Origin: an uncultured cyanobacterium
GTDB taxonomy: Bacteria; Cyanobacteriota; Cyanobacteriia; Cyanobacteriales; Cyanobacteriaceae
DNA: 64,000 bases
Assembly: GCA_963749915.1 (NCBI GenBank)
Contig: CAVVOP010000022.1
Location: 256,001-320,000 of the forward strand
Direction of reading: 5' to 3'
The position numbers and the translations under genes were made by a program. Of this stretch, positions 1 to 64,000 are shown piece by piece. How positions within the stretch are numbered: the stretch's first letter is position 1; each line of letters starts with the position of its first letter. The notes beneath the pieces are model-generated. The model did no database searches. It worked only from the letters and a program-made list of their open reading frames with translations, and was not told the origin of the DNA.

Positions 1-366
1 ATTTTCTTCCACAATGGCTTTTCTTTCCGCTTCGGGAAAATGACGCATCACACGGTTAACCCCTAGAGCGATATTTTGTCGAACCGTCAACCAAGGTAAT
101 AAAGAATAGTTTTGAAAGACTACCATGCGATCGGGACCCGGTTCGGTAACTTCTTTCCCCTCAAGGATAATACCACCGTGAGTTGCATTAGATAAACCGG
201 CAACCATGTTTAAAAGAGTAGATTTACCGCAACCAGAATGACCAATTAAAGAGATAAATTGTCCCTTGTCGATCTTCAAATTAATATTGCGTAAAGCTAT
301 ATATTCTCCCCCATTAGCAAGGGGAAAAATCTTATCAACGTGATCAATTTCAATAAAACTAGGCAT
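1..366 (-). CDS. nrtC: Nitrate ABC transporter ATP-binding subunit (5' part, runs off window)
   Basis: Manual translation MPSFIEIDHVDKIFPLANGGEYIAL...GHSGCGKST (Walker A)...PGPDRMVVFQNYSLLPW; follows nrtB. Confidence 0.9.
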   Translation of the reverse strand, partial: MPSFIEIDHVDKIFPLANGGEYIALRNINLKIDKGQFISLIGHSGCGKSTLLNMVAGLSNATHGGIILEGKEVTEPGPDRMVVFQNYSLLPWLTVRQNIALGVNRVMRHFPEAERKAIVEEN

Positions 367-401
367 GATTTCAATAGTAAATAATTAATAGTTAATGATT
401 A

Positions 402-598
402 AGGTGAGACTTGCAAGTGGGGGAAGAGGGGGAAGATGGGGAAGATTCCTCAACCAAAGAATAGGCTTTTCACTCCCTTGTCTACTTTCCTTCCTCTCTT
501 GGTCAGCATTCCCTTGCGACTGTCGTCGTCGCGGGGTCTGACCGCTTGTCCTCCTTGTCTTGCCAACACCTAATTATAAAAAACCTACCCTTGTAAGA
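402..598. repeat. Dispersed fold-back intergenic repeat, copy 1
   Basis: Shares GGTGA(A)GACTTGC, CTTGTCTAC and AAAACCTACCCTTGT-AGA blocks with 43483-43677. Confidence 0.7.
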
Positions 599-622
599 GA
601 AGGGGCAGAGGACAGGAGCTTA

Positions 623-1462
623 TTACTTCTGCTCACCGGGAACAACTAAATCAGCAATAAAAGTCATTAATCTATCTAATAACAATCCCACGACACCAAC
701 GTAAACCAAGGCAATAATAATTTCACTCATCAAAGAACTATTATAGGCATCCCAAATAAAGAAGCCAATTCCCACTCCACCAATGAGCATTTCTGCGGCA
801 ACAATAGCTAACCAAGATAGGCCAATGCCAATTCTTAACCCCGTAAAAATATATGGAACAGCTGAGGGAAACAAGATGTTAAAAAAGTATTCTACCTTTG
901 ATAGTTTTAAAACCTTAGAAACATTATTGTAGTCCTGGGGAATTTTTTGTACCCCAACTGTTGTATTGATAACAATAGGCCAAATGGCAGTAATAAAAAT
1001 AACAAAAATAGCAGAGGGTTCAGCCTCTTGAAATGCAGCTAAGGCGATTGGTAACCATGCTAGAGGAGGAATAGTACGCAGTACCTGAAAAATGGGGTCT
1101 AGTGCATCATAAATTAAGCTATTTGTACCAATTAAAATACCTAAACTTACACCAACAATAGCGGCTAAAGAAAAGCCAATGGCCACCCTTGTGAGACTGG
1201 CAAAAACTTGGAGTCCCAACCCTTTGTCTGTGCCACCATTATCAAAAAAGGGATTAATGATGAGAGGATAAGTATCTTGAAAAACCTTTACAGGACCAGG
1301 AAGATTGGAGTTTTCTCCTCCACAAATAATTTGCCAAATTACTAAAAGCACAATCAATGCCACTACAGGGCGAATAACTTTTTTAGAATAAAGAAAACTA
1401 AGAGGATTTTTCTGAGGGCGAAATCGTAAATTGGTAGAATTAGCCATAGGAATATATGTCAA
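623..1462 (-). CDS. nrtB: Nitrate ABC transporter permease
   Basis: Hydrophobic; DPIFQVLRTIPPLAWLP and GLRIGIGLSWLAIVAAEM motifs; lies between nrtA and nrtC. Confidence 0.92.
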   Translation of the reverse strand: MTYIPMANSTNLRFRPQKNPLSFLYSKKVIRPVVALIVLLVIWQIICGGENSNLPGPVKVFQDTYPLIINPFFDNGGTDKGLGLQVFASLTRVAIGFSLAAIVGVSLGILIGTNSLIYDALDPIFQVLRTIPPLAWLPIALAAFQEAEPSAIFVIFITAIWPIVINTTVGVQKIPQDYNNVSKVLKLSKVEYFFNILFPSAVPYIFTGLRIGIGLSWLAIVAAEMLIGGVGIGFFIWDAYNSSLMSEIIIALVYVGVVGLLLDRLMTFIADLVVPGEQK

Positions 1463-1543
1463 GTATTTAGCTGTTTGAGAAAATAGAGTTGATAAGTTAC
1501 CCTATCTTTTATTAAAAGAATTGAGAGTAACACCGTTAATTGA

Positions 1544-2854
1544 TTAACTTTGAATTGTTTTGATTTTGAGACTATCTAAATAGGCTTGGGGATTTTCGGG
1601 ATCAAAAGTTATACCATCAAAAAAAGTTTCAATTCCACGGGAAGTGCTAGTGGGAATTTGATCTGCTGGCACACCTAGTGCTTTGGCTGCTTCTTTCCAT
1701 AAATCTTCTCGGTTAACTTGATCCACAATTTTTGTGGTATCAGTATCTGCCGGCAGGTAACCCCAACGGATATTTTCAGTTAAGAACCATTGATCATGAC
1801 TCTTATAAGGATAGGAAGCATTATCTGTCCAATACTTCTGCATTAAATCGGGATCATCAAAGGTTTGACCATCTCCAAAGTTATAAATTCCTTTGGATCG
1901 ATCGATAATATCCTCATAAGGCACTTTAAACCATTCCCGTTTAGAAACAATTTGACACATTTCTTCTTTATTTTCTGGTTTATCACACCATTGTTGTGCC
2001 TCTAACACAGCCATTAATAAGGCTTTAGCGGCCTTGGGATTTTTATCCACCCAATCGGAACGCATGGCAAACGCTTTTTCTGGATGATTTTTCCAAATTT
2101 GTCCCGTGGTTACGGCTTGATAACCAACATTTTGGTTTACTGTTTGCAGAGGCCAAGGTTCTCCAACACAAAAGGATTCCATCGCATTAACTTTAACGTT
2201 TGCAACCATTTGTGCTGGTGGTACAACAATAGTCGAAACATCCTTACCTGGTTCGATGCCACCTGCCGCCAACCAGTAGCGAATCCAGCAATCGTGAGTA
2301 CCTCCGGGGAAAGTCATAGCCACTTTGGGATCGGTTACTTTTGCAAAGGCATCTTTTAAAGGAGCAGTATCTAAACCAATTTTGAGATCTTTATAATTAT
2401 TTCCTAACATAATACCCTGACCGTTGACATTGAGACGTGCCAGAATATACATGGGTACTTTATTCCCATTGGTTACAGTTCCCATGCTAATGAGATAGGG
2501 CATGGGGGTAAGAATATGCGCTCCGTCAATACCACCGCTACCTGAACCCAAAACTAAATTATCACGGGTAGTTCCCCAAGAAGCCTGTTTACTAACTTCC
2601 ACATCGGGCATCCCATATTTTGTGTAAAAGCCTTTCTCTTTTGCGATAATTAGGGGGGCGGCATCGGTGAGGGCAATAAAGCCTAATTTTGCCCCCGTAA
2701 CCTCGGGAGTCTCCCCTGTGGCTGGTGCTGTATTAGTAGGGGTTTCTGTGGTGGCTTGATTATTACTTGCCGTGGTGCAACCATGTAAAATAGCGCTGCC
2801 TACAGCAGTGACCCCGGCGGTGAAGATAAATTTTCGTCTGGATACTTGGGACAT
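1544..2854 (-). CDS. nrtA: Nitrate/nitrite ABC transporter substrate-binding lipoprotein (NrtA/CmpA family)
   Basis: SRRKF twin-Arg signal plus LHGC lipobox; LGFIALTDAAPLIIAKEKG, TFPGGTHD and VGEPW motifs. Confidence 0.9.
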   Translation of the reverse strand: MSQVSRRKFIFTAGVTAVGSAILHGCTTASNNQATTETPTNTAPATGETPEVTGAKLGFIALTDAAPLIIAKEKGFYTKYGMPDVEVSKQASWGTTRDNLVLGSGSGGIDGAHILTPMPYLISMGTVTNGNKVPMYILARLNVNGQGIMLGNNYKDLKIGLDTAPLKDAFAKVTDPKVAMTFPGGTHDCWIRYWLAAGGIEPGKDVSTIVVPPAQMVANVKVNAMESFCVGEPWPLQTVNQNVGYQAVTTGQIWKNHPEKAFAMRSDWVDKNPKAAKALLMAVLEAQQWCDKPENKEEMCQIVSKREWFKVPYEDIIDRSKGIYNFGDGQTFDDPDLMQKYWTDNASYPYKSHDQWFLTENIRWGYLPADTDTTKIVDQVNREDLWKEAAKALGVPADQIPTSTSRGIETFFDGITFDPENPQAYLDSLKIKTIQS

Positions 2855-2934
2855 AGATTAATAAGGTTTCCTAATTTATTTGAACATTTGTTAAGTTTGA
2901 TGCACCTATTTAAAACCCTTAGAAGGGTTCGATT

Positions 2935-2950
2935 TGTACCTTTAGTCACA
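2935..2950 (-). promoter_or_regulatory. Putative NtcA box upstream of nrtA
   Basis: TGTGACTAAAGGTACA on the minus strand = GTG-N8-TAC variant of GTA-N8-TAC, about 80 bp upstream of the nrtA start. Confidence 0.55.
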
Positions 2951-3386
2951 AAATTTGATTAATTTGCAAAAAATACATTTCAAAGATTTATACTGTGCAT
3001 TACCCTTTATGTTCTGGCTCTTCTCCTGTTTTCCTGTCTTTTATCCCACATTCCCCAGGTTAAAAAGAGAAAGCTAAAAAGTATTAAGTATTAAGTATAT
3101 ATAGCAATCCTAGCCCAACCGTCGATGCCCGCGCGATCGTCAAGCAAATCCGCTAAATCCACCCACGAATTGATGAAGATGGTCGTTTTGTTAGACGCTG
3201 TTAAATCAGCAGTCTTTTTAAGGGTGTATGATGTAAAAGTTTAGTTAAAAATTTTGAAAGAACTCTAGCTCATGCTATAGTAAAGCTTAATCTCTGTTTT
3301 GTCAGACTGATGCTGAAAAGATTGGCGAGTGCATAGATACCAAATGGGTTCTATATATAAGTTAAGTTAGAAATAATTCTACACCT

Positions 3387-4145
3387 ATGTCCCAGCAACT
3401 AAAACAAATTACCGAGCATCAGTGCCAAAATGCACCCGCTAAATACGGCGATCTAAAAGCTCTTTTTCTGAACTGCACACTAAATAGAACTCCTGTTTTA
3501 TCTCATACCAGAGGCGTAATTGATATCGCCAAAACCATTTTTGAAGCCAATGGAGTTCAAACCAAAGTGATTAGACCTGTGGATTACGAAATACCAGCAG
3601 GACTGGGACTAGATATGTCTCAAACAGATGAATGGGACAAAGACGATTGGCCGATAATTCAAAAAGAAATTGATGAAACTGATATTTTGGTTTTGTGTAC
3701 TTCAGTGTGGCTAGGAGAAAAGAGTTCCGTTTGTAATCGAGTCTTAGAAAGAATGTATGGTTACACTCATCTTTTAAATGAAAAAGGTCAATATCGAGAT
3801 TATGGAAAAGTCGGTGCCACTCTAATCACTGGGAATGAAGATGGTGTTAAACATTGTGCCATGAATATCTTATTTTCTCTTTCTCATATTGGTTATACAA
3901 TTCCTCCCCAAGCTGATGCAGGATGGCTAGGAGAAGTTGGCCCAGGCCCTTCTTATCTAGATCCTGGTTCTGGTGGTCCGGAAAACGATTTTACCAACAG
4001 AAATACCACTTTCTTAGCTTGGAACTGTATGCACCTGGCCAGAATGTTGAAAGATAATGGCGGAATTCCGGCTCATGGAAACCAACCTGGAGTTTGGGAT
4101 GCAGGTTGTAAAAGTGATTTTAAAAACCCAGAACATCAAGTATAA
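3387..4145 (+). CDS. Flavodoxin-like / NADPH-dependent FMN reductase family protein
   Basis: LFLNCTL...SHT, DILVLCTSVWLGEKSS and GNEDG motifs. Confidence 0.75.
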   Translation: MSQQLKQITEHQCQNAPAKYGDLKALFLNCTLNRTPVLSHTRGVIDIAKTIFEANGVQTKVIRPVDYEIPAGLGLDMSQTDEWDKDDWPIIQKEIDETDILVLCTSVWLGEKSSVCNRVLERMYGYTHLLNEKGQYRDYGKVGATLITGNEDGVKHCAMNILFSLSHIGYTIPPQADAGWLGEVGPGPSYLDPGSGGPENDFTNRNTTFLAWNCMHLARMLKDNGGIPAHGNQPGVWDAGCKSDFKNPEHQV

Positions 4146-4331
4146 ATCCTTTTGAGCTTTAAGGATTTCAAAAATGTCAGCTACAGAAACACAGTGGTTT
4201 CGCGTTCTCGAGCCTGATGAATTAGCCGATGTCAATTTAATTTGACCGGTTTCCTGAATGAGGGTATTAGGGGCTTAAGATCTTAAGCCCCTAAAGCCTT
4301 AGATTATTTCAGTTCAGATTCAGAAAATAAC

Positions 4332-6248
4332 ATGAAGATTCAACAAATGTTAAAATTTGTTTTAACAGTATTATTAATCTGTTTTTTATCATTTAATACT
4401 GGTGCAAGTTTAGCACAAAATACTTGGGTTCAAGACAATGAAAAAGCGATGATTGTTTTGGACGGAAAACTTTTATTTAAAGTAGGTAGTATTGAGAATT
4501 TTACCGCCCAAGAAAGAGCAGAATTAATTAACTCTAATTTGGTCAAAGAAGTCAATAGTTTACAACCATTAAAATTAGAAGTCTTGTTAGAAAATGAGCA
4601 AACAGTTATTCGCAATCTTCCTAACAATCAACATATTTTGAATGTAACTCAATCAGATGTTATTTCGGGAACGACGATCGATGATCAGGCAAAAGTATGG
4701 AACAAGATCTTACAAGATACTTTAATTCAAGGAAGAAAAGCAAGAACATCATCCTATATATTAAATCATTTATTAAAAACTATTTTGGCAGTTATTTTTG
4801 CCATTTGTTTTAATCTTTGTCTCTATTTTTTTGGAAAATTTTGTCTGAAAAATTTTGACTGGCTTCTCAAAAATCCAGCCTCTCCTTTTTATAATTTAGA
4901 AACGCCTTTTTACATTATCTGGAATTTAACGGTTTTTTCTCTGCAAGTAGGTGTTTGGATTTGGGTTTTATATTATGTTAGTGAAGTTTTTCCTTTAGCT
5001 CGTAGTATTCGTTATCAAATTTATCAAACCCTTGAGCAGAATATTTTTAACTTAGGGGAAAGTCAATATTCGGCAATCGATCTGTTATTTCTGTTAATTT
5101 TTACCATTGCTTTATTATTCTTTATCCGTATTTTTACTGTTTTATTTAAAAGAAATATTTTAAGCAAGACAGGAGCAAATAATGCATTACAAAGTATAAT
5201 TACTACTGTATTTCAATATGTTTTGAGTTTTTTATGCATAATTATTCTTTGGCAAATTTGGGGATTTGATGTTAGTTCTTTAGCTATTTTAGTCAGTGTT
5301 TTAGGGGTGGGAATTGGTTTTGGTTTACAAAATATTGCCAATAATTTTATTAGTGGTTTAATTATTACTATTGAGCGTCCAATCCAAATAGGTGATTTTA
5401 TTAAAGTGGGAGATTTGCAGGGAAAAGTACAAAAAATTGGTTCTCGTAGTACAGTAATTAAAACCATGGATAAAGTCTCAATTATTGTTCCTAACTCGCG
5501 ATTTTTAGAAAGTGATGTAATTAATTGGAATTATGATGATCCTGTTTCTCGCTTAAGAATTCCCATTGGTGTTGCCTATGGTTCTAATATTAAAAAAGTG
5601 CGACTAGCCTTGTTAGAAGCAGTCAAAAGTCATCCTGATGTCTTGGTAACTCCTCGCCCTCAAGTTTGGTTTCGCGAGTTTGCCGATAGTTCCTTAAATT
5701 TTGAAGTTGGTGTCTGGATTAGTGAACCCGCTAGACAATTACAACTTAAAAGCGAAATCAATTATCGTATTGCTGCTAGTTTATATCGTCATAATATTGA
5801 AATTCCTTTCCCTCAAAGAGATTTTCATTTGCGATCGCCCAAAGTAGAACAAATGATCGAAGTTTGGCTGAGAAAACAGGGAATATCACCACAAGACGAA
5901 GCAAAGTATAGCCAAGAAGAGATGGAAGTGAGGGAAGAAGATAGAGATAGTTTTTTAATGTATCTGGAAGATAAATTGACGGATCAAGAAATAGATAATT
6001 TAGTAGGTAAAATTAGAAGTGAAAATGGCGTACAAATAAAAAATCGTCGTTACCGTCTCAATACTTATGATAGTTGTTTTATTGGTCAAGAATTAGTGGA
6101 CTGGCTAGCGACAAATTATGATTATAGTAGAGAAGAAGCCACTGAACTAGGACAGATTTTAGTTGAGAAAAAAATTATTCATCATGTTACTGATGAGCAT
6201 CCTTTTAGCGATGAGTATTTTTTCTATCGTTTTTATGTTGATGAATAA
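4332..6248 (+). CDS. MscS mechanosensitive channel with a C-terminal DEP domain
   Basis: GVGIGFGLQNIANNFISGLII.ERPI.IGDFI MscS core; C-terminal IKNRRYRLNTYDSCFIGQELVDWL...IHHVTDEHPFSDEYFFYRF resembles DEP. Confidence 0.88.
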   Translation: MKIQQMLKFVLTVLLICFLSFNTGASLAQNTWVQDNEKAMIVLDGKLLFKVGSIENFTAQERAELINSNLVKEVNSLQPLKLEVLLENEQTVIRNLPNNQHILNVTQSDVISGTTIDDQAKVWNKILQDTLIQGRKARTSSYILNHLLKTILAVIFAICFNLCLYFFGKFCLKNFDWLLKNPASPFYNLETPFYIIWNLTVFSLQVGVWIWVLYYVSEVFPLARSIRYQIYQTLEQNIFNLGESQYSAIDLLFLLIFTIALLFFIRIFTVLFKRNILSKTGANNALQSIITTVFQYVLSFLCIIILWQIWGFDVSSLAILVSVLGVGIGFGLQNIANNFISGLIITIERPIQIGDFIKVGDLQGKVQKIGSRSTVIKTMDKVSIIVPNSRFLESDVINWNYDDPVSRLRIPIGVAYGSNIKKVRLALLEAVKSHPDVLVTPRPQVWFREFADSSLNFEVGVWISEPARQLQLKSEINYRIAASLYRHNIEIPFPQRDFHLRSPKVEQMIEVWLRKQGISPQDEAKYSQEEMEVREEDRDSFLMYLEDKLTDQEIDNLVGKIRSENGVQIKNRRYRLNTYDSCFIGQELVDWLATNYDYSREEATELGQILVEKKIIHHVTDEHPFSDEYFFYRFYVDE

Positions 6249-6501
6249 ATGAGAAGAAACATCAAAGACATTTATATTTTATGTTTTACGCGATCGCCCT
6301 GGGAGAGTAAGTTAGTAAGTTAGTAAGTTTTATCCATCACCCAAGAAGCAAAAAAACTTACACTACCTCCAGTTCCCATGGCACCTATTATGGTTCGCCT
6401 TCGACAATGAAGATTGTTTCCCCTTAAGCGATCAAAATTTTCGTCCTGGATTCCTCTGATAATAAGATTTTCGAGCTTATTTGCTCAATTTTTATACTAC
6501 T

Positions 6502-6541
6502 CACTTATTACTTATTACTTATTACTTATTACTTATTACTT
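6502..6541. repeat. Heptamer tandem repeat (TTACTTA)n, STRR-like
   Basis: About 5 copies immediately after the pgm stop. Confidence 0.8.
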
Positions 6542-6544
6542 TAA

Positions 6545-8188
<1,644 letters not shown>

Positions 8189-8348
8189 TTAAGTTTGTTA
8201 ATTTTTTTTCTGCCCCTAATTTATCAGTAAAGAGTGCAAAAATATTACCTAAGGTGAGCATTGATACAAATTAAGTTTATTTTATGATAGTCAGAGATTT
8301 ATTATTATAATTAGACTATTAATCAATCAATTTAATTATCATTGAATA

Positions 8349-9116
8349 ATGAAAAAAGTATCTTTATTAGTAATATCAAGCCTATTCTTATTAACGGGAT
8401 GTACCTTATTTGGTGGTGGTGAAGACACTTCTACTGTCCCTTCCATTCCTGCCGAGAATCCGACCCCTATCCCTGAGACTCCTGGAAATAATATCAATAA
8501 TAGTATCAGTAGCACTAGCGGATTAATTCCTTCTACGAATCCTCAAAATAGATTGCAGCAGATTAACCAAGGTAGAAATGATCCTTTTGATTCTATTACC
8601 CCTCCCGCAGTTATTAGAGTCAAAAGTGATCGAGTTGTTCCTGAATCTGTAGCTAGTAAGAAAGCTATTCTTAAAGAAGATCCAGTAACAGCCGTCGGGA
8701 ATGCTGATGTCGGTGATAATAAAAATAACGTAGTTTCTAATGGAGTTAGTGGTGGCAACAATTTGTCTCCTTTTCAACCTCCAGCAACACCTTCCCTTAG
8801 GGATGCGGAAAATATTATTGTCTCGGGTATATTGAGTTTAAACGGTGAAAATGTGGCATTGATTCAAACTCCTTGGGATAAGGTTACTCGTTCTGTGCGC
8901 ATTGGCGATATAGTTTCTGATAACACCTCGGGAATTAGTGTCAGAGTGAAGGATATTAATTTCGGTGATCCTACTACCATCGCCTTACAGGAAGATAATC
9001 AAACAGTTTTGCGCAGTATTAATGATAATAATGCTGTTGTTATTTTAGAGCAATCCGGACAAAGAGTTATTCGTCAAATAGGTGATAATGATGATGATAA
9101 TCTAGCCACATTATAG
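8349..9116 (+). CDS. Hypothetical lipoprotein
   Basis: Signal peptide with LLTGC lipobox; Pro-rich linker; GRNDPF motif. Confidence 0.7.
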   Translation: MKKVSLLVISSLFLLTGCTLFGGGEDTSTVPSIPAENPTPIPETPGNNINNSISSTSGLIPSTNPQNRLQQINQGRNDPFDSITPPAVIRVKSDRVVPESVASKKAILKEDPVTAVGNADVGDNKNNVVSNGVSGGNNLSPFQPPATPSLRDAENIIVSGILSLNGENVALIQTPWDKVTRSVRIGDIVSDNTSGISVRVKDINFGDPTTIALQEDNQTVLRSINDNNAVVILEQSGQRVIRQIGDNDDDNLATL

Positions 9117-9164
9117 AAAAATAATTGTGATCAATAATTAATTTATGGGGAGGTTTAGAAAATA

Positions 9165-9452
9165 TTGTCCAATACTATTATCAATCAATCAACACAAACA
9201 ATAAAACTAACTTGCCATCGATTACCTCTGGCAGTGTATCGTGAAATAGTGTCCCATTTAAGACAAATTAATGGTGTTAACGCTGGTTTATTGCCTCAAA
9301 CTGCGACGAAATTTGATTATTTACAAAGTCAAGTGGGGGGTTTATGGTTAGAATATTCCCCCATAGAAGATAGGGAAATAAAGGTTAAAGCCGTATTAGC
9401 TTACTATGAAAATAAATATAGTTCGTGGAAAATAATTAGTAATGAGAAATAA
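9165..9452 (+). CDS. Conserved hypothetical cyanobacterial protein
   Basis: TTG start after GGGAGG; LPLAVYREIVSHLRQ and FDYLQSQVGGLW motifs. Confidence 0.65.
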   Translation: MSNTIINQSTQTIKLTCHRLPLAVYREIVSHLRQINGVNAGLLPQTATKFDYLQSQVGGLWLEYSPIEDREIKVKAVLAYYENKYSSWKIISNEK

Positions 9453-9500
9453 ATAGAATAAAAATTTATAATTATTCTCCTTTAAAATATAGATAACATT

Positions 9501-10220
9501 ATGGAAATTCTCATGAATTCAACCTTAATAGAAAATGAAAAAATTTCCCTGTCTAAAGGTTTAATTTCTTTAGAAAATATCTATAAAATCTATGGTAGCG
9601 GTGAAACAGAAGTTCATGCTTTATCAGGGGTTAATCTTACCATTGACCCGGGGGAATATTGTGCCATTATGGGACAATCAGGATCGGGAAAATCGACTAT
9701 GATGAATATTTTGGGTTGCCTCGACCGCCCTACTTATGGTAAGTATTATCTTAATGGGGAAAATGTTGCTGATTTGTCTAGTCAACAATTAGCTACTATA
9801 CGCAATTTACAAATTGGCTTTGTTTTCCAACAATTTCATCTTTTGCCCCAGTTGACCGCCTTGGAAAATGTCATGCTACCTATGATTTATGCTGGTGTTT
9901 CTGAGAAAGAACAAAAAAAAAGGGCAATTTCTGCCTTAACAAAAGTGGGCTTAAACCATCGTCTTCATTATAAACCTAATCAGCTTTCTGGGGGACAACA
10001 ACAACGGGTTGCCATCGCTCGTGCTATAGTTAATAACCCCTTAATTTTGCTGGCGGATGAACCCACTGGTGCATTGGATTCAGAAACCGCCAGAGAAATA
10101 ATGCATATATTTCGTCAATTAAATGATGAAAAAATGACCATTATTGTAGTAACCCATGAACAGGATATCGCCGCAGAAAGTAAGAGAATAATTCGCTTTG
10201 CCGATGGAAAAATAGCTTAA
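9501..10220 (+). CDS. ABC transporter ATP-binding protein (LolD/MacB-like)
   Basis: [33 protein letters not shown]. Confidence 0.92.
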
Positions 10221-12862
10221 TTCGAGAGTAAGATTATTTTTTCTCGATGAGCTTTTATTAAACTTACATTTTCAGCACTAATTTGTTCTAACATATAGCA
10301 AACTTGATCAGGAGTTAATAATGAGCCGTCATTTTTCGCACTGCCTATATATTTAATATTAACTCGTTCTGATTCTGTAAAATTATTATCAACTAAGGAG
10401 ATATTAGATAAATTATCTCTCAAATTAACAATTTTTTTCTTACCGGTTTTAGCCGTTTTTTCCATCATAATTTCTGATGAATTTTGTACTTTGTTAAGCC
10501 AATTTTGCCATTGAGAAACACCCACTTTGTTATCAGCAGAAATAGTAATAATATATTCGACTTTATCTAATAATTGAGTCGGTTTAGGAGATTTAAGAGG
10601 CAATTCTTCCACTTTAAAAATCGGCAAATTTGAGGGTAATTGAGCCTTTAATTTCTCAGTAAATTCATCAATACCCATCCGAGTATGATTTTCAAAATCT
10701 ACTATTTCTCCATTACTCGTCATCCCTAATGATAAAGCGAGGGCGATGGAAATTTTGGGACCAGGATGAAAACCACCAGTATAAGATATAGGAATACTAG
10801 CTCGTCTGATAGCTCGATCGAACAAACGCACTAAGTCTAAATGACTGACTAAAGCCATATCGCCATGTTTGCCAAACCACACCCGGATTTTTTGGGCTTT
10901 TTCTTGATTCGGTTTAAAATCCCCCAAATATTCAGGGATTGGAGGGGGAGTAACGACAATATTATGTCCAAAATCAGGACCACATACACCGCAACGGCTG
11001 CAACCATCAAAGGCACAATCGGGCACAGTTGCTTCTTTTAATGCCCTTTCTAAGTCTTCTTTCAACCATTGTTTATCAATACCTGTATCTAAATGATCCC
11101 ACGGCAAGGGCATATTAGTTAATAGTTGATCGTTGATCGTTGATCGTTGGTTCTCAGCGGTTGATATATCATTGTGCATACTTCTTTCTGCCCTCTCAAA
11201 AAGATTCCATTCCCCATTTTCCACTTGACGATATTTCCATGTTAATCCTGCCTCGTCGATAGCTGTCTGCCAAGCTTTATAAGCCTTGTCGATGCTTTCC
11301 CACCATGAATCCATTCCGGCACCCAATTCCCACGCCCGACGCACTACAGGGGCCAAACGGCGATCACCACGTCCAACAAAATCTTCTATTGCCGAAATAC
11401 GAACATCGGTATAGTTAACTTTAACCCCTTTGAGGGGATAAAATTCATCTCGCAAAATGTTACGTTTGCGCAAAAATTCGGAGGTAGAAACAGAATGCCA
11501 TTGAAAAGGTGTATGGGGTTTTGGGGTAAAGTTGGAGATAGTGACATTAAAATTAAGGCGTTTATTGCTGAGGTGACGACATTCTTGACGCAACCATTTA
11601 ACCGTTTCCACAATACCGATAACATCCTCATCGGTTTCTCCGGGTAAGCCGATCATGAAATACAATTTAATCTGATTCCAACCTTGTTTTACCGCCGTTT
11701 GGATACCCCGCAATAATTCCTCATTGGTTAACCCCTTATTGATAATATCGCGCATTCTTTGGGTACCCGCTTCCGGGGCGAATGTTAAGCCAGTTTTCCG
11801 AGTGCCACCAATAATATTAGCAATGTTTTCGTCAAAGCGATCGACTCTCTGACTGGGGAGAGAAAGGGAAATATTTTCATCCTTGAGACGGTTTTTAATT
11901 TCGATGCCAACGGCAGGTAATGAGAGATAATCAGAGCAACTGAGAGATAATAGGGAAAATTCGTTAAATCCCGTCTGTTTCATCCCCTCCACAATGCTAT
12001 CTACTACCGCCTCAGGCTCAACATCTCTGGCTGGGCGAGTTAACATCCCTGGTTGACAAAAACGGCAACCTCTAGTACAACCTCGACGAATTTCAATAGT
12101 AAGGCGATCGTGTACCGTTTGCACATAAGGCACTAAACCTATGGAATAGGCGGGGATAGGAGTTGCAACCCGTCGCAAAATCCGCTCAGGCACACCATCA
12201 CGATTAGGCTTAACACTACCATCCCCCTGCATATCGTAAAACTGAGGTACATAGACCCCCGGCACTTGAGCTAAATCTAATAGTAATTCTGTTCTAGTTA
12301 AAGCGTCTCGTTTGCCTTCTTCAATAACTAAGCCAATTTCGGGTAATAATTCTTCACCGTCACCTAAGGCTACAAAATCGAAAAAGGCCGAATATGGTTC
12401 CGGGTTGGAGGTTGCGGTTTGTCCCCCAGCAAAAATGAAGGGATAATCGGTGTCTTTTCTTTCCTGCCAAGTTAAGGGAATTCGGGCTAAACTGAGCATT
12501 TCTAAGATATTAGTTGCTCCCAGTTCATAACTCAAACTAAACCCTAAAATATCGAATTCTTTAACCTCTCTTTTCGATTCAAGGGCAAATAATGGGGTAT
12601 TCGTTACTCTCATCTTTGTTGCTAGATCCGGGGCAGGTAAATAAGAGCGATCGCACAATTGTCTCGGTTGTGCGTTAATGATATTGTAGAGAATAATATG
12701 TCCTAAATTAGATGCACCTACCTCATAAACTTCGGGGTATGTCAACACCCATCTGAGTTTAGCGGTTTCCCAATCTTTATGTTTTGCCCCCAATTCGTTA
12801 CCTAAATAACGTGCGGGTTTATGTATCTCTGATGTGATTAGATCCTTAAGTGCGTTCGCCAT
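10217..12862 (-). CDS. B12-binding radical SAM protein fused to a radical-SAM-linked C-terminal domain (TIGR03960/TIGR03936-like)
   Basis: CTRGCRFC (CxxxCxxC); C-terminal SHLDLVRLFDRAIRRA.IP..YTGGFHP domain. Confidence 0.88.
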   Translation of the reverse strand: MANALKDLITSEIHKPARYLGNELGAKHKDWETAKLRWVLTYPEVYEVGASNLGHIILYNIINAQPRQLCDRSYLPAPDLATKMRVTNTPLFALESKREVKEFDILGFSLSYELGATNILEMLSLARIPLTWQERKDTDYPFIFAGGQTATSNPEPYSAFFDFVALGDGEELLPEIGLVIEEGKRDALTRTELLLDLAQVPGVYVPQFYDMQGDGSVKPNRDGVPERILRRVATPIPAYSIGLVPYVQTVHDRLTIEIRRGCTRGCRFCQPGMLTRPARDVEPEAVVDSIVEGMKQTGFNEFSLLSLSCSDYLSLPAVGIEIKNRLKDENISLSLPSQRVDRFDENIANIIGGTRKTGLTFAPEAGTQRMRDIINKGLTNEELLRGIQTAVKQGWNQIKLYFMIGLPGETDEDVIGIVETVKWLRQECRHLSNKRLNFNVTISNFTPKPHTPFQWHSVSTSEFLRKRNILRDEFYPLKGVKVNYTDVRISAIEDFVGRGDRRLAPVVRRAWELGAGMDSWWESIDKAYKAWQTAIDEAGLTWKYRQVENGEWNLFERAERSMHNDISTAENQRSTINDQLLTNMPLPWDHLDTGIDKQWLKEDLERALKEATVPDCAFDGCSRCGVCGPDFGHNIVVTPPPIPEYLGDFKPNQEKAQKIRVWFGKHGDMALVSHLDLVRLFDRAIRRASIPISYTGGFHPGPKISIALALSLGMTSNGEIVDFENHTRMGIDEFTEKLKAQLPSNLPIFKVEELPLKSPKPTQLLDKVEYIITISADNKVGVSQWQNWLNKVQNSSEIMMEKTAKTGKKKIVNLRDNLSNISLVDNNFTESERVNIKYIGSAKNDGSLLTPDQVCYMLEQISAENVSLIKAHREKIILLSN

Positions 12863-13012
12863 GGTTGCCTTTGTGGTGTGTTAATTAGATTTATTACAGT
12901 TGAGGGGCAAAGTATAAAAAATTTGTTTTATAGGGTATCCGTTATATTTTCCTTGACATATTCGGTGAAAGAAAATGGCCAGTAATATGCTGATTGCTAA
13001 TTATTGATTGTT

Positions 13013-13795
13013 TTAACTACTTTTTGTCATTATCATTTGTAGTCCTAACCAACCTATAACAATATAAGCGATCGCCAACATAAAACTACTGACGGACGTG
13101 CGTAAACTCTGTTTTAAGGCTAAGGTTTGTGCTTTTCTTTTTTCTTTTTCCTCTACTTCGTTTAATTGTGATTGTAATTTAGTTTGCACTTCCTGTAATT
13201 TTGCCTTTAATTGATCCGGTTGTTGTGATAATTCTAAAATCTGTCGCAATTCATCTCGCTGACTTGTAACCAATTGTAATTGTTGAGGGTCAAGTTTTTG
13301 ACCTTGTATTACCCCTCCAGCTTCGATAACTTGATTTCTTTGATCAATTTCTAGTTTTAATTGTTCAGGATTTTTAGAAATAGCTTCTAATTGGGCTACA
13401 AAACCTTGAATTTGAGCTTCTTGTTGTCCTTTTCTTTGGGCAATTTGAGCCATTAAATCAGCACTAACACTGTTAATATTAGTTAAATATACGGGTACTA
13501 AGATCAAAAATAATAAGCCCAAGATACTAGAAATAATAAAAACTGGAAGACGAATATTTGTCCCCGATTTTTCATTATTGTTATCATTAATCCACCATGC
13601 TATAAGTAACAAAGCTATAGCTATTAAAGGAACAATACCTCGATCAACTAAACTATTGGTAAGATTTATTTGCCAATTTTGATCTTGTAACTCTAAAGGA
13701 ATTAATAAGAAAAGATAGTCAATTAAAGAGGAAATTAAGAGAATGCCTCCTAGTAATTTTAATGAGAGACTAATAAAAGCAGAAGTAATTTTCAT
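13013..13795 (-). CDS. HpsJ-like membrane protein
   Basis: TM helices, WQINLTNSLVDRGIVPL motif, Gln-rich coiled coil, C-terminal TM. Confidence 0.7.
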   Translation of the reverse strand: MKITSAFISLSLKLLGGILLISSLIDYLFLLIPLELQDQNWQINLTNSLVDRGIVPLIAIALLLIAWWINDNNNEKSGTNIRLPVFIISSILGLLFLILVPVYLTNINSVSADLMAQIAQRKGQQEAQIQGFVAQLEAISKNPEQLKLEIDQRNQVIEAGGVIQGQKLDPQQLQLVTSQRDELRQILELSQQPDQLKAKLQEVQTKLQSQLNEVEEKEKRKAQTLALKQSLRTSVSSFMLAIAYIVIGWLGLQMIMTKSS

Positions 13796-13836
13796 GGTAC
13801 AAGTTTTATTGAATATGAGCGATTATCCATTATTAA

Positions 13837-14040
13837 TTATTTTAGATTGCCCCTTGCATCTATTACCGCTAGTAAAAAAGATACTATTGTTAAAGGAATA
13901 CTAATGGCCAAAATAATAGTTGTATTTGTCTGACCTAATTGCGGTACTCCTGATGTTAATTCAAACACAGAACCCACAGAAGCTATCGCAGCTATACAAG
14001 AAAGAAGTAGCAATACGCCACTTTTAGGAGTCATGTACAT
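13837..14040 (-). CDS. Small two-helix membrane protein, hypothetical
   Basis: AAIASVGSVFEL motif; two hydrophobic segments. Confidence 0.65.
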   Translation of the reverse strand: MYMTPKSGVLLLLSCIAAIASVGSVFELTSGVPQLGQTNTTIILAISIPLTIVSFLLAVIDARGNLK

Positions 14041-14201
14041 AAGTAGTTGTTAATAATTTAATTCCATTCTTTACCTTAAATGTTTTTAACACAATAGGGA
14101 AGTAATTAACAATGAAATGAGCAATGAGTAATAAGCAATTATCAATGTCACATTCTTCACTTTCATCTATAGTCAGTCAGTTTTTGGTGTACTGACTCTC
14201 C

Positions 14202-14239
14202 AAAAAAAACCCTTCTCTGACTATTAAATTAGAGAAGGG
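14202..14239 (-). terminator. Rho-independent terminator of cpcG
   Basis: CCCTTCTCT...AGAGAAGGG stem followed by T8 on the minus strand. Confidence 0.8.
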
Positions 14240-14276
14240 ATTTAAATAAAAGTTGATGAACCACTATAAAGGTTAA

Positions 14277-15026
14277 TTATTTGCGGTAAGGAACTCTATC
14301 TAAACTGATGTTTCCAGCTGATACACGGGGTGTAGGAGCTGGTTTAGCATTAATACTGCGAGCCATGTTAAGGTACAGAGAGGGATCTCCAGCTTTGGCT
14401 TGTTTTTCCTGAGGTATAAAACGGCGAACTTGGTTTTGCCAAATAATTTGCGGGAAACCAAGAATGCCACGATAGTAGGCATCATAACGAGGAGATTTGA
14501 GGTTAAAAGGCATTTCTCCTAGTTCGCGGGAAGGTAAATTCCGACGACGTTGATAAGGTACGATGTCATAACCAAAGTTCTCTAAGTATTCGTCAGAGTT
14601 TAATAACTCATCGACGAAGCCTTTAATACCTTTATTAACGACGACAATTGACCATGCAATCTTTTCTCTTTCGCTGTAGGGTGTGCGACCCAACACTTTT
14701 TGAATACAATGTTCTACAAAACGGTAGTTACTATTTTTTTCGTAAAAACTATTTTTAAAGGTTTCTGATAATAATAAACCACGAATAAAATCACGCACAG
14801 TAATCTGTTTGTTACGTAGTTGAGACTCTAAAAAAGGTTCACGATCAGATTTGAAAGCATGGAAAAAGATTTGACGATAAGCCGCTTCAATTAATACATC
14901 TACATCAGACGCACTATAAAGACTTTCAGCATTATAGATTTTTGGTTGTTCGTCGCCGCCTACTTCATAACCAGCTACACGGGTATTCTGAGAATTAGGT
15001 GCGTAATTTAAAAGAGGAATAGCCAA
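14277..15026 (-). CDS. cpcG: Phycobilisome rod-core linker
   Basis: [35 protein letters not shown]; hydrophilic C-terminus, so not CpcL; TTG start after GGAGG. Confidence 0.93.
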
Positions 15027-15112
15027 TGTTAAGACCTCCGTATCTTAAAATTATCTTAAAATGTTTTTTCTACAATCATTAGCATAATCGACAATGGCAT
15101 CTTACCTTAAAA

Positions 15113-15130
15113 AACGTAAAGATTTGTTAC
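15113..15130 (-). promoter_or_regulatory. Possible HLR1 (RpaB) site upstream of cpcG
   Basis: GTAACAAA-TC-TTTACGTT, two mismatches to the (G/T)TTACA(T/A)(T/A)-N2 direct repeat. Confidence 0.4.
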
Positions 15131-15257
15131 AGTTAAAAATTAACAAACATTTAGGGAACATTATCCTGCGAACATTAATTATTTACTCTCAATTTAATCG
15201 CTGCTATTATAACTCAGTGAAATGATGGAACATGATGAAATTAACAAGGGAAAATCA

Positions 15258-16118
15258 ATGAGTCAAGTAGCAATTTTCGGCATGGGATTAATGGGGCAAC
15301 CGATGACGATAAAATTACATCAGGCCAATATTCCCATTATGGCTTACAATCGCACGGCGGAAAAACTTAAACCTTTACAGGCACAAAATATTCCCGTTAC
15401 TACTAATGTACAAGAGGCGATCGCTTTTGGGAATTGTTTAATTTTGATGTTGACGGATATTAAAGCCATTGAAGAAGTGATTTTAGAATCTAACGCCGAT
15501 TTGACGGGTAAAACTATCATACAAATGGGTACCATTTCCCCCGATGAGAGTAAAAAGTTATTGTTGGAAATCGAGACAAGGAGCGGAGAATATTTAGAGG
15601 CACCGGTTTTAGGCAGTATTCCCGAAGCCAAAAACGGAAATTTATTGGTGATGGTTGGTGGCAAGAAAAATCAATTTGATACATGGCAAGATTTACTAAA
15701 AAATTATAGCCTCGAACCGATTCTCGTGGGTGAAGTTGGCACGGCGGCGGCGTTAAAATTAGCTTTGAATCAGATGATTGCCGGATTAACTAGTACTTTT
15801 GCTCTAAGTTTAAGTTTTATCAAACAACAAGGGGTTGAGGTATCCACTTTTATGGATATTTTGCGTAACAGTGCTTTATATGCCCCTACTTTTGATAAAA
15901 AATTGTCGAGAATGGGGAATCGTAACTATGATAGTCCGAATTTTCCCACAAAACATTTACTCAAAGACATAAATTTATTCTTGAGATCAGCGAAGGAAAA
16001 AGGTTTAAATACGGAAGGTTTAGAAGGGATAAAGGAGATCCTATCCCAAGCGGTAAATCAGGGTTATGGCAATGATGATTATTCGGCACTGATAGAAGGG
16101 ATAATCAGTTTGGATTAA
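15258..16118 (+). CDS. NAD(P)-dependent oxidoreductase, 3-hydroxyisobutyrate dehydrogenase family
   Basis: GMGLMG Rossmann motif, EAPVLGS, LKLALN, KDI; start moved to the MSQV ATG. Confidence 0.88.
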   Translation: MSQVAIFGMGLMGQPMTIKLHQANIPIMAYNRTAEKLKPLQAQNIPVTTNVQEAIAFGNCLILMLTDIKAIEEVILESNADLTGKTIIQMGTISPDESKKLLLEIETRSGEYLEAPVLGSIPEAKNGNLLVMVGGKKNQFDTWQDLLKNYSLEPILVGEVGTAAALKLALNQMIAGLTSTFALSLSFIKQQGVEVSTFMDILRNSALYAPTFDKKLSRMGNRNYDSPNFPTKHLLKDINLFLRSAKEKGLNTEGLEGIKEILSQAVNQGYGNDDYSALIEGIISLD

Positions 16119-16169
16119 TTAGAGTTGATGGTGCGTTACATTTTATGAACACACCCCATTTTTAGATTT

Positions 16170-16892
16170 TTAGAGGAAACTGGGTTTATGACGAATTAAA
16201 CCAAGAAATTCCTCACGGGTTTTATTTTCTTCTTGGAATACCCCTAACATTGCACTGGTGACCGTCCATGATCCGGGTTTTTGAACTCCACGCATTACCA
16301 TACACATATGAGTTGCTTCCATGACTACTGCTACCCCTTGAGGATCAAGAATGGTTTGGATTGCCTCAGCTATTTGACGGGTAAGACGTTCTTGTACTTG
16401 CAATCTTCTGGAGTACATTTCAACGATACGGGCTAATTTACTTAAACCAACTACTTTTTGATTAGGAATATAAGCAACGTGTGCCCTGCCCATAAAAGGT
16501 AGCATGTGATGTTCACAAAGACTGAAAAAGTCGATATCTCTGACTAATACCATCTCGTTATGACCTTCATCAAAAATAGCACCATTGACGAGTTTTTCCA
16601 ACGATTGACTATAACCTTGGGTTAAAAACTGCATGGCCTCGGCTACTCTTTTTGGGGTTTTGAGTAGTCCTTCCCGTTCAGGATCTTCCCCCACAGATTC
16701 TAAAATATTGGTGACAGCATCCATCATTTGCTGTTTATTTTCTTCATGGGTAAGGTTGATTTTGGCAACTTGTCCATTATGGGTATTACGATCGGGACGA
16801 GTAGCTACACTACTGTACACTTCTGTACTAATGGGAGAAAAAACATCGGGGGAAGTCTTATTAGAATTGGAACCGTTGGAAAATTCTGTCAT
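16170..16892 (-). CDS. folE: GTP cyclohydrolase I
   Basis: [39 protein letters not shown]. Confidence 0.96.
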
Positions 16893-17052
16893 GGTTAAGT
16901 TAGCAAATTAGTTTAATTGTGAGATTTAAGAGCGGGATTTTAGTTACTTGAACCGAAAAAGCCCAATAGCTTAGGATATTTAGGGGATTTGTCCAGGAAA
17001 AACACCGCCACAAAAAAAGATTAATTTCGTGGTTTCAAGGTGGAATATTAAT

Positions 17053-17781
17053 CTACAACGCCCCAATACTAGGGGTTATGGTTAATTGTTCAATGACTGC
17101 CTCTTGGGGAAGTAATACTGCTTGTAAAATTGCTTGGGCGACAGTTTCTGGTTTCAGCATTGCCAATCGATTGAGATCTGCTTGGACTGTATCAGTGTCC
17201 CAGATAGGTGTATTAACTGCACCCGGACAAATAGTTGTTACTCTGATGCCGTTACTTCTTTCTTCGAGGGCAAGGCATTGACTAAAGGTAACTAAAGCGG
17301 CTTTACTAACAGCATAAGTTCCCCATGCAGGAAAAGGGTTATTGGCGGCGATGGAAGCCACATTGATAATTGTACCTTGACCTTGTTTTCTCATTTGCGG
17401 TAATACCCCCATGACGCACTGGAAAACGCTGGTCAAATTTAGATCTAATACTTTTTGCCAGTCAGTTAAGGGTGTTTCTCGAAGGAGATTTGTGTAACCT
17501 ATCCCGGCATTATTGACAAGAATATCGATCACCCCAAATTCATGAACAATGGCTTCTATGTTCGCTTTTACGGTGGCTACTTCAGCAAAATCAGCAGAAA
17601 CTATTTTAACTTTTACCCCATATTCAGAAACTAAGTCGGCAACCTCCGCTAATTTTGCGATTTGGCGACTAATTAAACATAGGTCAATCCCTGATGAGGC
17701 AAAGGCGATGGCTGTTGCTTTTCCAATTCCACTACTAGCTCCGGTAATGATAGCCGTTCGTTGATTTGGGGAATATTCCAT
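17053..17781 (-). CDS. SDR family oxidoreductase
   Basis: TGASSGIG, NNAG, YAVSK (YxxxK). Confidence 0.92.
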   Translation of the reverse strand: MEYSPNQRTAIITGASSGIGKATAIAFASSGIDLCLISRQIAKLAEVADLVSEYGVKVKIVSADFAEVATVKANIEAIVHEFGVIDILVNNAGIGYTNLLRETPLTDWQKVLDLNLTSVFQCVMGVLPQMRKQGQGTIINVASIAANNPFPAWGTYAVSKAALVTFSQCLALEERSNGIRVTTICPGAVNTPIWDTDTVQADLNRLAMLKPETVAQAILQAVLLPQEAVIEQLTITPSIGAL

Positions 17782-18003
17782 GATAAATATTGCTTTTTTT
17801 GAGTTAGTAAAACTAAATTGGATTTAAACCTTAAATAAGTTCTGTTAACTGAGTCCGGGGTTAGCCGCTTCTCATAATGTGAAGTTTTGTAACAAAAATC
17901 ACCTTCCACATTATAACTCATTGTTCACCCATTTTGTTCTAGGGTGGCAAAAAAAAGTCGTTTAAACTAACTCAGAGTTAGCTCATAGTCTAGTTTGAGG
18001 TGA

Positions 18004-20200
18004 TTAGACAAATTGGACAAACATGAAGTTATCAGCGTCCAATTCGGTGAATCCGATAAGAGTAATCTGACCAAAGCCAGAAGTAATAGAGGTGATAATG
18101 CTGCTTCCAAAGATAGTAGTCGTATCAATGTTTAGAGCACCAAAACCTCCCGCCCCTAGACTAAAGGCCGTTAAATCAATCTTATCATTACCGGTTCCAA
18201 AGTCTGTGATGACATCGGTGCCAAACCCACTAGCAAATACGAAATTGTCGCTTCCTGTGCCGCCCTGGAGGTTATCATTGCCGCGGCTTCCGTAGATGGA
18301 GTCGTTGCCATTGCCACCATTGAGGACGTCCCCTACGCTGGATCCGCCGATGTTAGCTGCGGTATAGGCATAAAGGCGATCGTTGCCATTGCCACCGTTG
18401 AGGGTGTCGCTGCCGTAGCCCCCCTGGAGGAGGTCGTTGCCGTTGCCACCATTAACCAGATCATTGTCGTTGCCACCATTAGCGGTGTCATTGCCGCTGC
18501 TTCCGTAGATGGAGTCGTTGCCGCTGTCACCATTGAGGACGTCCCCCACGCTGGATCCGCCGATGTTAGCTGCGGTATAGGCATAAAGGCGATCGTTGCC
18601 ATTGCCACCGTTGAGGGTGTCGCTGTTGAAGCCCCCCTGGAGGAGGTCGTTGCCGTCACCACCATTAACCAGATCATCGCCGGAACCACCATTAGCGGTG
18701 TCATTGCCGCTGCTTCCGTAGATGGAGTCGTTGCCATTGTCACCATTGAGGACGTCCCCCACGCTAGATCCGCCGATGTTAGCTGCGGTATAGGCATAAA
18801 GGCGATCGTTGCCATTGCCACCGTTGAGGGTGTCGCTGTTGTAGCCCCCCTGGAGGAGGTCGTTGCCGTCACCACCATTAACCAGATCATCGCCGGAACC
18901 ACCATTAGCGGTGTCATTGCCGCTGCTTCCGTAGATGGAGTCGTTGCCATTGTCACCATTGAGGACGTCCCCCACGCTAGATCCGCCGATGTTAGCTGCG
19001 GTATAGGCATAAAGGCGATCGTTGCCATTGCCACCGTTGAGGGTGTCGCTGTTGTAGCCCCCCTGGAGGAGGTCGTTGCCATTGCCACCATTAACCAGAT
19101 CATCGCCGGAACCACCATTAGCGGTGTCGTCGCCTGCTTCGTAGATGGAGTCGTTGCCCCTGTCGCCATTGAGAAGGTCGCCCACGCTGGATCCACTGAT
19201 GTTGGCTGGCGGTATACCCATAAAGGCGATCGCTTCCTGTGCCACCATTGAGGGTATCGTTACCATCCCCACCGACGAGGGTATCATTACCAGCACCACC
19301 GTAGAGGTAGTCATTGCCCACATCACCGTAAAGGTAGTCGTTGCCGTCATAACCGAGGAGGGTATCATCTCCAGCCCCCCCATTCAAAGTATCATTTCCC
19401 GTATGGGGACCATTATGGGGATTGATAATTGCTGTAATGGGTACTTTAGCGTTAGCAGTGGCGACATCATCCCAAAGATAGCTCGAACTATGCCAATTAG
19501 GATAGGAATAAAGAGGCAATAAAATATTTAGGTTGCTAGAAGCTGGTAAAGAATCGATATAATCGACCTCTTGTTGCCAGTACGAAGGTATTCCATCCCA
19601 AGGGTTCCCATCTTCTCCATCTTCTGTAACATATACATAGCCAACATTCCGACTAACAGCCGTGTCAATATAGTTCCTCATCACCTCGGGATCGTTAACA
19701 GAATACATTAAGCTGGAGAATCGGTTGGGGTTATGGCCGCTGGGGGGATTTGGGGCCGTCTCCCAACCCTTGTTATTTTCAAAGATAACTAAATTAGCAT
19801 TGGGTAAGTCAGAGACATAAACTGAGTCAGGTTGAGTCCCGTGGTTCAGAACCACTGTGCTTAGTTGATTTGTTTTTGCAACATAGTTGTATAATTCTTT
19901 GTAGTAGTTGAAATCCCTAGCACTGGCAGAAGCTTCATCAAAAAAGATCCCATTAACATTGTAATAGTTGCGGTATAAATCAAGATCGGCTTTAACTTCT
20001 TCAAGATCACGTCTTCCGTAATCAGTCCAGACATAGCCGAGTAGATTAACACCAGAGGATCTCAAGTCCTGAAGTCCTCGGACATAGTCACTATTTGGAG
20101 AACTCCCCCCTTTCAAAATTTCGTTTTTCTCGCTACCATTGAGTAAATCATTGTTAGCAGTGCCGAGAATTTCTATATTAGTGGTCGTCATCATCCGCAT
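18004..20200 (-). pseudogene. RTX/Ca-binding repeat protein with a spherulin-4 (GH135-like) domain; single +1 frameshift near 19208 (real or sequencing error)
   Basis: ORFs 19118-20200 and 18004-19383 join at [18 protein letters not shown]; GGxGNDxL nonapeptides; LGYV.TDYG.R, GIFFDE and PLYSYP motifs; RBS GAGGGAG before the ATG at 20200. Confidence 0.8.
18280..19260 (-). repeat. 213-bp (71-aa) intragenic tandem repeat, about 4.5 copies
   Basis: GATCC anchor recurs at 18341, 18554, 18767, 18980 and 19190 (213, 213, 213, 210 bp apart). Confidence 0.92.
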
Positions 20201-20250
20201 TATCTCCCTCTGTTTTCATTTACCGAATTTTATCGAGAAAATCCAACAAC

Positions 20251-21720
20251 CTACTTAAAAGGTCCTAAGATATTTTTCTCGACTATACTTTGAGTGGCAG
20301 AATTATCCCCAAAAGTACGTTTAATGTCTAGTTTTACTTGAACTGCTTTACCTGTTTCTAAATAGCGAGGATCTATGGGTAATTGTCCTAGGTCAATGAG
20401 AAAGCGATTATTACTATAACGAATCACTTCGGGGGGAATTTCACCTTCATAACGTAATGTATAATCACTTACTGGACGTAAACGGGCTTCTGAAGAGTTA
20501 GAGACACTATATTTGATATAGAAAGTCGTCTTAATTAAATCAGATTTTTCCCCTTCATCAATTAATTCTACTTGCAATCCTAAACCCACTCCTGATAAAC
20601 CCTTACTTTTTAGTCTTGTAGCATCCTGGGATCTGATGGCATTGAATACGAATAATTCTGTAACGTTATTTCTCTGTAAAATATTGGTTTCTAGCCATAA
20701 ATCAGGGGAAAATTTCATTGCGACACTACGATCGTCTTGTAAGTTTAGGGTAATGGTATCATTGCTGAAAGGTTCAAATACTTGAGGGGCATTCCAGATT
20801 AAAACCACAGAATTTTCTACTCTTTCCAACAATTCTAAGTACTGATCATCGATAATGGAATTTTGTGCAAATAATGCCTTTGCTCCCGTGCGGGTTTCCC
20901 ATATATTTTTAGATAAACTAAAACCCCTATTTTTTAACTCTGCCATGGTGACGGAAGCAGAAAGGCGATCGGGTGCTAACGGTTGATTAGTATTGATCAG
21001 AGTAAGAGAACCTAGTTTTCCTTCTCTTCCAACCCTTCCGGATCTACCATTTTTGCCATTTTCTCCGTTTAAACATCTAAATTCCTTACTGCTACAACTA
21101 TAGTCAGGCTCTCCTGGCCTACCTGTACAAGATTCTACTACCCAATAGGGTTGAGGACATTGGCAACCCCCACCACCATTACCACCTTCACCAGGTTTAC
21201 CACCCATGGCACCGTTAGCCTGAACATAGATTTGTGTTAAATAGTTTTTGTCCGTTGCATAGATAGTCAAAGATCCTCCATTGCCACCATCGCCACCATT
21301 ACCACCGGTGCCGCCGTCACCGCCATCACCCCCCACAAGATTGTAATTAACATTAACAGGTTGATTATCACAGAGGGCATTTTCACCGTTACCACCATTT
21401 TCCCCTGGAAATCCCTCCTGTCCAGATAAATCTAAATTTAGAGGCGAACCATCGGCAAAAATAGTCAAAGCCTCACTATCTCGACCCCTAACTCCATCTT
21501 TCCCGTCAACACCGTCCTTACCGTTTTTCCCAAAGCCGAGGATTTGATTAGCAGAGGCTTTTAAAAAACATATTGCCGATTTAGGGGTTAAAGTAGGCAA
21601 CATATCCGGAATAAAGAAAAATAGTGCTGTAAGAGAAACCCTTGCAAACCAACCCATGATAGTTAAAGATAGAAGACGACATTTTATGACTTTACCATAC
21701 TGCGCTTTTTCTTTACTCAT
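20251..21720 (-). CDS. Collagen-like (Gly-X-Y) repeat protein, probably exported
   Basis: GKNGKDGVDGKDG, GGDGGDGGTGGNGG and GENGKNGRSG runs with Cys clusters; start uncertain. Confidence 0.72.
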   Translation of the reverse strand: MSKEKAQYGKVIKCRLLSLTIMGWFARVSLTALFFFIPDMLPTLTPKSAICFLKASANQILGFGKNGKDGVDGKDGVRGRDSEALTIFADGSPLNLDLSGQEGFPGENGGNGENALCDNQPVNVNYNLVGGDGGDGGTGGNGGDGGNGGSLTIYATDKNYLTQIYVQANGAMGGKPGEGGNGGGGCQCPQPYWVVESCTGRPGEPDYSCSSKEFRCLNGENGKNGRSGRVGREGKLGSLTLINTNQPLAPDRLSASVTMAELKNRGFSLSKNIWETRTGAKALFAQNSIIDDQYLELLERVENSVVLIWNAPQVFEPFSNDTITLNLQDDRSVAMKFSPDLWLETNILQRNNVTELFVFNAIRSQDATRLKSKGLSGVGLGLQVELIDEGEKSDLIKTTFYIKYSVSNSSEARLRPVSDYTLRYEGEIPPEVIRYSNNRFLIDLGQLPIDPRYLETGKAVQVKLDIKRTFGDNSATQSIVEKNILGPFK

Positions 21721-21793
21721 AACATAATCTTGGTTCGGGATTAGTTAGGGGCAGGATTACCCTACCCTTCAGGATTTTTATGGGAAACAGAGG

Positions 21794-22195
21794 TTAAATA
21801 GCGGCTTGTAATCTAGCTTTAGCCTTTTTCATATTTTGAGTCGCTTTTATTTGTAAACGACGATCTCCTGAATTCGTAGCTTGTTCGAGGGATTGTTGAG
21901 CTTCATCTAAAGCCTTTTGAGCATCTTCTTTATTAATGGAGTCCCCTAATTCAGCACCATTAACCAAAATTTTGACCTCATTCTGTTCTACTTCCGCAAA
22001 ACCGCCCATAATAGCGATGGATTTCCATTCTTTCTCAGGACGTACACGAATAACACCAATATCGAGACTAGTTAATAAAGGAGCATGATCCGTTAAAATA
22101 CCCAATTGTCCGCTACTACTGGGTAAAATTACCTCTTGAGCAGTTTGATCCCAGACAATCTTATCAGGAGTAATTACTCTTACAGTTAAAGTCAT
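21794..22195 (-). CDS. atpC: ATP synthase F1 epsilon subunit
   Basis: [27 protein letters not shown]; follows the beta gene. Confidence 0.96.
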
Positions 22196-22325
22196 AATTA
22201 AAACTTAAATTTAATACTGAAAATTTTATGTCACTTAAGAAAGCTAAGTTTGTAGTAAATTCTTTAGAGTTAAACGACTAAAGTCCTCACCACAAACTAT
22301 TGTCAATTGTTAATTATCAATTAAT

Positions 22326-23780
<1,455 letters not shown>

Positions 23781-23929
23781 TTACTGTTAATTTACTTTCG
23801 TAAATGTTAATTTATAATAAGATTTGCCACTTTCAAGATTATCATGGACTGGATCAATTGTGATCCCAAATTAATCTACTTGTCGGAGTAAAGAGAAGAT
23901 AAGTGTATTTTTAATAAAAGAATAAATAA

Positions 23930-24001
<72 letters not shown>

Positions 24002-24059
24002 ATTTTTGACACTGTACAATATTAACGTAAAACAGTATTTTTTGGCAAGAAAAAAAATT

Positions 24060-24524
24060 ATGGGTTTAGAAATTGAGCGCAAATTTTTAGTTAACAAAAA
24101 CCTCTGGATACCCTTGAATGAGGGTGTATTGTATCGGCAGGGTTACATTTATACTTATAACGGTAATACGGTAAGGGTTCGAGTTGCAGAAAATCAGGGT
24201 TATTTGACTCTCAAAGGCAGGACTAAAGGTAGTGCACGCTCGGAATTTGAATATGTTATACCCTTGGAAGAAGCAAGGGAAATGTTAGATTTACTGTGCG
24301 ATCGCCCGTTAATTGAAAAAATTAGATATAAAGAGAAAATAGGAGAATTAACCTGGGAAATTGATGAATTTTTAGGGGAGAATAAGGGATTGATTTTAGC
24401 AGAAGTAGAGTTAGAAAGTGAAGACCAAAAGGTTACTTTACCTAGATGGATAGGGCAAGAAGTCACCCAACATGCCCGTTATTATAATTCTAATTTGGCA
24501 AAAAACCCTTACAGTCAATGGTAA
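24060..24524 (+). CDS. CYTH domain protein
   Basis: EIERKFLV, VRVR, EFEY.IP, LAEVEL; ATG at 24060 avoids overlapping the tRNA. Confidence 0.9.
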   Translation: MGLEIERKFLVNKNLWIPLNEGVLYRQGYIYTYNGNTVRVRVAENQGYLTLKGRTKGSARSEFEYVIPLEEAREMLDLLCDRPLIEKIRYKEKIGELTWEIDEFLGENKGLILAEVELESEDQKVTLPRWIGQEVTQHARYYNSNLAKNPYSQW

Positions 24525-24607
24525 TTTTTTCATCAATAAACAACAACAAGTCTTCATAACTATTTTGAAGTTATAATAGCAGCGATTAAATTGGGAGTAA
24601 ATAATTA

Positions 24608-25138
24608 ATGTCCGCAGAAACCATCGATATTGGTATTATTATGGGTAGCGATTCTGACTTACCTACAATGAAAGAAGCGATCGCCATTTGTGAAAAATTT
24701 GCCGTTACTTATGAAGTTAAAATCGTCTCCGCACATAGAACCCCTTTAAGGATGGTAGAATATGCCCAGAATGCTCATAAAAGGGGCTTAAAAGTGATTA
24801 TCGCCGGGGCAGGAGGGGCAGCACATTTACCCGGTATGGTTGCCTCTTTAACACCTTTACCTGTTGTCGGTGTACCAGTGCAAACTAAACAGTTGCAGGG
24901 CGTTGATTCTTTATATTCCATCGTGCAAATGCCCAGAGGTATTCCCGTAGCCACCGTAGCCATTGGTAATGCGGAAAATGCCGGTTTATTAGCAATCAGA
25001 ATTTTAGCTAGTCAACAACCAGAATTGTTAAAAAAAGTTGAGAATTACAGTCAAAATCTCGAAAATATGGTGAGGAATAAACAAGCAGAATTGGACAAGT
25101 TAGGTTATCAGGAATATTTCAAACAAAAGTTATTATAG
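24608..25138 (+). CDS. purE: N5-CAIR mutase
   Basis: [35 protein letters not shown]. Confidence 0.96.
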
Positions 25139-25181
25139 AGCAAAGTTTGGCATACTAGAAGAAGACCTTAATTGATGAGTT

Positions 25182-26495
25182 ATGATAAATAGTCCAAATT
25201 CTGCCATTATGCAGTCCATCGAACAATTAAACTATCGAGTTACGGTGGGAGATGTTGCCAGCAAATCGGGATTAGATGTGAAGATTGTACAGCAAGAATT
25301 ATTAAATCTTGCATCGGAGACTAACGGTAATTTACAGGTAGCAGAAACAGGAGATATTGCTTACTTATTTTCTCCCAATTTTCGTACTATTTTAAGGAAT
25401 AAGTATTGGCAATTACGTTGGCAAAAATGGTTACAAAAAGCATGGGAAGTTATCTTTTATTTAATTAGGATCTCCTTTGGAATTTTACTCGTTTCTTCTA
25501 TTATCTTAATGCTTATAGCTATTGTGATCATTGTGATAGCTATTAATAGCAAAGGTGATGACAACAATAATAGTAACTCTGGGAGACGAGGGGGAGGAGG
25601 CTTTTTCTTCCTGCCACGCTTTTGGTTTTCCCCTGATTTTTTCTGGATATTTACCCCTAATTATCAACAAAGACGTTATCAAAGACAAATCAGTAATTCT
25701 GCGGAAAATCAGCTTAATTTTTTAGAATCGATTTATTCCTTCCTGTTTGGTGACGGTAATCCCAATCCTAATTTAGAAGACAAACGTTGGCGGGGAATAG
25801 CTACAATAATTCAAAATAATAATGGTGCGATTATAGCGGAACAATTAGCACCTTATTTGGATAATATTAACATTTATAATGAAAGAGACGAGGGTTATAT
25901 TTTACCTGTTTTAATTCGTTTTAACGGTTATCCTCAAGTATCAGAAAAAGGAGAGATTATTTATTATTTCCCTGAATTGCAGGTAAAAGCGGAAACAAGA
26001 GGAAAAGTAGCCGTTTCCCCTTATCTTCAAGAGAATATCTGGCAATTTAGTCTGGCTACTAGCAATCAAAAAATATTAGCCATCGCTTTGGGGGCAGTTA
26101 ATATAGTATTAGCCTTAGTACTAGGTTCATTATTGACCCCAGAAATAGCTCAAGAAATGGGGAGTTTCATTTTATTTGTTGATTTTCTTTACCCATTATT
26201 ATTAACTTATGCCGTCAGTTATTTAAGCATTCCTTTAATTCGTTATTTTTGGCTACAAAATCGCAATAATAAAGTAAATGAAAGAAACTATCGACGGGAA
26301 GAAAAAGCAAAATTACTCAAATCTAGTGAAGAATTGCAATTAAAAATTAACTATGCTCAACAATTTGCAAATCAAACAGTTATTAGTCAAGAAAACCTTG
26401 CTTATTCTACTGAAAAAGATTTATTAGATCAACAGTTAGAACAAAAAGATAAAATAGACCAAGAATGGGAAAAAAAACTTAGAGGGGGTAAATAG
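25182..26495 (+). CDS. Conserved cyanobacterial membrane protein of unknown function
   Basis: VTVGDVA and FLESIYSFLFGDGNPN motifs; TM segments. Confidence 0.75.
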   Translation: MINSPNSAIMQSIEQLNYRVTVGDVASKSGLDVKIVQQELLNLASETNGNLQVAETGDIAYLFSPNFRTILRNKYWQLRWQKWLQKAWEVIFYLIRISFGILLVSSIILMLIAIVIIVIAINSKGDDNNNSNSGRRGGGGFFFLPRFWFSPDFFWIFTPNYQQRRYQRQISNSAENQLNFLESIYSFLFGDGNPNPNLEDKRWRGIATIIQNNNGAIIAEQLAPYLDNINIYNERDEGYILPVLIRFNGYPQVSEKGEIIYYFPELQVKAETRGKVAVSPYLQENIWQFSLATSNQKILAIALGAVNIVLALVLGSLLTPEIAQEMGSFILFVDFLYPLLLTYAVSYLSIPLIRYFWLQNRNNKVNERNYRREEKAKLLKSSEELQLKINYAQQFANQTVISQENLAYSTEKDLLDQQLEQKDKIDQEWEKKLRGGK

Positions 26496-26508
26496 TAAAC
26501 CGAAATAA

Positions 26509-26628
26509 ACAGATAATGAATTTTTGGTTGATGTTGAAAATAGCAACTCTGAATCTGTTTGTCCTCCCTGTGAAAATATTAGCTCCAATATTCATCAAGA
26601 TCATCGGTATGGATTAGACACCTTCTAG
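26509..26628 (+). pseudogene. ISL3-family transposase N-terminal remnant
   Basis: Startless frame TDNEFLVDVENSNSESVCPPCENISSNIHQDHRY resembles the zf-ISL3 CPxC..S..HQ motif. Confidence 0.5.
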
Positions 26629-26759
26629 GATATAAAAACAACAATAATTTGCGAATATTACTTACCAAACTTAGATATAATGAGCACTGACAGAATTGAG
26701 AATATAGCTTAATCTATTCTTAAGGATATACTGAACACTCCTACTAAATATATATTGTA

Positions 26760-28097
26760 ATGACTACTCGTGTAATTATAGTGCGTCATGGTCAAAGTAG
26801 TTACAATGCACAAAGAATGATACAAGGGCGTTGTAATGACTCGATAATCACTGAAAAAGGCGAAACACAAGCTAATTTGCTCGGAAAAGCTTTAAGTAAC
26901 CTGAAATTTTCCGGTTTTTATTGTAGTCCGTTACAAAGAGCGCATAAGACTGCCCAAATTATTCAAGAATTAAATCAACATCATCATAATTTAACCGTGG
27001 CGGAAAAATTACGAGAAATTAATCTACCTTTGTGGGAAAAATGGAAGAAGGAAGATGTAAAACAAGAATATCCCCAAGAATATCGTCTTTGGAAAGAAAA
27101 ACCCAATGAGTTAAAGATGAAGGTTGACGGGGAAGATTTTTACCCCGTCTTGGATTTATACCGTCAAGCACAGGAATTTTGGCAAGACATTATCCCCCAA
27201 CATGATAACGAAACTATTTTAATCACAGCTCATAATGGCATCAATCGCTGTTTAATTCTCACGGCGTTGGGGATGGAAGCCCGTCACTATCATAGTATTC
27301 AACAATCTAACTGCTGTATTAATGTGCTTAATTTTTCGGGAAATTATGGGCAACCTGTACAATTGGAATCCCTTAACCAAACCTCTCATTTAGGAATGCC
27401 TTTACCCGATTACCGCCCAGAACAAAAACAAGGGTTAAGATTGTTATTAGTGCGTCATGGTGAAACGGAGTGGAATCGGATGTCACGGTTTCAGGGGGTG
27501 AAAGATATTCCTCTCAATGAGAATGGCAGACAACAGGCACAAAAAGCCGCCGATTTTCTTAAACATATTACCATGGATTTTGCGGTGACAAGTCCATTAT
27601 TACGCCCGAAAGAAACCGCTGAAATAATTTTACAAAATCATCCGAATATTTCCTTAACTACCAAAAAAGATTTAGAAGAAATTTCTCACGGTTTATGGGA
27701 AGGTAAATTAGAAAAAGAAATTGAGGCTGAATATCCAGGATTGTTAACACAATGGAAAGAAAAGCCAGAAACTGTGCAGATGCCTGAAGGGGAAAATTTG
27801 GCTCAAGTTTGGCAGAGGGCGATCGATTCTTGGCAAGAAATTATCAAAGAAAACTTTGAAGAAGGCAAAATGAAGACTGGTATTGTCACCGCCCATGACG
27901 CTATTAACAAGGTAATTATCTGTTATCTATTAGGCTTAAAATCTGCTAATTTTTGGAATATAAAACAAGGAAATGGGGCCATAACTGTTATTGATTATCC
28001 TCAAGGTTTGGATGGAGTGCCCATTTTACAAGCTATTAATATTACCAGTCATTTAAGTGATGACGTTTTCGATCAAACTGCCGCAGGTGCACTGTAA
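26760..28097 (+). CDS. Tandem histidine-phosphatase-domain protein (phosphoglycerate mutase/phosphoserine phosphatase-like)
   Basis: Two RHG motifs (VRHGQS, VRHGET), each followed by SPL.R and AH motifs. Confidence 0.88.
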   Translation: MTTRVIIVRHGQSSYNAQRMIQGRCNDSIITEKGETQANLLGKALSNLKFSGFYCSPLQRAHKTAQIIQELNQHHHNLTVAEKLREINLPLWEKWKKEDVKQEYPQEYRLWKEKPNELKMKVDGEDFYPVLDLYRQAQEFWQDIIPQHDNETILITAHNGINRCLILTALGMEARHYHSIQQSNCCINVLNFSGNYGQPVQLESLNQTSHLGMPLPDYRPEQKQGLRLLLVRHGETEWNRMSRFQGVKDIPLNENGRQQAQKAADFLKHITMDFAVTSPLLRPKETAEIILQNHPNISLTTKKDLEEISHGLWEGKLEKEIEAEYPGLLTQWKEKPETVQMPEGENLAQVWQRAIDSWQEIIKENFEEGKMKTGIVTAHDAINKVIICYLLGLKSANFWNIKQGNGAITVIDYPQGLDGVPILQAINITSHLSDDVFDQTAAGAL

Positions 28098-28159
28098 TAA
28101 TTAATAATTAATAATTAACAATTAACAATAACTATACAAAAACACTTTTTTAGCAAAGC

Positions 28160-28852
28160 CTAAATAAATTTTTCCATCATTTGTGCCGCCGACTGATTAA
28201 TTTCTTTTGCTAAATTAAATAATTCTCTACCTGTATGTAGGTAATAATCATCATAAGTTATGGTGAATCTCTCTAACTCCTCAATACCATCACTAATGTG
28301 ATTTAATCCATAATAAAGATTAGCGGCAATTCCGGCGTATAAACTAGGATTTGGTTGGGATGTTAAAATTCTTCTAGCTTTTGTCAAATCTTGATAACAA
28401 TTACTTAAATATTGAGTAAAAATTAACATTAAATGATCATCGAATACATCGGCAGACAATTCTTCAACTTCTCTTTCTAAAGGTATAATAATCTCAGAAA
28501 TTAGATGATTAATGGGAAAATAAACTTCTTTTAACCACTGAAATTGAGAAAAATCTCGTTGTTTTTGTTGTTGTTTCTTTTGCTGATAATATGCAGAAGC
28601 ACTATGACTTCTATCCTGCCTATAATTAAGGGTATTAGCAAATTGTTGAGTTAATTTTTGATCGTAAATATGACGATTTTGTTCATCACTAAGTACCTCA
28701 TAAGCAGCATTTAGTTTGATAATTAGATCATGATGAGCATTTTTATGGTTACTATCAGGATGAAATTCTTTCACTAAACGTCGATAGGCCTGTTTTATTT
28801 CCGTTGCCGAGGCACTAATTTCTACTTGTAAAATTTCGTAATAATTCATCAC
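28160..28852 (-). CDS. J-domain (DnaJ-type) protein
   Basis: YYEIL, EIKQAYRRL, HPD, NAAYEVLSD. Confidence 0.88.
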   Translation of the reverse strand: MMNYYEILQVEISASATEIKQAYRRLVKEFHPDSNHKNAHHDLIIKLNAAYEVLSDEQNRHIYDQKLTQQFANTLNYRQDRSHSASAYYQQKKQQQKQRDFSQFQWLKEVYFPINHLISEIIIPLEREVEELSADVFDDHLMLIFTQYLSNCYQDLTKARRILTSQPNPSLYAGIAANLYYGLNHISDGIEELERFTITYDDYYLHTGRELFNLAKEINQSAAQMMEKFI

Positions 28853-29791
28853 TTAACTAAAATCTTTAAATAAGGGAGTACTTAAGTAGCGTTCCCCAAA
28901 ACTGGGTTGAATCATTACGATCAGTTTACCCTTATTTTCTGATCTTTGACCTAATTTTATCGCCCCAGCCAAAGCCGCCCCGGTAGAAATCCCCGATAAA
29001 ATCCCCTCTTCCCGTGCTAATCTTCTACCATAAGTGATGGCTTCATCATCAGTAACGGTGATAATTTCGTCGATTAAATCTAACCGTAAGACTTCAGGGA
29101 TAAAACCTGCCCCAATGCCTTGTATTTTATGAGGTCCCGGTTTTCCACCTGACAATACCGGACTGCTTTCTGGTTCAATGGCGATCGCCTTAAAACTAGC
29201 TTTTTTGGGTTTAATAACTTCGGTGATACCTGTAATTGTACCACCAGTGCCGACACCTGCCACCAGAAAATCAATTTTACCATCGGTATCTTTCCAAATT
29301 TCTTCCCCTGTGGTATCGTGGTGTATTTGGGGATTCGCAGGGTTTTGGAATTGTTGCAGCATATAAGCAGAAGGGATAGTATCAAGAATTTCTTGGGCAC
29401 GTTGAATACAACCTCTCATGCCTTCACTACCGGGAGTTAACTCTAATTTTGCCCCATAAGCACGTAACATTGCCCGTCTTTCTTCGCTCATGGTTTCGGG
29501 CATAGTTAAGATTAACTGATAACCCTTAGCCGCCGCCGCCATGGCCAAAGCAATACCTGTGTTACCAGAAGTAGACTCAACTAAAATTGTTTCTCCTGGT
29601 TTAATTAAACCTGCCTTTTCCGCCGCATTAATCATATTAACCCCAATACGATCTTTCACAGAGGCGGAAGGATTCATTCCCTCCAATTTAACGATAATTT
29701 CGGCAACACACCCCTCCTCTTGAGGAATACGATTAAGTTTAATTAAAGGAGTTTTTCCCACTAATTCAGTAATATTATTAGCAATTTTCAT
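28853..29791 (-). CDS. cysK: Cysteine synthase A
   Basis: NPSASVKDR (PLP Lys), [20 protein letters not shown]. Confidence 0.95.
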
Positions 29792-29849
29792 TATGTACCT
29801 CAAATTGAATTTTAACAATATTGAAATTGATTATTTTAATATTTATTAT

Positions 29850-30704
29850 TTAGTTTTTTAGAAAATTTTTGATAGTGGTTAAATAGGTTTGAGCATCTTC
29901 TAACATGGGAAAATGTCCTGTTTTCGGAATTTCTGCATAATAAATATGATCGGCATTTAAAGCAGCCGCAGCTTTACCCATGGAGGCAGGAATTATTTGA
30001 TCTTTTTCTCCTGATATAAGCAAAGTTGGGACTTTTATTTTGGCAAATTCTTGAGGCATAATTTCTACTGCTTTTTTGCTTACGGATGAGTAAATAGTAT
30101 TTAAAGCAGCGTTATAATCTGCCGATAAAAAGTCTTCCAAAAAAGCGATACTCATATCTTTCGGAATGGGTTGATGTAAAAACCTAGCCATAAACATTTG
30201 ATCGGCAAATGGCACTTTTAAAAACCAATTATAACGGAATTTTACCACATAACCACCTACTTGATGAAAAGCCGAAAAAGCAAGGGAATTATAAGTAAAA
30301 ATTCCATTGCAAGTTAAAATAGCTTTATGGATTCTTTCAGGTGCCAAATTAATCAAAATTGCCCCAACCGATGCTCCCATTGAGTGAGAATTAAAGTAAA
30401 TTTTATCGAGGTTAAATATGTCTAATAAAATTAATAAATCTTGGGCATAATCTTCCAATTCATAGCCAATATTTGTCCCTTTTTCCTCCGTTGATTGGCC
30501 AAAACCGCGCATGTCATAGAGTAAACAGTCATATTCATGGGCGATCGCCTGAGCTGTAGTACGCCAGTATCGACAAGAACCACCCCAACCGTGAATAAAA
30601 ACCATGATAGGCTTCGGCTGATTATTTTCGGAGGGTTGCCGAATCCACTCGTAATAGTGATTTACCCCTCTAATATTAATTTTTCCTTGTTGGTCGATAA
30701 TCAT
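29850..30704 (-). CDS. Alpha/beta hydrolase
   Basis: HGWGG, DMRGFGQS, HSMG nucleophile elbow, GHFPMLE. Confidence 0.88.
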   Translation of the reverse strand: MIIDQQGKINIRGVNHYYEWIRQPSENNQPKPIMVFIHGWGGSCRYWRTTAQAIAHEYDCLLYDMRGFGQSTEEKGTNIGYELEDYAQDLLILLDIFNLDKIYFNSHSMGASVGAILINLAPERIHKAILTCNGIFTYNSLAFSAFHQVGGYVVKFRYNWFLKVPFADQMFMARFLHQPIPKDMSIAFLEDFLSADYNAALNTIYSSVSKKAVEIMPQEFAKIKVPTLLISGEKDQIIPASMGKAAAALNADHIYYAEIPKTGHFPMLEDAQTYLTTIKNFLKN

Positions 30705-30843
30705 ATTTCAATAGTTTACAGTTGACCGTTGTCAATGGGTACTTTTCTTTTTAAAATTATAGGTTAAGGCAAGAAACCATAGTATTTTCTTTATAGCTTA
30801 ACTGATAATTGATAATTGGAAGCAGTCTTTTAGGTTGATATCT

Positions 30844-33180
30844 TCAAGAAAATAGAATTAATTTTTTGTGGTTAAAACTACGATTTAACAAACTAAATTG
30901 TGACTGTAAATAGTCCAAGTTGGGGGTTATATTTCCATAACGCCATTGTACGTAACTATTAGTAATTAATAGCACAATTTCCACTTTTTCTCGGTTTAAA
31001 AAGTCAGTTAAACTGTGGGCATATTCTAAGGGAGTTTGTGTTGATTTTTTTTCGTACCCTTTATAGGCTAACAAGTCTAACATTTCTCGATAGATTTTTT
31101 CTACAGGATTAAGTTTAGCTAACCGCAGAAGATATAATAATCTTTTAGCAAAATTCCAGCCTAACCAACTAATAAAAGCAAGGATAATTAAGCCTAAAAA
31201 TCCCATCAAAATACCGACAAAACTTCCGGTTAAAAATTGCCATAGTTTGGTTAACCACCCTGCACCAAAAAGATTAGTAATAGTATTAAATATTTTGCTA
31301 AATAAAGTAGTAATAAAGCTGGTTATAGGAGATGGCAACCAACTGGCGATCCAACTCCACAATTGCCCTAAAACCCCGAAGGTATTATCATCTTCAAAAG
31401 ATGGTGGTATGATTTCATGACCGGGTAAAGGATCAAAATAATGCCATCCAGAATTGGGAAAATAAACTTCTGCCATGGCATGGGCATCGGTGTTGTGTAC
31501 CACATAATAACCTGTAAAGGGGTTGAATTGTCCACTGGCAAAACCCACGACTAAACGGCTAGGAATATCAAGAGCTCGCAACATCATCGTGTAAACTGTA
31601 GCAAAGTGGTCTGGATATCCCCCTTGATTTTTAAAGAATGCTAAAATTAAATCTTCTCCTTCTTCTAGTAGAGGTATTGTTGGTTGAATTTGATAGTTTT
31701 GTTTGATAGCTTGAGCTAAATATAAGGCTTTTTCATAGTTAGATTCTAAATTATTGGGAGATTTGGCTAATAATTCCTCGGCTTTTAGTCTTACTTTCTC
31801 TTTTATCTCCCTAGGAATTTCTAAATAATATTCACTGATGGATTTGGGATAATTACTTCCAGCTTTTTCTAAATTTGCTTGACTTCGATAGGGTACTTGT
31901 GATATAGCAGTATATGTTAAACCTTCAATTAATCCGGTGGGCGATCGCAAACTACCCTCATTATCTAAAGCAATTTGTTCCGTGGGAAAGTAAAGAAATT
32001 GAGGATAATGAAGAACTGGGATAATATTAGGTAAATCAGAAACCACCGTGTAAGTTTGAATAATTCTTCTAGTGTCGCTTTTGACAAAAGGCATATTTAA
32101 GCTAAACTGAGAATTCCAAGGATTGCGGTTAATATCGATGGTTTCATCTTCTCTAGAAATTTCCCAGCCTTGTCCAGTATAACGATCAAAGGCTAACACT
32201 CTCCAAAAACCTGCCCCTTGAGAGCGTATTCTTAACACAATTTTCTTCTCAAGGATACGTCCCTGTAAATTCTGATTAATGGTAGTATTAAAACCATAGT
32301 AAGAATTATCAGGGTTGTCACCGCTACCTCCATCACCAATTAAATCCCCGTCACCGTTGCGACTACCATCTCGGTTGTATCCGGGATTAACAATACCTCT
32401 ACCTTTCTCCCCTTGGAATTTTTTTTGTAACCCATCAGGTGCACTCACAGGAAAACTCTGTAATTTATAACCCGGATAACGAGGCATGATAGCAAAAAGA
32501 GATAAACCCAGGACGATCACAATTAGGACAAAGCTAGTTAACTTTTTCGGGGATAAGGCAGAATTTTGCCACCACTGTTGTTTTTTACTGGTGTTTTTTT
32601 CCCGTTGAATTTGCCTATATTCTACTTCCCATATTTTTAACCCCATTCTTGAGCGATAATCTAATATCATTGTGGGAATTGCTATCAATAAAAATAATAA
32701 CAACCAAGGTGCAAACGCTAAAGTTTGGGATAGAGTAGCCGATACCCCAATCAGGATTAAACCGATAATCATGGAGTAACCTAAGTCTTTTCTTCTTGGT
32801 AAATCAAAGCTATGTAAAACCTGTAACTGTACTAAAAATTCCGCTAATACTAACCGATTATCAAATAAATTCTCTAAGAGATTGCCCAAAAATACTACTA
32901 ATATTATGATCATTGCCATCGCCAAACCAAACTTGAGACTAATATTAGGCTTTTTGCGTCGTTGCCAACTAATAATGGCACCCACAATACTTAAGGGAAT
33001 CGCCCAAAAACTCATAGAAGATTCACCTCTAGCCGCTATGTCCGTAGCGATAATCCCCACAATTACCATAGTTTGCACCAATACTCGTAATAAAATAGAT
33101 TCTTCCGTTTTCGGAGGGGGTAAGGATTTAATATGAGAAATAATGGTGTTAATACTAGCTATTTGGCGTAATGCTTCCAT
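30844..33180 (-). CDS. Membrane transglutaminase-like (TgpA family) protein
   Basis: N-terminal TM domain; GYPDHFAT (Cys position is Pro), HAMAEVYFP..GW..FDP; TPLEY C-terminal domain. Confidence 0.8.
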   Translation of the reverse strand: MEALRQIASINTIISHIKSLPPPKTEESILLRVLVQTMVIVGIIATDIAARGESSMSFWAIPLSIVGAIISWQRRKKPNISLKFGLAMAMIIILVVFLGNLLENLFDNRLVLAEFLVQLQVLHSFDLPRRKDLGYSMIIGLILIGVSATLSQTLAFAPWLLLFLLIAIPTMILDYRSRMGLKIWEVEYRQIQREKNTSKKQQWWQNSALSPKKLTSFVLIVIVLGLSLFAIMPRYPGYKLQSFPVSAPDGLQKKFQGEKGRGIVNPGYNRDGSRNGDGDLIGDGGSGDNPDNSYYGFNTTINQNLQGRILEKKIVLRIRSQGAGFWRVLAFDRYTGQGWEISREDETIDINRNPWNSQFSLNMPFVKSDTRRIIQTYTVVSDLPNIIPVLHYPQFLYFPTEQIALDNEGSLRSPTGLIEGLTYTAISQVPYRSQANLEKAGSNYPKSISEYYLEIPREIKEKVRLKAEELLAKSPNNLESNYEKALYLAQAIKQNYQIQPTIPLLEEGEDLILAFFKNQGGYPDHFATVYTMMLRALDIPSRLVVGFASGQFNPFTGYYVVHNTDAHAMAEVYFPNSGWHYFDPLPGHEIIPPSFEDDNTFGVLGQLWSWIASWLPSPITSFITTLFSKIFNTITNLFGAGWLTKLWQFLTGSFVGILMGFLGLIILAFISWLGWNFAKRLLYLLRLAKLNPVEKIYREMLDLLAYKGYEKKSTQTPLEYAHSLTDFLNREKVEIVLLITNSYVQWRYGNITPNLDYLQSQFSLLNRSFNHKKLILFS

Positions 33181-33493
33181 GAAAGTAATTCGTTATAGGT
33201 TAAATAGATGGGGGCAATTTTATCGCCAGGAAAAGATAAGGATGCAAAGTTTTATTATAAGTTTACTGACTCTAATAACCGTTTTACTTTCTGTCGATAA
33301 CTTAAAAATTCACCCCCAATAATATTACTAAAAACTAAGAAGAATGTCATCCCAAGTGACAAAAGAGAGTTATATCCCCCAGAATTGGGGTTAGGGGGAA
33401 ATCCTCTCTATAATTAATTTTAGTAAAAAGCAAATCTTCTCTATAATTAATGGAAATTAAGGACAAAATTACACACTTCTTATTGATGAACAA

Positions 33494-34705
33494 ATGACTC
33501 AGAATAGCAATATTTCTCTCTCCATGATTGTCAAAAACGAGGCACATAATCTCCCTGATTGTCTCAATAGTGTCAAAAATTTGGTCCATGAGATGATAGT
33601 CATCGATACAGGCTCAACGGACAACACTAAAGAAATAGCTCATAGTTTAGGGGCAAAGGTTTATGATTGTTCATGGCAAGAAGATTTTGCTCAAGCCCGA
33701 AATTACGCCTTAAAATACGTTAATACAGAATGGGTTTTAGTGTTAGATGCCGACGAAGTTTTAAACCCGTCAATTATTCCTTACATCCAAGAAGTGGTCA
33801 CCGTAAAAGATAATCTCGTAGTCAATTTAATTCGTCACGAAATTGGGGCCCTTTCTTCTCCTTATTCTCAGTTATCCCGTTTATTTCGTAAGCATCCTGA
33901 CGTCAAATTTTCTCGTCCTTATCATGCTTTAATTGATGATGCGGTTTTATCTTTGCAAAAAACAGAAACTCATTGGCGAATTGTCGATTTACCTGAGATT
34001 GCCATTCAACATTATGGTTATCAACCGCAAATTATAGCTGAAGGGGGTAAAACTAAACGGGCAAAAAAAGCCATGGAGTCTTATTTAAGTCAAAATCCTA
34101 ATGATGCTTACGTGTGCAATAAATTGGGGGCTTTATACTTAGACTTGGGCGACACCAAAAAAGGTCTAAAACTGCTTAAGCGCGGCTTAAAATCGAATCT
34201 AGCCACTACTGCAACGTTATTTGAGCTACACTACCATCTTGCTAATGCTTTCGTTAAGGAAAAACAATGGGATATGGCGGTTAAACATTATCAAAAGGCG
34301 ATCGCACAACCCCTTTTAGCTATACTCAAGTTGGGAGCTTATCATAACCTGGGTAGTTTATGTTATCAGGGAAAAGATTATAACAATGCCATTAAGCTAT
34401 ATCAAGAATGCTTAAAAATTGAGCCAAATTTTGCCTTAGCTTATTATAATTTGGGCTTAACTTATCGAGCAATGGGGCGTAATTTTAAAGCCGTTGATGC
34501 CTATCAACACGCCATTAAACTTAATCCAAATTATCCCTGGTCATATCAAAATTTAGGGGTATTATTACTTAAACAAGGGGAATTGGAGGATAGTTTCAAA
34601 GCCTTCCAACAAGCCTATGATTTACATAAACAGCAAAATCCTAAAGTGGCACAGGAATTAAAACAAGAGTTGTTAAATATAGCCATAGAGTTAATTGATA
34701 GCTGA
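33494..34705 (+). CDS. GT2 glycosyltransferase with TPR repeats
   Basis: MIVKNE, DTGSTD, DFAQARN, LDADE; C-terminal AYYNLG TPRs. Confidence 0.9.
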   Translation: MTQNSNISLSMIVKNEAHNLPDCLNSVKNLVHEMIVIDTGSTDNTKEIAHSLGAKVYDCSWQEDFAQARNYALKYVNTEWVLVLDADEVLNPSIIPYIQEVVTVKDNLVVNLIRHEIGALSSPYSQLSRLFRKHPDVKFSRPYHALIDDAVLSLQKTETHWRIVDLPEIAIQHYGYQPQIIAEGGKTKRAKKAMESYLSQNPNDAYVCNKLGALYLDLGDTKKGLKLLKRGLKSNLATTATLFELHYHLANAFVKEKQWDMAVKHYQKAIAQPLLAILKLGAYHNLGSLCYQGKDYNNAIKLYQECLKIEPNFALAYYNLGLTYRAMGRNFKAVDAYQHAIKLNPNYPWSYQNLGVLLLKQGELEDSFKAFQQAYDLHKQQNPKVAQELKQELLNIAIELIDS

Positions 34706-34928
34706 TAGAAGTTGAAATAATCAATTTAGATATTGTTAATATCAGTTCAATGAATTAAATAACAGCAAAAGGCAAAGCAGGTAAGGCTTCTCGAAAGTTT
34801 TACCCTTATTCTTCATGGATACTTTATTAAAAAAAGTAACAATTTAGACAGATTTCTTGACAAAGTTGCAGTTTTAATATCCATATGTTGGCTTAATTAT
34901 CTAACAGACCAATTGAGGAGTGAAATTT

Positions 34929-35096
34929 ATGGAAACACCAGCAACACTTAGTCTTGAACAACAATTCAAATTAGAAGTATTAAAAGATCAAGTTAACAAA
35001 TTGAGTCATGAACAAGCACAAGAATATCTCATTGAGGTATTCCGTCAAATGATGGTAAAAGATAACATCATGAAACAATTACTCAAAAATGCTTAA
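34929..35096 (+). CDS. nblA: Phycobilisome degradation protein NblA (55 aa, not in ORF track)
   Basis: METPATLSLEQQFKLEVLKDQVNKLSHEQAQEYLIEVFRQMMVKDNIMKQLLKNA; LSLEQQF and QMM.KDN motifs; RBS GAGGAG at 34915. Confidence 0.92.
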   Translation: METPATLSLEQQFKLEVLKDQVNKLSHEQAQEYLIEVFRQMMVKDNIMKQLLKNA

Positions 35097-35611
35097 TTTG
35101 TTTTAATTAAAAACGTATATTTAGCTATTTCGTTAAATTAACTTATCCTAGATCCGAATCCCCAAAAGTTCTCAATTTGGTTCCTACTAAGGTAATCAAA
35201 CGAGAACTACTATGAAAAAGAATTTTTGAGATTTTTTTTGCTTAATTCTTCATAGTACAAATTAACACATTGAAAGGGCTGACCCTAAAAGTTAGTAACA
35301 GGAAAAATCTGGTCCTCTTAGTAATGCTACTTACTCATACAAAACAATTTCTCAAAAACGAATTAGAAGATCTGCCTCATCTCTTCCGGCAAATATTTAA
35401 ATCATTATCAATTTGATTTAGAAGAAAAATAGAGTAAGAATACTTACATAGAGATTTGATTTTAGTTTATATTTTAAAATTTTATTGAATCTAGTTAGAG
35501 TGGTTTTATCCACAAGTTTTCGGTAAAGTTCTGTAATAAATTTAATCAAAATAACGCGGAAACTATTATAATAAAAATGATTTGTTTAATTAACTGATTT
35601 TATTATTAATT

Positions 35612-36517
35612 ATGACCGCTAATTCTAATCCCTCTGAACAGCAAAACACGACCTTTTCAGCTGATGATTTTGCTCAAGCCTTAGAACGGGAACAGTATGA
35701 CTATCATTTTAACAAGGGAGACATAGTAAAAGGGAAAGTGTTTCAGCATGATTCTGGCGGCGTTTATGTTGATATTGGCGGAAAATCTCCCGGTTTTGTG
35801 CCTTTGAGTGAGGCTTCTTGGCAACAGATGACTAATATAGCTGATCTTCTACCTCTCCATGAAGAATTTGAATTTCTCATCATTAAAGAACAAGATTCGG
35901 AGGGGCAGGTGAAATTGTCTCGTCGTCAGCTTTTCATTGAACAAGCATGGGACAATCTAGCTGAAATCCAGGAAAAAGGAAAAGTAATTCAAATGTTGGT
36001 GACTGGCGTCAATCGTGGCGGTGTCATTGGACAAGTTGACGGTTTAAGAGCATTTATTCCTCGATCTCATTTAATCGAAAAAGATGATTTTGAAAAATTG
36101 ATTGATCAATCCCTATCGGCGAATGTGTTACAAATTGATCGCTCCCAAAATAAGATTGTACTCACTCAAAGAGATTTAGCTCGATCAGCCGCTATGTCTC
36201 ATTTACAAGAAGGAGAAGTGGTACCAGGAAAAATAGTCAAAATTCAACCCTATGGAGTCTTCGTGGATTTTGGCGGTATTGCGGGGTTATTACATATAAA
36301 ACAAATTAGTGGAGGACAAGTTAGTTCCCTAAGTAATGTCTTTAAGATTGGAGAAGAAGTCAAAGTTGTCGTATTAGAGATTGACGAGATCAAAAATCGA
36401 ATTTCTTTGTCCACTAAAGTGTTAGAAACCTATCCAGGAGAATTTTTGGAGAAAAAAGAGTTAGTCATGGAAACTGCCGAACAACGGTTAGCTGACAAAA
36501 AAGCAAAAAGCATTTAA
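35612..36517 (+). CDS. Ribosomal protein S1 homologue (three S1 domains, Rps1b-like)
   Basis: VDIGGKS.GFVP, NRGGV...GLRAFIPRSH, PYGVFVD...GLLHI. Confidence 0.85.
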   Translation: MTANSNPSEQQNTTFSADDFAQALEREQYDYHFNKGDIVKGKVFQHDSGGVYVDIGGKSPGFVPLSEASWQQMTNIADLLPLHEEFEFLIIKEQDSEGQVKLSRRQLFIEQAWDNLAEIQEKGKVIQMLVTGVNRGGVIGQVDGLRAFIPRSHLIEKDDFEKLIDQSLSANVLQIDRSQNKIVLTQRDLARSAAMSHLQEGEVVPGKIVKIQPYGVFVDFGGIAGLLHIKQISGGQVSSLSNVFKIGEEVKVVVLEIDEIKNRISLSTKVLETYPGEFLEKKELVMETAEQRLADKKAKSI

Positions 36518-36849
36518 TAGACATGTCCAACAATTATGCTAGAAGCCTTATGGCGTTGTTCAAAAGTAAAGGTTTTTGGAAAAGTCTATTTAGTCATTAG
36601 TCAAGAAATTGTTATTTTATGTGAACTTTGTATTAATCATGTTATTAGTTTTGCTTCAGTCTTGTTCACTCAAAGCATAAGAAATTTATATCATTTATTT
36701 AAAAATAAAGTGACATTTGTTGATAGATTGAGCTAGAATTTACACTTATAAAATAATTGTTATTTAATGTTTAACATTGTGAATTATCGTTAATTCGATA
36801 GTTTGCCTTTAAAATTTTAGCGTGTGACGAGTAAAAGGGAATTTTATCC

Positions 36850-38142
36850 ATGAATCTGAAGTCGACATCAACAAAAGCACCTCAAGTCGTTTTGGCTATA
36901 ACTTTGGGGTTAATTGTTTCTCCTGAATCTGCCAAAGCCGCCTCCAGTTTAACCACCGAAAGTTTGGAGCTTTCCGAGCCTACTTTATTGGTTAATAATG
37001 CTAAACAAGTATCAATGCTAGTAGAAGCATCAAATACCATTAGTTCTGAATTGAGTAATGATATTTCAGCCACTGCCATCGATAATGTTCGAAAAAACAC
37101 TTATGCTATCGCAAAGGGCCGTCGATTTACGCCAGTAGGAGAATTAACGAAGGAAAAAGTAGAACTTAATTTTGTTAATACTGCTAATTTACCCCCTCAA
37201 AATTCTGGTAGTGCCTCGGATCTTCCTTCCCTGATAGCATCTAATGATAATCCAACTCCTACAGTAGTTCCAGCTAATGCCTTACCTATACCGGTAGAAG
37301 TGCAGTTTCAAGAAGTAAATACGGACACTGAATCTCAATTCATTTCCATCCCCATTAAAGTTGAAAATAACACTAATCCTCCTAATACTCGCCATACTTC
37401 TAATATCGGAGATACTGCTAGTGTTATAAATATACCTGTTGCCTCTCCGGCTAATGAGCCATTTGTGGTGCAACAAACTCAAACAGATTCACCGGGGATC
37501 CGAATAAATGTAGAGCAACCAACATTGATTAGTAATACTAATCGATCAATTAATCAAAATTTCGATCAAAGAAATAGTCGAATCATTAATCCTTCTGTGG
37601 ATAAAGAGGAAGAAAGTTATTCTCCAAACTTAGTCAGTTCTGTGCCCATTCAGGTAGAGTCTTATAATCCTTTGATTACTCCTTCAGCAGGAGAAATGGT
37701 TTCTCCTGACCTACCCCAAATTAATTCCCCTGAACCTTATTTACCAGAAGGAAATCGCCCTTTTAACGGTTATATTTGGCCTGCCAAGGGAGTTTTTACC
37801 TCTGGTTATGGTTGGCGTTGGGGTAGAATGCACCGAGGAATAGATATTGCCGCTCCGGTTGGCACCCCTATTGTAGCGGCGGCGGGTGGTGAGGTTATTT
37901 CTGCGGGTTGGAATTCTGGTGGTTTTGGTAACTTAGTTAAAATCAGACACTCTGACGGGACAGTAACTTTTTATGCCCATAACAGCAAAATCCATGTTCG
38001 TCAAGGAGAATATGTTAAACAAGGACAGCACATCGCCAATATGGGTAGTACTGGTTTTAGTACTGGTCCTCACTTACATTTTGAAATTCATCCTCAGGGG
38101 GAAAAGGCTGTTAACCCCATAGCTTTGTTACCCAGAAAATAG
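36850..38142 (+). CDS. M23 family peptidoglycan endopeptidase
   Basis: WGRMHRGID, YAH, STGPHLHFE; signal-like N-terminus and low-complexity linker. Confidence 0.9.
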   Translation: MNLKSTSTKAPQVVLAITLGLIVSPESAKAASSLTTESLELSEPTLLVNNAKQVSMLVEASNTISSELSNDISATAIDNVRKNTYAIAKGRRFTPVGELTKEKVELNFVNTANLPPQNSGSASDLPSLIASNDNPTPTVVPANALPIPVEVQFQEVNTDTESQFISIPIKVENNTNPPNTRHTSNIGDTASVINIPVASPANEPFVVQQTQTDSPGIRINVEQPTLISNTNRSINQNFDQRNSRIINPSVDKEEESYSPNLVSSVPIQVESYNPLITPSAGEMVSPDLPQINSPEPYLPEGNRPFNGYIWPAKGVFTSGYGWRWGRMHRGIDIAAPVGTPIVAAAGGEVISAGWNSGGFGNLVKIRHSDGTVTFYAHNSKIHVRQGEYVKQGQHIANMGSTGFSTGPHLHFEIHPQGEKAVNPIALLPRK

Positions 38143-38280
38143 AAATAAAATGCAAAATCGTCTTTGCATACTCAGCAGATAAGTTATAAGCGATAAGTAA
38201 TTGATTCTGTTGGCGAACTAAACAAATTCCCCTGACTTCCAAGATTTTCGGCTTTAATGTTAAGTTGACCAACAGTATCG

Positions 38281-39153
38281 TTAACTGTTAATTGTTTCTA
38301 ACCATTTTTGTAAAAGAGGGTTAACAATTTCTGGGGCTTCGTCTTGAGGACAATGCCCTAAACCTTCTAACTCGATAAAATCTTTTACCATAGGATAATT
38401 AGCTAATTCTTTGCCTAATTCAACAGACTCCCATGGATCCCCTGTGCCCCAAAAAAAGGTTATCGGACAGGGTAAAATAGGCAGTAAATCTTCAGGTAAA
38501 GCACCTTGAGAATAACCCGTAAAGGCCAAAAAAACTTCTGCGGCACCTTTATCTTGTGATGGTTGATAAATTAAGTCGATTAACTCATCGGTTATGGCTT
38601 CTTTTTTTTGGTAGGCTTGAGAAAGCAGATTTTTGATTACTTTTGGCTTGGCAATTTGCCGGTAAAAAAAGTTCCCGATACGAGGATTCGTCAATACTTT
38701 TTGCATGAGTGTCGCCCCAAGATTTCGATACCATCCTAGTGTTTCCCGTTTGCGATCGTGTAATAATCTTAAAGAACAATTAAGTGCTGCTATTCCTAAA
38801 ACCAATTCATGATTATCAACGGCGGTTTGCATTGCCACCACACAACCGATGGAGTTACCAATCAAATAAACTGGAGTTTTTACTACTTCTCTACAAAAAT
38901 CTGCCACTTGTCGGCTCCAGGTTTCAAAGGTATAATCAAAAGGTTGTCCCGGCGGGGGTTTAGCGGATGCACCAAAACCGAGTAAATCAATGGCATAACA
39001 ACGGAAATGTTGCCCTAAAAACGGTAAATTATGCCGCCAATGACCACTATTCGCCCCAAACCCATGTATGAAAACGATTGCCTTTCCTCTGTCGCCGTAG
39101 CTTTGATAACCGATACTAAAGCCTTGCCATTGCCACATTTTATAGTTACTCAT
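38281..39153 (-). CDS. Alpha/beta hydrolase
   Basis: HGFGA, DLLGFG, GNSIG, GHCPQDE. Confidence 0.9.
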   Translation of the reverse strand: MSNYKMWQWQGFSIGYQSYGDRGKAIVFIHGFGANSGHWRHNLPFLGQHFRCYAIDLLGFGASAKPPPGQPFDYTFETWSRQVADFCREVVKTPVYLIGNSIGCVVAMQTAVDNHELVLGIAALNCSLRLLHDRKRETLGWYRNLGATLMQKVLTNPRIGNFFYRQIAKPKVIKNLLSQAYQKKEAITDELIDLIYQPSQDKGAAEVFLAFTGYSQGALPEDLLPILPCPITFFWGTGDPWESVELGKELANYPMVKDFIELEGLGHCPQDEAPEIVNPLLQKWLETINS

Positions 39154-39228
39154 CCTTCCTGAAATTTAGGACCAAAATTACTATGGGTTTTGATAGTTTA
39201 TTTTTAATGATATCTATTAGCTTATAAT

Positions 39229-41148
39229 TTATGCTTTAATTTGATTTTTACTTAGTAAACTATTTTGCATTTCTAAATAGATTAATAAAGCATTGACATC
39301 CGCAGGATTCACTCCCCCAATTCTAGCGGCCTGTCCGATGGTTAAAGGTCTTACTTTTGTCAGTTTTTCCCTCGCTTCCATGGATAAAGTTTCTATTTTC
39401 ATATAATCTAATTTTTCGTCTAATTTACGGTTACTATGACGGGCAATTTGCTCAATTTGATTTTGTTGTCTTTTAATATAACCAGAATATTTGATTTCGA
39501 TTTCTGCACCCTCTTTTTCTATTTTATTTAACCTAGGATTATGTAAGTTATATTTTTCTAAATCTTGATAATGAAAACCTGGGCGACGCAATAAATCCGC
39601 TAAAGTAATTGAGCCTTTGATTTTTTGCTCTGTGTCTTCAACAATTTTTATGGCTACTTCTTCTCTTTCTTTAATTCTCGTCTCATATAATCTTTCTTGT
39701 TCAGCAATAATGTTTTCTTGTTTACTTATATATAGGTTCCAACGGCGATCGCATATTAAACCAATTTCTCGTCCTAAAGGGGTCAAACGTTGATCAGCAT
39801 TATCCGAGCGTAAAATCAAACGATATTCTGAGCGTGAGGTTAACATTCGATAAGGCTCACGGAGGTCTTTAGTACATAAGTCATCAATTAAAGTACCGAG
39901 ATAACTTTGCTCACGGGAAAAAACAATCATCTCCTGATTTTGGGCAAAACGGGCGGCATTAATACCAGCAACGATACCTTGGGCGGCGGCTTCCTCATAA
40001 CCTGTTGTACCATTAATTTGTCCAGCGGAGAATAACCCCTCAATTTTTTTCGTCATCAAAGTGGGATAACATTGAGTGGCAGGTAAAAAGTCGTACTCCA
40101 CCGCATAGGCAGGGCGTAACATGAGGCAATTTTCTAAGCCCGGAAGGGTCTGTAACATAGCTAACTGAATATTTTCGGGCAACCCCGTCGAAAAGCCTTG
40201 TATATATAACTCTGGGATGTCTCTGCCTTCAGGTTCAATAAAAATTTGATGACTTTGTTTATCAGCAAAACGCACGATTTTGTCTTCAATACTAGGGCAA
40301 TATCGAGGTCCTTTGGAGTCGATAAAACCGCCGTAAATAGGGGATAAATGCAAGTTATCCTTAATTAATGTATGGGTTGCTTGGGTGGTGCGAGTGAGAT
40401 AGCAGTTCATTTGTTCACGTTCAATCCACAGTTGGGGATCAAAACTAAACCAGCGTATTTCGTCATCAGGGGGTTGTACTTCCATTTTTGTGTAATCTAC
40501 CGTGCGTTTATCAACCCTTGCCGGAGTACCAGTTTTCAGTCTGCCGGTTTCAAAGCCTAAATCGTTGAGGGTTTGTGTTAAGCCAATAGCGGCAAATTCT
40601 CCCGCCCTTCCGGCAGCCATGGATTTTTCCCCAATCCAGATTTTTCCATTTAAAAATGTGCCTGTAGTTAAAACCACTGCTTTAGTTTTAAAACAAGTGC
40701 CGAAATAAGTTTGAATACCGATAACTTCATCATTTTTGCCTAAGACTAAATCTGTCACCATACCTTCCCTAATAGATAAGTTAGGCTCATTTTCAACAAT
40801 ATTTTTCATCACAGCGGCATATTCTCGTTTATCGGTTTGAGCCCGTAATGCCCACACCGCAGGCCCCCTGGAATTATTTAATACTCTTTTTTGTAGGTAA
40901 GTGCGATCGGCCATCTTGCCAATTTCGCCTCCCAACGCGTCAACTTCGTGGGTAAGTTGAGATTTTGCTGGACCTCCCACCGCCGGATTACAAGGTTGCC
41001 ACGCAATTTTATCTAAGTTAAGAGTCAACATCATGGTACGACAACCCAACCTAGCACTAGCTAAAGCGGCTTCGCAACCAGAATGACCTCCGCCAATTAT
41101 AATTACGTCAAACTCATCTTGAAATTCTACGGGGGTTTTAATGGTCAT
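39229..41148 (-). CDS. mnmG: tRNA U34 modification enzyme MnmG/GidA
   Basis: [47 protein letters not shown]. Confidence 0.97.
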
Positions 41149-41389
41149 ACTTTATTCTACATAACGCTGAAATTAAAGATTATACTTTCCATGATAACTT
41201 GAATGGGAAAACAGAAGTTTATTAACCCAATTTTAGATAACTGACGTTAGGCAAAAGTAAATATTAGCCATACTTCTGGAGTCAAGCGCAAAAAATGATA
41301 CCATAGATGCTTGTGCCTAATAAATAATTGCATATCAAACTATAAGCTAACAAAATATAATTAAAGGGTTGAGTAAGCACGGAAATAGC

Positions 41390-43279
41390 ATGAATCATCA
41401 ACAAGAGAGACAGTTCGACTACGTTAAAATTGGCATCGCATCTCCGGAAAGAATTCGGGAATGGGGACAAAGAACATTACCTAATGGCATTGTGGTAGGG
41501 GAAGTCACAACTCCAGAAACTATCAACTATCGTACCCTCAAGCCAGAAATGGATGGGTTATTTTGTGAGAAAATTTTTGGTCCTTCTAAAGATTGGGAAT
41601 GTTGGTGTGGGAAATATAAAAGAGTACGCCACAGAGGGATTGTCTGTGAGCGCTGCGGTGTCGAAGTAACTGAGTCACGGGTTCGCCGTCATCGCATGGG
41701 TTATATTAAATTGGCCGCTCCTGTAACTCATGTTTGGTACTTAAAAGGTATCCCTAGCTATTTAAGTATTTTGTTAGATATGCCTTTGCGGGATGTAGAA
41801 CAAGTAGTGTACTTCAACTCTCATGTAGTGCTAGATCCGGGTAATGCAACCAATTTGAGTTATCGTCAATTACTGTCCGAGGATCAGTGGATGGAAATTG
41901 AAGAACAAATTTATGCGGAAGATTCTGACTTAGAAGGCATCGAAGTAGGCATTGGTGCGGAAGCTGTTGAGCGTCTTTTACAGGAAATCAACCTTGAAGA
42001 GGAGGCAGAAAAATTAAGGGAAGAAATTGTCAATAGTAAAGGACAAAAAAGAGCGAAATTAATCAAAAGATTACGTTTGATTGATAATTTTATCGCCACA
42101 GGATCTAAGCCTGAATGGATGGTTTTAAGCGTGATTCCTGTCATTCCTCCCGATTTGCGTCCAATGGTACAGTTAGATGGTGGCCGTTTTGCAACTTCGG
42201 ATCTTAATGATCTTTACCGTCGCGTAATTAACCGTAATAATCGCTTATCTCGTTTACAAGAAATTCTTGCCCCGGAAATTATTATCCGCAACGAAAAGCG
42301 CATGTTACAGGAAGCCGTTGACGCTTTAATTGATAATGGCAGACGAGGACGCACGGTTGTTGGTGGTAATAATCGCCCCTTGAAATCTTTGTCAGATATT
42401 ATTGAAGGTAAGCAAGGGCGTTTCCGCCAAAATCTACTAGGTAAACGGGTTGACTATTCGGGACGATCAGTAATTGTAGTTGGTCCTAACCTACAAATAT
42501 ACCAATGCGGATTGCCCAGAGAAATGGCGATCGAACTTTTCCAACCCTTTGTGATTAACCGCTTAATCCGTTTAGGTATCGTCAATAACATTAAGGCGGC
42601 AAAAAAAATAATTCAAAAAACGGATCCCAGTATTTGGAAGGTTTTAGAAGAAGTAATCGCTGGCCACCCCGTGTTGTTAAACCGTGCACCTACCCTACAC
42701 CGTCTTGGCATTCAAGCTTTTGAGCCTGTATTAGTGGAAGGAAGAGCGATTCAATTACATCCTTTAGTCTGTCCCCCCTTTAACGCCGACTTTGATGGAG
42801 ACCAAATGGCGGTACACGTCCCTCTATCCATTGAAGCACAGTCGGAAGCACGGTTATTGATGATGGCTTGTCATAACATCCTGTCTCCGGCGACAGGTAA
42901 ACCGATTATTGCACCTTCTCAAGACATGGTTTTAGGTTGTTATTACCTCACCGCTGAAAATCCTGCCGCTACTAAAGGTGCTGGTACTTATTATGCCAAC
43001 CTTGACGATGCTTTACGTGCCTATGAACAAGGATTGGTTGATTTACACGCTTATATCTGGGTTCGTTTTGAAGGCGAAGTACAAACGGGTAAAGGTGATC
43101 ATGTGCTGGAAAAAGAGGAAACTTTAGCTGATGGTAGTGTTTGGAAATATTATCAAGGGCGTAAAGTGCGTGAAAATGCTGAGGGTGAACAAATTGCTCA
43201 ATATGTACACACCACTCCCGGACGTATTATTTACAATAAAACCATCATTGATGCCTTAGATTTCGATTTAGTACATTGA
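41390..43279 (+). CDS. rpoC1: RNA polymerase gamma subunit
   Basis: Zn finger CWCGKYK...CERC, NADFDGD; about 630 aa, the split beta-prime N-half; ATG at 41390. Confidence 0.97.
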
Positions 43280-43448
43280 TTTGTAAATCCCCTAACTTCA
43301 TATTTTGCGGCAATAATAGAGGAGGACAAGAAAAGGGAAAGAGGGGCAATACTGAGAGGGATAGCGGTCAAACTTTATGATATGAGAAGTGTGCAGAGTG
43401 TGGTTGGTGTGGGAAGTATTCGATTTTTCTTCCCCCTCTTCCCCCCTC

Positions 43449-43677
43449 ACAAGTGTAGGCTTTTTACAAAAGCATTCTGATGAGGGTGAAGACTTGCGGG
43501 GACAAGGGTGGAAAGTGGACAAGGAAGAGGGGAATTATTCAAGAAATACTTGGTTACAAGTAATACAGAAATTGCTGAAAAGACCATTTTTCGTTTGTAT
43601 TATCTTCCTTGTCTACTGTCCTTCGTTCCTTCCTTGTCTTGTCTCCACCCAAATGTTAAAAACCTACCCTTGTCAGA
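43449..43677. repeat. Dispersed fold-back intergenic repeat, copy 2
   Basis: Imperfect terminal inverted repeats ACAAGTGTAGGCTTTTTA / TAAAAACCTACCCTTGT; inner GGACAAGG / CCTTGTC arms; similar to 402-598. Confidence 0.7.
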
Positions 43678-43756
43678 TGGGGGGGAGACGAAGAGACTAA
43701 AAAACTCGAATACCTGAAGATTACACAAAATTCTTCATTTCTAATTCCTAATTTTT

Positions 43757-44410
43757 ATGTTGATTCCACTGAAACAAGAAGCTATTAACGACTTAATTCC
43801 TCTGATGGCAACGGGAAGTCAATATGCCTACTATTGGGCGAATTTTTCGACTTTATTAAAGAATTTATTTATCTCCCTTGTAGGGGTATTATTTTTCTGG
43901 TTATTAGGATCTTTTTTTGGTAGGGCGGGGGATAATGTATCGTTAATATTTCGGGTAATTGCCGGTTTATATTGGCTTTGGAGTCCTGTATATTGGGCTA
44001 GTATTCGCAATGGCAAATTTCGTCGTTACCGTTACATTAGTTTTTGGCGTGGAAAGGTTTTAGATGTTTACTTGACGGAAGAATTAATTAAAGAAGAATC
44101 GGCCATCGATAAATTAGGTCGAGCTATTATTGTGGAAAATCGCCGTAAATTATTTAATATTGAGATAGGGGATAAAACTGGATTTCGTGCCACTATTACC
44201 ACTCCCCGCCAAAGAATTCATAAAGTGGTCAATCGGGGTCAGGGGGTGGAAGGCTTATTATTATCGAATGATCCTGATTTTATGAGTATCGGTCAAATTA
44301 CTGATGTTTATATTCCCCGTCATAAACTTTGGTTAGGAGATTATCCTTATATTCGCCGAGATATTTTCTTAGATTTGCGATTACAATTAATGAAAATTTA
44401 TGGACGTTAA
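43757..44410 (+). CDS. Conserved hypothetical cyanobacterial membrane protein
   Basis: MLIPL...IP..ATG.QY..YW, two TM helices, LYWLW.PV..AS.RN. Confidence 0.7.
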   Translation: MLIPLKQEAINDLIPLMATGSQYAYYWANFSTLLKNLFISLVGVLFFWLLGSFFGRAGDNVSLIFRVIAGLYWLWSPVYWASIRNGKFRRYRYISFWRGKVLDVYLTEELIKEESAIDKLGRAIIVENRRKLFNIEIGDKTGFRATITTPRQRIHKVVNRGQGVEGLLLSNDPDFMSIGQITDVYIPRHKLWLGDYPYIRRDIFLDLRLQLMKIYGR

Positions 44411-44417
44411 TATTTTT

Positions 44418-45851
44418 TTATTCGTTGACGATTTCTAAGGATTTCCCAGTAGTTTCTATTCTTAATAAATAAGTTAAAATTGCTGCTAATATACAACACA
44501 AAGCGAGAATATATAGCAACATTGGTACACCCAAATTTTCTTTTAAAATTGGAAGCATAAAAGTTCCTAAAACAGCGCCTAATTTTGCGATCGCACCTGC
44601 TAAACCAGCTCCACTAGCACGAATTGGGGTGGGAAAAACCTCCCCAGAGAGCAAAAAAGTAGTGGAATTAGGACCGGCATTCATCAAAACATTAAAGATA
44701 AAAAACCCCAGAAAAACAAGTATTAAATTAGGATCCTGATTAAGATTAGGATCTCCAGATATTCCTAATAAGAATAATCCCAAAGCCATACCTATAAAAC
44801 CAGTAATTTGTAAAGAAATTCTGCCGACTTTATCTACTAAAAAAACAGCGAATAAAAAGCCAATAATTAAAAATATATCTACGATGGCTGAACCTTGAGC
44901 AGATTGTATCTGACGAATCATAAAATTATCTTCCTGCTCAAAAGCTAAAACGGCGATAATAATAGGGGTAAAAATCCCAATACCGTAAGTAGCTATATCT
45001 TGTAAAAACCAAGGCAAAGAAACGAATAATGTATTTTTCAAATATGTTTTCGAGAATAAAGAGCCATAATTAAGGGAAATTTTTGGCGGTAAAGGCTCTG
45101 TATCTGGAGTAATTTTTATCTCTATTTCTAACAATTCTTTAGCCGCCAATTCGGCATTTTTATAATCCCCTTTAGTAATATAATAAAGAGGACTTTCTAA
45201 GAGAAATTGTAACCGTAAAAATCCAACTAAAATCGCTAAAATTAAGCCAACTCCTAACATTAAACGCCAACTATATTGGATAATAATTAAATTTGCATCA
45301 GAATATAAATTCTGTAAACTACTAATTACAAAAATTCCCGTTAATGCACCAAATAAAGCACCCACGGCTTGAAAGGTAAAAGCACTTATCACCATTCTTC
45401 CTCGTAAATGAGAAGGCATATTTTCGGTGATATACGCTACACTAATGGGATAATCTGCACCGATGGCGACACCCACTAAAAAACGGAAAAAAGTCAATGA
45501 GGTGGCATTCCATGCCAAAGCCGTGCCCGCAGTTGCAACTACAAAAATAATCACGTCAACGAGTAACATTTTTTGCCGCCCAATTTTATCGGTGATGGCA
45601 CCTAAAGTTAATGAACCAATCAAAGAACCTAGAATCGCCGCTACAGCTACCGAACCTATTTCTGAGGAAGTGAGGTTAAAGTCTTTTTCTAAAAAGGGTA
45701 AGGCGACACCGATAATAAAAAAATCGAAACCATCAAGGGCGATTAATCCTGCCGATAATATCCATAATAACCACATTGAGCGAGTTAATTTGGACTTGTT
45801 TAATACTGCTTCAAAATTACTCATTTTATTTATTACTTGGTAGCGCATCAA
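44418..45851 (-). CDS. MFS transporter (sugar porter / phosphate:H+ symporter-like)
   Basis: DGFDFF, DKIGRQ, GADYP.S, GPNSTTF..GEVFPT.IR; about 12 TMs; start may be 45824. Confidence 0.88.
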   Translation of the reverse strand: MMRYQVINKMSNFEAVLNKSKLTRSMWLLWILSAGLIALDGFDFFIIGVALPFLEKDFNLTSSEIGSVAVAAILGSLIGSLTLGAITDKIGRQKMLLVDVIIFVVATAGTALAWNATSLTFFRFLVGVAIGADYPISVAYITENMPSHLRGRMVISAFTFQAVGALFGALTGIFVISSLQNLYSDANLIIIQYSWRLMLGVGLILAILVGFLRLQFLLESPLYYITKGDYKNAELAAKELLEIEIKITPDTEPLPPKISLNYGSLFSKTYLKNTLFVSLPWFLQDIATYGIGIFTPIIIAVLAFEQEDNFMIRQIQSAQGSAIVDIFLIIGFLFAVFLVDKVGRISLQITGFIGMALGLFLLGISGDPNLNQDPNLILVFLGFFIFNVLMNAGPNSTTFLLSGEVFPTPIRASGAGLAGAIAKLGAVLGTFMLPILKENLGVPMLLYILALCCILAAILTYLLRIETTGKSLEIVNE

Positions 45852-45890
45852 GAGAGAGGGCAGAAGGTAATAAATTCGTGAAAATTTCCC

Positions 45891-45925
45891 TTCTGAATTC
45901 TAAATTCTAAATTCTAAATTCTAAA
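45891..45925. repeat. Heptamer tandem repeat (TTCTRAA)x5
   Basis: ttctgaa followed by four ttctaaa units. Confidence 0.8.
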
Positions 45926-45998
45926 TTTCCCTAACAATGCCGTTTTCGGCACGCTTCCGAACAGTATTGCTTCGCATGTAGTTGGGTCTATCAAGGTG

Positions 45999-46042
45999 AA
46001 AAGCAGAGTGCAGAGGCCCCGAAAGGATCCTGCACCCTGCTT
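45999..46042 (-). terminator. GC-rich terminator-like hairpin after a truncated gene tail
   Basis: AAGCAGGGTGCAG...TTCG...CTGCACTCTGCTT(TT); a G-U pair favours the minus strand. Confidence 0.55.
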
Positions 46043-46072
46043 GCTGGTGAAAACCAGACTTTAGATCTCAAC

Positions 46073-46174
46073 TTAGATCACCGCAATGTTGCCAGCCATC
46101 GAAGCAAACGCCGGACGTTTAGCAAGGTTGGCAAGGATCGAAGACCCGACACCTGGGTCAAAACCTCCACCGTT
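46073..46174 (-). pseudogene. 3' tail of a GC-rich gene cut off by IS4
   Basis: Open frame from the IS4 end: NGGGFDPGVGSSILANLAKRPAFASMAGNIAVI*, followed by a terminator-like hairpin. Confidence 0.45.
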
Positions 46175-47799
46175 CTGAAGGGGTGACGAGCAGCCCAAAA
46201 GCTATATTTGGTAATTAATTCGGCTTTTTGAGATACTATATAAATTGATAGTATCTCAAGTTCTTATTGAGAATAGCCTTATTGTATATATTGAGATTTG
46301 TGTTAAGTAACATAGTTAGTCCCTTAATTTTTTCGTGATCAGCACAAGTACCAGTAGTTTTATTTATTTTCAGTACAACGAAAAACTTGCCTAAAATTAA
46401 TTAGCGTAATATTTACAATAATTACCTTAGGTTTATTCATAGACTTTCATTATTTCATCTTTTGCTTTCAACCCTCGGTGATAAAACGTTAACTTGTTAC
46501 TATTTAAACTTATTATTTTATTAATTTCCTCTTAATATTTTTCATATTTATTTGCCCAACTTTCACCATATAAACCAATCCAAAATTCACTGTTTCTTTT
46601 TGTTTTTCTTCTTTTTTCTTGTGGTCTTCCTATATATTTTTGCTGTCCTTTATTTTTAATTATTCTTCCCTTCAATGTTTGCTTTGTATAGGTCATAGAA
46701 ATCAATAAAATTACATTAGTTAGTCTTTGTATATTTGCTTTACTTCCTTCTAAATTATAACCTCCTGTTTTATAATCTTTGAACATCATTTCAATACCCA
46801 TTCTTTGCTCATAAATCTTGATTACTTCTATTTCATTCTCTAATGATGTTAAGATATACCATGGTTCTTCACTACTTTTATTTTTTCTTTTTCTTTGATG
46901 ATATATTGCTAAATTATGTCGGCTAAAACCAGTCTTTTTTGTAACTTTTATCCCCGTCTTTATCTGCTTTACTCCCCTTTCAATCTCTATATCTGATAGT
47001 TTTTCATACTTTTTACCCCCTCGATGATAAAAAGTACCCTGTTTTTGTCTGAGGGCAAAATCGATTTTATTTTTCCTTTTTTGTTTCTCTTTTTTCAACC
47101 ATGTAGCTAACTCAATGGAATGAAATTCTCTATCTCCTATGATCATAATATGATATTTATTTAACAATTTGATTACTGGTCGAATTAATGCTTTTTGTTC
47201 TTGAAGATTACTCGCTCCTTTTTTGTTCAAAATAGTCCAATAAATTGGCAATGCACGACGAGAATAAATTAAACTAATCATAAAGACATTATTCTCTTGC
47301 CATTGAGTTCGATCTAAAGCGATTATCAAGGGAAAATTACAGGGAATTTGTTGATGAATAATTGTGAGAATAATAGGAAACCAAATTAAACTAATACTTA
47401 AACCCGTAAGCACCAAAAATCTTTGAATGTGTCTTCGGCGACTTTCAAACAAAATTGGCAAGGGAAAATAAGTGGCTAAGGTTTCTATTTTAACTTGTTT
47501 ATACTGATTTAATAAACCAATTAAAATTGATAATGTTTGAAATTGTGTTGGTTTTAAATATCGATTTAAATGTGTTTCAAAATCTTTTAACAAACTAATC
47601 ATTATTAGTAAGAAATATAATTACAAGTACTAATTGTGCCAGATTTTGTCTGTTATTTAACCAGCATTAAAAGAACACTTAATATTTCTGGTGTCGCTAT
47701 ATTCTCAATAAGAAATTAGATTTGAGTTAATTTAAAAGTCAACTTAGCTCTTGAAATGTTTACAGTTTAATCGTTTCAGAGGTGTCGTCACCCCTTCAG
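46175..47799 (-). mobile_element. IS4-family element
   Basis: Perfect 15-bp IRs CTGAAGGGGTGACGA (46175) / TCGTCACCCCTTCAG (47785-47799) around a DDE transposase; no clear target duplication. Confidence 0.85.
46433..47602 (-). pseudogene. IS4 transposase with an in-frame premature TAA at 46532-46534
   Basis: IALDRTQW, IGDREF, Y..RMGIE.MFKD.KTGGYNLE; frame continues EEINKIISLNSNKLTFYHRGLKA to a stop at 46433. Confidence 0.78.
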
Positions 47800-47815
47800 G
47801 TCGTCACCCCTTCAG

Positions 47816-48101
47816 GTTATTAGATTTAACTGGTGTGGTATTTACCTTCGATGCTCTTCATTGTCAAAAAAAAACTTTATCGGCGATCGCTCACTCAGGC
47901 AACGACTATTTAGTGAAAGTCAAAGCTAATCAACCAAAACTATATCAACAAATAGAAACAGAATCGAAGCAACAAATCCCCAAACAAACAGTGGAAGATC
48001 ATGAAAAAACCAGAAATCGTCAGAGTTACCGAAAAATAGAAGTGTTTGAGCCTCCCGAAAAGCTAGATCCTAAATGGATAGGTGTTGGTTGTGTGATTAA
48101 A
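47816..48101 (+). pseudogene. Internal fragment of an ISAs1-family transposase
   Basis: LDLTGVVFTFDALHCQKKT...GNDYLVKVKANQPKLY; cut by IS ends on both sides. Confidence 0.82.
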
Positions 48102-48226
48102 CCCACATTCCGCACGTCAAACTGTATAAATTCAGATTACGAGGTTAGAAGTTGAACAGTGATTGACTACGACAAGAAATACTCGGTGATTAGTTCTCTA
48201 GCTTATAAAGAGAACTCAGATAAATT

Positions 48227-49588
48227 CAGTAGATCGAAATAAAAATTTTACTGATTTTAGATTTCATTGTGTCTTACCTACTGATATAATATTTACTTAT
48301 ATTATTTTTAGTTTGATATTGTTGGTATATAAACATTGGTTTCTACCTGAAAAATTCTTTCTATTGTGTGGTTGAGAAAAGATAACATTTGTTTTAAAGA
48401 AAATATTTTATTATAGACTAATCTTCCTCCTTTTCTTGGCTTACTTACTTTTTTCCATAATATTTTTACCCATATATTAACTAATAAAAATGATATTCCT
48501 ACAAATAATAATCTCCAAACTGGTTTTTTTGTTGTCGTTCTAATTCTACAAACATTTTTCATTCTATAACTACTTTCAATACCAAATCTTTTTCGGTAAC
48601 AAGAATGAATTTGCTCTATATTTATCTTAATCTTATTTATTACATAGATATAGTATTCTCTTCCTTTTTTTCCTCTTTTTCCTTTTTTATATTTAACAAT
48701 TATTGCTAGGCGACAATCTACATAGTCTTCTTCATTTTTTAACATTTTATAATTAGTCTCATAGCTTTTTCTTCCTCTCATAAATTGTTTTATTCCTGCT
48801 TTTTTTCCTCTTCTAATAGCAGGAATAATGAAGGGTATTTCTAATGCTTGTAACCATCTAATTATTGATATGCTGAAAAATTCTCTATCCAAATATAATT
48901 TTTCTATCTTTATATTTAAACTCGATAATTCTGATAACAAATGAGTTAAGATACAAACCTTCGTTTCTTTCACTCGAATCGCTCTAATTCCTAAAGTTAC
49001 TCTTTTATTTTTTTTAATCGTATATATCGTTGCATATCCATAAAAAGAACAAGTTCCATTTTTTGCTTGACTTCTACAAATATAAGGTTTTTCTTCTTGA
49101 TTGGGTTCCCCATAATAACCAATCAAATTAAAATCAACTGCTACATTTAAACAATTATTTTTTAATCCAGAAGGAATTTGATTTTTTAATGCTGTATTAA
49201 TTTCTTTTTCTAATTTTAAGAAATCAGATATTTTTTTGAGATGAAATCGAATATTATTTCCACAAGTTGCTAATTTTAATTCTTTAGAAGAATTTTCTAT
49301 AGTATTTTGGGTCGAAGCGGCTCTTACTAAAACCAGAAATAAATCATTATTTTTCCTTTTACCATGGTCGTTTAAAGAAATATTTTCATTGAGACAATCT
49401 ACTACTTGTGTTAAGGTTTCTTGATCAGTTAAAACCAGTTTTTCTTGTTGATTATTATATTTTTGCTTCATGGGATAAAAAATATAAATTTTAATTATAC
49501 TATTTCTTCATTATCCTCTAAAATAGAACCCTTTACTTAGTACTTATGTCCCAATAATCTCTTTATTTTTTTTCCTTTCGATCTACTG
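48227..49588 (-). mobile_element. ISH3-family element, apparently intact
   Basis: 13-bp IRs CAGTAGATCGAAA / TTTCGATCTACTG flanked by a 5-bp duplication AAATT (48222-26, 49589-93). Confidence 0.88.
48308..49471 (-). CDS. ISH3-family DDE transposase
   Basis: VAVDF.LI.YYG, LYLDREF, YRKRFGIESSYR. Confidence 0.82.
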   Translation of the reverse strand: MKQKYNNQQEKLVLTDQETLTQVVDCLNENISLNDHGKRKNNDLFLVLVRAASTQNTIENSSKELKLATCGNNIRFHLKKISDFLKLEKEINTALKNQIPSGLKNNCLNVAVDFNLIGYYGEPNQEEKPYICRSQAKNGTCSFYGYATIYTIKKNKRVTLGIRAIRVKETKVCILTHLLSELSSLNIKIEKLYLDREFFSISIIRWLQALEIPFIIPAIRRGKKAGIKQFMRGRKSYETNYKMLKNEEDYVDCRLAIIVKYKKGKRGKKGREYYIYVINKIKINIEQIHSCYRKRFGIESSYRMKNVCRIRTTTKKPVWRLLFVGISFLLVNIWVKILWKKVSKPRKGGRLVYNKIFSLKQMLSFLNHTIERIFQVETNVYIPTISN

Positions 49589-49648
49589 AAATTAGTAGAA
49601 AAATGAGCAACGTTTAAGGGATAATTAAATTCAGTTTTTAATTTAATT

Positions 49649-51312
49649 TTGGAAATGATATTTTCAGAAGATATACAAGTTCAAACCATTAATCATTTAG
49701 GATTAATTGCTGGAGTTATAGATGAAATTGGCATTGAAGAAATTATTAATGATGCCCTCGGTATTGACGAGAGGGAAATCGTGACAGCAGGTCAAATAGT
49801 CAAAGCAATTATTCTGAACGGATTAGGATTTATTTCTCGACCTCTTTATCTATTTCCACAGTTTTTTAAAGACAAAGCCACAGAACATTTAATCGGAAAA
49901 GGAATACTACCTGAGCATTTGAACGATGATAGAATTGGAAGAATAATGGATAAACTTTATGAAAAAGGATTATCTTCATTATTTTTAATTATTGCTTTAG
50001 CCACAGTAAAAAAATATAATATCAACATAGATTTTTCTCATTTAGATTCAACTTCTTTTGCGGTAGAGGGGAAATATAGTCAGGAAAAAATCACCAAAAA
50101 TTTGGTCAAAGAAAATGCAGAATTAGAGTTAATTAATCAAATTCCAATTAAGATAATTAAAGGTTATTCCCGTGACCATAGACCAGATTTAAAACAATTT
50201 ATTTTGGATTTAATTGTGAGTGGTGATGGTGATATTCCACTATTTTTAAGAGTAGCAGATGGTAATGAAAATGATAGAGCAGTTTTCGGCAAAATAGCGA
50301 AAGAATACAAATCAATGATAGATTTTGAGACGATGATAGTGGGTGATAGTGCCTTATATACAGAAAATAACCTGAAATTAATGAGTGGAATAGAATGGTT
50401 ATCGAGAGTTCCACTATCAATAAAAGAGGCAAAAAATTTAGTTTCAGAACTATCAGAATCTGATTTGACTCCAAGTAGTTTAGAGGGATATTCATGGTGT
50501 GAAGTAAGGAATAATTATGCAGAAATTGAGCAAAGATGGTTAATAGTAGAAAGTGAAAAAAGAAAAGTATCAGAGCTAGAAAAACTAAGGGAAAAAATAG
50601 AGAAAGAAAAAGAAAAAACCGAAGAAATATTAAAGAAATTGATGAAGGAAGAATTTAGCTCATCAGAGGGAGCTTATGAAACAGTTGTGAGACTAAATAA
50701 GACTTTAAAATATCATCACATAACCGAGCTAAAAATGACAGAAAGTGAGTTAAATAATCACAAGAAAAAATCGAAAAAGAAAGAAGAAAAATCGGGAAAA
50801 ACTTATCAAGTTACGGCTATTTTGAAATCAGATTTAACGAAAATAAACGAATCAAAAAAAAGAGCAGGAAGATTTGTGTTAGCTACAAATAGATTGGATA
50901 AAAGTAAATTTAATTCTGATGAAATTTTAATTAAGTATAAAGAGCAACAAGCCGCAGAAAGAGGTTTTAGTTTTCTGAAAGATCCATTATTTTTTGCCGA
51001 TAGTGTGTTTTTAAAAACCCCAAAAAGAATCGAAACAATGGCAATGTGTTTTTGGGGTTATGTCTGTTAGTCTATTCTTTGGGGCAAAGAGAAGTGCGTC
51101 GCTTATTAGAGGAGAGAAAAACGAGGATAAAAAATCAGCTAGGAAAACTAACGGAACGTCCAACGTTAAGATGGATATTTCAATGTTTTCAGGGGATTCA
51201 TTTAGTAATAAATCAAGGAATAAAACAGATAGTAAATCTAACAAATGAACGAAAACTAATTTTAAGTTTTTTCCCGATTTCTTGTCATAATTATTATATT
51301 TTATCTGGATAA
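49649..51312 (+). pseudogene. IS1634 transposase, frameshifted near 51045-51056
   Basis: HLDSTSF, GYSRDHRPDLKQ, ERGFSFLKDP; the C-terminal LCLLVYSLGQR...PTLRWIFQCFQGIH is in another frame. Confidence 0.85.
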
Positions 51313-51600
51313 CTTGATAACTTATTGGATTTAAGAGTCTAAATATTCTCAATTATAATACCATAAATAAAGAATAGAAAACTGATAGATTTGCTCTGTT
51401 TATTTATTCTCATTAAAGGTGAAGTTATTGACAATGAGATTTTAATTTGAGCAAAGTTCGCGAGCACAAAACGCGAATAAAGAAGATATTGAGTATTATT
51501 ACTTATATTTTGTCCAAAATAAGTTGCTTGGTTTTAATACTTTTATCATCTTACAAAGTGACGTGCGGAATGTGGGATCTTAACATAATCCCCGTGGGTG

Positions 51601-52301
51601 ACCCAAAAATCAGTTAATTTTTGTTAATAAAATTTAAGTTTTATTTCTAATTACTCTTTTAATCTGTTTCTAATTTCATAATAATTATGTTATTTTTAGC
51701 TAAACTTAAAAAAATCATGGAATTAGATAAACTTTTTTATGAAATTGATGATTTTTGTTTGATTTTTGAGCCACATTTTCTGAGTCAACTTCTTGATTCT
51801 TCTGAGAGAAAAAGAATCAAAAATAGTCAATTATCTTTGAGTGAAATTATGACTATTGTTGTTTATTTTCATCATTCTCGTTATCGTGATTTTAAACATT
51901 ATTATCAAGATCTTATTCTTCAGTATCATTATCCAGATTTTCCCAATTTAGTCAGTTATAATCGTTTTGTTGAACTAATGTCATCGGCTTTAATTCCTTT
52001 AATTTTTTATCTCAATACTCGTAAAGGACAATGTAATGGTATTTCATTTATTGATACTATGGGCATCCCTGTTTGCCATAATAAAAGAGCAAAACGAAAT
52101 AAAGTTTTTGCTAATTTAGGGCATTGGGGGAAAAGCTCTATTGATTGGAATTTCGACTTTAAACGACCTTTAGTTATTAATGATCAAGGTGAAATATTAG
52201 CTTTTAAAATAACAGCAGGAAATGTTGACGATCGAAAAACAGTTCCTTATTTAACTAAAAATTTATGGGGAAGATTATTTGGGGATAAAGGGTATATTTC
52301 T
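51601..52301 (+). mobile_element. Truncated, decayed IS982-family element
   Basis: ACCC left end; LSLSEIMTI, FPNLVSYNRFVEL, GNVDDR, LFGDKGYIS; frame broken at the MITE end. Confidence 0.8.
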
Positions 52302-52522
52302 CAGGGCAAACGCACACGTTTCTTTACATTTCGATTTAGTCTATGATCAAGAACGATATTTCAAGCTTTGAGCAACGTGCGATCGCTTCATGATCAATAA
52401 AACTTCGATTAGTCACGGGAAATAGTGTAAACTACCCAACCTAACTGTTTTTCTAAAATCTTTGTCTAGCAAGCTTTTTGGCTCTTTCCCTGAATTGTGA
52501 ACTTTTGTGTGCGTTCGCCCTG
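52302..52522. mobile_element. 221-bp MITE with CAGGGC ends (ISAs1-type)
   Basis: IRs CAGGGCAAACGCACAC / GTGTGCGTTCGCCCTG (15/16 match); no transposase ORF. Confidence 0.75.
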
Positions 52523-53240
52523 GGATAGGGTTGTATTTGTCTCATTACTCTCTTTCTACTACATCAGCTATTTTGCCATATTGCTTAAGCAAATCTCTTT
52601 TCTAAAACTTTACCATTTTATTTAATCTTCATTCCTGAGGTTGGATTCAACCAGAAATTGATCATTAATTTGGTAAAAGTTATTCATAAATAATATTCAA
52701 CTATGATAAACAGTTAATTAGCAAGAAGTTTTGAATAGCAAGCATGAATGACCTGTGACAAAATATTGCCCGAAACCTTTTTTTTAGAAAAGTTATAGGC
52801 AATATTTTTACAGAAATAGAGAAACAAAAAAAATCAGTAATTTGATAACTCAATTTAAACCCTTAAATTTAAACCTTTATAAAAATATATCAAAAAAAAT
52901 GCAAAAATCTAGTGTTTTTTCTGAATTTTACACAATCTTTATACTTCACACAATTTTTATAAACCTTAGGTTCAGAGAAGGAAACACAGCCGAAGTATCC
53001 AAGATTATCCGTCCCCAGTGCCTCAAAACAGTCTTGACACACCACTAGTCAATACTGCGAGGGTTTTGGAAAATATAATTGTCGGCGGTGGTAAGGCAGG
53101 AGGGAGTCTCCATGAAAATTTTTGAATTCTGAATTCCCCTAACCAAGGCGTTTTTGAGCCTAAACGAGGAGTATTGCGGTCCACCTTAGCTTCCTAATTT
53201 CTCCTTCAAAAATTGTATAGAAATAATCAAATACAAGGGG

Positions 53241-53269
53241 TTGACTTTCCCAGAAAAACGTTATATGAT
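53241..53269 (+). promoter_or_regulatory. Sigma70-type promoter
   Basis: TTGACT-N17-TATGAT upstream of the DUF3155-like gene. Confidence 0.65.
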
Positions 53270-53320
53270 TTTCTAAAGTGTAGTAAATATAACATTTAAC
53301 TTATGAAGGAGGAAGTAAGG

Positions 53321-53641
53321 TTGGCTAGAAAAAGAAAACGTAAAAGTCGCCGCCGCCTTGAGGGACGCAAAATTCTCGAACTAGTGCCTCACTACTATAT
53401 CGAAAGTGGAGAAGATAAACCAGTAACAGCCGCTCGGAAACATATTAGAGCGAATCGTGTTACTCCTCCCGCCTTATTAGTGGTTAAAAGAAATGAACAT
53501 ACTACTGATCGGTATTTTTGGGCTGAGAAAGGCTTATTCGGCGCTCAATACGTTGAAGAAAATCATTTTCTTTTCCCTAGCTTAAGAGTCATTAAACCTC
53601 AAGTAAAAGTGACTATTCCGGCTTTATCAACAGTTCATTAA
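53321..53641 (+). CDS. DUF3155-like conserved cyanobacterial protein
   Basis: ARKRKRKSRRR.EGR.ILE, RNEHTTDRYFWAEKGLFGAQY; probable TTG start after AGGAGG. Confidence 0.8.
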   Translation: MARKRKRKSRRRLEGRKILELVPHYYIESGEDKPVTAARKHIRANRVTPPALLVVKRNEHTTDRYFWAEKGLFGAQYVEENHFLFPSLRVIKPQVKVTIPALSTVH

Positions 53642-53983
53642 TATTATATAAGTCATAGTTTTGAATAAGTAGATAATCACTGGTTATACGTTAGTTATTG
53701 CTTGGCATATATAAGATTTTTCTTTACTTTTACTAATTTTAAAAAGTATGATCTAATCTCATATATTTTCTCTTACTAGATTGTGAAAATAATATTTTCT
53801 TGGTTCACTTATCTGGCTTTAATATTTCATCGATATAATTAAACAATTTTTTTAGCATTTCTGGGGTTTTACCCCTATTTTTTTGTTTAATAATATAGGT
53901 TCTTCCAGAGTGGTTATGACAAAATAGATTAAAAAGTTAAGGAATAGGGATAGGCAACAGGCAATAGTCAATTAACTGAAAAC

Positions 53984-55240
53984 ATGACAGAAAATATTGA
54001 GTCTTTACTAAAATCTTATCAAAAATTTGGTATTAATCTAGGTTTAGAAAGAATCGAAAAATTATTGCGATCTTTAGGTAATCCTCATCAAAAAGTCTCT
54101 ATAATTCACGTTGCAGGAACAAATGGTAAAGGTTCAGTTTGTGCTTATTTATCTTCAATTTTTACCCATGCAGGTTATAAAACAGGGCGGTTTACTTCTC
54201 CTCATTTGCTTGATTGGAATGAAAGAATTTGTCTCAATGAAAGGCCCATAAAAGAAGAAAACTTAATTAATATTCTCAAAGAAATTCAAGCAGTAATTGA
54301 TTCTAATAGTGAGTCCCCCACCCAATTTGAAGTCATCACCGCCGCCGCATGGCTTTATTTTGCACAATCAGAGATTGATATTGCCATTATGGAAGTAGGG
54401 TTGGGGGGAAGATTGGATGCTACTAATGTTTGCCATCGCCCATTAGCCAGTATCATTACATCTATTAGTCGTGAACATTGGCAGAGATTGGGGGATACTT
54501 TGAGCAAAATTGCCACAGAAAAAGCAGGAATTATTAAACAAGAATGTCCCGTGATTATCGGTGATTTACCGCAGGAAGCAAGACAAGTTGTTGAAAATAG
54601 GGTAATAACTCTCAATTGTCCTCATATTTGGGTAAAATCGTCTCAAAAAATTCCTAAAAATGGCGAAAATTGGGCGAAATATGAAGACGTTGAATATCCT
54701 TTGCCTCTCAACGGTGATATACAATTACAAAATTCTGCTTTGGCCATCGCAACGGTCAAAATGTTACAAACAAGGGGATGGAATTTGAGCCTAGAAGCCA
54801 TACAAGAAGGCATGAAAAAAACCCGTTGGCGAGGTAGGATCGAATGGGTTACATGGCAAGGACAAAAAATCCTTATCGATGGGGCACATAATGTAGCTTC
54901 GGCAAAGGTTTTAAGGGAATATGTTGATACTTTAAACACAAAAATTATTTGGGTAATGGGGATGTTGTCGACAAAAGATCATCAAGGTATTTTTAATCAG
55001 TTACTGCGATCGCAAGATGAGTTACATTTGGTCCCCGTAGCCGATCATAGCACCGCCAATCTTCAAGAGCTGTCACAATTAGCAGAAAAAGTCAATTCCA
55101 ATTTAACAAAAATTAATATTTATGATGATTTATTTTTAGCGTTAGAAACGGTGAAAAAAACTGTCAATGATGATAAACAAACGATCGTTATGTGTGGATC
55201 ATTATATTTATTAGGACATTTTTTAACGGTTGACAATTGA
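53984..55240 (+). CDS. folC: Folylpolyglutamate/dihydrofolate synthase
   Basis: HVAGTNGKGS, FTSPHL, EVGLGGRLDATN, DGAHN. Confidence 0.95.
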   Translation: MTENIESLLKSYQKFGINLGLERIEKLLRSLGNPHQKVSIIHVAGTNGKGSVCAYLSSIFTHAGYKTGRFTSPHLLDWNERICLNERPIKEENLINILKEIQAVIDSNSESPTQFEVITAAAWLYFAQSEIDIAIMEVGLGGRLDATNVCHRPLASIITSISREHWQRLGDTLSKIATEKAGIIKQECPVIIGDLPQEARQVVENRVITLNCPHIWVKSSQKIPKNGENWAKYEDVEYPLPLNGDIQLQNSALAIATVKMLQTRGWNLSLEAIQEGMKKTRWRGRIEWVTWQGQKILIDGAHNVASAKVLREYVDTLNTKIIWVMGMLSTKDHQGIFNQLLRSQDELHLVPVADHSTANLQELSQLAEKVNSNLTKINIYDDLFLALETVKKTVNDDKQTIVMCGSLYLLGHFLTVDN

Positions 55241-55260
55241 CAATATTTTTTGCCACGAAA

Positions 55261-55285
55261 GGAACTTTTTTTGCGGGAAATAGTC
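55261..55285 (+). promoter_or_regulatory. ECF-type (autoregulatory) promoter
   Basis: GGAAC-N17-GTC directly upstream of the ECF sigma gene. Confidence 0.65.
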
Positions 55286-55326
55286 ATATTGGATGCAAGT
55301 GTTGTTAAATCAGCGTAGAATATATT

Positions 55327-55992
55327 ATGATTTCATCTGTTTCTCTATCTTGGTCTAATTTGTCTATTCCATTTACACAACAAAGAGTGAAAATTGAACA
55401 ATTATCTAATTCTGATTTAATTTTGCGGTGTCAAGAAGGCAGTCAACCCGATAGGGCGGCTTTTTCTGAGTTGTTACGCCGTTATCAGAGTTATGTTGAT
55501 AAAATCTTGTATAATTTAGCCCCAGATTGGCAAGATAGAGGGGATATATCTCAAGAAGTTTGGATCCGGGTTTATAAGAAGATTAATAGTTTACAAGATC
55601 CCACCAAATTTAAAGGTTGGTTGAGTCGTATTGCCACTAATTTGTTCTATGATCAACTGCGCAAAAAGAAACGATTTGCACCCCCTTTATCTTTGGACGC
55701 TTCTATCATGACGGAAGATAATGAGTTAAAATGGGAGATAGCATCAGATTTACCTTTACCCGATGAAAATTTGACTACGGTAGAATTTTATGATCAATTA
55801 AAGCAGGCTATCGCAGATTTACCGGATACTTTTCGCATCACCATCGTTTTACGGGAAATTCAGGGTTTAAGTTATGAGGAGATTGCAGAAATTACCAAAG
55901 TGTCACTCGGTACGGTAAAATCGAGGATAGCTAGGGCAAGAAACAGACTGCAACTATTATTACAACCTTATCTCGATAATCACCATAGTTAG
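55327..55992 (+). CDS. sigG: ECF sigma factor, SigG type
   Basis: LAPDWQDR.D..QEVWIRVY, WLSRIATNLFYD, LSYEEIAEIT...GTVKSRIARAR. Confidence 0.88.
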   Translation: MISSVSLSWSNLSIPFTQQRVKIEQLSNSDLILRCQEGSQPDRAAFSELLRRYQSYVDKILYNLAPDWQDRGDISQEVWIRVYKKINSLQDPTKFKGWLSRIATNLFYDQLRKKKRFAPPLSLDASIMTEDNELKWEIASDLPLPDENLTTVEFYDQLKQAIADLPDTFRITIVLREIQGLSYEEIAEITKVSLGTVKSRIARARNRLQLLLQPYLDNHHS

Positions 55993-56027
55993 TTTTGTAA
56001 TTTTATTCTTAGTTAAGGAGATACAAT

Positions 56028-56528
56028 ATGATGAGTAACCATTCTTATCCCCCCGATAAATGTACATTTGAACTTTTAAGTGCTTATTTAGACGGTGAAG
56101 TAACCGCCGAACAACGTAAACAAGTGCAGGAATTATTGTCGAATGATCTCGGCATTCAAAGTTTATACAGAAGATTATTATACTTACGCCAAGAAATCAA
56201 CAATTTGCCGACTCCTCAACCTGAATATTCAGCCAAAGAACTTTCTGAAGCCGTTTTTGCCAAAGTAGATCGACAAAAGAAAGAACGGAAAATTTGGTTA
56301 TGGGGTGGAGGTGCCATCGCTGCACTATTGTTAACAACCGTAGGAAGTATTTTAAATGATAACGGAACACCATTACTACAAATGGCACAAGAAAATCAAC
56401 CTACGTCGGATAATGAAAGTTTGATCATTGCTTTAAATGAGCCTCTAATTGAAATACCGGTAAAAACCAATGGAGAAACCTTAATGATACCCTTAGATCA
56501 TTCTTTAATGGATGTTATTGATAATTAA
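56028..56528 (+). CDS. Anti-sigma factor
   Basis: FELLSAYLDGEVT N-terminal domain plus one TM helix; follows sigG. Confidence 0.85.
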   Translation: MMSNHSYPPDKCTFELLSAYLDGEVTAEQRKQVQELLSNDLGIQSLYRRLLYLRQEINNLPTPQPEYSAKELSEAVFAKVDRQKKERKIWLWGGGAIAALLLTTVGSILNDNGTPLLQMAQENQPTSDNESLIIALNEPLIEIPVKTNGETLMIPLDHSLMDVIDN

Positions 56529-56532
56529 TTCC

Positions 56533-57261
56533 ATGAATGATTCCTACTTATATGTCTATCCTCCTTTAGAATCAGGTTTTTTACGCAAAAGATATAAACG
56601 TTTTTTAGCGGATATAGAGTTAGATTCCGGGGAGTTAGTCACTGCCCATTGTGCTAACACCGGCCCCATGTTAGGATTATGCACCGTAGGTAGTCGTGTA
56701 ATGGTATCTAAAAGCGATAACCTTAAGCGTAAATTAGGTTATACATGGGAGATGATAGCCGTAGGAGAAGATAATCCTGTCTGGGTGGGAATTAATACCG
56801 CCTTGCCGAATCATATTGTCAAGTTAGCCTTGCAACAACAATTAATCCCTGAGTTGGCACAACAATATACTCAGGTAAAAAGTGAGGTAAAATTTGGACA
56901 AGATGGCAAAAGTAGAGTCGATTTTGTCTTGACTGGTGATGAATCCCAACCGCTGATTTATGTGGAAGTAAAAAACACCACCCTGGCAGAAAGTGGGGTT
57001 GCTTTATTTCCCGATACTCAAACTACCAGAGGACAAAAACATTTACAAGAATTAATGGCTTTATCAAAGAAGATGAGAGGGGTGATGTTATATTTTATAA
57101 ATCGAGAAGATTGCGATTCTTTTAGCGTAGGCAAAAAATATGATTCCACCTATGGAGATTTATTCCATCAAGCCATAAACGAGGGGGTAGAAATCTTACC
57201 TTGTCGGTTTAAAGTTACCCCCGAAGGTGTTAAATATCTTGGTTTAGCAAAGATTATTTAG
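56533..57261 (+). CDS. sfsA: DNA/RNA nuclease SfsA
   Basis: RYKRFLAD, HCANTGPM, VEVKN, FPD..T.RGQKHL. Confidence 0.93.
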   Translation: MNDSYLYVYPPLESGFLRKRYKRFLADIELDSGELVTAHCANTGPMLGLCTVGSRVMVSKSDNLKRKLGYTWEMIAVGEDNPVWVGINTALPNHIVKLALQQQLIPELAQQYTQVKSEVKFGQDGKSRVDFVLTGDESQPLIYVEVKNTTLAESGVALFPDTQTTRGQKHLQELMALSKKMRGVMLYFINREDCDSFSVGKKYDSTYGDLFHQAINEGVEILPCRFKVTPEGVKYLGLAKII

Positions 57262-57341
57262 GAACGGATAATCATTAATTATAATTAAGCGGTTCTATAA
57301 TTATTGATAATTAATTTTCTTAATTGTTTGAGGAGTGAAAA

Positions 57342-57551
57342 ATGAAAGTTTGGTTGGTCAGTTTTATTCTCTTATTTTTACTAGCCCAATTTATTCTCTG
57401 GGTGAAAAATTTCTTTACACCTCTTCCCTTGTACATCTTTGGAGGAGCCTTTTTGGCGATCGCATCAAATTATGACCACAAAATTAATGAATTTATCAGT
57501 CAACAAACGAATAGTATTGTGTCTTCATCAGGAAAAAAACTCAATGAATAA
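57342..57551 (+). CDS. Small membrane protein, hypothetical
   Basis: RBS GAGGAG; PLYIFGGAFLAIASN motif; stop overlaps the rnhA start. Confidence 0.7.
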   Translation: MKVWLVSFILLFLLAQFILWVKNFFTPLPLYIFGGAFLAIASNYDHKINEFISQQTNSIVSSSGKKLNE

Positions 57552-58026
57552 TGACTTGCCACAAGTAGAAATTTATACCGATGGTTCCTGCCTCAATAAT
57601 CCCGGTCCCGGAGGTTATGGAGTTGTTATCTTAAATAATCATAAGCGTCAAGAACTATGGGGAGGATTCCGTAAAACTACCAACAATCGCATGGAGATTT
57701 TAGCCGTTATTATTGGATTGAAAGCCCTAAAAAACCCCCATCAAGTGACGATATATACTGACTCGCAATATGTTGTCAATGCGATGACTAAAGGTTGGGC
57801 TCAAAAATGGCAAATGAATAATTGGCGGCGTAACTCCAGAGAAAAGGCGAAAAATCCTGATCTTTGGCAAGAATTATTACAATTATCTAGTCAACATCAA
57901 GTTAATTTTACCTGGGTTAGGGGACATTCTGGGAATATGGAAAATGAACGTTGCGATCGCCTTGCTTTTAGTGCCGCCCAAAGTCATAACCTAGAAGAGG
58001 ACGTTAACTATATCAATCATGAATAA
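57544..58026 (+). CDS. rnhA: Ribonuclease HI
   Basis: IYTDGSC..NPGPGG, TTNNRME, TDSQY, WVRGHSG..ENERCD. Confidence 0.95.
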   Translation: MNNDLPQVEIYTDGSCLNNPGPGGYGVVILNNHKRQELWGGFRKTTNNRMEILAVIIGLKALKNPHQVTIYTDSQYVVNAMTKGWAQKWQMNNWRRNSREKAKNPDLWQELLQLSSQHQVNFTWVRGHSGNMENERCDRLAFSAAQSHNLEEDVNYINHE

Positions 58027-58077
58027 TAAATAGTCACTTTTTAATTAATTTTCCCGACTTACTCATTATCTTAGACT

Positions 58078-58102
58078 AAAAAGGTGAGCATTTGCCCACC
58101 CT
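58078..58102 (-). terminator. Terminator of chlH
   Basis: GGTGGGC-AAAT-GCTCACC followed by T5 on the minus strand. Confidence 0.7.
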
Positions 58103-58117
58103 CGTATTAACAATTAA

Positions 58118-61100
58118 TTACTCAATGCCTTCGATGCGATCTTCTGCTTCTTGGTATAGTCGCTGTAACCGTTCAATATTCTCGTCTGAGGTTTGCCAGT
58201 AACCACGCCCGTTAACTTCGAGTAAAGTGCTTACCATCCGGCGGAAAGAGTTGGGGTTTAAATCCATCAACCGTTTACACATCTGTTCATCTTCGATGAA
58301 AGTGGTATTAGTGTCTTCATATACCCAGTTATCTACCGCATCGGCAGTAGCACTCCAACCCATGGTATTCACAAGACGTTTGGATAATTCCCTTACCCCT
58401 TCATAACCATGAGATAACATCCCTTCGTACCATTTGGGGTTTAATAATTTGGTGCGGGCATCTAAGCGCACAGTTTCCGATAAAGTACGCACTTGGGCGT
58501 TGGCGGTGGTAGTGTCGGCAATGTAAGCGGAGGGTTTTTTACCGTCATCACGCAAACTGGCCACAACTTTGGTAGGATCAGAGTCGAAATAGTGAGAAAC
58601 GTCCGTTAAGCTAATCTCCGAAGAATCGAGGTTTTGGAAGGTGGCATCGGCAGTTTTCAAGGATTTCTCAAAAATACCTCGGTTTTCATCCATTACCCCT
58701 GGGTTATCGGAGTTGAAGGCGAAGGATTTACGGTTTAAGTACATATCCCGCAATTCTTGCTCTTCTTCCCAACTGCTATTTTCTACCGCTAAGTTGACGT
58801 TAGAGGAATATGACCCCGATGCGTTCGAGAATACCCGGGTAGCGGCCTGACGTAAGTTGATGCCCATTTCTTCAGCTTGTGTTAAAGCGTGTTTACGAAC
58901 GAAATTCATTTCTAAAGGTTCGTCAGCTTCGGCGGCTTTTTTCACGGCTTGATCAAGTAAATTCATTTGGTTGATGAAAAGATCACGGAATACGCCGGAA
59001 CAGTTAACAACTACGTCAATACGGGGTCTGTCCAATTCTTCTAAGGGGATTAATTCAAGTTTGTTAACACGCCCTAACGCATCAGGGACGGGTGTAACAC
59101 CTATCATCCACATAATTTGCGCTAAAGATTCGCCGTAGGTTTTGATGTTATCCGTTCCCCATAATACACAAGCGATGGTTTCAGGGTATTTCCCGCCGTT
59201 GTCTAGCTTCTGACGCTCTAAGAGACGATCGACAACGATTTTAGCTGATTTTACTGCCGCTAGAGTGGGTATTTTTTGTGGGTCTAAGGCATGAATATTT
59301 TTACCAGTGGGCAATACATTAGGGTTACGGATGGGATCGCCACCGGGTCCAGGTAGTACATATTCACCTTCCAGGGCTTTTAGTAATGCCCCTAATTCAT
59401 TGTCAGCACAAACTTGCTCTAAGCAAAATTCGAGGTATTCAAATAGAGGTTTTAAGGCTTTTTCGTCAACGTTTGTGTAACCAAGTTCATGGAGTTTTGC
59501 AACCCAAGGCTCTTTTTTACCCATATTGAAGAAGTTTAGTTTAGAAACGAGAGAAACTCGCCCTTCGGCGTTGATTTGCTCCTCCACTAAGGCTCTTACT
59601 GCCGCTCTGGTGGCTTCGGTTATGCTTTGTAATAACTCCACATCTACTAAAACTCCCTTGTCAGCGTTGCGGTAAACCTCTTCAATTTTACGCCCGATAC
59701 TGTTGGCGATGATGGTAGTTAATGCCAAAATGCCCTCGTCTTCTCTGTCTAAACTGGCGATATTTACGAGGGTCGCGATCGCCTCTTCTGCCGTGGGCGG
59801 TTTCCCGATAACGTGCAATCCACAGGGTAACAGACGGGATTCAATTTCCATTAATTTGCGATACACAGCACCCACAATGTGATCTCTTTCGTCTTGTGTC
59901 ATGGTACCAGAATCGATTATTTCCGCTTCTTGCCCTTCAAGGGTAGCAATTTCAGGAATATCCTTATCAAGGTTGCAGATTCGAGCTTTATCAACGATGG
60001 TGTTGACGATTTGAATGGCACGTCCACTATCCTTTAAACTTTGATAGGAACCGATTAACTCGCTTAATTCTTCTAAACCCTTGTAAAGTCCAGCATTTTC
60101 TGCGGGGGGGGTTAAGTAAGAAATGGTGGCGGCATAACTGCGACGTTTGGCAATAGTCGCCTCGCTAGGGTTATTAGCGGCGTAGTAGTACATGTTAGGA
60201 ATATTACCAATCAAACTATCCGGGTAACAGTCATTAGACATACCCATTTGTTTACCCGGCATGAATTCGAGGGAGCCGTGTGTTCCAAAGTGTAAGACTG
60301 CATCCACACCCCAAACCTTCTCCAGATAGGTATAGTAAGCCGCAAAACCGTGATGAGGAGAAGCAGAACGAGAAAATAATAGTCTCATGGGATCCCCTTC
60401 GTAACCAAAAGTAGGTTGTACCCCAATGAAGACATTGCCAAACTCTTTACCGTAAATCAGAAGGTTTTGACCATCGCTATTAAGATGCCCTGGGGGCGGT
60501 CCCCAATTTTCTTCTAATTTCTGGGAATAAGGGGTTAAACGCTCATATTCTTCCACACTCATGCGGTAGGCGACGTTTAATTCAGGACTAGAATATTGGG
60601 CTTGGGCATCATGAATTACCATCTCCATCAACTCTGTAGCGGTTTCTGGTAAGTCTTGCACGTCATAGCCGTTGTTTTTCATGCCCTTTAACACTTCATG
60701 GATTGAGCCGAAAACGTCTAAATATGCTGCTGTACCCACATTCCCTTTATCAGGAGGAAAACTGAAGACGGTAATAGCTAATTTTTTCTCTAACTTGGGC
60801 TTTTTCCGTAGATTTGTCCATTTTAAGGCACGACCGGCGATGGCTTCTACCCGATCTTGTAAAGTGATTGATCTTCCCGTATTACCATCTCTACCGGATA
60901 GAATGATCGGTTCAATGGCACCGTCCAACTCGGGGATGGCAATTTGTAAGGCGACTTGGATAGGATGTAAACCCAGATCACTTTCTTCCCATTCCTCCGT
61001 AGTTTGAAAAACTAGGGGTAAAGCAACCATATAAGGGCGATTCAGACGTTTTAAAGATTCGATGGCTTTGGGGTGATCTTGTCGTGCCGGCCCTCCCACC

Positions 61101-62143
61101 AAGGCAAAACCAGTTAAAGAGACTACAGCGTCAACGATGGGTAAAGGTTCAACCCCTTGCACTGCTTTATCTAAGAAATACTCATCTACAGGTTTCGAGA
61201 AATCCAAGCCCCCTGCGAATACAGGAATAATACGAGCACCATGATATTCTAATTCTTGTAACATTGCCACATAGTGGGCATCGTCACCAGTAACTAAATG
61301 GGTTCTTTGTAAGACTAATCCTATACAAGGAGCAAGAGGATCTTTTAAATCATCACTGATATCATCACGAGTATGGTACCAACTAAGATATTCCTTGATG
61401 TCTTCAAACATTTTTGGGGCGAGGGGATGCCAGATACCCATATCAGGATAGACTACAGGTTCAGCATACTCCGCATTTTTGTTGAGTAAGGATTTATCCC
61501 CAATGAAGACATATTTATCAGCCAACATCAAGAAAAAGTTTTCCAGGTTATCAGAGGAACCACCTAACCAATATTGAAAACTCAACATGAAGTTGCGGGC
61601 ATCTTGGGCTTTTTCCACAGGCAGATATTTTAAAACCGTGGGAAGGGTACGTAATAATTTGAGCATCGCATCTTCAAAACCAGCACCTGACTTTTGTTTG
61701 CGTTTTTTCATAAACTCGCCGATGACACTCTTACTCTGCCCTAATTGTGCCATGGTAAAAGTACCCATTTTGTTAAGGCGCATTACTTCAGGCATGGAGG
61801 GGAAAACCACTGCCGCATCTAAATTGTCACGATGGGGATTAACAGCTTCTACGACTTTTTGTGCTAATTCTTCAATAAAGATAAGGGAAGCAATAAAAAT
61901 ATTCGCCCCTGCCACATCTTTTTTAAATTCTTCATAGTTTTCAGGGCTTCTCAATTCTTCGATAAGATAACCATTAATTTCTATGGCAAGGTTCGGGTTA
62001 TGAGCATTGATGGATTTAATTGCACCAGAAATGGCACTTTGGTATTGTGACTCTAATACTACATAAACCACCTTCATTAAAGCACGTCCTTGTAGATCTT
62101 CTGGTGCTATATGTCTGACGGCGGATTTTACGTTTGTAAACAT
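58118..62143 (-). CDS. chlH: Magnesium chelatase subunit H
   Basis: [50 protein letters not shown]; 1341 aa. Confidence 0.96.
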
Positions 62144-62291
62144 TAAGATGTAAACTCCTGTTAAGTGAGATTTAAAAGAAATATGTAAAAAATGATGACA
62201 GCACTTAAAATAGGCTCTTTATAGTTTGTACCATGAAAATAGGCTTTTTTACTCATTGGTTTCCGATTCTTTACGGTTATCCGCCGTTTTT

Positions 62292-62309
62292 GTTACAAAT
62301 TGTTGCATA
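62292..62309 (+). promoter_or_regulatory. HLR1 (RpaB-binding) motif in the chlH/amidase divergent region
   Basis: GTTACAAA-TT-GTTGCATA, one mismatch to the HLR1 direct repeat. Confidence 0.6.
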
Positions 62310-62436
62310 TTACCGGGAATTATTAATTGCCACTTTCCCCACGTCAAAATGTACTAAGGAGAAAATTACGGGTTTGATATCCCCCCTGAAATTGGTAAGC
62401 TATAGCTGTTGCCTTCTTTTTCATTAACAATTATTT

Positions 62437-63840
62437 ATGAAAAACCTAGAATTTATCTCCGCTTTAGACTTAAGTCAGTTAATCCGTCGCAAAGAAATTT
62501 CTCCCCTAGAAGTGATCAAGTTTTATGAAGAAAGAATCAATACTATTGATTCTCAACTGGGTAGTTTTGCTCATGTAGCCATAGAAAGTGCCACAGAAGA
62601 AGCAAAAATAAAAACGGAAATTTTGGCTAAAAGTCAGGATACTTCTACTTTACCCCCCTTTTTTGGTATTCCCACCGCCATCAAGGATTTATACTCTGTG
62701 AAAGGTATGCCTATTAGTTACGGTAATGCTTTTATTAAAGATCGAATTTCTGACTACGACTCTGGTTTTGTCACGAAAATTAAACAAGGCGGTTTTATTA
62801 TTATCGGTAAAACGGCGACTTCTGAATTAGGTTCATTACCCTATACTGAATCTGTGGGTTTATCTTCTTCTGTTAATCCTTGGCATTTAGAATATACTTC
62901 TGGTGGGTCTAGTGGTGGTGGTGCGGCGGCGGTGGCTAGTGGATTAATACCTGTTGCACCGGGATCCGATGGAGGTGGTTCAGTGAGAGGTCCGGCTTTT
63001 TGTTGTGGTTTAGTGGGGTTAAAACCTTCACGGGGTAGAATTTCTAATGCCCCTGTGGGGGATTATCAAGGGGGTATTGGTACTCATGGCTGTCTTAGTC
63101 GTACTGTGGCTGATAGTGCCGCTTTATTGGACATAATTTCAGGATATATCACGGGGGATCCTTATTGGTTGCCAAATCCTAATATTAGCTTTTTAGATGC
63201 CCTTACTCAAGACACGGGAAAATTAAAAATTGCCTTTGCTACCTCTGTTTTGCCCGGTGGTAAAGCGGATGAGATTTTACAACAACAGGTAAAAAATATT
63301 GCCCATTCTTTGGAAGATATGGGTCATACTCTAACGGAGGCCTGTCCTGATTTTACCCCTTTAGTTGAGCCTTTTGTGACTATGTGGCAATCAAGTATTA
63401 CTGGTGCTGGTTTTCCTGAAGAAATACTCAGTCCGATGAATCGTTGGTTAAGTCGGCGTTCTCAGGATTTAGGAACTTATTTACGAGCTTTGCACCAAAT
63501 GCAGATTCTTTCTCGTCAAATTGTCGCCTTTTTCCAGGATTTTGATGTTTTATTGCTACCTACCTATCTAAAACCCCCTATCAAAGTCGGTGCATGGGCT
63601 GATTTATCCCCTGAAGATACTTTACAACATATTATTGATTGGATTACCCCTTGTCCTCCTTTCAATGCTACAGGACAACCTGCGATCGCCATTCCCACAG
63701 GATTCACGGAGAAAGGTCTTCCCATCGGGGTTCAATTAGTCGGCAAACCAACAGACGAAGCAACAATATTACAGTTAGCTTACCAATTAGAAAAAATTAT
63801 CAATTATCCTCAATATCAGCCTCACCTAATTACCTTGTAA
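62437..63840 (+). CDS. Amidase signature family protein
   Basis: IKDL, GGSSGG, GSDGGGSVR.PA.CCG.VG.KPSRG. Confidence 0.9.
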   Translation: MKNLEFISALDLSQLIRRKEISPLEVIKFYEERINTIDSQLGSFAHVAIESATEEAKIKTEILAKSQDTSTLPPFFGIPTAIKDLYSVKGMPISYGNAFIKDRISDYDSGFVTKIKQGGFIIIGKTATSELGSLPYTESVGLSSSVNPWHLEYTSGGSSGGGAAAVASGLIPVAPGSDGGGSVRGPAFCCGLVGLKPSRGRISNAPVGDYQGGIGTHGCLSRTVADSAALLDIISGYITGDPYWLPNPNISFLDALTQDTGKLKIAFATSVLPGGKADEILQQQVKNIAHSLEDMGHTLTEACPDFTPLVEPFVTMWQSSITGAGFPEEILSPMNRWLSRRSQDLGTYLRALHQMQILSRQIVAFFQDFDVLLLPTYLKPPIKVGAWADLSPEDTLQHIIDWITPCPPFNATGQPAIAIPTGFTEKGLPIGVQLVGKPTDEATILQLAYQLEKIINYPQYQPHLITL

Positions 63841-64000
63841 TAGATGCTTAACAAAACTTATGGGGTTATCTATTCTCTTCTCTCCGGAAATCAAGACAAT
63901 CATCTTCATTGTTCATTGTCACTTATAACTTTGAGCCAATTTTTCCAAAATACGGGGTTTTAAGCGTTCAAATTCATCTCTGAGTCTTTTGCGACTCACT

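Follow-up and report, generated by a model that had tools for sequence, protein, structure and literature searches.

RTX-tailed enzymes that are exported by type I secretion normally carry their catalytic domain ahead of the roll. The RTX rolls themselves fold upon secretion in a Ca2+-driven manner, proceeding from the C- to the N-terminus (relevant passages of PMC10511787 and PMC5618222). In glycoside hydrolase family GH135 (pfam PF12138) the structure of a single member has been characterised and bacterial biochemistry is nearly lacking according to excerpts of PMC12054363, and the GH135 enzyme Sph3 is described in parts of PMC9860509 and PMC11356417 as a retaining endo-alpha-1,4-N-acetylgalactosaminidase. 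The closest precedent for a permuted barrel inserted in another gene is family GH70, where the glucansucrases and GtfB are natural circular permutants relative to GH13 and GtfC; the sections of PMC4919382 on this subject explain the permutation by duplication and truncation followed by insertion into another gene, and describe discontinuous flanking domains. A description of a permuted GH135 protein, or of the architecture reported below, was not found in a literature search that had most subscription journals and CAZy annotations outside its scope.

The window, i.e. the whole stretch of 64,000 nucleotides that was analysed, derives from an uncultured cyanobacterium and contains at 14277-15026 an ORF that we take to be phycobilisome-linker-like. 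On its reverse strand we found an ORF encoding a protein of 360 aa (19118..20200; P0001), the nearest named homologues of which were cyanobacterial. A profile search matched PF12138 with 146.8 bits (gathering cut-off 30.2), split over two stretches. Model positions 44-239 aligned at aa 33-215 (121 bits) and positions 1-43 followed directly (32 bits), all in one open frame, which is the pair of matches that the original prediction, made from the sequence letters alone, had expected of a circularly permuted domain. The solved GH135 member runs collinearly from beta1 to alpha8, an order that P0001 does not have. Both structures of Aspergillus clavatus Sph3 (5c5g and 5d6t) were matched in the same swapped order by phmmer against the PDB, with the later part of P0001 resembling residues 9-48 of the 5c5g chain and the earlier part residues 54-195. 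RTX nonapeptides (GGxGxDxLx) were indicated by PF00353, which scored above its cut-off. The domain is flanked by ...NEILKGG and TGNDTLNGG..., and the insertion therefore lies between the GG and the xGxD of a single RTX nonapeptide. This agreed with the expectation that the new termini sit inside one such repeat, the roll aligning across both sides. The motifs and residues quoted in support of it were all in place (10 residues at aa 33, D88/E89, E141, stretches of 23 and 12 residues, and TGNDTLNGG). By profile, modelled fold and residues P0001 is a member of PF12138/GH135. Since GH70 holds both orders (PMC4919382, in the part concerned), domain order does not define a CAZy family and P0001 is a variant. 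We regard the architecture, a permuted GH135 barrel within an RTX nonapeptide, as practically certain. Positions of the features are given in the table.

Table. Features of the permuted GH135 gene and its RTX tail (positions in the window).
Feature	Position	Strand	Remarks
N-terminal RTX half, aa 1-32	20105..20200	-	about 2.5 degenerate nonapeptides, ending in LKGG
GH135 barrel alpha2 to alpha8, aa 33-217	19550..20104	-	PF12138 model 44-239; includes D88, E89, N119 and E141
GH135 beta1-alpha1-beta2, aa 224-266	19403..19531	-	PF12138 model 1-43, relocated C-terminally; barrel-closing
D88-E89	19934..19939	-	Sph3 D166-E167 via 50-residue offset
E141	19778..19780	-	Sph3 E222 (general acid/base; PMC12054363, excerpts)
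Proximal RTX nonapeptides, aa 267-331	19208..19402	-	resume the interrupted repeat (TGNDTLNGG...GYDG)
First 213-bp repeat unit, with indels	19134..19208	-	+1 base at ~19208 and -3 bases at ~19140-19134 relative to other copies
RTX array	18275..19259	-	213-bp (71-aa) unit, 4.6 copies
RTX cap at the C-terminus, with putative type I secretion signal	18004..18274	-	common to paralogues on contigs C3 and C27; signal role putative

A scan for promoters and terminators remained at chance level (6 versus 4.5 and 2 versus 2.4, respectively). At 20251-21720 on the same strand the window encodes a protein of 489 aa in which collagen-like, Gly-rich stretches and Cys pairs occur. It had no Pfam match at E 0.1 and was conserved in 6/6 congeners at 73-82% DNA identity.

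The explanation that we favour, with a probability of roughly 0.55 as judged from sequence and structural models, is that the gene encodes a type-I-secreted, permuted GH135 enzyme trimming a Pel/GAG-type matrix. An extracellular, Sph3-like barrel, cut at its beta2-alpha2 loop and inserted in one RTX nonapeptide, would be exported unfolded and C-terminus first via a HlyB/HlyD-type system of the host, and the roll would fold outside the cell, driven by Ca2+. The enzyme would act as a retaining endo-alpha-1,4-N-acetylgalactosaminidase, with D88 as nucleophile and E141 as acid/base, on a Pel/GAG-type polymer. This polymer would most likely be that of the host itself, produced by a pel-like locus that lies on a different contig. 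The permuted enzyme might then trim, release or disperse matrix outside, with the ordinary GH135 protein of the pel-like locus acting at the envelope.

The pel-like locus is located on contig C27 (~136-149 kb; L105:9969-19999 and L106:1311-6330). It encodes a collinear GH135 paralogue, a 604-aa unassigned membrane protein, GalE and a 1346-aa RTX-tailed polysaccharide deacetylase, and further a fusion of a response regulator with an HlyD-like protein, PelF and a 552-aa unassigned membrane protein. PelF was recognised by NF038011 with 138.5 bits (cut-off 100) and also matched PF11997. For PelG (PF16933) and a GH114/PelA-type hydrolase (PF03537) there was no match in the host genome, so that we call the locus pel-like only and infer the identity of the polymer. 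At its C-terminus, the GalE protein has an MshE-type c-di-GMP motif. A run of four genes (L105:5162-9915) lies immediately upstream of the collinear GH135 gene; it encodes a flavin-dependent oxidoreductase, an NAD-dependent epimerase-like protein, a cytochrome P450 and a Rieske oxygenase and may be a cluster for lipid or sterol modification. Among 401 genomes of the phylum, our own included, PF12138 was present in five and PF11997 in ten, with all five being among the ten and kin among the genomes not being independent; in 4/5 genomes with both domains the genes were encoded on the same contig within ~10 kb. Calothrix NIES-2100 encodes five genes of this locus together and also has the permuted gene, and subsets of the locus recur in other cyanobacteria. 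The places matched in PMC7112194 contained no cyanobacterial pel operon. The suggestion that the protein probably hydrolyses GalNAc/GalN exopolysaccharide after type I secretion gains from the pel-like locus with PelF and from HlyB/HlyD-like genes in the same genome. We regard hydrolysis of a GalNAc polymer by the permuted protein as probable, and the host's own matrix as its somewhat favoured main target.

The same secreted hydrolase might mainly be directed at foreign polymers, such as fungal galactosaminogalactan or the Pel of neighbours, and serve invasion, scavenging or competition. Such a role would suit a stand-alone gene that is encoded on another contig than the pel-like locus and was not found by a domain query in 6/6 congeners and 19/19 family members, and the Crocosphaera MAG (completeness not given) has the permuted gene with no match to PF11997 or to collinear GH135. 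In Calothrix, Tolypothrix and Crocosphaera (L009:2858-3922; L010:1984-2660) an N-terminal FG-GAP propeller is fused ahead of the permuted GH135-RTX module. The best PDB matches of the Calothrix propeller were the fungal lectins PVL and AAL2 (E 3e-62), which bind GlcNAc, and this lectin-like domain could anchor on foreign surfaces; the gene in the window has no N-terminal propeller. Two out of three testable hosts, however, encode the pel-like locus, compared to 10/401 genomes of the phylum (PF11997), and we consider a mainly foreign target unlikely.

Export by type I secretion has to be discussed together with the RTX tail. The frame shifts near 19208, which the original prediction had not reported, and the remaining RTX array and C-terminus are in frame 18004..19383. 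The 360-aa product as assembled is therefore without RTX array and C-terminus. Taken at face value, the shift would make the gene a recent pseudogene of this strain that has lost its secretion signal, a reading compatible with that for the family as a whole. The frameshift is present in the assembly, no metagenome contig extended across 19114-19214, and the protein P0249 from another assembly also runs out of frame further down. P0249 is nevertheless 331/332 identical and in frame through the ~19208 site, four single-base indels fall within ~75 bases of one repeat unit, and the repeat family occurs at four loci, one of them also shattered. A pseudogene is therefore quite improbable in our opinion, and the frameshift very probably an assembly error.

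The RTX array had its best matches, at 92-93% DNA identity, in RTX genes of contigs C20 and C27. The 213-bp unit is common to four RTX genes with differing N-terminal parts (window 18275-19259; C20:32.6-33.8 kb; C27:51.4-52.8 kb; C27:121.2-121.9 kb) at 83-95% DNA identity, with the copy at C27:121 kb broken by many frameshifts. No full-length match to this unit was found in congeners, and the sharing suggests tail swapping or gene conversion. In a crude hydrophobicity screen 47/55 collinear proteins showed a signal-like N-terminus versus 0/11 permuted proteins (62 collinear proteins were taken and 7 skipped as incomplete or unparsed). The window protein, with its C-terminal tail out of frame as assembled, had no signal-peptide-like N-terminal stretch in this screen. 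Adjacent, near-full-length genes for HlyB-like (E 1e-150) and HlyD-like (E 9e-27) proteins are encoded on contig C22, both below family cut-offs. We are fairly confident that the permuted GH135 protein is a type I secretion substrate.

AlphaFold models of two distant permuted members gave a closed, eight-strand, Sph3-like barrel; these models were built from alignments that include permuted homologues, and they contain no Ca2+. The order alpha2...alpha8-beta1-alpha1-beta2 closes fully in sequence and models, and Sph3 was the fold most similar to P0001's (beta/alpha)8 barrel. The relocated N-part is modelled as strands E225-230 and E255-259 with helix H242-250, the two strands closing the fold, as the original prediction had expected of aa 225-265. 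The N-terminal RTX half has strands E9-14, E19-21 and E27-34, and the RTX segments on both sides of the barrel align with an RTX block as one beta-roll (model range 4..326, 89 residues, rmsd 1.4) that joins the barrel on its catalytic face. With a 50-residue offset of the 5c5g chain, D88/E89, N119 and E141 correspond to Sph3 D166/E167, N202 and E222. The permuted rows retained these positions in 32/32 cases and the 220 collinear rows in 86-100%, in line with the claim that the catalytic positions are intact. P0001 has both the conserved catalytic Asp after beta4 and the Glu on beta6 (D88, E89 and E141). In work from 2015, Bamford is said to have identified D166 as the nucleophile of Sph3. The text seen of PMC12054363 names Glu222 and prints the Asp as 'Asp196'.

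The barrel might also bind or transglycosylate rather than hydrolyse, the protein then being a matrix adhesin, or a cross-linker for a GalNAc polymer, that depends on Ca2+. The long RTX stalk is adhesin-like, a roll on the catalytic face could restrict the groove, and even Sph3 has been proposed to transglycosylate (PMC9860509, in part). We hold this to be very unlikely, as D88, E89, N119 and E141 are kept throughout the permuted rows as in an active enzyme. A more speculative and rather doubtful idea is that the split RTX roll forms a natural Ca2+ clamp, in which the new barrel ends would be held together only while the roll is Ca2+-bound. If true, the enzyme would be unfolded or inactive in the cytosol and switched on after export. 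On this reading the substrate groove might also be shaped by the roll, in which the aromatic residue of G[YF]D is conserved. It would then represent a natural counterpart to engineered insertion switches, dispersing an undescribed cyanobacterial Pel-like matrix.

The swapped order was further supported by public metagenome contigs from one study, possibly not independent of this assembly, which bridged the internal and C-terminal junctions with 0 differences (run X2 record 13, 19301-19756) and, in run X1 (record 6, 20055-20209), the N-terminal one. A comparison of the genes from the window, Calothrix and Crocosphaera yielded dN/dS values of 0.18-0.20 in the C-part; in the relocated N-part they were 0.17-0.24. 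By these estimates both GH135 halves are under purifying selection, and the low value of the N-part shows that it is not decaying. That the order is an assembly artefact, or that aa 225-265 are the decaying remnant of a second tandem domain, is hardly credible even though tandem GH135 proteins exist (8 NCNC rows) and the locus adjoins a hard-to-assemble repeat: the order is shared by the near-complete Calothrix genome and 9 further clusters, contigs bridge the junctions, and the N-part is conserved, under selection and needed by a barrel that would otherwise be two strands short. Neither the single collinear PF12138 alignment nor the tandem remnant that would have spoken against the original prediction was observed. 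The circular permutation it had proposed was seen as PF12138 halves swapped in a single frame, with the order shared by 11 clusters, and P0001 has the features of a natural permutant, namely a single complete copy, swapped order, closed fold and conservation in independent genomes.

Homologues with the same order had been asked for by that prediction and were found. A scan of genome contigs detected them in Calothrix sp. NIES-2100 (74% identity over all 234 aa) and in the Crocosphaera MAG (67% identity). Protein searches added Calothrix, Tolypothrix, Leptolyngbya NK1-12, one Logan protein and four divergent clusters, the latter known as proteins without genomic context or taxonomy. Separate profiles for the N- and C-part, built from collinear homologues, were applied to 384 proteins, 284 of which matched: 220 were collinear (NC), 38 permuted (CN), 8 tandem (NCNC) and 18 partial or other. 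The 38 permuted proteins, a raw number inflated by added cluster members, formed 11 clusters at 90% identity. Order and junction were thus the same in at least 11 clusters, down to 38% identity, a lower bound because the A2 profile search was crowded by generic RTX proteins. The C-junction GPxTGxDxLxG was present in 38/38 permuted proteins and the N-junction was the same in the fragment P0065. Databases label these homologues merely as 'spherulation-specific family 4' or 'VCBS repeat' proteins. Two Leptolyngbya/Elainella annotations (P0255 and P0256, 259 aa) begin in mid-domain without the catalytic residues found in the 440-aa form P0079, possibly from mis-called starts.

A search with the domain in 40 relatives detected one collinear copy and zero permuted ones. 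PF12138 revealed no permuted copy outside our own genome in 400 genomes of the phylum, nor did the A2 search of these 400 genomes among the three candidates listed per genome. The same was true for a search with P0079 of 27 genomes from another order, which had no positive control, and for a plasmid search with P0107 at 1e-30. A scan of metagenome contigs yielded 40 distant loci and no close match; L048 among them was collinear, as was L013 from the genome scan. The collinear paralogue on C27 shares 49% identity over the C-part. Genes flanking the permuted gene matched separate places in the six congeners, in which the domain query did not find the gene itself, and the permuted gene is probably a lineage-specific gain.

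With respect to its origin, the cut site is the Gly-rich beta2-alpha2 loop, which in collinear proteins reads NPxxGPxGG... and is like an RTX repeat in Gly content. Between NPW and the LPLY that follows, the linker of permuted proteins has a length of 24-28 aa; in the three tandem proteins that allowed a measurement it has 24-31 aa. If a tandem or circular GH135 unit had recombined with an RTX gene at this loop in a single crossover, the domain would have been permuted and inserted together, with type I secretion replacing the signal peptide. The flank signature T...G[YF]D was present in 11/11 permuted clusters versus 0/2846 background sites ([YF]D alone in 4), which favours a single origin and could also reflect structural convergence. 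The trees were equivocal on this point. With LG+G4 (58 of 252 rows) a single permuted clade was rejected (p-AU 0.012). Under LG+C20, run after this result had been seen, on 43 rows that included two further divergent members, the constrained tree exceeded a quick free tree by 13.8 log units and the AU test did not reject the single clade (p 0.765), which does not show that the clade exists. The two permuted groups stayed apart in both free ML trees. The permutation seems to have arisen as a by-product of the mode of domain insertion. The proposal of a barrel reopened 'so it could be displayed' from the beta-roll was not supported, since collinear GH135-RTX fusions exist (P0357 and P0177) and permutation is therefore not required for RTX export.

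We consider the protein as a natural GH135 permutant in which permutation and insertion apparently came about in a single event, by which the export route was changed as well. It offers a clean case in which to study how permutations arise, and whether the folding of an enzyme can be gated by the beta-roll in which it is embedded. The protein further draws attention to a rare cyanobacterial locus that is pel-like and contains GH135, and to soluble, anchor-free candidates for biofilm-dispersing enzymes. Compared to Pel loci (PelF/PelG/PelA), the host locus is similar in PelF, which scored above cut-off, GalE and the deacetylase, and differs by the lack of PF16933 and PF03537 matches and by the presence of collinear GH135, the RTX tail of the deacetylase and unassigned membrane proteins. 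With RTX-tailed, type-I-secreted enzymes (the serralysins PrtC and AprA, lipases, the RTX blocks of CyaA) the permuted protein shares the nonapeptide beta-roll and C-terminal cap, whereas here the catalytic domain interrupts the roll and there is no toxin domain. Sph3 is the best match in sequence and structure, with the barrel and the acidic residues in common. Sph3 is, however, collinear, membrane-anchored and encoded in the GAG cluster, unlike the window protein, which is permuted, has no signal or anchor, lies inside an RTX roll and is encoded apart from the synthesis locus. In GH70, as here, a glycoside hydrolase (beta/alpha)8 barrel is naturally permuted and inserted in another gene. The families are different and so is the cut site, GH70 starting at alpha3 and the window protein at alpha2, and the host domain is in our case a Ca2+-binding RTX secretion roll that is split within one nonapeptide.
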